Assembly (NCBI RefSeq): GCF_036321535.1
Contig: NC_087436.1
Location: 80,788,001 to 80,852,000 of the forward strand
Direction: 5' to 3'
DNA length: 64,000 nt
Origin: Camelus dromedarius
Taxonomy: Eukaryota
Part shown: piece after piece, positions 1-64,000 of the stretch
How the letters are laid out: every line of letters begins with the position of its first letter
Numbering within the stretch: position 1 is the stretch's first letter
Notes under the pieces: model-generated
What the model was told of the DNA's origin: nothing
Database searches by the model: none
Seen by the model: the letters and a program-made list of their open reading frames with translations, nothing else
Translations under genes and position numbers: made by a program

Positions 1-109
1 ACTTAATTACCTCTTTAAAGGCCTTGACTCCAAGTACAGCACATTCTGAGGTCCTAGAGGTTAGAATATTAATATTTAAATTTGGGGGGAGCACAGATCA
101 GGCACAACA
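1..109 (-). mobile_element. MaLR LTR end (MLT1B/C-like), cut by the window edge
   Basis: 'taattacctctttaaaggcc...cacattctgaggtcctagagg...tttggggggagcacaga...aca' is the typical reverse-complemented MLT1 5' portion. Confidence 0.7.
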
Positions 110-129
110 GGTTACTCAAGCCAGTGATC

Positions 130-865
130 TGAACATTGTCCTTCATTACTATTTACCCTCTAGTTTCAAGTAGTCACCATTGATTCTGTTTCCTAAATCT
201 CTTTCAAAGTTATCCATTTCTAAGAATCTTCACTGCTACTTCCCAACTTTTGACCATCATTATTTTTTCTCCTACGTATTAACAATAACTTTCTTGCTGA
301 TTTTTTTCTCTCCAGTATTTCTCTCTTCTACCCTTTCTTCCACATGACAGCTAGAGTAATTTTTTTAATGTAATACTTATGATTATAGCTTCACTTATCT
401 CTGCTGAAACCCTTTAGGAGTCCAAAATCTTTTTCATGATTAAGGAAGCTTTTACCTGAATGGAGTCTACTTTTCTTTCCAATCTCATTTTTTGTCTTAG
501 GCTTTTTGCTAGAGCATTTTCAGTTCCCTGCACAGAACATATTTTCTCCAGTCTCTGTCCATTTGCATCTTGTTCTTTATACTTGGAGAAGTCTCATCCC
601 TCCCTTTCCCCTCACTTTTGATAACTCCTACTCATTTTTTATATTTTGGCATAATTTTTTTTATGAGGAAGAATTTCATCACCTTTTAAGTTAGGTAAAG
701 GGCTCCTTAAATTGTTCCTTCCATCATAGTACAGTATACAGCTTGTTGCAACTGCTTATTTACTGGCTGTAAAACCGTTTATTCTAGGGCAGGGACTATC
801 TGTACACAGGTCACAGCTGCATCAGTACTGTCTAACTCATAGTTAGCAGTAAATAAATACTGACA
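130..865 (+). mobile_element. Degenerate L2 LINE 3' region
   Basis: Pyrimidine-rich L2-like text ending in 'gggcagggactatctgt...atagttagcagtaaataaatactg', resembling the L2 3' tail. Confidence 0.55.
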
Positions 866-1098
866 CTTGGTGTACTGAATATCATTTTTATGAAGTAGTG
901 GATCAAATGATACCTTATTTTCCTGGCCATCCTTATTAAAAGTTCAACCTTACTATTGTTCCATGCTTTATTTATTTAGAAGTATCCATATCTGATTTTA
1001 TACTTATAGACTTGTTTGTTTGTTTATTTATTGTCTCTCTCCTCCCTCTCTCTCCAAGTGTAAAGCCTACCATCGACTAAGCATAGATGAGAACTGAA

Positions 1099-1635
1099 CA
1101 GTCTGCTTATGTTTTTATATGTCTAATGATCGAAGAAATTTTATGCAAGCTAACTTCTCGCTTACACGTTTCGAACCTTGGTGCCTTCCATGAGACATGC
1201 TCACATTACTGTACCACCTCTGGCCCTACACCTTTGTGTCATGATGCTAGGTGAGTTGGCACAGTGATGATGGGAGCATACCTGGAAGCCATCCCTGCAC
1301 TAGGGTAGCTAGTGATAACTCAACAGTACACAGGCATGACTGTGATGCTCATAATAGATCCTGCTACACCTAAGCAAAATCTGTCTCCAAATTTCTCTTC
1401 ACCCCACAAAGTGCCTGTGACCACTCTAGTACCACCTAATGTCCAGGGAAATTAGAATGGAAAGAGACAGTGGCCTTAACTAATTGTGTTTGTTTATTTG
1501 TTTTTTACTTTTGCAAGTGTTACAGGACATACAACCAGGTGAAAACATTGCTAGGGAACTTGATCTTGGAATGGTCTGTGCAAGTGAGGGTCCTTGAAGC
1601 TTAGCTTCATTTACTTCAAGACAGATACGCTGCTG
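1099..1635 (-). mobile_element. hAT-Tip100 DNA transposon remnant (Arthur1/MER69-like)
   Basis: 'gtgcaagtgagggtccttgaagcttagcttcatttacttca...gctgctg' resembles the reverse complement of the Arthur1 terminus as recalled. Confidence 0.55.
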
Positions 1636-4388
1636 AAGGCAGTGCTTCCCTAGTTGATGTGGGGATATGGCTGAATGTGGGGGCTCTAGCCAGACCTGAT
1701 AAAATCCACTAATTCCTCCCTTCCCTAAGGAACCCCTAAGATAATTCTGATCACAGATGAAAATGACTACCTTGTACCATCGTACTTTCCAGTGTCATTT
1801 CCTTGAATATATAGCTTAAGAACTAGACTTGCAGTAAGAAACATTAATCTTTCAAATATGGAGAGAAAGCACAGTCTCTCTCAGCAGAAAAGCTCTTTCA
1901 TATTGTTAAGACTGGTTTTTTGTTTGTTTGTTTGTTTTTCTTTTCTTTTTTTTCCCCCACTATCAGTTACAGTAACTACAGACCTTTTTAAGACTGGTCA
2001 TTTACTATCAAAAGGATAATTTGAATCTCTACTCCTGGTCTTCTGGAAAATAGTCAGACTTTTAAGATCATATCAAAACAAAGTAGCAGAGACCCTCTTT
2101 TGAAAGGGAAATGATGAATCCTTGCAGAGTGCTGTGGTGAAGGCAGTCAGGGGTAGTGCAATCAGGCTGTATTTATAGGCATATTACCTCTGTCAGCTGA
2201 GCCATCAAACCAGCAGTAACGATTAGGTTGCACAATATAAATGCCTGCCCATATGAACACAATTTTGTAAGGAACACATGAAGGCTTCCAGCCATAGCCA
2301 AGTGATATTATTCAAGAAGAGATGATTTCAAGACTCTCCATGCATGCTATAGGTCCCTTAACATGGAAACTGTTTTCAGATTCAGTGATATTCAGCCTCC
2401 CGCTGTGATCCTGCAGGCACACGGAGAAAGAATTCAGAATACAGCTATTATCCAAGATTGAAAGTTTCTTTGCCACTAAACTGTGGCAAATGGTATGTAG
2501 TTTAATCCCTGAAAAGAGAATCCCTACTTTTTTTCTTTAATAAAATGAAAACTATAGTCTAATATTTCTGAAGGGTGATAGAGATGATGACAAGATAAAG
2601 CACAAATATATGGTTAATTTATATAGTGTAGAAAACTGAACTTATTCTTGTTGCCAGGATGGGGGAACCCAATGAAGTATCTTCCAAGAACTCGGAAATT
2701 TAGATTGTGTTCTGAGAGTTAAACTAATCAATCCCAAACACAATAGATGTGGTTATCTGTAAGAACAAATATGTCACCAACGAGTAAGTGAACAACTAAA
2801 ACACCAACAAAGATGAACTGGAAGACTATTTCTTTATAGGAGAAAGTAGGGGAATGAGGCTGCAACTGGGGAGAGGAAATGTCACCTATGATTTTGTGCT
2901 CAGTTTGGAGAACAGGAGACAGTGATGGTGGGCATCACTTGAGTGCACTGGTGTGGGACATCAGAACAGCCAGTGTGGACAGTGCTCATATAAGCACTAT
3001 CCCGTGGTGAGAATGGCTTGGCCAAATATAAGGTCCATGTGAGCAGGGACTCTTTATTTCTTGTTTACTGGCACATAGTACGCATCCGCTAAATACATGT
3101 TGGGTGGGGTTGTGAAGAAATAATGGTGACAAGTTTATCCTTTCATTGAGCATTGTATCTTATCAGCTAACACTCCTTGTTCTGAACCTATACAAGTTTG
3201 TGATAATTGGTATTATTATGTAGGTTCTTATAGGGAAAAACATTTCTGATTAGATCAAAATTTCATTCCAGTATCTGAGATATTATTTGATATAATCTTC
3301 CCTTGAGAACTTTATTATTCTTATTTGTGGTCACAAATTCAGGTATCTCTCTTGCATGGTTTATGCCTGCAATGAATTTATGATGAAAAACAACTACCTT
3401 GGGAGTCTTTTTTGGGAGTTGCTGGTCTTCTTAGGTGACATTCCATTTCACTGACAACTTTTTAGAATGTGCAGTATTTCCTATCAATATTAGATTTTTT
3501 GAGACTTTTTAATATTTTTAAAGACGTAGGGTTTAGGACTACAAGGAATGTTTTCATTTGTGTTCGTAAAGCATTTCCTAAGTAGTGTCAGTTATGTTAT
3601 TGCGACAGGATCATGCAGAGGTGGCTTAAGGCTGCTTTCTATAACATAAATAGCTTAAGGATTTTAAAAGTTGTAATAGATCCTATTTGTTATTCCTTTG
3701 CTTATTTTAAAAAAGACATCTTTCATCGCTACTTTATGTTAAAGATATGGTACAAATATCACAAACCAGGACAAATTAGCAGAGTAGTAAGATGTCCAAG
3801 ATAGGGAAGTATTACTATTAGAAGGAAACCACTGCTTCTGACCATGATTGCACTTCAAAGTAGAAAGATTATGTTACTGCTCTTGCTAATCACATTTCCA
3901 AGATGCTCCCAAAAGAATCCTAGAGCCTTGGTGCTGCTGGGAGAATTGGCAAGAGTGGCAGAGGAGACTATTAAATGTTTCTTGCCTTATACAGGGTTTT
4001 GTAATTAGAGAATATGCAAGGTAACACATTATCTTAGCGAACATCATAGGTTGTTACCGTATCATTACTCAAGTATAAAAACATTCTTTAGATTACTGTC
4101 ATGATTTTATTTTTTTGTCCTGCCAGTTAAACAACCAATGACTAAGAGATACTTCATTTTCTTGTAGGAATTCAGGATTGAGTATTATTTTTATTTGCAG
4201 TGGATTGTGAAGCCTGCTTATCTAGTTTAATCTTCCGTTTATGTTCAGCTGTATAGATTTTCATGCTGTAGTTTGTTGATGTAGTTACAAACTGAGAGCT
4301 TCCCCACCTTCCCCAGTCACCTCAGCCCCTCATTTCAGGAGGTCTCTATACCTACTTATAATCTATGAGTTTAAGGGTCAAGATCTGG

Positions 4389-5556
4389 ACATTTTTCACA
4401 GAACTAGGAAAAAGAATCCTAAAGTTTATATGGGTCCACAAAAGACCCTGGATAGTCAAAGCAATCTTGAGAAGAAAGGACAAAGCTGAAGATATCATGC
4501 TCCCTGACTTCAGACTGCAGTACAAAGTTACAGAAATCAAAGCACATGGTGGTGGCACAAAAACAGACACATAGACCAATGGAACAGAATGGCCAGCCCA
4601 GAGATAAACTCATATACTTATGGTCAATTAATCTACAATAAAGAAGGCAAGGATATACAATAGGGAAAACACAGTCTCTTCAATAAATGGTGTTGTGAAA
4701 ACTGGAATACTGCATATAAAAATAATGAAACCAGAATATTTTCTTACACTACATACAAAAATAAACTCAAAATGGATTAAAGACTTAAGTGCAAGACCCA
4801 AAACCATAAAACTCCTAGAATAAAACATAGGTAATACACTTTGCTATTGGTCTTCGCAATATTTTTTTTGCATCTGTCTCCCCAGGCAAGGGCAATAAAA
4901 GCAAAAATAAACAAATGGGACTACATCAGACTAAAAAGCTTTTGCACAATGAAGAAAACCATCAACAAATAAAAAGACAATCTATTGAATGGGAGAAAAT
5001 ATTTGCATATGATATATCTGATGAGAGTTGGTATCCAAAATATATAAAGAACTTATGATACTCAATATCAAAAAGGCAAACAACCTGATTTAAAACGGGC
5101 AGAAGACCTGAATAGGCATTTCTCCAAAGAAGACACACAGATGGCCAATAGACCTATGAGAAAATACTGAACGTTACTCATCATCACGTAAACACAAATT
5201 AAAACCATAATGAGATATCACCTTCCACCAGTCAGAGTGGCTATTAACAACAACAGAAAAGAAACAGTAAGTGTTGGCGAGGATGTGGAGAAAAGCGAAC
5301 CCTTGTGCACTGTTGGCTGGGAATGTAAATTGGCACAGGCACTATGGAAAACAGTATGGAGGTTCCTCAAAAAATTAAAAAGAGAACTACCATACTATCC
5401 AGGCATTCTATTCCTGAGTATTTATCAGAAGAACAAAAACACTAATATGAAAAGATATATGCACCTCAATGTTCATAGCAGCATTACTTACAATAGCCAA
5501 GATATGAAATCAACCTAAGTGTCCATCAACAGATAAATGGATAAAGAAGATGTGGT

Positions 5557-5613
<57 letters not shown>

Positions 5614-6044
5614 ATGGAATATTACTCAGCCATAAAAGAGTGAAATTTTGCCATTTTCTACAACATGGATGGACTTGGAAGGTGTTATGCTTGTTGAAAT
5701 AAGTCAGATAGAGAAAGAAAAATACTGTATATTTTTACATAGATGCAGGATCTAAAAATAAAACAGATGAATAAATATAACAAAACAGAAACAGACTCAC
5801 AGATACAGAGAACAAACTAATGGTTCTTACCAAAGGGGAGGGGGCGGGGGAAGGGTCAAAATAGGTAAAGGGGATTAAGAGGTACAAACTGCTAGGTATA
5901 AAATAAATAAGTTACAAGAATATAATTTATAGCACAGCAAATAGACTTTGTATGGCATATAGTCTATGAAAATATCAAATTACTATGTTGTACACCTGCA
6001 AATGATACAATATTGTAAGTCAATTATATTTCAATTAAAAAAAA
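4389..6044 (+). mobile_element. 5'-truncated LINE-1 (ORF2 C-terminal part + 3' UTR), inactivated
   Basis: ORF2-like peptides [66 protein letters not shown]-rich 3' UTR tract at 5835-5855; A-tail at about 6037-6044. Confidence 0.95.
5559..5608 (+). repeat. (AC)25 microsatellite inside L1
   Basis: Read directly. Confidence 0.97.
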
Positions 6045-6984
6045 GGTTTGGCTTAATAGAGAGGGGCTACTGGGACATATTCCACATTATGGTCGATATC
6101 TTATTCTACACTATTAGTGGTTAAATATTTCTAAGAGCACACTTACTTATATATATGTTGTGATTAAGTTTCTTCACATTTCTAGAATGACATTAAACTT
6201 TCAGTTGGGTGAGCTGATTGGAAAAATACAATAGTTGTAGTCAAAGTATTTGTCGGAGAGTATTATCTTGATTTTAATGCCATGCAGTGCTTTTTGGAAG
6301 TTGAGACTAGCCATCTTCCTAGCCTCATGATTACTTGAGTGATATGCAATCCATCCAGTCCCCATTTTAGACATGAAAGTTTATCCCTGACTTAGATTAT
6401 CAGAGAGATCCGTATTTTAGAGTGGGTTGTTTTATACCCTTCTTGAATTGCTTTTACTAAACTGCAGTGTGTAGTATACCATTAGCCTGTACTGAAAGAT
6501 GTTTTAAGAAATAACTTTCAGAATTTACTTTCTATTGGGATGTATTCTTTGTAAGAATTCAGCGGAGAAATTCATCGTAGGGCTTGGGGGATGTGGATAA
6601 GTTTGCTTCTTGACAATTACTGGTTGTTTTCATGCAAGGAAAATAGTCTTTTTAGTAACAAATTGGGTTTCCCTTACTGGATCAATCATTTACAATCTCA
6701 GATCCAGATTTGTTTTCCACTTTTAACAATTCTTCATTCTATCTTTATCTCACTTTCTATTAAAAAAAATCTTATATGGCAGACACTTTTATAAACTTAC
6801 ATAATTTTTAACTAGGATGAGGGCAATTAAGTAAGTAAAACATACAAATGAAACGTAATAAGCTTTCCATTAAATTTTTTCTCTGTGTGCATGAAGATGG
6901 AACCCAGCAGCCAGACTGCAAGAGCAGAAGGCTCCCATACTGCTGTGACGCTTCATTGTTAATGGAGGCCTGCATGTTGTGTGT

Positions 6985-7081
6985 GTTACTGATTTAAAGA
7001 TGCACATCCTTCCCGCATTCTGTAGTGATAAACCTAGGTGTACTTTATAATTGATAGTGCCTTAAATTAGAGGAAACATGA
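6985..7081. mobile_element. Short TcMar MITE remnant (MER104-like)
   Basis: 'gatttaaagatgcacat...tttataattgatagtgccttaaattagaggaaacatg' resembles MER104 as recalled. Confidence 0.45.
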
Positions 7082-7367
7082 TATTTATATGTGTTTGTGG
7101 ATGGTAAGGAAAAAGGGAGAACTGTCTTCATCTCCTCTTTAATAAACCAACTGAAGCTCAGCCTTTCCTATTATGTATCACAGCCTGCACCCCTCTTTCC
7201 CCATCCTCTGTCTGGCAAACTTGATGCACTTTTCAAAGCTAAGTGCAGATATCACCTTCCTTGATCCCTCAGGTCAGTTTAGGATACTTTTTTCATGCTT
7301 TCAACCATCCAGTGCCTCTTGTAATTGGCACTTCTTGTACTCTTGTATTCTTTGTTCAGGTGTTTGG

Positions 7368-7590
7368 GAGGCAGTGTAGCAGAATAGTTAATTTAAGCAC
7401 TTGGCCTCTGGAAGTAGACACCTTTGGATTTAATTTTACTATTACCAACTCTTGGGCAAGTTGCTGAAACTCTCTGTCTCTCGGTTTGTTCATCTGAAAA
7501 ATAGAATTATTATGGTAATCTATCTCATGGGATTATTTTCAGGATTAAATGAGTTAACATACTGCAAACAGTGTTTGGAAAAGTAAATGT
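7368..7590 (+). mobile_element. MIR SINE
   Basis: Core 'cttgggcaagttgctgaaactctctgtctctcggtttgttcatctgaaaaatagaa...ggattaaatgagttaa'. Confidence 0.85.
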
Positions 7591-9705
7591 TTCTCCTCTT
7601 CCTCCTCCTTCTTGTTTATTTCTCCTTCTCTTTCTTCTTCTTGTTTTTATTTTATTATTATTGTTGTTCACAGTGTAATGTGTTTGGGAAGTGGGAACTC
7701 CCTAAATTCTAAGTCTTTCATTTATAACTTCCCAGAACCTACAAGAGTGCTTGGTACAAGGAAGTCCTTACTAGATGTTACCAATAAAGTCCTCTCTATT
7801 AGAGATGAAATTTTGGTGACATGTCATATTTTAGTAAAAACCAAACTACGTTTATAAAATGCTTTTATGAAATTGAGCTAGTGTAATTATCAGAATATAT
7901 TGCTAGATTGTATAAAATCATTCTCTTTATTGGAACGAATTCAATTACCTATTTAACAAACATTAAATGAATGCCACCTCAGTCAGATACTGTCCCAGCT
8001 ATTTGGGAATGCAGAGGTGAAAAGAACCTTTTCCTTCAGGGAACCGATTTCCTAATGTAAAGAAGTGAGAGCATGTGATTTTTTTTAACTGGACATTTGG
8101 TTTGTTATGAAAATTCCCTTAAATCTAGTAGTTTGTGATAGTCTATGTAAAAAATAAGGTTTATTATTCCATAAATTTATTTTGTCCCTCAGGTTGATAC
8201 TGAGAATATTCAATTCTTCTCCAAAAATTAAGAAATTACTATTTCCTTATCTGCTGCCTGTTACATTAAAAATTGGAATTGAGTAGCTAGCTTCTGATTG
8301 GTATGGCGTTTTCTTTAGATTGTCTGAAAACCATTCATGACGTTGGGTATTGTCTTTGAAAAACCTCTTTTGCTTCTTGGCTTCTTTCAGTAAGTTATGT
8401 TTGGTCTTATTTAGAACCACTTCAAGTTGTTACACTGAAATCTGGGTCCCTGGTGTCAAGTGTTTCCAGTGGTATCCATTTAACTCAAGTGCCCAGTACA
8501 TAAAAGTAGCTCATTAAAAGAAACCCAGTGCTCTTATGTTTATCTTGTGCTTCTAAAATAGCAATATAAAATAAAATAAAAAGCAATCCTTTTTTTATTT
8601 GTTTGTTTCTTTTTCAAGGAAGACCCTGGGCATTGACTTCAATGGTGCAAATGTTTTCTTGAGAGCTATTCTTACACAGTCGTTTTCATCAGAATTTCCT
8701 TTTTAACCTTTAGTTATGCCATGTGTTTTAGAGTCTACTCCCAGGTTTTAGCTGATGTAATTTCTCCTATGGTACATATCTCAACAGATGATTCCTCCAA
8801 AATGTTATGAGTACTATATACCGATCCTTAATTCTGGGGCAAGAGTCCATCTCCTGAACATAGTTACCACTTACGGTCTTGCTGGTTTTGCTTCTTTTTA
8901 CTTATTTTGACCATCTGGCAGTATACTCCTAAGCCTTCACCATTTGTGAACCACCAGCAATATTCACACCCAATTGTCTATGACTCACCAGGAATCTTTG
9001 CCAGATTTCTCAGCATTTAAAGGATATTTTCCTATTTTATGTTCTCTTAACAGAGACAGTTGGCACATACGCTTCTTTACAGTGTAATTTCAAAAATGGA
9101 TGCCAGGTTGAAAATGGTTCCCACATTTAAGTCATTTACACATGTAGCCTCTTGTTCTAAAAACTCACAAATTAAGACCTCTTAGACAGCTGCTTTTAAC
9201 AAGCATGGATGTCATATTTAAACAATGTGAACTTCTTTAGATGAGACATTAGAATGAATAAAAAATTATTCCTGTTATGTAGAAAAATTGGGAATGTTCA
9301 CTCCCTTTAGATAAATTGTAACTTTCAAGGATCTCTTACTCATTTCTGGTAGTGATAAAAGCGTAGGCTCTGTTACTTACTAGCTATGTAAGTTTAGACA
9401 AGATGTTAATAGCTTTACTCATGTTTCCTCATTTGTAAATATTTGTATCTGTGAGGTTATCTCTTCAGTACTATGAGGAATTCTTCACATGGAATTTTTT
9501 CCTGGAAAATATTTTTATTGATTAGAAATAGTTTAGAAGATACTTACTTAAAAGATGGCAGGAAGAACTTAATATGGACCTCTATCTAATATGCTTAGTT
9601 ACCGTCTGAAATAATTACAATAATCACCTATTGTTTTTATTACTTTGTTGTTGTTTTTAATATATTTGGACTTGAGTATATTTTAAGTCATCATGTAAAA
9701 CCTAT

Positions 9706-9737
9706 TCTTTAACAGCAATTGTCTTTAACAGCAATTG
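9706..9737 (+). repeat. Perfect 16-bp tandem duplication (tctttaacagcaattg)x2
   Basis: Read directly. Confidence 0.9.
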
Positions 9738-11869
9738 GAAGACATGTGACTTTCTTTCTTTCAACTGATATATGCTGTCTTGATAAAGGTTCCTTCTGGA
9801 TGGTTTAGAATTTTTTAAACAGAATTTTCAATTCTTGTGAAATGTCACATACTAGCATTAATTGTCTATATTTTTTGTATTGGAAAGATGTGGTTCAATG
9901 TGGTTAAGTGAGCAGGTTGTCTAAGATTATTTAGCAAGAAAATCAATAAAATCAGTAACATATTAAAAAAAATGAAAGCAGATGTACTGACTATATTGTA
10001 GTATTTGTCCATCTGATTTCCCCCTAACTCTATATTCCTGTTTTCACTAAGTTCATATACAGTGGAGGCGCAGGGGAAATCCAGTGTTGTCTAAATGTAG
10101 TTGTCATTGTGGCCTAACAAGTCTGATTAGTCCATTAGCAGGGATGCCCTGCAGGGAACTTTAGATAAAAAACTTGGATTGTCAACAAACTCTTAATCCT
10201 AGCTGGGGCTGGTAGCCAATTTAGAAACTGATTGTCTCAAGTAATTGGATTTACTGGGGTTACTGTATCAGTATCATATGGGAACTCTGCTTCTTTCTTT
10301 TTAGATACATATAATAGACTTCTGCTGTCTACCTTATTATTCCATTTCCATGGAATAATCTGGATTCCCATGGAAAGCATCGTTTGACATTGTGAAAAAG
10401 TATTATAAGGTGCTGGATGTAACCAGTAGGATTCCTTTTTATTTTTATGATTAGTGGAATTAATAAAAAGTCCACAGGGGAAAAGGAATAAAATATCTCT
10501 GCTCATAGTGCCATATTCTGATTTTTATATTGGTTGCGCTTTTAAAAAGTCAATGCTTTGTAGGTTAATGTTCTTCATATAGAAGTCAAAAAGGATCTGA
10601 TTGAATTTGGAGGAAAATTAGCTTTGCCTTCTATATACCATTCTCTGGTAAAAACATCCCAGAGATTCTATAGGTCATAATTTCAAATTTACAAATGATT
10701 TTTAAGAATTACTTCCCCATTAAAGTTCTGTTTGATTTATAAAGTGAATGTGATCCTACCCAGATTCAGTCAGAGGTTTTCTCCTGGTCTTCAACATTCA
10801 GATTTCTCATCACACTTCTGGCAAATAGTAACATCTCTTCCATGGAGTTATTGCATGGACTAAGTTAAATGAATGTATGTTAATCACCTGGAACAGAATG
10901 GCTGTTCAACACTGACAAAGAAAGTGAGAGAGAGAGAAAGAGAGAGAGACCCATTTATCACTATCCCTCTTTCCTTGACATAAAACCAACTCTCTATTTA
11001 TGGCAAAGTGTCTTTTGTACCACTGTTCTGCATTAACTTAAATTCTCCAAGCGTTCTTCATTAAGCAATGATGTTAAAGACTTCTAAGTAATCCAAAGAA
11101 ATTAAAGTATAAATTATCTTCTTTTCCATATGTTTATTTGTTCACTTCTTTGCTTATTCCTCCCTCTCTTCCTTCCCACTCCTTCCTTCCTCCTTTCTTC
11201 TTCTTTCCTTCCCTCTTTCTTTCCAAGAATAATGGCAGATTAGTTGGGCATGGGTATTTTCTAAAGCCTTACAGCCCTTCTCAGTTAGGAGGTTGTTCCT
11301 GCTTACCTGTGCACTGATGTCCTTTCTTGTAGTAGACGTCATCAACTCGCCAGACAGGAAATAGAGACTTGCTTTATTTTAAGGGGAGGGTAAGGCAAAA
11401 TGCAGTGAACCTGCTGTATCCTATTTATGTAGAATGTTATAACCTAGAGGAGAGAGGTTAGGTTCTTTATTGCTTTCCCGCAGTGTTTTGTGTATTCTGA
11501 GTATGTCTGCTCTTAGAAGTCTGATCTTAGTTAATTTCCACTAGTTTGGTAAGTACCTGGGGGTCTGCTAATTTGTGTGGCAGCAGTTCCACAACATGTG
11601 GGCCTCTGATTTTGTGATTTAGCTGATTTCATTCCCCTACCTTTAATGTTTTCATCCCTTCTCTCTGCATGTTGACCTTCCTGATTTTAGAGGTCTAAGA
11701 CAAATTCTGGTCCTCCCAAGGACATTTCTGCTCACGCAAGACCCAAGGAATCCCCCTTTCCTTTGAACTTCTATGGCACTGGGGTATGTGCCATTTCTTT
11801 GCCACATGTCATCTACGACCTCATATTGCTGGTGTTCTTCTCATAGTTTGAATTTATCATATTTCACAC

Positions 11870-12360
11870 CCAATCGGTTCCTCTTCCAGGATTTCTGTCA
11901 TGGTGAGTGGTAGAACCCCATCCGCACAGGTGTTCAGGCACAAACTGGGCATCACCTTTGACTCTCCCATCTGCCTCCTCAAAGTGTAAATGTGAAGTTC
12001 TGTGCCATCTCAGTATCTCCACCCTCTGCCACTGCTTGACATCTTTACTTAGCTCAAGGTAGGATCACCTCTTGCCTGGGTTACTGCTTTGACTTTCCAC
12101 AACTGCTTGGATTCCAGCATTGTTGAGAGTTAATCCATTCTCTCTTGTGCAGCCAAAATGATGCTTGTTACAACGCAAATGTGACCTTTTTACTTTCCTG
12201 CTTAAAACTTTTCAATGGTTCTAAAATGTTTTAAAATAAAGTCCAAATTTCGTAGCATGGCATACAAAAACATTTTATGATCTAACCCTTACTTAGCTAT
12301 CCAGCTTTATATCTGGGAACTCTTTCCACTTTCGACTCTAAGCTCCTCCTGTACTGAGAT
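11870..12360 (+). mobile_element. L2 LINE fragment
   Basis: 'ctgggcatcacctttgactctccc', 'ctcttgcctgggttactgc', 'cctgcttaaaacttttcaatggtt' are L2 hallmarks. Confidence 0.75.
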
Positions 12361-13484
12361 GAACACAGATACTGCTGCGTTGCTGAATGTGGGAATGGGA
12401 CTTCTCCTTTTGTCTTAGAATTTCTGCTGAAGCCTCAAAGTTAATGGTAGTCGGTAATAGGTGTTTACAACTTCTAAACAGAGCTGCTAGACATTTCTAC
12501 AGAACTTTCTAAAACATAGCACTGTAAGTTTGTGACTTATTTTACATCACCCACATCCAAACTATACAAGAGGAAATTGGAAATTCAAAAGACAGATTAT
12601 TGGAAAGTAGGAGCATTACTAGATGGTGCTATGGTATTTCCCTTCCTCTCTCCAAGCAAATCAGAGGGACCGCATCCTCTTCCCCAAAACATGTGAGGAG
12701 TCATCAAGAGCATCACTTGCAGACGCTGGAGTTGTCTGAAAGAGAGAAACTCATCCTTGTTGTATGTTTGCTGCACTCGACATTCATTGCTGGCTTGGGA
12801 ACTCTGGTATGTACTGGAGCAGAGAGTTGAGAGAATTCTTGGGAGAATTCTCCCCTAGGAATTGGAAACATGTGAACATGGAGCCTGGTAATTATATTCT
12901 CCTGGTGAATATGAAGACAGGAGACTGACTGGAGTACCAAGGTGGAGGAGACCAGGCAACAGCTGGTAGAAGAAGCATTTATCAGATCAAGGGTGTGGGA
13001 GGATAGGCCAAGAGGATGCTATGGAGGAGCACCCAGCCCCTGCAGGGGTGAGGAGAATCTGGCTGTATGCTCTGAATGAGAAGGTACCCCCAGGGGCCGA
13101 AGCTTGGGGGATTTGCCAAAAATCCGTGGAGGGGGTTTGTTGTCTGTTTGGAACAAATGCAGTGCACAGGTCCCACAGAGGCCAAGGACTGTCTCCGGAG
13201 AACATCCGTGCATCTCGTGAAACAACCAGTAATTGAATGCTCTCCATCACAGAGGACCTGATACCGAGCTGGGGTCAGCCAAGACAGAACTGCAAGCACA
13301 CCTGCCTAATCTGGAGACCTCTGCCACCTTTGTTCTAATTCCTCCTCCCCGTTCCCTACTTTGGGGAAGCTTGGAGAGATGGGGAGGAGACAGAGCAGGA
13401 AGAGTGAAGAAATGGACAACTCTCCTTACCCGCTGCAGGTCTGGGAGGCTAAGGCTGGGGAGACGAGAGAAAGTGTGCATAACT

Positions 13485-14020
13485 CATTCCTTCAATAAAC
13501 ATTTGCTGAGTATTTATCATATACCTGCTGTTGTTCTGGGCACAGGAGTACAACAGTGAAAAAAAAATAGAAAGATCTTTGCCTACAGACCTTAGAATCT
13601 AATAGGGGAGGAGAAACAACCAAATTAAAGCAGTAGAAATAAATTAAATATGTAGAAGGTGGTATGTGCTATGGAAAAAAAAAAGAGTAGAGGGTATATT
13701 GGAAGGGGGACAGGGTTAAGAGTGGAAGAGATGAGAAATGTTTGCCAACCAATAAAGACGACCAGATTTGCTAAGAATTGGAGGTGGGGTGTGAGAGACA
13801 AGGACAGACTAGCGTGATTTTTGGCCTGAGCAACTGCAGGATGAAACTGTCACTAACTGAGAAGGGCTGTGCTTTGGGAGGAACAGGCTGGGGACAAGCT
13901 GATTCTGAGACACCTGAGTGCAGATGTCATGCAGGCAGTCGGTGTTCGAGGGAGAGTCTGGGGCCAGAGAGAGAAATGTTGAAGTGGTCAGTGTGTGGAT
14001 ATCAATTAAAGCTATGAGAC
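13485..14020 (-). mobile_element. L2 LINE 3' fragment
   Basis: 'cattccttcaataaacatttgctgag' (reverse L2 tail) and 'ttttggcctgagcaactg'. Confidence 0.75.
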
Positions 14021-14299
14021 TGAAGTTTTGACATCTGTGACTCTGGAATTTTTAATACCTGAAATTGAAATATTTTTAGAGCTGAAAATAATAGGTAAAC
14101 TATGGGATTGGCCCGGGGTCGCATTAAGGGGCTGGCATTTGGAAAAGATCCAAAGAAGCACATTAATCCAGTGACAGGAGAAAAATTAAGTTTTCTGTTT
14201 GCTTTCTGTCAAAAGCAGCTTATTCAACAAACATGTTACATTCTAAGGTAGCTTGCTTTCTTGAATCTCCCAGTGTTTACATGTGACTTTCCCTGCCTG

Positions 14300-14550
14300 G
14301 GCATTCTCCACACTACCTCTACTTATCTTTATCTGGAGAGCTAAAGGGCATTTTTCTAAAATGTACTTTTCTAATGCTTCCTGGGAAGCATTTTCTTACT
14401 CTTTGGGTTGAATCCATTTCCTTCCTATGTTCTCTGTCCCTTTCTAAACTGTAAGTCCTTGAGGGCAGGGCACCTGTCTTATTACCCCCTCTGCCTCTAG
14501 AGTCTAACATAGGGCCCTGCATAGTAGATGCCCAGTAAATCATGAAATGA
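14300..14550 (+). mobile_element. L2 LINE 3' end
   Basis: 'ctgtaagtccttgagggcaggg...catagtagatgcccagtaaat...aaatgaa'. Confidence 0.75.
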
Positions 14551-15258
14551 AAGCAAGCAGGCTAAGGGCAAAGGCCATGCTTTCTAAGTTGTATTGTTTC
14601 CTATGGTACTTGAGTAACTTGTATCACAATTAGGAATAAAGTCTGTCAGCGTCAGCATTGTATAAGAAATGCTGCTGATCTGTTTTTCTTGTTATGGGTA
14701 CCAGACAGACAGGTAGAACCCTAGTTCCTGTAAATACTGGAGAGTTTCTCTATCTCTAAACTTTATGAAGTTGAAAAAAGTGTTTATTGAGAATGCCTGA
14801 ACCAATGTTCTGAAATAAAAACTGTATACATCTATCTTACGTACAAATTACAATGTCTGAATTCTGTGCTTATTTATGTCTCACTGACAACATGTACCCA
14901 AGTTAACATCTTTTTTTTCTAGTCTGTACTCTTCTTTTCCTCAACTATTTCCAATGATGCTCACTTTTGTCATTACTGTCACACAGGCTCTGTGCTGGAA
15001 TTGTTATATCATTTAGGATTGGGTGAAACTGACTATTACAGAAAAGCAAAAATAACAGTTACTTAAATAACATAGTTTTTTTTTTTTTTAAGTAAAATAA
15101 ATCTGGAGGTAGACAGTACAGGGTGGATTTGATGTCCCCAAATCTTGCTCTAATAGAGGCTAGGAAATGCTGTCTTTTAGCTAAAACTGGGGTTCTATTA
15201 TTTACAAAACAGGAGATTGGTGGCAACTGGAAAATACAGTGTCTATCGTGGCTGTATT

Positions 15259-15322
15259 ATTTTTTTTACTGAAGTATAGTCAGTTACAGTGTGTCAGTTT
15301 CTGGTGCACAATGTCCCAGTCA
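15259..15322 (-). mobile_element. 64-bp severely 5'-truncated L1 3' end with 15-bp TSD
   Basis: T-tract + 'actgaagtatagtcagttaca...' as at 25608; flanks tatcgtggctgtatt (15244-15258) and tatcatggctgtatt (15323-15337). Confidence 0.85.
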
Positions 15323-16141
15323 TATCATGGCTGTATTCTTGTATCAGGTTTACTGTTTACTACTTTGTCCCTTATTTTACTCCATGTCCCCTTAAATACA
15401 AAATCTTTGCTTATTAACTTCCGCAAAATGCCGCATTTCTCTCTAATCTGCTCTGAAAATCCTGGTTGACAGCATTGTTTGTTCACAGAGATGTACCTTT
15501 GGTTGGCTTGCCTGGCCCTGCTGCTCTGTTTCTAACCTCAGCGCTCTGTCCTGAAGAGCCAGCTGTGTTCTCCTTGGAGAGCAGGGAAAACAGCAGGACT
15601 TTATTTTGCTCTCTTTCCATTCAAATAATCTCTTTCTTGTCAGAGTCTGAGCTAAAAATCGCACCTTGGCTTTGCAGTGTTTTGATACTTCCTGTGGTGA
15701 AAGGATGGGTGGGAGGAGGGTCTCACTGTGTCCTGAAGTGGCAGCAGACCGTTGCTCCTTGATATGAGGGCTCTTTCTGGCTGCTTCTGATTTCTGGGTG
15801 GACCACCTCTTCCTTTCCTGCTGGTCCCCATCTGCCACATCTAGACGCAGTCCCTTCAGCCCTGCCTCCGTGAAGGGTACCTCAGAAGAACAAGCTCTTG
15901 ATGCTCCACACCAACGTCACATGAAAATCTATGAGTTTATAAGATCTTAGGCAAAGACATGGGTAACTGTGTTGAATCCCAGTGTGGATGGTGGACAATG
16001 GAAACTATATCATCAACAGGACTTTCCCATAGTCAGGGGAGGACTTTCCCAGACTTTCAGCTTTTAAGAGGGTGCCCTTCTCTATTGCTCCTGTGTATTA
16101 AGTTCTTTCTAAGTGAGCATGCCTTTTCTCTGAACATCTTT

Positions 16142-16277
16142 TTTCTGAAGTATTTATTTATTGATTTATTTTTGAGGGGAGGTAATTACGTTTATTTTTT
16201 AATGGAGGTACTGGGGATTGAGCCCAGGACCTCATGCCTGCTAAGCACACACTCTACCATTGAACTCTGTCCTCTCA
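16142..16277 (-). mobile_element. tRNA-Ala-derived SINE (camelid Vic-1-like) with 14-bp TSD
   Basis: Minus strand reads AGTTCAATGGTAGAG...GCTTAGCAGGCATGAGGTCCTGGGCTCAATCCCCAGTACCTCC (A/B-box-like) + A-rich tail; TSD ctctgaacatcttt (16128-16141) / ctctgaacaccttt (16278-16291). Confidence 0.88.
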
Positions 16278-16521
16278 CTCTGAACACCTTTGATGAAACC
16301 TCCTCTCCTGACCATAGGGACTGGTTTCACACTGGAACCTGTCCCCCTCCAGAGTCCACCAGCAATTTATTTCTCCTTGTCTCAGTTACTTGGAAAAGGT
16401 TAAGACCCAGGAGAGTTCGTAGTCACTGATGACATTCCAATTCCCACAGAATGATCCAAAGTAGACACTCCAAGTTTCCCTACTGATCATGTAGTAGGTA
16501 ACCATACTGTTTCTTCTGGGG

Positions 16522-16548
<27 letters not shown>
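16522..16548 (+). repeat. (AC)n microsatellite
   Basis: Read directly. Confidence 0.9.
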
Positions 16549-16552
<4 letters not shown>

Positions 16553-17086
16553 GACAGACACATATGCATATATACACATCTCTCTACCAAAGGGAGACAG
16601 TATGTCTACCCATAAGATGATAAGCAAATTACCTGAGATTTTCAAGCCACAACAAGATTCACTGAGGAAGGCTTGGGGGAACTTAACCACTGTGGGCCAC
16701 ATGCCCATTTTTTATTCTGTTACAGGATTTACATATATTTTAATGGTGAGCAACTTTGGAAGAAATCTATACATGTGCCGGCTCTGTGGGCCGGCCATTT
16801 GTTTGTTTTGTTGATTTTGTGGCACACTTGTTTGGAAATAAAGGTGTACTGATCTAGAAATAGGAAAACTTGACTACTCTCAAAAGAGGTGGTTTTGTGT
16901 TTTGTGTTTCTTTACAGCTTAAAGTACAATGTAAGAATCTAAATACCTCAAATGGGAGAAATAGCATTGAATTATTATAAATAGTTTAGCAATCCTATGG
17001 ATTTGCTTGCATTGTTGGAGAACATTTTATTCAGTCCACAAAGTAATGTCTTCATAAAGTGAAAACCTGATATATGGTTAACTTTT

Positions 17087-17173
17087 CTTTTACAAAAAAA
17101 AAAAAAGACTATTTAAAGCAGTTTTAGGTTCAAAGCAATTTTGAGCAGAAAATTCAGAGATCCCATATACTCC
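17087..17173 (-). mobile_element. Short older L1 (L1MA/MB-type) 3' end
   Basis: 'gcagttttaggttcaaagcaattttgagcagaaaattcagagatcccatatactccc' is a typical reverse-complemented L1M 3' terminus. Confidence 0.7.
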
Positions 17174-17188
17174 CTGTATGATTAACTT

Positions 17189-18493
17189 ATTATTATTATT
17201 TTAAATTGAAGTATAGTTACTTTAAGATGTTTCAGGTATATAGCAGAGTAATTTAGTTATACACATATATGTTCTTTTGCAGATTATTTTCCACTATAGG
17301 TTATTACAAGATACTGAATATAGTTCTTTCTGCTACACAGTAGGTCCTTGTTGCTTATCTATTATACATATAGTAATGTCTATCTGTTAATCCCAGATTT
17401 CCAATTTATCCCTCCCCCCTTTCCTCTTTGATAGTCATAAGCTTATTTTCCATGTCTGTCAGTCTATTTCTGTTTTGTAAATATGTTTATTTGTATCATT
17501 TTTTTAGATTCCACATTAAGTGATATTGTATGATATTTGTCTTTCTCTGACTGACTTACTTAGTATGATAATCTCTAGGTCTATTCATGTTGCTGCAAAT
17601 GGCATTATTTCATTCTTTTTTTTTTGGTTGAGTAATATTTCATTGTATTTATAAACCACACCTTCTTTGTCCGGTCATCTGTCAGTGGACATTTAGGTTG
17701 CTTCCATGTCTTGGCTATTGTAAATAGTGCTGCTGTGAACATTGGGGTGCAGGTATCTTTTCAAATTAGAGTTTTAATCTTTTCTGGATATATGCCCAGG
17801 AGTGGGATTGCTGGATCATATGGTAAGTCTGTTTTTAGTCTTTTAAGGAACCTCCGTACTGTTTTCCATAGTGACTCCCACCAGTAGTGTAGGAAGATTC
17901 CCTTTTCTCCACACCCCCTCCAGCACTTATTATTTGTAGACTTCTGCTGGTGGCCCTTCTAACCAGTGTGAGATGATAGATACCTCATTGTAGTTTTGAT
18001 TTGCATTTCTCTAATATTTAGTGTTTTGAGCATCTTTTCATGTGCCTATTGGCCATTTGTATGTCTTCATTGGAGAAATGCTTGTTTAGGTCTTTTGACC
18101 ATTTTTTGGACTGGGTTGTTTGTGTTTTTGTTATTAAGCTGTATGAGCTGTTTGTATATTTTGGAAATTAAGCCCTTGTTGGTAGCATCATTTGCGAATA
18201 TTTTCTCCCAGCCTGTAGGTTGCCTTTTCATTTTGTTTATGGTTTCCTTTGCTGTGCAAAAAGCCTTTACATTTAATTAGGTCCCATTTGGTTATTTTTG
18301 CTTTTGTTTCCATTATTCTAGGAGATGGATTTAAAAAATACTGCTGCGATTTATGTCAGAGTGTTCTGCCTATGTTTTCCTCTAGGAGTTTTATAGTAAT
18401 TAGTCTTACATTTAGATCTTTAATCCATTTTGAGTTTACTTTTGTGTGTGGTGCTAGAGAATGTTCTAATTTCATTCTTTTATGTGTAGGTGT
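17189..18493 (-). mobile_element. 5'-truncated LINE-1 with 15-bp TSD
   Basis: Antisense L1 3' UTR and ORF2 end; TSD ctgtatgattaactt (17174-17188) / ctgtatggttaactt (18494-18508). Confidence 0.95.
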
Positions 18494-19564
18494 CTGTATG
18501 GTTAACTTTTAAGGTGAATTATTGATCCCTGTTCCTACCATCAAATTATAATGAAATTCACTTCACTATTGGATTTTAGTACTCTGTAAGTTAATGTGCT
18601 AGTGACCACTGGGGATAGAGATTAGCTTCTGGAACATAGAAGGACTTCAACATGACAGTATTTTCTTTCTGTTCACTGTATATTATTTGGTAACTCACAA
18701 TGTTTTTGGATTAAAATGACACTGTCATAATTTACATAGGAATGGCTTTATTCATATGCAATCACTTTATCTATTTGGTGATTATTTTAAAATAAATGTA
18801 ATTTAGTTGTCTATACATCATTACACCTCAATTAAAAGAATCAGGTAGTTAATGAATGGGAATATTACAACTCTGCTATTGTGGAAGGTACCTGTTGCCT
18901 GGGCCACTCTTGAAGTAGTAACTATAACCTTGATACTGCTTCATCTACCTAAATAAAGGCAAATAGAGAACCAACTCTGCTGCTGTAAAGTGCCCTTGGG
19001 CTGGTGATTTTGCAGGAGATGTCCTAGAGGTTCCATTTATCACTAGGAAGTAAGCGTTAGTGCCAGTGCTCCTTGGTGAGTGCCAAAGCTCGCACTGAGA
19101 GCTCGGAAACTTCCCTCCATCACTTTATCATATGTGGGATGATGAGTTTTCTTTAGGGATGAGTTTTTTTTTATTTTTTTGAATCTAATAATGTAGTGAC
19201 TTGCATTTTTCATATTTTTCCCCCTGAAACTTCTAATTATGTTTTTGTGACAGAGGGAAGGAGTAGACATAAAGATTATTTGCAAAAATATTCTGCTTCA
19301 TTATTTTTTGTGCTCATTTTCCCCCTTTGGGCTATTATATTAAAACTTCTAGATTTCACATGTATGAATTGAAATACTTTTTTTTCTTTCTCTACCCTTT
19401 CTAAAATCCCCTCGTGTTCCATCAATGTTGTTCACTTCTTAGGAGAAAGAAACTTGACCTAAACCATCACATACATTTTTCATGAATGTTTGCCTGGAGT
19501 GGAGAATACTTTGTAAAATCTAAGAATTTTGCCAAATGTGGCACATGTGTTGTGTCCCTTCTTT

Positions 19565-19696
19565 CAGCAATTCATTCACCAGCTCTGTATCGAAGAGCAA
19601 GTTTGCCAGGCACTGGTAAGATAAGTGAGACAGATATGGCTGAGGCCTTAAAGGAGCATACAGTCTAGTGGGGGAGATAGATTTATGAATCAACTT
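19565..19696 (-). mobile_element. L2 3' end, interrupted by Tigger1
   Basis: 'attcattcacc...tttgccaggcactgg...cttaaaggagcatacagtctagtggggg'. Confidence 0.65.
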
Positions 19697-21810
19697 CAGG
19701 CACACCTTGGAGATATTGTGGGTTCAGTTCCAGACCACTGCAATAAGGCGAATATCACAATAAAGTGAGTCACACAAACATTTTGGTTTCCCAGTGCATA
19801 TAAAAGTTATATTCACACTATACTGCAGTCTGTTAAGTGTGAAACAGCAGTATGTCTAAAAGCAATGTACTTACCTTGACTAAAAATACTTTATTGCTAA
19901 AAAATGCTAACCATTATCTAAACCTTCAGTGAGTCATATTCTTTTTGCTATTGGAGGGCCTTACCTCGGGGTTGATGCTGCTGACTGATCAGGGTTGTAG
20001 TTGCTGAAGGTTGGAGTGGCTGTGGCAATTTCTTAAAATAAGACAACAATGAAGTCTGCCACATCAATTGACTCTTCCTTTCATGAAAGATTTCTCCGTA
20101 TGATGCATTGCTGTTTGATAACATTTTACCCAGTAGAACTTCTTTTGAAATTGGAGTCAGTCCTCTCAAACCCTGCCACTGCTTTATCAACTAAGCTTAT
20201 GTAATATTCTAAATCCTTTGTTGTCATGTCAGCAGTCTTCACAGCATCTTCACGAGGAGTAGTTTCCATCTCAAGAAACCAAGCTCTTTGCTCATCCATA
20301 AAAAGCAACTCCTCATCCACTCAAGTTTGACCATGAGATGGCAGCCACTCAGTCCCATTTTCAGTCTCTACTTCTAATTCTAGTTCTCTTCCTAGTTGCA
20401 TTACATCTGCAGTGACTTCCTCCTTTAAAATCTTGAACCTTTAAAAGTTACCCGTGAGATTTGAATCAACTTCTTACAAATTCCTGTGGATATTGATAAT
20501 TTGATCCTTCCCCATGAATCACAAATGTTCATAATGGCATCTGGAATGGTGAATACTTTCCAGAAGCTTTTTGGTTCACTTTGCCCAGATCCATCAGAGG
20601 AGCCACTATTTATGGCAACTATAGCCTCATGAAATGTGTTTCTCAAATAATAAGACTTGAAAGTCAAAATTACCCTTTGATCTATGAGCTACAGAATGGA
20701 TGTTGTGTTCTCAGGCATGAAAATAATGTTAATCTCATTGTACAACTCCATCAGAGCTCTTGGTTGATCAGGTGCATTGTCAGTGAGCAGCAACATTTTG
20801 AAAGGAATCTTTTTTCTGAGCATTAGGTCTCAAGAGTGGGCTTAAATATTCAGTAAAGCATGTTGTAAACAGATGTGCTGGCATCCAGGCTTTGTTGTTC
20901 TATTTATAAAGCACAGGTAGCTTTCGCATAATTCTTAAGGGCCTTAGGATTTTAGGCATGGTAAATGAGCATTGCCTTCAACTGAAAGTCACCAGCTGCA
21001 TTGGCCCCTGAGAAGAGAGTCAGCCTGTCCTTTGAAGCTTTGAAACGAGGCATTGACTTCTCCTCTCTAGATATGAAAGTCCTAGATGGCATCTTCTTTT
21101 CAGTAGAAGGCTGTTTCATCCACACTGAAAATCTGTTGTTCAGTGTTGCCACCTTCATGAATGATCTGAGCTAGATCTTCTGGAGAACTTGCTGCAGCTT
21201 CTACATCAGCACTTGCTGCTTCACACTGCCTTTTATGTTATGGAGGCAGCTTCTTTCCTTAAACCTCATGAACCAGCCTCTGCTCACTTCAAACTTTTCT
21301 TCTGCAGCTTCCTCACCTCTCTAAGCCTTCATAGGATTGAAGAGGGTCTTGCTTTGGATTAGGCCTTGATTTACAGGTATATTGAAGCTGGTTTGACTTT
21401 CTGTCCAGACCATTAAACTTTCTCCATATCAGCAATAAGACTGTTTTGCTTTCTTATCATTTTTGTGTTCACTGGAGTAGCACATTTAATTTCCTTTAAG
21501 AACTTTTCTGTTGCATTCACAACTTGGCTGACAATTTGGTACAAGAGGCCTAGCTTTTGGCCTAACTCGACTTTGGACATGGCTTCCTCACAAAGCTTAA
21601 TCATTTTTAGCTTTTGATTTAAAGTGAGAGAAGCAACTCTCCCTTCCTTCGAGGCCATTGTAGGGTTATTAATTGGCCTAATTTCGATATTGTTGTGCCT
21701 TGGGAAATAGGGGGCCCAAGGAGGGAGAGAGAGATGGGGGAAAGGCCAATGAGTGAAAGAATCAGAACACACACAACATTCATTGATTAAGCCTTCCATC
21801 TTACATGCAT
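19697..21810 (-). mobile_element. Tigger1 (TcMar/pogo) DNA transposon with decayed transposase; one terminus missing
   Basis: Terminus 'caggcacaccttggagatattgtgggttcagttccagaccactgcaataa' at 19697; peptides [20 protein letters not shown]...[83 protein letters not shown]; many frameshifts. Confidence 0.95.
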
Positions 21811-21814
21811 GCAA

Positions 21815-22240
21815 ATCATCGCGAGACTAAGGGAAGGCCATATAGTTATAACATGACTGCAATATCCAGGGGAAAAGAGAGGAGGACTTTAAGGCAGTAA
21901 TAGTGGGAGGGAAAAAGCAGGGACAGATTAAGGAGACATGAATGTGATGTCTCTAGTGTATCTTCTCATCCCTGGATGCATAAGTAGGTTGGTGATGCTT
22001 GTCCACAAGATAGGAAATGCAGGGAAAAAAGAACAGGTTTTTGGGGAATGATGATGTTTTATTTTGGGTGTGTTCAGTAACAGTGGCATAGCCACAACGG
22101 GGGCAGTCACTCTCAAATTAAATGCATGTGTCTGAAGCCTATAAAGGGCTCTGAGCTAACGATATGGATTTGGGAGTCAGTAGTGTCTATGTGGATACTG
22201 ACACTTTGGTGTCAATGAAGAAACAAGATTTTTGGGAAAT
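21815..22240 (-). mobile_element. L2 fragment (continuation beyond Tigger1)
   Basis: 'ggaaaaaagaacaggtttttgggg...atttgggagtcagtag' is L2-like. Confidence 0.55.
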
Positions 22241-22720
22241 CTTGACATTATGAGGCTTGTGATCTCATGCAAGATATTAAAAACAAATAGCCCATAGCAG
22301 GTTATTTTGTACATATTATCTTTGTGTATTTATCTCATAAATGGTAAGTTCTCAATAGAGTTTTGAGGGGGAAAGTGGGAAGAGGAGGAGGGAGGAAGAA
22401 AGGTTGGGTGAAGACTGGTGTCTTTAGAACACAAGGCTTCGCGAAGCTATGACAGACACCAAAGAGAACATAAGATAAAACACTAGATATTTTTTTGTAA
22501 CCGTAGGATCAAGTCTGATTTACTTTAGGAAGGTTTAAAAGTATTTCAAATCATCTTCATTATATATTTTGATGAAAATTTTTTCTAGAGTTTCCATAAA
22601 GATGCACTTCACAGTAGTCTTTCAGTCTCAGCTGGGGCAGACCCTCCTTCCTTAGGCTACACTTGAACTGGCCCAGGTGCTCAGAGGCATTTAGAAATCA
22701 CACTTACTTTTCAGACTTAC

Positions 22721-22787
22721 CTGCATGTATTAGTTCTATTGGGCATAAACTTGTAAGTCTGTTATTGATGACAAACTGAACCTGATC
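22721..22787 (-). other. Candidate 67-nt internal exon
   Basis: Acceptor CCCTTGCCTTTTTGCTTGTTTAG| and consensus donor CAG|GTAAGT; one open frame DQVQFVINNRLTSLCPIELIHA; no recognised homology. Confidence 0.3.
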
Positions 22788-24559
22788 CTAAACAAGCAAA
22801 AAGGCAAGGGTGGCAGTGGTACTGTGATATTCACATGGACCCTACCAGGCCTCCACAGTGATTCACCTAGGGCTTTGGGTATTAGGGGAACATACATGGA
22901 AGGATTCAGAATCAAGACATCTGTGATTGTTTGTTTAAGAACCTATACTTTCAGCCTCAGCATATAACGCTTGACACCATGTGGACAAGAGACGCTATCT
23001 TCTTGGTACAACAGGAATATGAATTTACGAAGTTAGCTCAAATAGCCCATTATTTTGGCCTCTCCCCTGCCCCTTTTAACTCGCATAGATGTCCTCAGGT
23101 CTCGGCCAACACTCTCTTACTTTGCCTGTACATCCCTCCTGGGGACTCTTCTTCATGTCTTTAAAGATGTGCAATCTGCAGTTACTGTTTTCTTATGGAT
23201 TGGAAATTTTTATCATGTTTGTAAATTGGGTATTATCTAGAACACTTATAAATACTGTGTAGGGGTAGCTTTTGCCTTTAGTTGGCAGGGTTTTTTTTTT
23301 TTTTTTTTGGTGGTTGTTAACATTTATAAATAAGTTTGTAAAACTTACCAGCTCTTTCTCTTAGCAAAATTATGAGAAAGAATGATCAACTATGAACAGT
23401 TAAGATGAGTTGTCTTAATAAGAAGCAGTAGCTAAAAAAAAAAAAAGGAGCTAATTAAAATAATGGTTATGTCTTTGGACAAGACAATTGAGAGAAGATA
23501 TGCAAGAGGTAGAAAAGGTTCAGTGAAAACAAAGCTCAAGACTGGTAATTGGAAAGTGGCATTTACTTTTGCTACTGAGTTTAATCCCATCGGACAGTCT
23601 CCTATTGCAAAACTGTCCAGGAAGCTGTCAGCAATGAACTTCATACTCTCTCTCCCTGGGTTAGGTTTGCCTTCTTTTCTATGAACAGCAGATGGAATGC
23701 TCAGTTAATGATAGAGCTAGTATCATAGGAAATAAAGGTGTCCAAAGACTAAAGAACTCCCTTGAGCCCTAATAAAGAAAAGCAGTGATGAATGTCCAGG
23801 TGGCCCACACAACTCAAGTGTTTTTGAAACAGGGTTTGTTGATGGAAACTTACAGAGATAGGAGTAGTGGCAGAAGCGGGCACCCTTGTTCCCCTTGCAC
23901 TTTGGGACAACCAGGACATCTAGCAGCACCAGACACCAGGCTGCAGGGGAGGAAGCCTGGTTTTGTGAGTTTATAAACCATCTGCTTGGGAAAAATTAGC
24001 TCCTGCCCTGGCATAATCAGGGGCACAATAAAGGATCATGTGGTAGAAATTTGGTGCCTGGCCCTGTTTTTTCATCTCAACACCGGGTTGGGAGAACACC
24101 AGCCTTTCCTTAGGCCTCAACAGGGGTGGGGACCGGAGCCTAGTGGTGACAGCTCTATGCTTTGGTGGCCCATGAGCCTGATGCACCAACTCAGCGTTCT
24201 CTGGGGATTGCCTTCAGCACCAGGCTCAAATCTTTCTTGGTCTAAAACTTCCTCTCTGAGCAGCCAGCCTGTGCCAGTCTGTCTTGGACAAGTTAACCCT
24301 TGTCACCTTCTACAATTTCTGTCAAGCAACTGTTCAGCAGGGACTGAGAGGAAAAATTCTTGGACCATCACCGTTCCTTCCATGTGGTGCGAGAGTCACA
24401 ATGGGACTGCTTTGCAATACAAGAGAGACTCAGTTTTCAAAGAAATTTCGTGTTGGTTTTAAAAAATGCTTCTTTAATAAAGTGTATTTTTCACTTTGTA
24501 GCGCTACCTCCTCAAGAGCCCTAGTTCTTGGCCAATGCATTTGCTAAGCAATTTAAAGT

Positions 24560-24750
24560 TTATATAACTAACAGTCAATGGGTGCTTATTACATGCCAGG
24601 CATATAATGGGGGGCACTGTCATTGTGTTTATTTTACAGGAAAAGAAAATGGAGCTAGAAATTATCTGACTAACTCAAAGTCACAGCCAATAAGTGTTCA
24701 AGTTGGGATTCAAGCCCAACTAGGTATAGCTGGCTCCAAAGCTTGCTAAA
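24560..24750 (-). mobile_element. MIR SINE
   Basis: 'attttacaggaaaagaaaatggagct...aaagtcacagccaataagt...gggattcaagccca'. Confidence 0.75.
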
Positions 24751-25589
24751 ATCATGGCTTGTGAAAATTCAAAGCCCTATGCCTAGATTTATGCAAATTT
24801 TCAGGGTTCTTATAAATTACAATGGCTTTTTACCTCCTCCTGATTCCTATAACATGTTATCTCATGTTGACCACATGTGAAATTTGCATCTCTTTGGGTT
24901 TTACCCCAAATCACCCACACAAAACATTGATTAGTAAATAGAATTTATGGAGGATTTCATGGAAGAGTCAGAGAATGGTTTATAATACTGTGACACAAGT
25001 GACTTTAATTGTCAACAGAGATGTCACCATTAAAAAATACCCAGTTTGCCACTGTGCATTACTCCAACTCATCCCAGCCTCTCTTGCCCTATCAGTCTCT
25101 CCTTCCTTCTCTTCCCTTCTCTTTTTTCTGTAACTCCCTTTCAGGGGTAAGCAAGTAAGCAGGAAAAATAACTAACCAAAAAGCAAATTTCTTTCTTTCT
25201 TTTTAAAAAAACTTTAAACAAGGCAACTGTGCTTTTCCTCTAGTACTTTGGTGTCAGCCAAAGCCAAGGCCCTTGATGTCTTACCTTCTAACCCAAGTAA
25301 TTATGGGTATATCCCCCTCCCATCCCCCCACCCCCCTAAGAGAATTCACATTCTAAGATGAATGCGAACTTTCTAATAAACACTCAATTCACCATAGAGT
25401 TTGAGCTTTGGTAGCCTACATCAAGCTTTTCCTCAGCATGTCTACCTTCATTGCTCTGTCCCATCTCAGAGTCAGGAAGGAAAAGAGGAAGGTGGAGGGA
25501 AGAAGAAGAGAGGGAAGAAGGAATGGATGCAGATGGCATTTGTTTTTTTAACTTTATATTTTGGGGAGAATTTACTTTGCCTACAGACT

Positions 25590-25875
25590 TCTTTTTTAAT
25601 ATATTTTTACTGAAGTACAGTCAGTTCACAATGTTGCATCAATTTCTGGTGTACAGCACAATACCTCAGTCATGTAGGAATGTGCATACATTCATTCTCA
25701 TATTCTTTTTCATCATAAGTTACTACAAGATATTGAATATGGTTCCCTGTGCTATACAGTATAAACTTGTTGTTTATCTATTTTATATATACTAGTATCT
25801 GCGAATCTCGTACTCCTAATTTATCCCTTCCCACCCACTTCTGCCCCTGGTAACCATAAGTTTGTTTTCTGTTTC
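25590..25875 (-). mobile_element. L1 3' UTR fragment
   Basis: T-tract, 'actgaagtacagtcagttcacaatgttg', 'ccctgtgctatacagtataaacttg', 'ggtaaccataagtttgttttct'. Confidence 0.88.
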
Positions 25876-27529
25876 TCTTTTAAAAGAAGGAGGTGGTGAT
25901 ACTGAATTGACCATTAGTAATTCAGCACAGGAATGAAGCATTGGATCAAACTGGGAGATCTGGTAAGATTCAGACACTGAGAAGAGGCACTGGAGTCAAC
26001 AGCAAGAGTTTGAAAGCAAGAAAAAAGACTTGGGGAAATGTTGTGGCCTAAAGACAAGGCTGCATGTTGATGTTCAAGCAAGGCAAAAGGCATAATTACT
26101 GACCATGTAGGCCCTCCGTGACATATGCCAGAATGCCCATTCCATTCCTGGCTCCATGACCTCCTCTAAACACTCTGTGTTCAAGGCCTTCTTCTGTTCT
26201 TCCAGATGTTGAGCCCGATGTTCCTTTTTGCCCAGGGCACTTTCCTCTCATCTCATCATAGGGCGACCTCCATCTTATTTTTTAAATCTTAGCTCAGAAG
26301 CCTTTCCTTCAGAGAAAGAGCCACAGAATACTCATAACTAACTAGTCTCATACCACTCACAACTAGGGTGTTTCTGTACTCTATCATAGTGCCTTGATTA
26401 TTTACTTCTGAACTTCTAGGACAATAAACAATCACTTTATTGAAATTATTTTTAAATGAGTCTGTCATTAAATATAAAGAAAATAAACAAGAAAGCCCTT
26501 AAGGAAGAAATCATTGGTGGTTAACAGGCCAGTAGGGGAGCTGTTTAAATCCCTTGACTTTCCAGGATTCAGCAAATCATAACATTTTGGTAGCTGCTCC
26601 TCTACTTACAAAACACAGATAAGCATATGGATAAACATAATCTTCCTGTCATACACATGTGTGTATTGTTATTGTGTTCTTAGTTCAGAGTTTCAGATAA
26701 CTGCCATAAAGCATGGCACATTTGGATATGTCAATGACCATATGGTCAAAGTTCTTAAATTGCTAATTTGTTTATGAGTTCATTTTGCAAATACTTTGTG
26801 TATATCCAGTATCTCTTCAAAATTTCAAGCTCTCAAACTTCTTTGGTATTGAATTTATGTGGCAAATAGACGATGGTTGCTACCCTCCTTTGATGCCCCT
26901 GCTCACCAGGCTACAGTGACTGAGATTATAGCTGTGATATAATAGTTCATTTTATTTACTTTTCATTTTATAGAAGCAATACAAATAAAAACATAGAAGA
27001 AAACTTTTCAATTGTAGATTTCTTTAAGAAGAAATTCCCTACTTTACTGCATAGATGGGTGAGAATCTGGTCTACAGTATTGTTAGTGGTGGGGCTGTAA
27101 CTTCCATCTGTGTTACAGACTAAGACTTTCAATATATGTATTTAGTTCCAAAGACAATATATGGTAAAGCTGAATCCACCGGAAACAGATTCTGCTTCTA
27201 TAAAGACTAGGTTTCTATTTTTCCTTATTAGTTGGCACTGTGTAGATTGTATTTATTTGCAGATTCATGTGTTGAGTGTGTATAAACACACAGTTTGGTA
27301 TGAATTGATAATGCTGGTCTTGTGTAGTTATTTTTTTTCTTTTATCTTCTTTTGCTTCTCTTCTCAATTCCTTCATTGAGTAAGTCACCAAGTCCTACCC
27401 ATTCTACCTCTGCCAAGTCTCTCAGATAAACCTTTCATATTTGCATCTCTGTAGTATTAATAAGACCTCCTTGATGATCTCTTTCTTGGATGGTTGCAAT
27501 AAATTTCAGACACTTTTCCTTTGAATTTA

Positions 27530-27705
27530 TTTCTGAGCTGAGTCCTTACTAGGTGAATAACCTGGGGCTAGCTACCTAGTTTCTCTGAGATTCAGTTTAT
27601 ACTTTTGCAAAATGAACACAATCACACCAGCTTCATATTTTTGTTGGGAAAGAGTAAATGAGCAAATGTATGTAAGTGTTTAGCACTTCAGAAGTTCTCA
27701 ATAAG
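27530..27705 (+). mobile_element. MIR SINE
   Basis: 'ttctctgagattcagtttatacttttgcaaaatg...aaatgagcaaatgtatgtaagtgtttagcac'. Confidence 0.65.
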
Positions 27706-29704
27706 CGGAAGGGAAGGAAATATTTTTCATAGTAATCTGCCTTTCCATGTTCCATCTCCTTCCACGTTCCCAAATATAGTCTCTGCAGGAGTCAAACCAG
27801 ACCCCTCATTGTTCCTGAAATATGCCCATGTTTACCTGCTGACATTTTTATTTCCATCTGCTGACATCCAACTCAAGGTTTGAAGCCCATCTCACATACC
27901 CCCTGAACCCACACCCTTCATGGATTCTCACAGTTGGAAGTAATTTCTCCCTTCTCTGCACTCACACAATCAGGCCTTGTGTTTTCCCTAGGCTATCCCC
28001 ATTCAAGCTATTCTGAATGTCCCCTAAGTTGTTTGCAGGCTCCTTTCCCTTCTTCCAGCAAATGAGAGGGTGACAGAGGAGTACTTTTAGAGCTTTCATC
28101 CTTAAGATCCAACAGACCACAGAAATAGATGTCTCCGTTGGTTTAAGTGTGGAGAGGCCATGTACTTCCAAGACATCATTCTGTAACGACTGCCCCCCCA
28201 AAACCAGATATAGCAGCCAGCCTGTTGTCTGGAGCTTTCTCTGCACATGCCCAATTTCATCTGTTGCTCCTTTGGTGCCCTGTTGTATCAACTCTTCTTT
28301 CAGCAACTCCCTAAGTTTCTATTTGGTCTCAGTACGTAAGTAGTGAGACTGTCTTTTTTCCCTGCTCTTTCTTTTCCCATTTAGACCAAACTCCTGGGTC
28401 AGTACTTAATCATAGCAAGTGCTTTCACCTACTGCACCTCTACTTGACTTCAGCAGTTAGGATTCCTGTCTAGGGGAGTAACGCACATAACCCCTAGCAT
28501 TTAGTTAAATCTTTAATACTGTTAATTGTCCCTTGCCCTTGCACTACCTAATTATGCCCCAGAAGTTTATCCTTCCTCTGCTGCCATTAATTACTCCTAA
28601 TTAGAACTAGACTTCTCCTCTTTCCAGGCTTCATCTGCTTCTGCACTCCCATTATTCCCACTCGTCTAGGAATTCTATGCCAAACGTTTGGAAATAAGCA
28701 GTCTTTATACATTGCACTTCTCACGTGCGATACTTATCATATTCAGCCCCTATTTATGGGTAGTAATGATTTTTAAAAATAACTCTTATTTATTATAAAC
28801 TTTTGAGAGTAGGGACAGAATATTAAATACCTTTATATTCCCCACAGTGTCTTCCTTAGTGCTTGACAAATAATAGGTGTTAAATAAAACACATGTCTAA
28901 TGAATGGGCAGAAATGATTATGATTATGACTCAGGTTTGAAGATGTTTATTGTGTATAACATGGAATTGTTTCATTTATTACTGTCCTTTACTTTTTTTC
29001 CCAGCTAACAAACACTTGGTTTTGACCTAGAACTTTTCAATATAGACACATGGACTTTCAGGGCTGAGAGAAATTGCTGCGTGCCTCATCTTTCAAGCAC
29101 TGAGAGGGAAAATCTATACTTGGAATATCATTTCCTTTTCCTTTCTTACATTTCTTACTCAGCTAAGACTGAGGCAGGTGGTGACAGGCTGCCCTGGAAA
29201 GTTCACTGAGGGCTGAGACAGTGACATTAGGGAAATGTCAGATGACTTCTAGAGTCATCTTCAAAGGAATCCCACTGCAGGCTCATGCACATGGCAGATA
29301 GTGCTTGTCCTTGCTGCTCCTGCAGTCAGGCTGTACCTGCTCATTTCAGCAACACTGAGTAGTTCTCTGGAGAGACTAACAGTGTAGATTTGTCAGGTTT
29401 CATAATTAAAAATGCTTGAAACTCATGCTAATTTTAGCCAGCTTTGTAGCTCTACGGTGATATCTAAAGTGACAGGTAAATTAAGTGGAATGGAGAGATG
29501 ATTATAGCCAAGAGGTGATACAACAATAATGAAAACTAATAAAATGACTAAATAACTCACTGTTTTCATGTCAACAAGGAAGCAGTTTTATGATATTGTT
29601 CTAGGTATAAGACAAAATTATGGACTAGATTGTGTACTTTTTTCATAATTTGGTTTTAAATTCTTTCCTTCTTGGGGTCCTTTAAGCTCCTTCAGCTTCC
29701 TATT

Positions 29705-29756
29705 TGTGTGTGTGTGTTTGTGTGTGCACGCACACATGTGTGCACACGCATGTGTA
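29705..29756 (+). repeat. Imperfect (TG)n/(CA)n alternating purine-pyrimidine tract
   Basis: Read directly. Confidence 0.8.
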
Positions 29757-30568
29757 TTTATTTCTTTCCTTGCCAAGCATATTTGAGGGTTTAGGGCTTG
29801 CAATACTTTTGACTAGTTGCACAGCATACAAGTCAGGAGTTGCACTCTTGGCAGACATAAATTTGTGGGAAACGAGATTACGAGATTCTGTTCTTTTGAA
29901 TTGACTATTAAAGCCCTTGATGTACTTGTATGTGCATGCACCAGTTAGAATTTTTGGGCTTTGTGTGTATATCCAAGGAAGGGGGAACCTTTAAAAGAGA
30001 AAGAAAAGAAAGACGTATTTGTAGTCATAACAACATACATAGTACTCTAAATGAATAAGAGCCTTATAGATGTCATATATTCTATGCTTTAGTTTTACAT
30101 AGTGTGAAGTTGCGAGGAACAAAGTTTATCCCCTGAAAAAGACTGCTTTCAAAAGAGATCCAGTGATCTACCTTGGTAGAGCCAATGCTCCAAGTGTTGA
30201 AGTTGCTGTCATGAGAGTAAAATTTTCTCTATTTTCACATTTTTGGTGAGCCCTTGTCAATATGTCTACTTCCAAATCTTAGTTCATGAAATGAATTCTC
30301 CAGTTGTCATATCACAAATTAGAGGTTATAGTCAACTTTCCATTGATGGGGGAAGTATGTTTGGGAAAATAAATTTGCACAGAAGCAGAAGGACTTCAAG
30401 CTATTTACCTTTATTAAGCCAATGTAGTGTTTCATTTTAACATGTGAACCAATACCTAAGTTTCACTAAATATTTAAGAAATGTAAACAACACAAAAGAG
30501 TATGACCAAGATGAAAAAACAGAAAAATGAAACCAGAAAAAAACAGAGGAAATGCAAGGAGCTGAAAA

Positions 30569-30608
30569 CCAACCAACCAACCAGCCAACCAACCAACCAA
30601 ACAAACAA
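30569..30608 (+). repeat. (CCAA)n/(CAAA)n tetranucleotide repeat
   Basis: Read directly. Confidence 0.85.
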
Positions 30609-30627
30609 AATACTTCATGAATTGTAA

Positions 30628-30909
30628 ATACAGAACAGAAATAGACTCATAGACACAGAATACAGACTTGTGGTTGCCAGGGGGGTGGTGGGTGGGAAGA
30701 GATAGACTGGGATTTCAAAATTGTAGAATAGATAAATAAGATTATACTGTATAGCACAGGGAAATATATACAAGATCCTATGGTAGCTCACAGAGAAAGG
30801 AATATGACAATATATATATGTTCATGTATAATTGAAAAATTGTGCTCTACACTGGAATTTGACACAACATTGTAAAATGATTATAAATCAATAAAAAAAG
30901 TTAAAAAAA
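30628..30909 (+). mobile_element. Young L1 3' UTR fragment with perfect 16-bp TSD
   Basis: TSD acttcatgaattgtaa at 30612-30627 and 30910-30925; AATAAA + A-tail; same family as 33691 and 56863. Confidence 0.93.
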
Positions 30910-32487
30910 ACTTCATGAATTGTAATTTATATCCTTAGAGAAATCTGTGAAGGCAATGCATCCATAAAATAAAACCAGCTTTTATGAGAAATGATCATTA
31001 GATATTAACAAATGTTCTTGGAAATTTAAAAAATGTGATTGGTAAAATAAAGAAAAATTCAGTAGAAACTCTGGAAAATAAAATCAATGAATTCTTCAGA
31101 GGGTAAGGAATAAATGGAAAATATAATGGTAGATTTAACAGACAACAGTTACTGCTCCAGAAAGTCTAATATGCATCTAAAAAAAGAAAGAGAATAATAA
31201 AAATAAGAAATATGAGGACATTTCTTAGATCTGAAGAAAGAAATGTGTCTTCAATTTGAAAGTGTCTTCTGAAGTTAATCAGATTGAATTTATTTTAAGA
31301 AACACACTTAGGTATATTTTTGAGGGATTTCTCAACAACAGGGATAAAAAATTCTTATAACTTTCAGAAATTAGAAAATATATATACAAAGATATGACAA
31401 TCAGATTTATACTAGATTTCTTTCTTTTCAATTGCTAATGTACTGAGAGTTCTGATGAAATGTGATTTTGCACACAGAATTCTGTTTTACAGTCTGCAGG
31501 GATTCAGATAGTCTTTCTACCACTAATCTTTCTCAGGGGTGGGGAAGGGAGGAACCATTTGAGTATTATTCCAGGAGCAAGAGATTAAAAATAAATCCAA
31601 GAAAAGAGAAGAATATTTGCTAGGAAACAGAAGAACTAGCCAGGAGAATAATAAAAAGAAATCCCAGGATGAGAGATGTACAGCAGTTGTAGAAAGTAAT
31701 CAGTCCAAATTAGAAGAGGAAGGCAGAGGCTCCTTTAAGGCCACGTTTTAGAAAGATAAGATACAATCTGTTCTATCGACAATATGATTGAAAAATTGGA
31801 AGTTCTTAATAATACAGTGAATAAAAATATCTCTTGCAAAAGAGAAGAGGAGCAAATTGAAAGTCAAATAAAAGAAGCAAATATGCAAGAAAGTCATGGT
31901 TCCAAATATGTTGCAAATAAAAACTGAGTGATTTTGAGCACTTGGAGGAGTAAGGGGAGAGAGAATTCATTTGATCTTGATGTGTGCAACATTCTACTAG
32001 CAGCAAGGGTTTAGTGCACTTTCTTTATGGGTCTATTCAATTAATTAGTTTTAGAATTAATAGTAATTACATAATTATCATGTTGTAAATACTGTTTCTT
32101 AGGTTCTAATTTTACAAATGAAACACTGAAATTTTAATTATGATTACAGAATGGGATGTAAAGCTTGTAAACCTTGACAATATATGCGTGATGATGAAGC
32201 TGACAGCTATCAGGAGATGAAGAGAGGATTAGCGTAGAGTCGTATTTAATAAGTTGTTAAGACATAGTAGCTAAAGTTGAAAGAGCAAGAAAAAATTTAA
32301 GTATGTAACTTTCTAGGTGTAATAGGTGGAAAAACTAAAAATTAAAAATATAACCAATACACCTAAGCCATGAGGAGTAGGGGGAGGAGAAAGGAAAATA
32401 GGAATAATGGGAACTAGTTCTTAGTAAAGGCAATTGGTATCATCCCCAATCATAAAGAAAGCACATGGATAAAGTTGCTAAACCAAA

Positions 32488-32991
32488 TGTGATAGTTAAT
32501 TTTATGTGTCAGCTTGACTGGCAATGGAGTGCCTAGAAATTTGATCAAACATCATTCTTTGTGTTTCTGTGAGGATGTCTTTGGGTGTGATTGACACTTA
32601 AATTATTTGGTGGAATAAAATGGATTGCCCTCTCTAATGTAGGTGGGCCTCATCCAGTCAGTTGAAGGCCTGTCTAGAACAAAAAGGCTGACACCTCTCT
32701 TGAGTGCCTGGCTGTCTTTGAAACAAGGCATTGTGGTGTTTTTTGTTTGTTTGTTTGTTTGTTTGTTTGTTTTGCCTTTGGACTCCAACTGAGACATCAG
32801 CTCATCCTACTTCTTGTGCCTGCCAGACTTTAGATTAAAACTAAACTATCACTTGTTGACTTACAGACCTTTGGAACTTGTTAGAGTCCATAATCATGTG
32901 AGCTAATTCCTTATAATAAAGCTCTATTTATCTGTCTATCCATTCAGTCAGTCTGTTGGATATGTTTCTCTCAAGAACCCCAACTGATATA
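32488..32991 (+). mobile_element. MLT2 (ERVL) solo LTR
   Basis: Starts tgtgatagttaattttatgtgtcagcttgactgg, ends agaaccccaactgatata; AATAAA near 32915; 5-bp flanks ccaaa/ccaag; internal (GTTT)n. Confidence 0.9.
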
Positions 32992-33305
32992 CCAAGAAAT
33001 AGAGGTATATACATTTCATTTAGTCTTATGGTAAGACCACCAGAAGAGCTAAAAACCAAAATGAGAACTTCTAAAGAATGGGACTCAGAGAAGGGGATTT
33101 AGATGGGGAGACTAGATTTGTATGCTGTTATAGTTTTACTTTCTCCTGTGCATGTATTACTTTATTTACTTTATAAAAATAGTGAAATACTGTGCTTAAA
33201 GAAGTATATATTCTGAAATTATGAATTGTGTTCCTGACATTTTTGAAATGTTAGCTTTCAAATTTTTAATAAAAATATCATATAAACAACTAGTCATATA
33301 TAAGA

Positions 33306-34915
33306 TGTCAAAGAGCATAATGCCTGTGTTTTCTTCTTAGAGTTTTATGGTTTCACGTCTCACATTTAAGTGTTTAATTCATTTTGAGTTTATTTTTGTA
33401 TACATGTAAAAAAAGTGATATGGTTTCATTTTTTTCCCCATGTAGCTGTCCAGTGTTACCAACATCATTTATTGAAGAGATGATTGTTTTCCCATTGTAT
33501 ATTCTTGCCTACTCTATGGTAGATTAGTTGACCATATAAATGTAGGTTTATTTCTAGGCTATCTATTTTGTTCTCTTAATCTGTATGTCTGTTTTTGTGT
33601 CAGTACCATACTGTTCTGATTATTGTAGCTTTGTAGTGTAGTTTGAAACCAGGGCGTATGATACCTCCAGCTTTCTTCTTCTTCTTCTTCTTTTTTTTTT
33701 TAACATTTTTTATTGATTTATAATCATTTTACAATGTTGTGGCAAATTCCAGTGTAGAGCACAGTTTTTCAGTTATACATGAACATATATATATATTCAT
33801 TGTCACATTTTTTTTCTCTGTAAGCTACCATAAGATCTTGTATATATTTCCCTGTGCTATACAGTATAAATTTGTTTATCTGTTCTACATTTTGAAATCC
33901 CAATCTATCCCTTCGAACCCCCCACCCCCTTGGCAACCACAAGTTTGTATTCTATGTCTATGAGTCTGTTTCTGTTTTGTCTTTATGTTTTGTTTGTATT
34001 CTTCTTTTTTAAGATTGTTTTGACTATTCATGGCCTTTTGTGGTTCCATACAAATTTTAGGACTATTTGTTCTAGTTCTGTGAAAAATGCCACAGGTATT
34101 TTGATATGAATTTAATCGAATCTTTATATTGCTTTGGGTGATATAGACATTTTAACCCTTGTGCACTGTTGGTGGGAATATAAATTGGTGTAGCCACTAT
34201 GGAAAACAGTATGGAGATTCCTCAAAAAATTAAAAATTGGACTATCATATGATCCAGCAGTTCCACTTCCACATATTTGTCTGAAGAAATAGAAAACACT
34301 AATTTGAAAAAGTATATTCACTCCAATGTTCACTGTAGCATTTTTTAAATAGCCAAGATATGAAAGCAACATAAATGTCCATTGTTAAGGGAATGGATAA
34401 AGAAGATGTATACATGTACAATGGAATAATACTCAATTATTAAAAAAATGAAATTTTGCCATTTGCAACAACATGAATGGACCTAGAGGGTATTATGCTA
34501 AGTGAAATAAATCAAACAGAGAAAGACAAACACCATATGATATCACTTATATGTGGAGTCTGAAAAACAAAACAAGTGAACAAACAAAACAAATGAACTA
34601 ACAAAACAAAACACAAACAGATTTATAGTTACTGAGAACAAACTGGTGGTTTGTGGAGGTTTAGGGGAAGGGGGATTGGGAGAAAAACATGAAGAGGATT
34701 AAGGGGTATAAATTTCCAGATATACAGTGAGTAAATAATGGGAGATGTATTGTACAACATTGGAAATAAAGCCAGTAATATTGTAATAACTTTGTATAGT
34801 GGCAGATGTTAACTAGACATCATGGTAATCATTTCATAATGTATAAAAATATTGAATCACTATGCTGTACACCTGAAACTAATATAGTCTTGTAAGTCAA
34901 TTATACTTCAATAAT
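33306..34915 (+). mobile_element. LINE-1 with inverted 5' segment (33306-34155 antisense, 34154-34915 sense)
   Basis: Orientation switches at 'gacattttaac|ccttgtgcactgttgg'; both halves match parts of the L1 at 4389-6044; 'ataagatg' on both flanks. Confidence 0.88.
33691..33998 (-). mobile_element. Young L1 3' UTR fragment nested in the inverted L1
   Basis: Poly-T then near reverse complement of 30628-30909; 'ttcttcttttt' on both sides. Confidence 0.9.
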
Positions 34916-35205
34916 AAGATGAAAGTTCCCCTTCAAAAAACAAATAATAAAAAGGCCAAAGAAAAAATACAATATGATGATCTACATTGTCTTGGTTCTT
35001 TTACACATACCTAGAAACTTAGAAGAATAAAGAATGAAAAGGGAAGTGAAAACATATTTGCTCAAAAATTGCTTCAGTAAAACTGATGATGCATATCTTT
35101 AAAACAAAATATCACATCAAATTCAAGTTGCTTGAATTATTAATTTTTAACTTCATAAAATCACATACATTGTGAAACTGAAAAAGAGTTACAATTTAAA
35201 GTAGT

Positions 35206-36185
35206 GAACTTGAATTTATAAGGCACTTACATGATTATATTTCCAACAAGCCTGGACAGGTAAACATCTCTGAACGTGTTAATTCATTTCTCCTACATAT
35301 GTTAGCTATTGTGTAGGTGGAGACTGATACTGAATAAGTTGCTTCTCTTATTAAACCACATTGTATATAAGTGCTGTAAAGCAATGGTTATATCGGACTG
35401 GAATGTGGTAAAAGAGTTGAACTGAGGAAATACAGATTTCAAGGTGGTTTTGCTGTGTCATTAAGCACATCACATTTAGCATAGTAATATGGCAGATTTG
35501 AATAAAAAGGTCAGTATGAAACTGTCAGAAAAAGCATTAGTTAGCAATAAATCAGTAAGTGTTAGACTAGGATGCATCAGTGGAAACTGAAATGCTATAA
35601 AAATGGGCAGTGGACTGTTGATAGGTGTATTTCTGATGTGGTACTTCTGTCCTCAAGTCCAGAATTATTGTTGTCCTAGAGGTCTTGGAAAAGCTGGGGC
35701 AACTAACTCCCTTGTGAATCTGGACGTCTTCAACTGATAGATTCCTTGTACTGTCTGAGTCAAACCATAATATCTAGTGGAGATATGGGTATGCAAGTAA
35801 TCTGGGTACCTCTTATCCATTTTAGGCACCTGTGTGGCACATAATGCATTTCAGTAAGAAGAAGAACAACAAAAAAACCTTAGGAAAATCCCAGTGCCAT
35901 GCCCACCCTAGGAACTTGAATTTATAAGGCATATATGTGATCAGATCCTCTAATGAGCCTGATCAAGGAGTTAATTGTTCATTCCTCCTAATTAAATGGA
36001 CTGTTCTGTAGTTAGAGGTTTTTTGAATACATTGCTTCTCCTATTAAGTCACATTGTATCCGAGTGCTATAAAGCAGTGGCTATATGGGGATCAGAAAGG
36101 TGTGATAATTGCTATCACTGTGAGGAGATGTCTGTTACAAATGTTCTACTTTAGACTTCAGGATTTGCTGGTCATGAACATACCA
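35206..36185 (+). repeat. Diverged local direct duplication (about 35206-35470 and 35912-36185)
   Basis: Exact 20-mer gaacttgaatttataaggca at 35206 and 35912; aligned block ttgcttctc.tattaa..cacattgtat...agtgct.taaagca.tgg.tatat at about 35339 and 36032. Confidence 0.85.
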
Positions 36186-38112
36186 AGTTGCACATGAAGG
36201 GGATTTATTATGACCTTATCTTGTACCCTTGATTCTGCCTGCTCTAAGCTGGTATTGCTTCATCTTACAGCTCTTACACGAATGTCTAGTTTTCTTACTT
36301 CCAGCCACCATTCCTGATCCCAGAGCGTCAACTGTTAGAAAATCCCAGTTGTGTTGAAACCATTCTTGAGGATGCTATTGAATCCCTTGTAGCAAAGGGC
36401 TGTGAGATTTGGTGTGAAAATATCATTACAAATAGAAATAATAAAATCTGACTTTACTATAAAAGTTTAGTATTGAGTAGCCTTCCTGAACACAGTCAGC
36501 AATTATGTGTGTGACATGTTTCTGTGCATGGTGTTGCTTCCTCAAGGCATCAATCATTTTGCTCCCAGATTTCTTCTGACAAGGTCTTTCACTCCTGTAG
36601 CTGAATTTTTCTGCTCTTTCTTATCTTAAAAGACAAGGTAAAATTGAGTACAAGAGATAAGGCTGTTTGGATAGGCACACATGGTAACATTGATTTTACT
36701 TCATGGTGATACATCTGTTCTAGGTAGAATGGTTACATGATCTAATCAAAGTTCATACTGAATGCAAGGTCCTTTGAGAATTCAAGAACTATTGTAAAGA
36801 AAAATACTGCTTTGAAAATATCACTGTTTCAATTCCCTATTTCTTTCACATGTTGGAAAAACAATATTTAAGAAATAGAGTAAATTAGTGTGAAATTTTG
36901 CTAAGTGAATCCTATTTGAACAAACAAAGTTTTTTCCTTTGGTAGTGGAATGGTTTTCTAGCATGCCCCTTCTCAGCCCCTTCCATTTCCCCATTAACCA
37001 TGGCTTCTCATCTAGAGATAGGATCATCCCCAATGTAGGGGCCCAACTTCTTTGATACATTCTGCATTTCTCTTTACTCACCAATCTATCTCTTTCTCTT
37101 TCTCCGTATTTTTATCTTTTTTTCCTATACGATAAGCCAGTCTTGCTTTAGTCATGGTGTAAGTATTCAGACCTGAAACCAAAAATATTTAGTAGACATC
37201 AACTATTTAAGCAACTCTTATTAACTTATCAAGTTCTGGCAATTTATTAGTGCCTGTCCCTAAATCACTGGTCTCCAAACTACAGCCCTTGGTCTATAGG
37301 TAACCTTAAAAATAACATTGTGCATAGAACAGCTATTTATAATTTAAAATGTTTATCTGACATGACATATGTTCCTATTATAAGACTGCACAGGCTAACT
37401 AAAAGATTATTTATCTTTGGCTGAAGATACATTAATTCCTCGTGGTAACACAAATGACCTCATATGGATGACAAGCTCCAATTATATGAATGTTGGGAAT
37501 ATCTTATTGCATATTTAGCTGATTAGGTCATGCATAATAAAAATGGGAAAATGCACTAATTATTATCTAGTCCAAATTTGCAGAAGTGTTGACTAAGGAG
37601 AATATTCTGAGGCCATAGAACATGGAAAGCCAGTATTCTAGAGAGCTTTATTTGTCTTAGCCTCCCAGAAGCAGGATCAGTGCCTTTGAATGTGATTTTC
37701 CTCCCTTGATCCCTTATTCAGATGTTCACAGACAGATGGTTTTCCAAAAAGTATTTCTCAACATCACTATGGTAAATTCCATCTTTAAAACGTAGATGAA
37801 TCTAAGAAAATGGTATAATGATGATGTGATGATGTGATTTATTATTTTGAAGAAAAGCCATCCTTTCATAGAAGCATACTTGAGATGAAGTGTAATTGTG
37901 GTTCATTAAACATTGATTGAGGAAACTCTTGCCACACATTAATGGATGGAATTCCCTGCTCCCATTTTATTCTGGAACATGAACCGAGACATAAAAAAAT
38001 AAAAGAATTCCTTCTGTTCAGGGAACTTCTTGCACTTTTATATAGTCTTACACTCTTACTAAGACACTTCTGCTGTGCCTTTTTCATTAATAAAGAGGAA
38101 TGGGTTGTGTGT

Positions 38113-38150
38113 GCCCTGCTAGCTCAGTCGGTAGAACATGAGACTCTTAA
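38113..38150 (+). pseudogene. 5'-half tRNA-Lys(CTT) tailless retropseudogene
   Basis: gccctgctagctcagtcggtagaacatgagactcttaa matches 36/38 of nt 1-38 of mammalian tRNA-Lys-CTT as recalled; ends in the anticodon loop; flanking direct repeats taaagaggaatgg / taaagaggggtgg. Confidence 0.88.
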
Positions 38151-38509
38151 AGAGGGGTGGCATATTAATATAAAACAAACATCTTGGAAAAATTACATTT
38201 CTTTATACAATATAAAATGGCTTGGTGAGAAAGCCAAGAATCTCCTTGTATATGTATCTCTTTTCATTAGGGCTCTTTGAAATAGTGGCCATCTTTATTA
38301 AATTTAGCTCTAAGCTTATTTTAAAATTAGGAAATACTGCTTAAAAAGAAAGTGATAATGAAAACAAAAGATCTGCCACAAAATGTATGGATTATAAGTC
38401 CTCAGCATATGATCATCACCTGTACATCACCTAACTTAAGATTTCAAAGCATCTCTGCCTCCTGTGTGAAAATAAAATTGTTGGCAGTCTTATGTTTTTG
38501 TTTCTAAGC

Positions 38510-38820
38510 TTTTTAGTTTGGGATAATTTTATATTTACAGAGAAGTTACAAAAGTAGTACAGAGATTTCCAGCACACCCTTCACCCAACCAGCTTCCTCT
38601 AATGTTAATATTTTACATAACTATGGTACATTTGTCAAGACTAAGAGATTAAAGTTGGTATATTATTGTAACTAAACTCCAGAGTTTATTTGGATATACC
38701 AGTTTTTCCAGCACCATCTTTTTCTTTTCCAGAATCCATTCAAGGATACCACATTGTACTTATTCATTATGTTTCCTTAGCCATCTCTGGTCTGTAACAG
38801 TTTGTTTTCCATAAACTTGA
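38510..38820 (-). mobile_element. Old L1 (L1MB/MC-type) 3' end
   Basis: 'ataattttatatttacagagaagttacaaaagtagtacagag...cccttcaccca...ttacataactatggtacatttgtcaagactaaga'. Confidence 0.8.
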
Positions 38821-38988
38821 ATCTCTGATGGAACTTATTATGTACTATATTTAGTTAGCCTGCAAGGTTTTTATTTACCAAATATTCAAAGCAGATTTTT
38901 TTCTTTGTTTTTGATTTTCAGACTTTTCTCTCTCCCCACATAAATCCAAATTCCTTTGTACTCACTCAGATAAATGTGGATTGTTTTG

Positions 38989-39041
38989 CTTTCTTTCTTT
39001 CTCTCTCTCTCTCTCTTTTTTTTTTTTTTTTTTTTTTTTTT
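38989..39041 (+). repeat. (CTTT)/(CT)n followed by poly-T
   Basis: Read directly. Confidence 0.85.
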
Positions 39042-40785
39042 GGTGTATTCGTTATTTCATTCTCAGCAGGGCTCATTCACCAACCACCCCACTCCAGGAA
39101 TGTTTAGTTCTTTGCTCACTGTGAAAAAAGGGAAGCTGTCTTCTATTTAAAGTTGTGACTAAAAGAAATTTTCTTTAGAGAGAAAAAAAGCTGTCTTTGA
39201 AAAAAAAATTGACAGTTGTTAAGGTCTACCCTAGAAAATAGTGAACAAATAAGTATTGTAAAGAGCCGTCAAAAAGAATTTGAATGTGGAGGTAAATTCC
39301 CATTTCCAGTTAAAAGTTGGTGTTAATGAGTTTGAAATTATCCAGAGATTTACTCAGACATTACCTGACTCCAGTTAGTATAACAATAAAGGAACATGTG
39401 GTGACATTTATACATAGAGCAACAGTATTTTCATAAAAAGCTTCAGTAGACCCCTCTGTGTTTTGACTTGGACTTGGCATGTTGTAAGCCGATCATCACG
39501 GCCCACACGTGACATGTTAGTTGGGGAACTGGAGCCTGTGAGTCTCTTTCTTTCCTGAGGATGTCTTTAACGGCCCTTTAAGGATATCTAAGGTTTTAAG
39601 ACCATCACCACTATTATTTCTCAGAGTACAGCTTCCAAAGATACATGACTCTTTTCATTAAGTTGAACAATAAGCAATTAGTTCCCTACCCTTCCCCAAC
39701 CCTGTTGCAGATGGGCAACATTATTTATCATTAACATGAAAACCAGTCATTGATTCAGAAACACTACATTGGTGATAATGTGGCATTTTCCCCAGGCAAA
39801 GGCACCATTGATTTCCTTATGAGACCAAGGACTGGATAAAGTCAAGTCCTGGGTCAGAGTCAGTCAGTAGGTCATGTTTTGTTCACATGTGGTCAAGAGC
39901 AAGATTCACTTCAATTTAGCAATAATTGAGTAATAAGAATGTAATGCCGGCCAATATTTTATAAGCTGTAAACTCCTGCTTTATTTTACCTTAATAATTG
40001 TTCTATGATGAGTAAATCTAAACTTTACATTTACACAAACACAATGATACAAAGAAATCTAGGAAATCATGTCTTCAAGTACAGTATATTTCAGGACCCT
40101 TAAACTATTTTGTTTTCAATTCAATGAACGCACATGTCCAGTAACTTTGATTTCCTCCTTGAACAAGTTTCCTTCTAAGGAGATATATTTACTCTCCTCT
40201 GGGCTTTTACTTGTTCCTTCTTAGATAAGTGTTTTATATTTAGCCACTGACTATCTTATTTAAGATTTTAACTGAATGCCTACTGTCTTATCCTGGGATT
40301 CAGGGAGACACGTGGATAGAGCAGGATTTAAAACTACTGGAGCTACTCACTGAAGCCGGACAAGAACTGAGGTAGTTTATAACCCATAGAGGTGACTGCT
40401 TAGGGGGATCAATTTGGTGACCAGTCAGACTATCCAAGAGTTTCAGCAATCTCAGTCACAATCCAGTTGGTCATGGGGAAATTGCATGAAGTGGTGTATT
40501 ATAACAGGAGGATCTGGTTTAATCAGAGAGAGTTCTGTGGAAAGGGAGCTATACTTAGACTGAAGATGAATTTGTCAAACAGTTGCATCTTGAAAGTGTG
40601 TACTTGGACATAAAGGGCCCAGTTATTACTGGCACATTGTGTAGTAGATTATTACCTAAGAGCTCACAACAAAGGACTAAGACAGAAGTTCAGTTATAAG
40701 AATTGAGGTTGGTTCACGGGGCTATAGATGAGAGGAGATTGGAATTGAGGAAAAGGTAAGAACTCATTTTTTACATCTATAGAGC

Positions 40786-41238
40786 GTGTTCTAGTTCAGG
40801 ACCTCTGAGAGACAGACATAAAGGCAAAATTAAAGGTTCAAGAATTTTATTAGAAGAAACGGCTGTGTGAGAGAAAATGGTAGAGGGAACTGCAAAAGCC
40901 TGGGGTAGCCATTAGATTAGATGCAAATCAGATCCTGAAGGGGAAAGGGAGAAAAGGTTCGGTAGAAGCACCTTAAATTGTCATGCAACCCAGTAAAGGT
41001 TTTGGAAGACTGGGAATCATCAGGTCAACGTCAACCATAAGAAGCCTCCTATTTCTCTTAAGAGGGGCCTGCCCCACTGTGCCTACGGTGCTCAGTCCGT
41101 GGTTCAGAAGAGCTTGTGGGAAAGTGTGTTCTTGGTGCCAGCGTGGCAATGGGTCTCAAGCACAGCAACTAAAACTCTTGACCAATTACTCCCTCTGTAG
41201 TTGGAAGACTAGGAAGCATATCCCTAAGACCACCTCAG
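40786..41238 (-). mobile_element. ERVL solo LTR (LTR16-like)
   Basis: TG...CA bounded; 'caagaattttattagaagaaacggctgtgtgagagaaaatgg', reverse polyA signal tttatt near the left end. Confidence 0.55.
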
Positions 41239-43042
41239 TGTATTTCATCAAAGTGATTTGATTCTCACTCTCAAACCGTAAAGCTATGACTCTGACTTAA
41301 ATTAGTTTTAGACACTGGGGATGGAATTGATTCCATAAGGGAGTATCAAGTGATCCACCCTGGGAAGAGAAGAATTGAGGGAGAGATTAGGAAGCAGTTT
41401 GAGTTTGGCAGCTACTTAGGGTTGTCCAGAGTTTCTTTGCTGTAGTTTTCTGTGTATGTACAGGTGGTTCCCATGTTAAGTGGTTTTCCATTTTGCAACT
41501 TGTCCAGTGTTACTTAAGAAGTACCAAAACGTCCCTTCCTGATTCTTTTCTAACAGTTTTCACTTCAATATCAAGACACCCTGTATAGTATTTTGTATAT
41601 GCACATCTCTTTTTATGTATCCTCCCATAAGATATATTTTCTAGGCTCACATTTTCCTATAAAAGCAGAATCAGACTTTTCTAATACACAGAGAGGGGAG
41701 AACACTGTTCTCTGTGGCTGACTCTTATCACAAAGGTTTCATGATCGATGTGTAACTTTGTTGTGCCAATTAATTCTCACGTGTCATTTTGATGGCTATC
41801 ATAATAAAATATTTATGCAAGTTATTAAATATTAATAAACAAAACCATAATGTCAAAAGAGAAGTTTCCAATATGATTTACTTTAAGGTTATCAACTTTT
41901 CTTGCTCCATCTCCTTTTATCATATTACATGGGAAGAATAATAAGAAAATGCAGTTTCTGAAACATGAGAGTAGCCGAACTGACATAATAATACCCAAAA
42001 TTACCTTTATAGAGTTTAATGCTATAATGTGAAAATTCTTAAACTGTATGTGGGATGAAGTCTTGTAAGGACTTGGGGTTAGGAAAACATGTCATTCTTG
42101 TGGTTATAGTTCCCATTGACACTCAAATTGCTAAATTAATTTTTTTACTAAATGAATTTTCCTGTTTAAAACTTTCTACTCCTTTTCAATTGGCATAGCT
42201 TATGCTCTGGGTTTTTTTTTTTTTTTAAGCTAATGTAATTCAGATTCAATCAGCCGGTAATGAAGTTTTAAAAGTTACCTGCCTAATCTTCAAAATGATT
42301 AAGATCGGGTTTTCTTGGTGATGTAGCTGTTGCTGAGGGGGCAAGGAAGAAGAGTTGGCAAGAAAAGGCATGCAAACTAGGCTTGAGAAGTTTTAGTTCA
42401 CACAGACTCCTTACTGAAGGTTTTTCCTAAGCTCCCGTCTAAGGCATAGGCCATCTGTCTGTGCCCCTCTTTTTTCTTAACTTAGAGTTATGAGGAAGAA
42501 GAATAAGAGGCAGCACCAGAGCAGAAGATAATAAATAAGAAGTGTGATTATTAGTGGATAATAATCTATTCCGCCATATGCACCTACTTTTATCCTCTCA
42601 TCAAGGCATACCAGAGATAGTTTTTTGTTTTTACTTTTAGTAAATTTGGAAAACAAAGGATAAAAAAAAATTAGCATGTTGAATGGTTTACATGTTTCAC
42701 AACCTTTGAGAGTTCTATCAGTCTCAGTGTTGATCTTTTCTGATTTAGTATTCATTGGATACGGGGCTTTTGGCTTCTACTTAAATTCTCTTCAGGGAGC
42801 AGCTAGGAACCACCCACATTCTTTTTGACTTTGCCTTTGTTAAAGACAATGTCTTTGGTAACACAAACCTTTCTTGTGTTGGCCTTAACTTGCAAATTCA
42901 AAATACAGTCAGGCTTTAGGATATATTCCATGCCAAGTAATTGGTGTTCTTTTTACTTAAGTGAAGGATTTGTATTCCTAAGGACTGGTGAAGTGAATGA
43001 CACTCAGTTCACTTGAGTCTGCTCAATTCACTGAAACCCCAG

Positions 43043-43570
43043 AGTAGATTGTTGCAATGATACAATGAATCACAGCTCTCAGTATCCATGCACCTTTGCA
43101 TTGTGGCCTGGTTGCTCCTCTGTGCAAGAAGTGGAATCTGTTTCTACGATGTTAAATCTGGGCTGGCTTTGTAACTTGCTTTGACTAGCAGTGTGGCACA
43201 AAGGACAAAGTGCAGGTTCTGAAACTTAAGACTTAAGACTTAAAAGGTCTTGCAGCTTTTACTCTTATTTATTAGAACTATCCTGTGAAGAAACCAGACC
43301 AGCCTATTGAGAATGAGAAGACAAATGCAGGAGAACCATGGCTTCCCAGTGGATAGCCAGCACCAACTGCCACATGTGAGCGAGGCTGTCTTGGGCTCTC
43401 CAGCCCCAGTGGAGCCGTGAGGTCACTGCAGCTACATCAGAGATCCCATGTGAGACTGAAAGACCTGCTCAAATTGACAACTCACAGAATTGTGAGAATT
43501 AACAAAGCTTTTTTATTTTAAATTGGTAAGTTTGGAGTGGTTTCTATACAGATATAGATAACTGAAATAA
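43043..43570 (+). mobile_element. MaLR solo LTR (MLT1E-H-like)
   Basis: 'aaatctgggctggctttgtaacttgctttgac', 'ccagcaccaactgccacatgtgag', end 'aagtttggagtggtttct...atagataactgaaata'. Confidence 0.8.
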
Positions 43571-43734
43571 CTAGAATAGAGAACAGTCAAAAAGTATGGC
43601 TCCTACCTCCGGGAAGTCTAAGATGAAGACATAATCCAAACTGTCACTCCATAGTTGTAAAATTTCTTTGTCTCATGTTTCCTTAAAAATGTGTGTGATT
43701 TCAGGTTCTGTTCAATGATATATCTATCTATATA

Positions 43735-43876
43735 GTTTGTTTTTATTTTGTTTTTTTTTGGGGGGGGGTAACTAGGTTGATTGACTTATTTATTTTTCAA
43801 GTGGCAGTACTGGGGATTGAACCCAGGATCTTGTGCATGCTAAGTATGTATTCTACGACTGAGCTATATCCTCCCC
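43735..43876 (-). mobile_element. tRNA-Ala-derived SINE (Vic-1-like), second copy
   Basis: 'gtactggggattgaacccaggatcttgtgcatgctaagtatgtattctacgactgagctatatcctcccc' with T-rich tail to the left; homologous to 16142-16277. Confidence 0.88.
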
Positions 43877-44331
43877 CTATATTTATTTTGACCCAGGAAT
43901 AAATGTAAGAGTTTTCCTACTGCTAACCATAATGGATGCTCAAGAAAGATATGTTTTATTCCTCCTGTGGCAACATAACCCCTGATATACCTCTCTGTAT
44001 CTCAGCTTTTATAGTGTAGTATTTCTAACATACTAATATGGTAATACAAAGTGTTAGAAAAGAAGGTGATTTTTAACTGTTTGTCCCTTGTAGTTTTGCG
44101 TAAATGTTGTTTCTCTCATAGTTTATGATGTGATAAGGTCTCCTGCAGGTTCTCCTTTGTATCCTTGAATACAATTAAATTTTAATTATCTAATTATGAT
44201 CAGTCTTCATAAGAGACCCCAATGACGGCCTCCAGACATGGTCTTAGTCAGTTCTCTGTAGACCTAAGGCTTTGTTTTTTGTTGCTGAAAGAAAAAGTGA
44301 CTGGTTCATTTTTTTGTTGCTACAAGAAATT

Positions 44332-44344
44332 GTTGCTTAGCAAC
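44332..44344. promoter_or_regulatory. Palindromic RFX X-box candidate GTTGCTTAGCAAC
   Basis: Fits GTTGCY-N-RGCAAC; extra GTTGCT half-sites at 44281, 44316 and 44378; motif evidence only. Confidence 0.4.
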
Positions 44345-44449
44345 GAGTTTGCCCATCAGCTTCCTAAAGCAGGAGGGGTTGCTAAATAAATTGCTTTACA
44401 GTTTTTTCATAAAAGACTAGATTTATCAAAACATATTCTAGGTTTGGAC

Positions 44450-45208
44450 AATTATCCTGGAAGCAGCAGGGACACAGAAAAAGTTAGGAAATGACCTGAT
44501 CTTACAAGAAGCTAGTTTGCCCTAGTTCTGCTATTACCATATTGAAATACACCCATACTGGTTGGTAAATAGCCACTGCCCTGATTCACATGGGTGTTCC
44601 CCATCCCCAACTATCTCATTTCTTCTTCTGAACTAACCTCTGCACTCTACATCTAAAGAGTTAGAATCTGGAACCACAAGGTTGTTGAACATTCTTAGTA
44701 TCACCATGACAGTGACCATACTATATAGTTTAATTTAGTTTTTTTTTTCAGAGTAATTAGGTAACAGATAAAAGAATTATAAAATAATAAAAAGAGCATG
44801 AGACTATCAGGAAAGGGGCTTGTTATATTACGAGTTTACAAGTAACCAGCTGAATAACATTAATCTGCTTTATCATCTCCACATCTGGACCGTGAAGGAA
44901 TTGATCTGTATGATCTCTAATGCCATGATTAGTACAAATATTTTTATGATTCGAGATAACAGTCTCTATGTTTTGAGCTAAATTACAACCTAACTTAGAA
45001 AACATGTAGTGTTACATTAAAATAAATCTCAAATTGCAATGCCAGTGGATGACATAAAAGGCAAGAAAATAAGCAGAAGGATTCTGCTGGCAGAGGCTAA
45101 TTATAAACCTTTGAGAGAAAATCAGAACACTTTAACAGGCAGTAGGACTTTAACAGGCAGTAGGATAAAGGAAAATTATCCTGGAAGCAGCAGGGACACA
45201 GAAAAAGT
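44450..45208 (+). repeat. Perfect 35-bp direct repeat (44450-44484, 45174-45208) plus 18-bp tandem duplication (45129-45164)
   Basis: aattatcctggaagcagcagggacacagaaaaagt twice; (actttaacaggcagtagg)x2. Confidence 0.92.
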
Positions 45209-45419
45209 GGAAATGAGTGTTAGTTATTGTACATTGATTCTATTTTTTAGGCATATGGCTATGAGGCGACTATAATTGAATTAATTAAAAACTAGTTATA
45301 AAATTACAAACTTCATCAATAGGAGTTCTATCTACTAATAGTAAATTACTCTCTTCCAGAAGAGAGAGATGTACTTAATAGCTACCACATCCTGACAGCT
45401 TGTCACTTACAAGTGTTCC

Positions 45420-46265
45420 TCAATAAAGTTATCAGCAAATTTCTTAGCAGAACTCTAGAAGGGGAGAAGACAGTGGGCTGATATACTAAGAGTGCTGAAA
45501 AAAAATAATTTCAACTGAGAATTCTATACCTAGCAAAACTGTCCTTCAAAAATGAAGAAGAAATTAAGATGTTTCCAGATAAACAAAAGCTGAAGAGAGT
45601 TTATTACCACTAGATCTGCCTTACAGGAAATGCTGAAGGATACTATCCAGTATCTCAAAGCCATATGAGGATGTAAAGGTTTACTATGTAAATAAACATA
45701 AAAACCAGTGTTATTGTAATTTTGGTTTATAACTAACTCCACTTTTTATTTTCTACAAGACTTAAAAGACAAACTCATAAAAAGACTTATTAACCTTTGT
45801 TAATGAGTGCACAATTTATGAAGATGTGATTTGTGCATCGTTAATCTAAAGTTGGGGGTGGAGCAATGTAAGAGTTGAGTTTTTGAAAGAAGTTGAAGTT
45901 AAATTGGTATCCATTTCAAATGTAATCCTCACTGTAACCACAAAGAAAATATCTATGGAATATACATAAAAAGAAATGAGAAGGGAAGCAAAGTGAATCA
46001 TGATTCCACTTCTATGAAATACCTAGAATAGTCAAATTTATAGAGACAGAAGGTAGACTAGTAATTATGAGGAGAAAGGGGAAAAGAGTGATAGAGAATT
46101 ATTATTTAATGGGTATGGAGTTTCATTTTAGTATTAAGAAAAAATTCTGGAGATCGTGGTGATGGTTGTACAACAATCTGAATGTACTTAGTGCTACTGA
46201 ATTGTACACTTAAATATGGATAAAATGCTAAATCTTATGTATATTTTACCACAATTAAAAAACTA
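45420..46265 (+). mobile_element. Old L1 (L1MB-type): ORF1 end joined to 3' terminus
   Basis: ORF1-like 'agaattctatacctagcaaaactgtccttcaaaaatgaag'; 3' end 'atgattccacttctatgaaatacctagaatagtcaaatttatagagacagaa...ttttaccacaattaaaa'. Confidence 0.8.
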
Positions 46266-46814
46266 AACAAAAGATGTAAAATGATGAGGGATCTAAATAT
46301 AAAGGCCATTATTATTTCCAGAACATTTATCATGAATGTCAGTGGCTTCATATTTTTCATACTACTCTACATAAATACAACTCACTCAGTTTAACAATTC
46401 CATCATGTAAATGTTTTATCATGAAGAAAAAAATCAGTAAATCAAGTCTCAAAAAGTTAAATATTTTACCAGAGACAATACTGGATAATGAAAAAAAAGG
46501 GATTTAAATTTACATTGGTTTGAGTAAAAACCCACTCCCTCTGTAACTTCACTGAAAAAAGAAATTAAGGGGGGATGTTTTTAGGAAATTTATGATGAAC
46601 TATTAAATTAATATGTTATTGGAATATGTTTAGAAACAAAGAAATAGCATGCCATTAATAGTTCTAAATGTTTGCATATGAAATAATTATTACTGTGAAA
46701 TATCCCAAATTATTTCCAGAAGTGAAAATAGTTTATTAATAAAATTGACTTTACTCAAGGCCACTCTGATTCACAATTTAATTTTTATTTAATGGAAAGT
46801 AACCTCTTGATTGA

Positions 46815-47229
46815 TGTGGAAGAGACTCCCAGATGCTCATCCAAATGTCTGTTCTCTTCTTCCTGTGTGTACAGCTAGATGAAACTTTCCAGCCTCCTTT
46901 GTGATCAGGAGTAATCGTGTGCTTAAGTTCAAGTCAATGAATTGTAAGAAGTAATATGAATTGGTTTGGCCTCTAAAACCCTCCTACCAGTATCTTCCAT
47001 CTATTTTTTTTCGTTCAACTGTCAAGAATAGAGATGACATCCAAGGTGACCTTGGAAGCTGCCATGATGGCAGAACCTCTGTCACATGCATCTGTGAATG
47101 ACTGTAGAGTAAGATTGTCCTACCTACACATCCAATACTATCTCATGATCAAGAAATGCACTTCTATTGCATTTGAGCCAATATAAATTTATGGTCTTTT
47201 CTGAGTATAACGTAGTCTAACCTAATATA
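46815..47229 (+). mobile_element. MaLR solo LTR (MLT1I/J-like)
   Basis: TG start, 'tttccagcctcctttgtg', 'aagaaatgcacttctattgcatttgagcca', end 'ctaacctaatata'. Confidence 0.65.
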
Positions 47230-47450
47230 GTTAAAATAATAAAATCAATAATAATTACTGGTATTTTACTCATTACTGGATACTTTGTTCTATGTTATTC
47301 TTTTAACCAAAATTATGATGATTGGCTGTGATTACCAGTGGAGAAAATAATATTATAGGCTTCTTTGAAGAGTATAGCAATTAGGATGAAAATGATAAAA
47401 CACTAAAATATAAAATCCATGAGATTTAATTTTTATTTACATCTATTTTA

Positions 47451-47816
47451 TGTTTTTCTTAGTTTGGTCCATTATAGCAAATTATTATAGACTGGGTGAC
47501 TTAAACCACAAACATATATTTCTCACAGTTCTGGAGACTGGGAAATCCAAGATCAAGGCACCAGCAGATTTGGTGAGGACACTCTTGCTGGTTAATAGAC
47601 AACCCTCTTCTCATTTCATCCTCACATGGAGGAGAGCAAAAAGAGGTAGAGGGTTCTCTTGAGTTTCTTCTTGTAAGGCCACTAATCTCATCATGAGGGC
47701 TCCAGCCTCATGACCTAATTACCCACTCAAAGGCCCCATCTTCAAATACCATCATGTTGAGAATTAAAGTTTCAACATATAAATTTTGGGGAGACACAAA
47801 CATTCAATCTATAGCA
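47451..47816 (-). mobile_element. MaLR solo LTR (MLT1A-like)
   Basis: 'tttctcacagttctggagactgggaaatccaagatcaagg...ctcatgacctaattacc...ggagacacaaacattcaatctatagca'. Confidence 0.9.
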
Positions 47817-48849
47817 GATGTCAACTCATTGATTGGAAAGACTGTTTTTTATTCAGTTTTGTTGCTCTAGTTCTTAGCAGAATATCTTGTATGTGGTAGG
47901 CTTTAGTAAATATTTGAATGAATGAATAAACAAGTGAACTAATTAACTCTTCATGGAACCTCGGACAGAGTTCTTAGTCTACTGATACCTTAGGTCCTCT
48001 AATTTTAATTTTCCAGTCACTACAAAATTGTGATTGTAGTGAGAAAATATTATTTAATCATTTTCTGAAAGCATTTTATTTAGAGCTAAAACCTAAAGAA
48101 ACAAATTTCAAAATAGTCTAGAATGTATATGTAATTATATTCATACTTGTAAATTATAATACTGTGTCTATCTGTCATCCTAGATCTCTGTAAATCATTA
48201 TTTGATAAAATAGAATACTCTTCTTACAACATCTTTGTTATAAGCTTAAATATTTCTTGTTGGAGAGATTACTGTTAATTATATTTTTTTCTTACAATGA
48301 AAATGTTTGTCTACTTAATTTGTAATTGAGTAGTATAGGGTTATGTAAATCCATATATTGTGCATACAATTATAAATCAAGATTGGTAAACAGCAAAATG
48401 TCTAGTTTTACACAATGTTTATGAATAATAAAGGGAAATTGACTCACTTTTGTACATTCAGTTTGCAAAGCATCTGCCAAAATGTCGCATAAGGTGTACT
48501 TCTGAATGGATATTAGGTTTCCTAGTTCCACTGAATTCTCTTGTTGAAAGTTTTCATAGGATGTGAACAGATGCCTAATTTGCTAATCTATCACAAAGAA
48601 AACTAGGATTATGAGGTGATGAGTTTGCATCCATTGTTTTATTGTTTTTGAAACACTGAGTAATAGTTAAAGCAAAACCTTAGCATTTTGTGAACTTTTG
48701 AAGGGTTATACATTTTTGTATATCATTCTTGATCAAAGCAAAAATGTTATAAAAATGATGAATGTCTTAATTTCCTTTGGCCCTTTTGCTTTTAATATAT
48801 TTGTGTCTGTATATTTACAGTGGTTTCTGTATTTTCCTTTGCAAGCTTA

Positions 48850-49770
48850 CTAGTTCTCATCTTTAGCAGTTTGATTTGAGTGCATTTTTGTATCTTCCAT
48901 TTGCTCTATTATCATGCTCAGTCCTTCCAGCTTCTTGAACATATGGAATGAGTTATAACTTTTATTGCCCTTGTCTACTATTTCTATCATCTCTGTAATT
49001 TCTAGATCAATTCCGAATGATTGACTTTTTCCCTACTCATTATGGATGAAATTTTCTTGTTTCTTTATATGCTTGCTGATTTTTTAATTGGATGCCATAC
49101 ATTGTAAATTTTACCTTGTTGGGTGCTGCATATTTTTGTACTCCTAAAATTACTGTTGAGTTTTATTCTGGGACAGAGTAAATTTACTTGGAAACAATTT
49201 AATCTCTTTGAGTCTTGCTCTTAAGGTTTGTTAGGTAGAACTAGAGCTGTACTTATTCTAGAGCTGGTCTGCCCCACTACTGAGGCAAAAATCCTTCCGA
49301 ATATTATAGTCAATGAATGTCCTGTGATTTGCGAGGTTTTTAGTTCTGTCTGGTGGAGCCAGAAATGATTTGTGGCCCTCTGTGAACTCTGGCATTTTTT
49401 TTTCCCCTCTTGTCTTTCTGGATGTTTCCTTGGCCTTGGGTAGATTCCTGACACTTATGCTCAGCTGAATACATGAGGGGGGTGCTCCTCAGATTTTGAT
49501 ACTCTGTTTTTGCAACTCTCTTGTCTCTTTCCCTATATACATTCTAGCTGCCTTGGCCTCCCTGAAGTCCCAGTGTCATCTTATCTTACGAGTCTATCAG
49601 GCATAAGTGCCCCTCTCTTGACTTGTGGTCTGTAAAACTCTCTAGGCACTAAGCTGAGATGATTGTAGGGTTAACTTTGTTTCTTATCTCTTAGAATTGC
49701 TGTTTTTTTTTTTTATTGTCTGATGTCCAATATCTTGAGAATTGTCATGCCATATATTTTGTCCACTAAC
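48850..49770 (-). mobile_element. Old L1 (L1MC/ME-type) 5' region fragment
   Basis: 'cagcttcttgaacatatggaat', 'cattgtaaattttaccttgttgggtgctg', 'ccccactactgaggcaaaa'. Confidence 0.7.
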
Positions 49771-50801
49771 ATTTTTTTAAAAGAAAAAAATCTGTTCCCA
49801 TCTTTCTTTCCTAGAAGAGAAAGTTTCTAATGATGTTATTGAAAATAGTAGAATCATTTAATTTTAAGCATCTTGAAAAGGACAAATAGTTAAAGAAGAG
49901 TTCAAAATTTGGATGGAGAAGATGTGTGTTTTGCTGTCCCTGAAATTTTTGGCAGATATGCTCGTGGAACAATGAGAGCATGGCAGAAAGCTACTTCATT
50001 AAACCTAATTGGAAACTAACCTTTCAAAATGTCCTTTATGAAACATTGTTCTGTTCATGCTATTTCTCTGTTTAAATCTTTTAAATGACTTTCTATTGTA
50101 AAAGGATGTAGGCATGAGATGGTGGAGAAAGGTTGAAGGTCTTTAATTTGTAATGTATGACTGAGAATAAATGGTATGTATGTACTGTAGTAGTTGTGAG
50201 TGAGGCTTGGAAGACGGTGACAAGAAATGATGTGGGAGATATCTGTGAGGGTTGCATCCTAAGACTTGTCTGAAATTCCTAAATCATAAATACTTCCAAA
50301 GTAAGTCATACAAGGATGAGTAGCTTAAAATAAAATAGCTGCAATTCAGAGTTCAGCAGTCAGAAAAATCTTTCTGCAATGGTTTTAAAGAAATTAAATT
50401 TGTACCTTAGAAAAATGACAAATCAGTGTCTCATGGACCTTCAGGATAACTCTCCAACAGCCCTAGATGAAACAGTTAAATCCATAAATGTCCTCATTCT
50501 GTTATTTAACAGAGGTACGAGTGTCAAAATGAAGTTCTGGCAGAGTGACTAGAACTGAACAACTCTTCCTTGAGCACGTTGGATTCCTGCCAAGTATTTA
50601 ACACTTCATAAGATGGATGATGGGCTTAATTTTAATTTAGAAAAGTTTAGCCAACAGACTATTAATGATTATAGATCATTTGCTAATTATAGAACATTGC
50701 CAGGTGCTGTGGGGCATTAAGAAAATAGAAGTCATGGGCTTGTAACAACATACAGTTTTAGAGACATGGCATGTTCATTTGAAGGTATAAGTCAGCAAAG
50801 T

Positions 50802-51850
50802 GAACCGTGCATGACATTGATCCTGTCCAAAATGTCCATTGAGACATTTGGTTCATGCCAAAAGGTCCTTGAAATATGGTCCTGTCCAAAACATCCATTT
50901 GGGACATTTGGTCCATGATTCATTAACTAATACGAACACTTAACTTTGTTAAAGTGTACTTTGTACTTCATGATGAATTTTGTATTTCACATTTATTCTT
51001 GTTCTTCTTTGTCATGCAGTTCATCAGGGTTATGCTTAAGTCAATGAGCAATTGCTCTTAAGTACATAAAAATGAGATTACTGGCTTTGTATTCATTCAT
51101 TCATTGTAACAATTTCATTTATACAGATTTGATTTTATTGGTGTTGTCATGAAGTTGATGATTGTATCTGAGAATAACTAGAAAGAACCTGGTGATAACT
51201 TGCTCATTGCTTTGCTGTTCATCTTTTAACACTTCAGTAAATCTCCAAATTGAAGGATAATGCACTACTATCAGCTTTTGAAATTTTCTGAGCCAGCCTT
51301 CCCCTGCATTATTCATCCTGTGATTGCCATTCAGTACTGATGTATAAACATTTCAAGTTTCTGGTGGAAATTTTGGAACTTCTGGTCTTCTTCTGCCTCT
51401 GTCATGCCTTCCATGGACATATAGTCTTTCAACATAATCCATTAGGTAATCTAGCTTTTCTTCTGTATTATCCACAATGTACTCAAAAATTTCATTTACA
51501 TTTTCCAAAGGCACAAATGGAAGTCCAAACAACATGGATGCACCTACGTAAGTGACATTTATGGGTGTTTCTGTTATCCTGTAATTGCATGGTAGACCCA
51601 AAGAAGATATTTTTTCACCACAGTTATTGTGAAAAATGGAACAAGCATCCTTTTACTTATGCATTTGGTAGGAGTAGTCAAATTGCATTTGTATTAGCAA
51701 TCTCAAAATCCATCATGCATAATGAGGGGTTGACGTCAAGATTTCTTTCCTATGCAAATACAAGTACTTCCTCATATATATGTGTGTGTGTGTGTGTACT
51801 ATATACATACATATGTATATACTGTATATACGTGTGTGTGTGTGTGTGTG

Positions 51851-51905
<55 letters not shown>

Positions 51906-52620
51906 GTCATCTGGCCTTTCATTGTTAGTACATAGATGAAGGTATAGTATAATCCAGTTCTACACTGTGTGAAGTATATAACTGAGTGAACTGTGTTGGT
52001 GCTATCTTGAAGGTGGCATCAGTGCATAATGTGGTAATAGCACTTAAGTATTGAATATTGTCATAAGTTGTGTAAATAAGGATTCTTCATCATCTTGAGC
52101 AGTGGAACTGTTCATGAGAAATGGTTCTGCACATCTGGTCACTTTAGACTCCTCTGAAATTTCAATTCCATGTGATGAAGTTGGGTTTAGGGGTCCATGT
52201 CTGGTTTGAATTCTATTTAATTGACTCTTTAATGAGTTTCTTTCTGGTAGCATTAACAAGACTTCCTCATCATGGTATCACAGAGAGTTCTGTGAAGTAC
52301 CTATGATGGCCTTGCATTTGATTCTTTTTCTGTGTGTTGTTTTATCTGATTCAGGGTTTTCTAACTTCCCCTTCAACCCCAACATTGTACTGATGTTTTC
52401 CTGTCCCATTTTGAATGATTATAATGTTATCCAAATCCTGACTAACTGTGTGTTGAGCATTTGCAGATTCTCCTCTATTCACAGCACGGGTCCTTTTTAC
52501 TTATATCTCTGTTAAAGAAAGGGAAATGGTAACAAAAACCATTGTAATGTAGCACTGCTTTTCTTTTTGTGAGTGCACTATTTCTGCCATATTCTATTGA
52601 GAATTTTCAAATAAAGGTGT
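50802..52620 (-). mobile_element. Mutator-like (MULE/MuDR) DNA transposon fossil with decayed FLYWCH-DDE transposase
   Basis: Minus strand, hand-translated across frameshifts and stops: MAEIVHSQK/AVLHYNGFCYH (ATG at 52590), DATFKIAPTQFTQLYTSH (D at 52020), MMDFEIANTNAI (D at 51710), VKGCLFHFSQ, LFGLPFVP, PKFPPET, NNAGEGW (E at 51301), HYPSIWRFTEVLKDEQ; subterminal repeats 50821-50917. Confidence 0.9.
51775..51904 (+). repeat. Compound microsatellite (TA)/(TG)/(TCTG)/(TCTA) inside the MULE transposase
   Basis: Read directly. Confidence 0.95.
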
Positions 52621-52729
52621 CATATTGCTAAGTAACTGAAGATTTTTTTTTTTTGAAGCTGTCTAACCAATGGTTGCTGGCTTACTGGTAGAGGAAAACT
52701 TCCTAATGTCTTATGAATTTGATACCTGG

Positions 52730-55700
52730 TTCAAGATCCAACCATGTTGTTGCAAATGGCAGAATTTCATTTATTTTTAGGTTGAGTAGTAGTCACACAC
52801 ACACACACACACAACACATTCTTTATCCGTTCATCCATTGATGATGTTTTCTATCTTGCCTATTGTAAATGATGCTAAGGTGAACATAGAAGTGCACATA
52901 CCTTTTTGAATTAGTGATTTTGTGTTTTTCAGTTAAATAACCAGAAGTGAAATAGCTGGGTCCTACGGTAGTTCTAGTCCTAATTTTTTTGAGAAATCTC
53001 CATACTATTTTCCATTGTGATTAGCCCAATTTAGAGTCTCACCAACCGTGTACAAAGATTCCCTTTTCTTCATCTTCTCTCCAGCACTTGTTATTTTTTG
53101 TCTTTTTGACAATAGCCATTCTGATAGGTATGAGGTAGTATTTTGTAACTTTGATTTACGTTTCCCTAATAATTAGTGATGTTAAACTTTTCATTTGCTT
53201 CTTGGGAATTATCTGTATATCTTCTTTGGGAAAATATCTGTTCAGATCCTCTGCCCATTTTTTAAATCAAGTTGTCTGGGTTTTTTGTTGTTGTTGTTGA
53301 GTTGATGAGTTCTTTATATATTTTGGATTATATATATGTATATAATTTGCAAGTATCTTCTCCCTTTCAGTAGGTTGCTTTTTTCATTTTCGTGATGATT
53401 TTATTTTCAACGTGCAGGAGCATTTTAGTTTGTTTCAGTCCAATTTGATTAATTTTCCTTTTGTTTACTTTAGTTTTAGAGTCAGATCCACAAAAACATA
53501 ACTAAGACCAAAGTCAATAGTTACTGCCTGTGTTTTTTCTAAGAATTGTATGAGTTCAGGGTTTACGCTCAAGTCTTTAATTCATTTTGAGTTAATTTTT
53601 CTGTATGAATAAGATAGTCTAGGTTCATTCTTTTGCGTGTGGCTGTCCAGTTTTCCCAATACCATTTATTGAAGAGAATGTCCTTTGTCCATTGTGTGTT
53701 CTTTGCTCCTCTGAGGTAATTTAACTGACTATATATCTGTGGATTTATTTTTGGATCTCAATTCTGTTCCATTGATCTGTGTCTTTTTGTGCCAGTACCA
53801 AACTATTTTGATTACTATAGTTTTGTGGTATAGTTTGAAATCAGAGAATGTGACACCTCTAGCCTAGCTGTTCTTTTTCAAGATTGCTTTGGCTATTTGA
53901 GGTCTTTTGTGGTTCTATATAAATTTTAGAATTATTTATTCTAGTTCTGTAAGATATACCATTGGAATTTTGATAGGGATTGCATTGAATCTGTGTATTA
54001 CTTTGGGTAGCATGGACATTTTGACAGTATTAATTCTTCCTGTCCATGAATTTGGAATATCTTTCCATTAGTTTGTGTCATCTTTGGTTTCTTTCATTAG
54101 TGTCTTATTGTGTTCTGAGTATAAGTCTTTTACCTCCTTGGTTAGATTTATTCCTAGGTATTTCATTTTCTTTCATTTTTTGATGCAATTGTAAATGGGA
54201 CTGTAAATCACTCTTTCTAATAGTTTATTATTAGTGCATGGAAAGGCCACAGATTCCTGTATATTGACTTTGTATCCTGTGACTTTACTGAATTATTGTA
54301 ATTTTAAGTAATTTTACTACTTTTGTCTTTAAACCTTCATGCTTGCTTTTTAAGTGAATGATCTTTATATATACTTTAATATATCTTTATTATATACTTG
54401 CCTAACCAAGTGGGATTTTTGCTTTTGTATGTTTTCTTATTATTAATGCTGTTTCCTTTCAGCTTAAAGAAATCCCTTTAAAATTTCTTGTAGGGCTGGT
54501 TTAGTGGTAATGAACTCCTTCAGCTTTGGCTTATCTGGAAAACCCTTGCTCTCTTCTTCAATCTGGATGACAATCTTACTGGTTAGAAAATTCTTCATTG
54601 GAAGCTTTTTTCTTTCAGCACTTTGAATATGTCATGCCACTGTCTTCTGGTTTGCAAAATTTCTGCTGAAAAATATGCTGTTAGCCTAATAGGGTTTCCC
54701 TTGTGCATAACAAGTTGTTTTTGTCATGACGCTTTTAGGATTCTCTCTTTGTTCTTAATTTTTTCTTTTACCATTTTAATTATAATATGTCTTGACATGT
54801 GTTCCTTTGGATTTATCTTATTTGAAGCTTTCTGGGTTTCCTGGACCTGGATGTTTGTTTCCTTCCTCAGCCTAGGGAGGCTTTTAGCCCCTGTTTCTTC
54901 AGGTAATTTTTCTGGCCCTTTCTCTCTCTCTTCTCTCTGTGACCCCTATGATATGAATGTCATTCTGCTTGATGTTGTCCCAAAGGTCTCTTAAGTTATC
55001 TTCATTTTTTAAAAATTCTTTTTCCTTTTGCTGGTCTGGGTGAGTATCATTGTTTTGTCTTCTAACTCACTGACTTGTTCTTCTACTTCATCCATCCCTC
55101 TAGTGTATTTTTCAGTTAAGTTATAATTTCTGTTTGGTACTTTCTTATATTTTCTATCTCTTTGTTGAAGTTCTGTGTTTATCCATTCTTCTTGCATGTT
55201 CAGTGAACATCTTTGTGACCATTATTTGGAACTCTTTATCAGGTAAACCATTCTGTTTAGTTCTTTTCTTGAGGTATTGTTTTGTTCTTTTGACTGGAAC
55301 ATACTCCTCTATCTCCTCACTTTACCTGTTTCTCTCTGTTTATTTCTATGTATTAGGAGTATCAGCTATCTCTACCAGTCTTGAAGGAGTGGCTCTATTT
55401 AGAAGATGTCCTGTGGGGCTTAGAAGCACAGTCTTGCCTGTTCAGCCTAGCCAGATGCTCAGGGGTGTCCCTATGTGGGTTGTGTCCTCCCTCTTGTTGT
55501 GGTGGGATTGAGTCTGCAGTGGGGCACTGGTAGGCAGTTCTGGCCCTTAGACTGGCTGTGGGGCTTGGCGACTGTTACTATGGGGTATTGGTGGTGATGG
55601 CTATTGCTTGGTGAGCTGTGAGACTGATCTAGGTGCAGGAGTGGGTGGTTCTTTCATGGTGGCATGCTCACTGCCACTAGCTGTTAATGTGGAGAATTTA

Positions 55701-56345
55701 AAAATTGTGCCTGCCACTGTTGGTATTAAAGAGGTTGCCTGAGATCGCATAAATGGCTTCTGCCAGCAACTTAGTGTCCGAGGAGCATCCCAACTTGTTC
55801 CTGCCTCCCCAGCAGACTCTTCAAGATTGGTAAGTGGGTCCCCTTAACCTATTGTCCATATACTTTTCAATCTTGTGTTTTTGTAGTGTTTTTTTTGCGT
55901 CAAGCAAGGCTTTGTTGGGGTCATTTAAGAGCAGATTTTTTTTTTTGTTTCCCACAGTTCTATAGTTTTCTTAGATACATTCCTGTTGGTTCTCAAAGCC
56001 AGGTGTTTTGGGGGCTCATCTCTCCTGTGAAGGATCTAGGGTTTGAGGTGCTTGATGTGGAGCTTGAATTTTTCTCTCCTCAAGGAAAACATTTGTACCT
56101 TTGTGCTCCTGATTGTCAATTACTGCAACCTGGGTGTGAGTTTTTCCTTGGTGAGCCTGTATCTCTGCCTCTCCTATCCACCTCCATGCTTTTTTTTTGC
56201 ATTTTGTTGTAGAGTCTCTGTTGATACAATTTTCAAGTATCTTTCCAAGGGAGTTATTCCATAAGCGCTTGTAGATTTGTTGTATCTCTGTGTGTGGGTG
56301 GGGGTGTGGTGAGTTCACAATCTTTTTATGCCCTATCTTGAACAG
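52730..56345 (-). mobile_element. LINE-1 with 5' UTR + ORF1 (54300-56345) joined to ORF2 C-terminal part (52730-54300); internally deleted and 3'-truncated
   Basis: ORF1-like peptide MDEVEEQVSELEDK (55009-55197); antisense ORF1 end 'ggtttagtggtaatgaactccttcagcttt'; antisense ORF2 text homologous to the other L1s; no poly-T at 52730. Confidence 0.85.
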
Positions 56346-56667
56346 ATTCATAATTTCCTCAAACTTATAGACAAGATTTAACTCAAATGCTGATTTTCAC
56401 TCTATGTCTTATCTTTCCATGGAAATTATTTTTTGTTTATAATATATTCTTTAATGCAGGCCAGTGTGAACAGAAATTATTTTTATAATGTTTCAAACAA
56501 CAAATATGAAATCATATTGGGGGGATAAACTTAAAGCAATACTGGATTTTATTATAAATTTTCTCCTGCATGGTGGCAAATAGTGAATACTCTTATACTG
56601 AAGAAAAATATACAAATTTGACACAGCAAAACATGTTCAGAATATGCATTATAAGAAGATGACTGCA

Positions 56668-56711
56668 TTACCTCCCTCTGCCAAATAAACAAATAAAAAG
56701 AAGCTATCACT
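56668..56711 (+). mobile_element. 44-bp 5'-truncated SINE tail with perfect 16-bp TSD
   Basis: TSD taagaagatgactgca (56652-56667, 56712-56727); insert ttacctccctc...aaataaacaaataaaaag matches the 3' tail of the SINE at 16142 (ATTACCTCCCTC + A-rich). Confidence 0.72.
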
Positions 56712-56862
56712 TAAGAAGATGACTGCAAGATATGATCATCGATCTGGCTGTCTAAAAGGAAATTATCATTTTAAAGGGTATGATTATTAGACAAAGAGAA
56801 TCTCCTGTATTTATTGATAACTGGGATACTGCACATCAGCATAGATTTTTTAGAGCAAAAAA

Positions 56863-57454
56863 TTTTTAACATTTTTATTGATTTATAATCATTTTATAAC
56901 GTTGTGTCAAATTCTAGTGTTCAGCACAATTTTTCAGTCATACATGGACATATACACACTCATTATCATATTTTTTCCTCTGTGATTCCCTGTGCTATAC
57001 AGTATAATCTTGCCTATCTATTCTACAATTTTGAAATCCCAGTCTATCCCTTCCCACCCTCCACCCCCCTGGAAACCACAAGTCTGTATTCTATGTCTAT
57101 GAGTCTATTTTTGTCCTGTATTTAAGCTTTTTTGTTGTTGTTGCTGTTTGTTTGTTTGTTTTTGTTTTTGTCTTTTAGATTCCACTTATGAGCAATCTCA
57201 TATGGTATTTTTCTTTCTCCTTCTGGCTTACTTCACTTAGAATGACATTCTCCAGGAGCATCCATGTTGCTGCAAATGGTGTTATGTTGTCAATTTTTAT
57301 GGCTGAGTAGTATTCCATTGTATAAATATCAGGATGACACCTGCACCCCAATGTTCACAGCAGCACTATTTACAATAGCCAAAACATGGAAACAGCCTAA
57401 ATGTCCATCAACAGGTGACTGGATAAAGAAGATGTGGTATATTTATACAATGGA
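56863..57454 (-). mobile_element. Young LINE-1 3' fragment with inverted 5' segment (57330-57454)
   Basis: Antisense 3' UTR to 57329, then sense ORF2 end (DTCTPMFTAALFTIAKTWKQPKCPSTGDWIKKMWYIYTME); 16-nt inverted overlap. Confidence 0.92.
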
Positions 57455-58289
57455 GCAAATTTTGTTAATGTCAATGATGATTTCTTAGAGACGTGGGGAA
57501 ATTTCAGATTTTACCCTGATATGATTCTTCATCTAATAAACCCAGTATCTATGCCTATGGGATGTTAAAACACCTGGATTGATTTGGTCACTTATGACGG
57601 TTGGTGCTTTGAGTTGTTTAAAATGCATCCAGTACTGAATATATAAAGCCCAATTGAATGAATGTAAAAAACAGTACGTATAAAACTGGACCTCTGCTTT
57701 AGTATGAGAGCTTCTCGTATTGAGGGAAGCTTTATTCTTTTAAATTAAGTAATGCCAATTAAAGTAATTTTGGAATCTTTTTAGAGAACATTCTTGTGCT
57801 TTTTACCACTTGTCCAATTCTCTTCTTCCGTGGTTTACATTTCAATGGGCTCTTCATTTTTTAGTAGTAATCCGGCAGCTGCTATGTTCTTGTTAATGAG
57901 TTTATTTGGATGCATACTCTTTCTTTAGTTAATATACTCCAAGCTTTCTCTTCATGAAGTAAATCTTCTAATTTTACTTGCCTATATTGGTTGTTGGTGG
58001 TTGCTGATACAGCTTCTTGAAATATGGTACCTGACAATTTTGAATTAATAAAGATTGAATTGCCTTACGTGACATTCTCAGTCATATTATAGCAGCTCAT
58101 ATTTACAGTTTCAAGATGGTAAGGGAATAGGCTTTCAGACCCCAAAGAAATTGTGCTTCACTTTCAGGCTTTCTTATTAATATCAACAAGGAAGATTTTC
58201 AAATAGTTCATTAGCATTTCATCCAGAAGCCTGCTCTCTATTTAGATGGGGTCCTAGAGGTGTCTGCCTAGATGGCTTTTTCCTTGCTT

Positions 58290-58585
58290 GGATCTGGACT
58301 TAGCTAACTTCTACTCATCCTTTAGTGTGCAATTCAGGCACTGTCTGGTCCCTAAAGACTTCCCCAAGCCTATACTCAGAGTCAGGTGCCCCTCCTGCAC
58401 TACCGTCTACTGTCTGCTTCATCAAAGCATTTGTTACCTGCTGCCACAACGACCAGTTTACATGTCTGACAACTTTAGCCACTGGTAAGTGGATTCTTGG
58501 GTGACAATAGTATGCCTTTCTAATCTAGGGTCTCTGGAGCTTGGTACCTGGTAGGCATTTAATACAAGTTTGTTGAATAAAGAAT
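58290..58585 (+). mobile_element. L2 3' end
   Basis: 'ctaacttctactcatccttta...cttggtacctggtaggcatttaatacaagtttgttgaataaagaat'. Confidence 0.7.
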
Positions 58586-59249
58586 GGTGTGATTATAATT
58601 GTTTAAGACTGTTTAGTATCTATGCCTTTTTTATGTAGAGCATTTATTTATAAAGTATGTTTTTGATTATTGGGTGTTTCAGTGGAGTTGGTTGGAGAAA
58701 ATCTCTATAAGAGTTTTTCTGGTTGACAGTTGGTCACATTGGCTCTTTTTTCACCAAGATACTGAAAATCTCTGGGATCAGGGTGCCACTTCTCAGCTTA
58801 ATGCTATAAAATTACTCCTGGAGTGTCTTAGTGTGCTCAAATGATTATGAATGATTTCCTGGATCTTAGAATTTTGTGATATTGAAGTGATCATTTATAA
58901 CCTAAGAACTCTTTTAAACATATAAAATCACATTATGTAGCTAATATGTAACTCCTCCTCCTCAGGAAATTTTTCATATGTTTATAAGGTTAATGTTCTC
59001 AAATTATGCATTTCCAAATATATGATATGTAAGACCCAAGTGACTGAATGCAAAAACTGTATATATAAATAGGTATGTGTGTGATCTAGTAATGATCCAT
59101 TAAACCAAACTCATTTGGTAAGATTCAACCATTAGAAGAAAGGCAAGTTTTAACTCTTTTATTAAAAACTACTGGCTGAGCTGGGTCTGCTGCTTATAAC
59201 ACTGAAGTGTAAGGTAAGAACATTAGTTGAATTCCTACCATACTAATAT

Positions 59250-59400
59250 CTTATGTAGAACATCTAATTTGAACCTTACAACAAGCCTATGATGCATAGA
59301 TTACTGTCCTCATTTTATAGTTGAGGAAAGTAGTATAGAGATTATGTTTTTTGTTCAAAGTTGCAGAGTTAGCAAATGATAAAATCCAATTTTGATCATA
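59250..59400 (-). mobile_element. MIR fragment
   Basis: 'ccttacaacaagcctatga...cctcattttatagttgaggaaa'. Confidence 0.65.
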
Positions 59401-60744
59401 GGTACTGTAAGGAGAGTATACCCTTATTATGTATAACCTGGGTTTGTGCAGGCTTGTAAAGAATAATTTAACATATTTCTTTCATGTTTTAAAAAATTTT
59501 TCTTTATGGTTTTTTAAATAAAATGACTAACTTGAGGGGAAAATTATCTTTCAACAAAATATCTGAGGATGGATAATAGTCTACATTTTATTTCTCTATG
59601 GAAAGCAGTTAATATTAATGCTATATATAATGAATATTTTCCAGAGATGCTAAGTGAGTGTGAATTAGCTACAACTACATAAGAGGATAAAGATAGCCCT
59701 CCAGTTATTGGTAAAAACAATCTGCTGGAGTAACCCTTGTTTTCACAGCTATTATAGCCAGGGGGAGGGGTCACGCTTAGCATTAATAATTTATATCTCA
59801 CCCTCATTTGCAATTACAAGGTTACCATCCCCCATCCCCCAATTATCTCTGCAAGTGGTACACCAACTTAATATGTCAAATAGGATTTGTAAAAACAGTA
59901 GTAAATTGAAAAAAAAATTTAAATAAGAACTATTTTGACCTGAAGAGGGGAGCCCTAGTACTAAACACATTCCTCAGGATTCACTCAAGGCCAGTAATCC
60001 CAGTGGCAGAGCTGTATTTCCTTTAAAATTTTTTATTATTTATTTTTCATCCTGAAAATGTAAATTGTTCACATGACAACTTTCAAGCATGTAAAAAGTC
60101 ACTCCTAAAGTAAACCTTTCTTCTACTTTCCTGTTTCTATTCCCCAGAGGCAGCATCATTTTGATTTCGAGTCTCTTCCCAGATTCTGTATTTATTTTAA
60201 ATAAGGGAATTTCTGGAATGCTCTGTAAGGTGTATTTCCCCATGGAACATACTAAATGCACTTTCCTGTTCTATCCTGCACCTCTGGAGTACACGCGGAA
60301 TGAAAAATTAAAGTTGCTCAGCAATTCTGTCATCACATGCTTAATATGATACGTAAATTGTTGGCATCTCTGCCCTTTGTGGCCTCAGCTGCCTGAGAAC
60401 TCCCGTAATAGCAGCAAAATGAATGACAGGCCAGATCCACTAGCATGTGTTTAATTAATTTTCAGTGAGCTAACATGAGAAAAAGAATAAATCTTTGTAC
60501 TTAATAGAGGCTAAATTTGTGGGTTTCAGCATTATATTACCTTTCTGGCAGCTGAGTGATTCAAAAAGAAAATTTTGTACATTTGTGTCTCTTTACATAG
60601 CTGTCATGTATGTGGAATGATTGAGGGCCTCTATCTCATGAATGGAGAAACATTCTTGCGTTTAGTTTCCCTGGAAAGTAGAGGTTTGTCTCTGCTGTGC
60701 CTTTCTAAGTCATCTTGGGGGTACTATAAATTCTTATCATCTTA

Positions 60745-63240
60745 AACAGCTTAATTGAGGTGTAATCAGCATGCAGTAAACTCCCTGTATTTAAAGTGCA
60801 CAATTTGATAAGTTTTGACATAAACAGTGAAACCATCACCACAATCAAGATAATGAACATATCTGTCACCTCCAAGAGTTTTCTAATTCTCCTTTGTAAT
60901 CCCTCCTTCCTGGCTTTCCCAGCCTGCATCCAGTCACTGGTCTGTTTTCTGGCACTGTACATGAGCTGCCATTATAAAGAATTATGCATAAATGGGATCA
61001 TACAATGTGTATTCTTTTTCACCTGACATCTTGCACTCAACGTAATTATTCCGAGATCCATCCAAGTTGTTGCATGGATCAGTGGTTCACATCTTTTCCT
61101 TGCTGTGCAGTGGTCTGTTGTATAGATGCACTACAGTTTGTTTATCCATTCACTTGTTTAGGGCCATTTGGGTTGGTTCTAGTTTTTAGCTCCTACAAAT
61201 AAAGCTGCTGTGAACATTCATGTTCAAGTATGGCTGTTCTTTCATTTCTCTTGGGTGAATACCATGGAGTAGGATGGATGATCACAAGACAGGTGTGTAT
61301 GTAATTTTTTTATGAGACTGCCAAATTGTTTTTCAAAATGACTGTACCATACATTCCCACCAACAGTGCGTAAGAGTTCTGGTTGCACCACATCTTGCTA
61401 ATCTTCGGTATGATCACTGTTTTATTTTTAATACTTTTTGTAGACATATACTGGTAATATCTCATTGTGCTTTTAAATTTGCATTCCTCTAATGACATAT
61501 GATGTTGAACATTCTTTCTCGTACTTGTTTGCCATTTTTACTTTTTATTTGGTGAAGTGTGTGTTCAGACTATCACTTTAATTAATTCAGGGTTTTTTAT
61601 GATTAGGTTTTGAGAGGTCTTTAGATAATTCTAGATACAAGTCTCTAGATTTGTGATTAGCAAATACTTTGGGCAAATATTTTCTCATTCTTGGGTTGTG
61701 TTTTCATTTTCTTTAGAATGTCTTTTGAAGAGCAGACATTCTTAATTTTGATGAAGTCCAATTTGTCAGTTTAGAAAAGGTATGGATTGTGCTGCTCCTG
61801 TGGTATCTTAGAACCCTGCCTGATTCAAGGTCACAAATACTATCTCCTATGTTTTCTTCTAGAAGTTTTATAATTTTAGGGTTTACATTTGATTCTATAA
61901 TATCTTTTGTGCTAATTTTTATACATAGGGTGAAGTAATGAGCAAGGTTTATTGTTTTGCACCAATAATACCCTGTCTTGATTACTGTGGCTTTATAACA
62001 ATTATGGAAATCCTCAAATCTAAGTCCTCCAGCTTGGTTTTCTCTTTTTTCAAAATCGTTTTAGCTAATTTAGGTCCTTTTCATTTGCACATGAGCATTA
62101 GAATCAGTTTATCAATTTCTATATAAAGACATGCTATGATTTTGATTGGGATTACATTGAAACTATAAATCAGTTTGGAGAGAACTGACGTCTTATCAAT
62201 ATTGAATCTTTCATTCCATGAACATAGTAAATTCCCCCATTTGTCTAAGTCTTCTTTCATTTCTCTCAGCAATTTTTTCTAGTTGTCAGTGTACAAATCT
62301 TTTACATCTTTTGACAGATGAACCCTAAGCATTCCTTGTTTTTAATGTTATTGTAAATGGCATTAAAATTTTTACTGTCTGATTGCCCTTGGCTAGTATG
62401 TAGAAATAGAACTGATGTTTGTATATTTCTTGTATTCTTCAGCCATACTAGTAGCTTTCTTTTAGATTTCATAGAATTTTCTACATAGTCATTATATCAT
62501 CTGCGAATAACAGTAGTTAACTTTTCTTTTAAAAATCTGTACGCCTTTTATTTATTTCCTTGCCTTCCTACACAGCCTAGAACTTCTAATACAAACTTCA
62601 GTTGAAGTGCTGAGAGGGGTCATGCTTGTCTTTTCCTGAACTGAGGGAAGAACATTCATTTTATTTCACCTTCAGCTTTAAAGATACTTGATTCTAGTTT
62701 GACAATACTTTAAATGTGTCATCCCACTGTCTTCTAACTGCATTGTATCTAACTGGTAGTCATTTTTATCTATGTGTTTATGTACATATTGTGTCCTTTT
62801 TCTCTGATTGCCTTTAAGATTTTTGTCTTTATCACTATTTTAACAATTTGATTTTAATGTGCCTCTCTCATAGTTTTCATTGTTTCTTGTGTTTGAGGTT
62901 AATAGAGTTCCTTGGATTTAGAGGCTTATTAATTTCATCAGATGTGGATATTTTGAATGATTAGTTTTTCAAATATTTTCTCCGTCTTCATCCTTCTTCA
63001 AAGACTCTAGTTACAGTTATATGCGTATACTTCATACACTGTCTTAGAGCTCATGGATGCTCTGTGAATTTGTTTTTTCTTTTTTTCTCACTGATTCATT
63101 TTTAATGGTTTTCTATTGCTGTGTCTTCAAGTTCACTAGCCTTTTATTTTGTAATGTCTGATTCATTGTTTATCCTATGCTAGTGTATTTTTGACCTTAA
63201 ATACAGTGTTTTTATCACTAGGGATTTGATTTGTATCCTT
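60745..63240 (-). mobile_element. Old L1 (L1MB/MC-type): 3' end and ORF2 part to about 62670, then ORF1-region fragment
   Basis: 3' end 'cagcttaattgaggtgtaat...tttaaagtgcacaatttgataagttttgaca'; ORF2-like peptide LREMKEDLDKWGNLLCSWNERFNIDKTSVLSKLIYSFNVIPIKI. Confidence 0.88.
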
Positions 63241-63259
63241 TTTTATATCTCTCATGCCA

Positions 63260-63392
63260 CTACATTTTACAGATGATAAAACTAAGGCACAAAGAAGAAA
63301 AGAAATTTGCGCAGGTTCTCAGAACTATTAAGAAGTGGATGCCAGGATACAAAGCCAGGCAACTTAATCCCAGAGACTTCACTTTTAAATCA
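63260..63392 (-). mobile_element. MIR fragment
   Basis: 'cattttacagatgataaaactaaggcacaaaga...ggatacaaagccaggca'. Confidence 0.75.
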
Positions 63393-64000
63393 GTACTCGA
63401 ATTCTCATTTTAAATGGTGTAACACTATCGCATACTAGTCTTTTCTGAAGTATTTAGAACAATGCGTGTCAGATAAAAGGATATAAAAAGTGTTCATGGT
63501 TGTCATTGTTGTAAACTGTTGACAAGCTGCAAAACTTCCTCAAGGTAGAAGACTCAACTCAGATTACATTTCTTAAAAATTTCCTTGATCTTTCATCCCC
63601 AGCACAAACATTCCATCTGCTTGGTTCTTTATATAACAGAATTTTCTAACTGTATGTGTCCTGGAATAATGAGTGGAGGGTAGATCGGGTGGTGGGCCAA
63701 GTAGAGTTTTAGGGCACAGACATGCTGCTTGATGGTCAGTGGGTGAGGTGCTGCTGACATCCATCAGAGAAGCTCACCAGATACCAGCAGGAAGGACACA
63801 TATCGTGACTTCTCAGCACAGGGGTTGTACCATGGACAGGGACTGGGCAGTCTTCAAGGGCTGTCTTGGCTCCATAAGGCTTCTAGAGTTGCTGCATATG
63901 GTGACACGACCCCAGAGGGTGCCAATCTGATCAGTATCTATGTGAGTTGTAATCCCCTAGAACTGTGGCTTTCACAACCATCAGAAGGGCATGCAGCTGC

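Follow-up and report, generated by a model that had tools for sequence, protein, structure and literature searches.

The question raised by this locus is whether a decayed coding sequence in the 64,000-nucleotide stretch of DNA analyzed here (the window) derives from a Mutator-like (MULE) transposon and, if so, whether that element belonged to Ricksha, the catalogued placental MULE-MuDR family, or reached mammals by another route. The original prediction described a near full-length MULE transposase fossil with invertebrate FLYWCH-MULE affinity that perhaps was acquired horizontally. As detailed below, the closest intact relatives of the transposase are encoded by whipworms, a pattern that points to an ancient transfer between species.

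Results

All of the motifs named in the original prediction were found in the expected order on the minus strand of the window when the translations were read and motif coordinates assigned: GFCY (52540-52529), DATF (52020-52009), MDFE (51713-51702), GCLFH (51650-51636), LPFVP (51523-51509), FPP (51370-51362), NNAGEGW (51313-51293), HYPSIW (51262-51245), and LKDEQ (51229-51215). The SQK and LHYNGFCY elements at the N-terminus occupy separate frames which were linked in a frameshift-aware alignment by a frameshift near position 52556. This alignment delineated a dead but complete FLYWCH+MULE transposase gene on the minus strand (50993-52590) that extends from an ATG codon at 52590 to a TAA codon, read from the sequence, at 50995-50993. 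Compared with P0001, a FLYWCH+MULE protein of 516 residues from Trichuris suis, 261 of 477 codons were identical (54.7%) and residues 34-516 of P0001 were covered. Residue 1 of a second T. suis protein, P0006, aligned at 52590 which is the start codon of the fossil. When P0001 was compared with the whole window by tblastn, four segments of 168, 89, 83, and 50 bits were recovered, all within 51005-52599 (best E 5e-47), whereas 100 of 100 shuffled versions of P0001 scored no higher than 30.4 bits.

The Pfam MULE model matched one of the six frame translations of the window with an E value of 6.5e-4 and a score of 20.5 bits, which is under the cut-off of 27.6 because the domain is broken up by frameshifts and a microsatellite. 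The same model recognized residues 225-321 of P0001 above the curated cut-off (E 2.8e-13). The Pfam FLYWCH model produced no match in any of the six single-frame translations of the window, and the FLYWCH assignment therefore is based on collinear alignment with residues 42-97 of P0001, in which the domain is detected with an E value of 8.3e-12. In the decayed FLYWCH-like zinc finger region (52387-52590, minus strand) the GFCY motif is retained, the YWRC motif of the relative reads DPCC and HQH reads HQY, and the finger has lost the tryptophan and the final histidine.

The MULE catalytic core (51636-52023, minus strand) was delimited by motif coordinates together with the single-frame Pfam match. 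Its first aspartate is at 52020-52018, the second is at 51710-51708, and the CxxH motif is present as GCLFH. The downstream NNAGEGW motif includes a glutamate at 51301-51299 that is the presumed third catalytic residue on the basis of what is known of MULE DDE motifs. Both aspartates, the glutamate, and CxxH remain intact in the fossil. Membership of the Mutator/MULE superfamily is confirmed by this MULE-type DDE transposase with its D, D, E, and CxxH residues. A search of solved structures with P0001 yielded no match (a single entry, E 0.56).

When aligned with P0001 the gene bears 12 stops and 9 frameshifts, together with a single insertion of 113 nt. The insertion (51798-51910) corresponds to a compound (TG)n, (GT)n, (TCTA)n microsatellite inside the catalytic core that spans 51781-51910 and in which Tandem Repeats Finder detected arrays at 51781-51797, 51832-51865, and 51853-51905. 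An exapted or otherwise functional gene is ruled out by the stops and frameshifts, which are distributed over the whole frame: the copy is dead and without sign of function. Thus, the MULE identity, the FLYWCH-like N-terminus, and the death of the copy by stops, frameshifts, and a microsatellite all were borne out by the reconstruction.

The termini of the element were examined by repeat comparison and with Tandem Repeats Finder. A presumed 3′ terminal inverted repeat arm, with an inferred exact end, is located at 50800-50920 and contains internal direct repeats. Two 41-nt copies (50818-50857 and 50877-50917) are 85% identical (E 3e-7), and a period-28 array of three copies occupies 50821-50912 (score 91). 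The 3′ end presumably therefore has the form expected of a sub-repeated terminal arm. No inverted partner for this arm was found upstream of the ATG codon (score 16), beyond the adjoining L1 (score 20), or in the rest of the window, set against a background with a mean of 21, a standard deviation of 3.5, and a best unrelated tile of 38. The non-coding remnant upstream of the gene (52591-52730, minus strand) probably is the 5′ leader, from which the 5′ terminal repeat has been lost.

Approximately 140 nt upstream of the fossil ATG, reading by eye places the start of an internally deleted remnant (52740-56340, minus strand) which, along with its ends, we take to be L1. The remnant is truncated at the junction, where its 3′ end is missing, and it is not part of the element. 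In the simplest reading, a single deletion probably removed both the 5′ arm and the L1 3′ end. Two other histories were rejected. Clean insertion of the L1 into the 5′ leader is ruled out by the absence of the 5′ arm beyond the L1, and insertion of the element into the L1 by the L1 3′ end, which by eye is not resumed beyond 50800. As the 5′ end of the copy is lost, the target duplication, which in the Mutator/MULE superfamily measures 8-11 bp, is unreadable here. The description of the fossil as near full-length consequently holds for the coding region, which is complete from ATG to TAA, but not for the element, which is incomplete with only the 3′ terminal repeat present.

The window consists of mammalian-type non-coding DNA of 32-45% GC with remnants that we take to be of L1, SINE, and DNA-transposon origin. 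Short tRNA-like SINE copies at about 43780-43860 and about 16150-16330, and L1 3′ ends near 56860-57300, resemble those of camelids and suggest a camelid host. Elsewhere, a 137-residue open stretch at 21413-21826 on the minus strand resembles the N-terminus of a Tigger1/pogo-type transposase.

The segment 50300-52780 was found at 0.94-0.95 of its words in 14 of the 24 sequencing runs listed, with runs that had small shares disregarded; the 14 runs originate from nine studies and two organisms, and one of them may be the source sample. The segment therefore is real host DNA. The CpG observed/expected ratio was 0.06 in the gene and 0.14 in the window, and this depletion fits a long history of methylation. 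Two RNA-seq runs with the label reproductive system contained 0.80 and 0.73 of the words of 50300-52780; these words could reflect intronic RNA or DNA carry-over and are not taken as evidence of expression.

When the C-terminal fragment of the fossil was used as the first protein query with stops entered as X, two proteins matched among 109 candidates, of which the better was P0001 (E 1.4e-40). P0001 in turn retrieved 29 proteins among 4765 candidates, including seven named Trichuris, and the next relatives were from thrips, whitefly, and unnamed contigs. In 62 alignments of at least 300 residues, the fossil read-through was 50-53% identical to the transposon-like copies of T. suis, 42.6% identical to P0006, and 37.6% identical to P0008 of Trichuris trichiura; the value for the best non-Trichuris protein was 38.6%. 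No named vertebrate protein matched the transposase in the protein searches, in which eukaryotes are thinly sampled.

The T. suis proteins were drawn from three gene sets (M513, M514, and D918), in which they lie on contigs of 0.1-2.8 Mb; a relative is present in T. trichiura as well. Their occurrence as open frames on long contigs, both in these gene sets and in the second species, indicates that the proteins are native to the worm. One T. suis gene model, P0020 (M514_21545), combines the MULE C-terminus of P0005 with part of a DDE_1 (Tc1/pogo-type) sequence and probably represents nested transposons or a chimeric model. That the relationship between the fossil and the worm proteins reflects whipworm DNA in a mammalian assembly, or host DNA in whipworm assemblies, is scarcely credible: contamination of a mammalian assembly by whipworm is documented (PMC6542046), but the copy described here is decayed, CpG-depleted, set among mammalian-type repeats, and accompanied by its flanks in the 14 runs above, and the whipworm proteins are open frames in both Trichuris species.

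Phylogenetic analysis was performed with rows picked by the analyst from the longer matches; short fragments were excluded apart from the fossil fragment P0196. A maximum-likelihood tree of 23 rows united the window, P0196, and five Trichuris proteins in a clade with support of 100/100. Placement of the fossils with P0002 was rejected (p-AU 4e-6), as was placement with the thrips-containing clade (p-AU 1e-31). A quick tree of 47 rows recovered the same grouping of the window with Trichuris (SH-aLRT 100). The kinship with invertebrate FLYWCH-MULE proteins that had been proposed earlier thus is substantiated and can be narrowed to whipworms. Inside the clade neither Trichuris monophyly (p-AU 0.24) nor grouping of the fossils with P0006 and P0008 (p-AU 0.45) was rejected, and support for the fossils with the T. 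suis transposons was 59/12.

P0006 (KHJ48013.1) and P0008 (CDW58273.1) are full open frames that are 69% identical, share a long branch, and have lost both the CxxH histidine and the NNA motif. They are probable orthologs and a candidate domesticated transposase gene in Trichuris. A 9-residue loop that is mostly absent from the T. suis transposon copies is kept in the fossils, P0006, P0008, and the outgroup P0002. The fossil family and the sampled T. suis copies therefore are sisters, and these copies were not the donor.

The tree bears on the possibility that whipworms and mammals each obtained the element from a third party, such as an unsampled arthropod, another helminth, or a virus. Whipworms are gut parasites of mammals that live in intimate contact with gut tissue. 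Moreover, Trichuris harbors two deep lineages of the family, namely the transposon copies and the long-branched P0006/P0008 pair common to two species, which suggest long residence in the genus. No third-party relative closer than Trichuris was found among 1.84 billion cluster representatives (best 150 of 1335 matches) in databases that are centered on prokaryotes and sample eukaryotes thinly. The third-party scenario instead draws on the unsettled branching inside the clade, the loop deletion that excludes the sampled T. suis transposons as direct ancestors, the thrips, whitefly, and unnamed contigs that supply the next relatives, and the wide jumps of MULEs between phyla (PMC6446971). Considering both sets of evidence, a third-party source is judged somewhat unlikely.

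Other decayed copies of the family came from contigs of ENA and Logan. An unfiltered HMMER search returned the 1335 matches (E ≤ 0.001) of which the best 150 were used, and a profile search returned 65 matches among 448 candidates. The resulting 198 cluster representatives included 52 of short length (≤200 residues) with 48% or greater identity to the read-through, and redundancy removal at 85% reduced these to 46. These fragments presumably are mammalian host DNA in metagenomes. A metagenome locus, L001, was rejected as a member of the family at just 35% identity. P0317, an unrelated bacterial SurA/rotamase protein, shared a 90% cluster with P0229, a fossil fragment of 52 residues, and this grouping is a clustering artefact.

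Mean pairwise identity between the 46 fragments was 57.6% (856 pairs with enough overlap) versus 73% to the leave-one-out majority. This star phylogeny argues for independent neutral decay from one ancestor and hence for one old burst. The window was 81% identical to the fragment majority over 128 columns. In comparison with 125 longer relatives, the majority was 75, 74, 72, and 72% identical in the C-terminal region to four T. suis proteins, 62% identical to P0006, and at most 57% identical to anything from outside Trichuris. When 10 other proteins were compared, T. suis was nearer than the best of these to each of the 46 fragments, a count biased by selection of the fragments at ≥48% identity to the window. 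In simulations of neutral decay, amino-acid identities of 81 and 73% corresponded to nucleotide differences of approximately 10 and 15%, respectively, and 12 stops to 15-19% with a wide spread. As the mammalian neutral rate is near 2.2e-9 per site per year, decay of ~10-19% places the burst about 45-90 million years ago, around the laurasiatherian or early placental radiation.

The identity values also bear on vertical descent. P0006 and P0008 share 73% identity over the same columns, and thus, in a comparison of transposase columns only, the 72-75% identity of the fossil majority to T. suis across the vertebrate-nematode split matches the distance between two congeneric whipworm genes. Inheritance from a bilaterian ancestor with loss outside mammals and whipworms is very improbable in view of this value and of the star-like decay, which indicates that one ancestor gave rise to a single burst, even though loss can make transposon distributions patchy (PMC9004415).

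Discussion

The preferred account, to which a probability of about 0.68 is assigned, is that the locus is a dead Mutator-type transposon of ~2 kb whose family entered mammals horizontally from the whipworm lineage or a close source, expanded in one burst, died, and was distinct from Ricksha. The element would once have been an autonomous cut-and-paste transposon with a single intronless FLYWCH+MULE gene. By analogy with Mutator elements (PMC3169594; PMC6446971, table 1), the FLYWCH finger is predicted to have bound the terminal arms at their short direct repeats, and the DDE core to have cut and pasted the element with target duplication of about 9 bp. The data suggest that the family reached the mammalian germ line from whipworms or from a source close to them, spread in the single burst dated above, and became extinct. 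The present copy later would have lost its 5′ arm, probably by the deletion that also took the 3′ end of the neighboring L1, and afterwards would have acquired the microsatellite.

The components of this account differ in strength. A horizontal origin, anticipated by the original prediction and favored by the identity values, the star-like decay, and the tree, is highly probable. That the family is distinct from Ricksha, which was compared by description only, is also likely although somewhat less so. Given both of these, the chance that a whipworm ancestor was the direct donor approaches even. The two deep lineages in Trichuris, set against the single burst that the fossils reflect, make transfer from whipworm to mammal more economical than the reverse, without proof from the tree. 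The evidence is best read as horizontal acquisition, long ago, from a source related to whipworms, with the donor and direction not fixed by the tree (p-AU 0.24). More tentatively, the donor may have been an ancestral whipworm itself: an uncatalogued Mutator family would have moved without an intermediary into the germ line of an early placental, perhaps a laurasiatherian, undergone a single burst there, and then died. Whipworms would have retained an active sister lineage, from which a domesticated whipworm gene also arose. Direct transfer from whipworms, if correct, would mean that Mutator elements invaded mammals a second time and left a readable MULE transposase, and that a Mutator element crossed between parasite and host, an event of which no description was found in the literature. 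The link with whipworms provides a testable case for parasites as routes by which DNA enters mammalian germ lines, and the association of whipworms with mammals could be dated from insertions at orthologous sites.

The T. suis FLYWCH+MULE proteins (KFD61048.1, KFD66287.1, and KHJ40130.1) and the derived pair P0006 and P0008 have the same domain order and length as the fossil. They are open nematode frames, annotated as hypothetical or named by domain and not as a transposon family, whereas the fossil is decayed. Among Mutator elements, the Phantom subclass, including horse Phantom, reportedly was introduced by Marquez and Pritham in 2010. Both the subclass and the horse report are described in later accounts (PMC3169594; PMC6446971), in the second of which Phantom is limited to one clade, group 20. 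Like the fossil, Phantom combines an N-terminal FLYWCH finger and a MULE domain in a single gene with a repeat-built terminus. Judging from this shared layout, the fossil element presumably worked like a Phantom-type Mutator transposon, and horse Phantom may be the same family. As described by Dupeyron et al. (2019), a survey of 1631 MULEs contained no verifiable vertebrate MULE transposase, horse Phantom was unconfirmed, and re-evaluation of the eutherian MULE entries was called for (PMC6446971). The name Trichuris appears in none of the three readable supplements of that survey (FASTA supplements aside) and Trichinella in two of the three. The fossil is a mammalian MULE transposase that can be aligned over its full length and so answers part of the question posed by Dupeyron et al. 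on vertebrate MULEs.

Ricksha, RICKSHA_0, Ricksha_a, and Ricksha_c, catalogued in Repbase and Dfam as placental MULE-MuDR elements, resemble the fossil in being dead Mutator-type transposons of placental genomes. The termini of Ricksha, including the terminal motif, and its transposase presumably differ markedly from those of the fossil. The composite forms RICKSHA and Ricksha_c are defined by a captured ERVL 3′ end with an MLT2B LTR (PMC1431705; PMC3531169), neither of which is present in the fossil whose interior, the microsatellite aside, is all transposase. The terminal repeats of RICKSHA are 79 bp (PMC1431705), in contrast to the repeat-built end of ~120 bp here, although the full arm length is unreadable from one end. 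That the element represents Ricksha (RICKSHA_0, Ricksha_a) in its autonomous form, or else a close sister of that family, is improbable, but less so than vertical descent. This proposal gains from the description of RICKSHA_0 as having a different interior without the ERVL part (PMC1431705; PMC3531169), and from RICKSHA, RICKSHA_0, and Ricksha_a being given as the sole human MuDR entries in Repbase (PMC5753468). It also gains from the 437 MULE-MuDR protein fossils reported by Frith in the human genome, of which 374 already are annotated by RepeatMasker and none is listed as pre-amniote (PMC9004415). Mammalian MULE transposase fossils as such therefore already are known. The other 63 of the 437 are without RepeatMasker annotation (PMC9004415, table 6). 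The main text of a bat survey makes no reference to MULE or MuDR (PMC10162687). Outside Dfam, Repbase Reports, and subscription journals, the literature yielded no description of a whipworm-related MULE in mammals, and the fossil family may well have an uncurated consensus in Dfam.

Horizontal acquisition from a whipworm-related source would place the fossil beside RTE1_Sar, AviRTE, bandit, SPIN, and OC1. Those members of this set that are not RTE retrotransposons are DNA transposons of the mariner and hAT types. In each case, as proposed here, a transposon is common to vertebrate hosts and parasite lineages, with RTE1_Sar shared by a nematode and a shrew, and transfers of other transposons between nematodes and vertebrates are established (PMC6542046). 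The fossil therefore adds a good example of an established phenomenon and introduces no new principle. It differs from these RTE and other DNA transposons, which display higher identity, in being a Mutator element that is older and linked to Trichuris.
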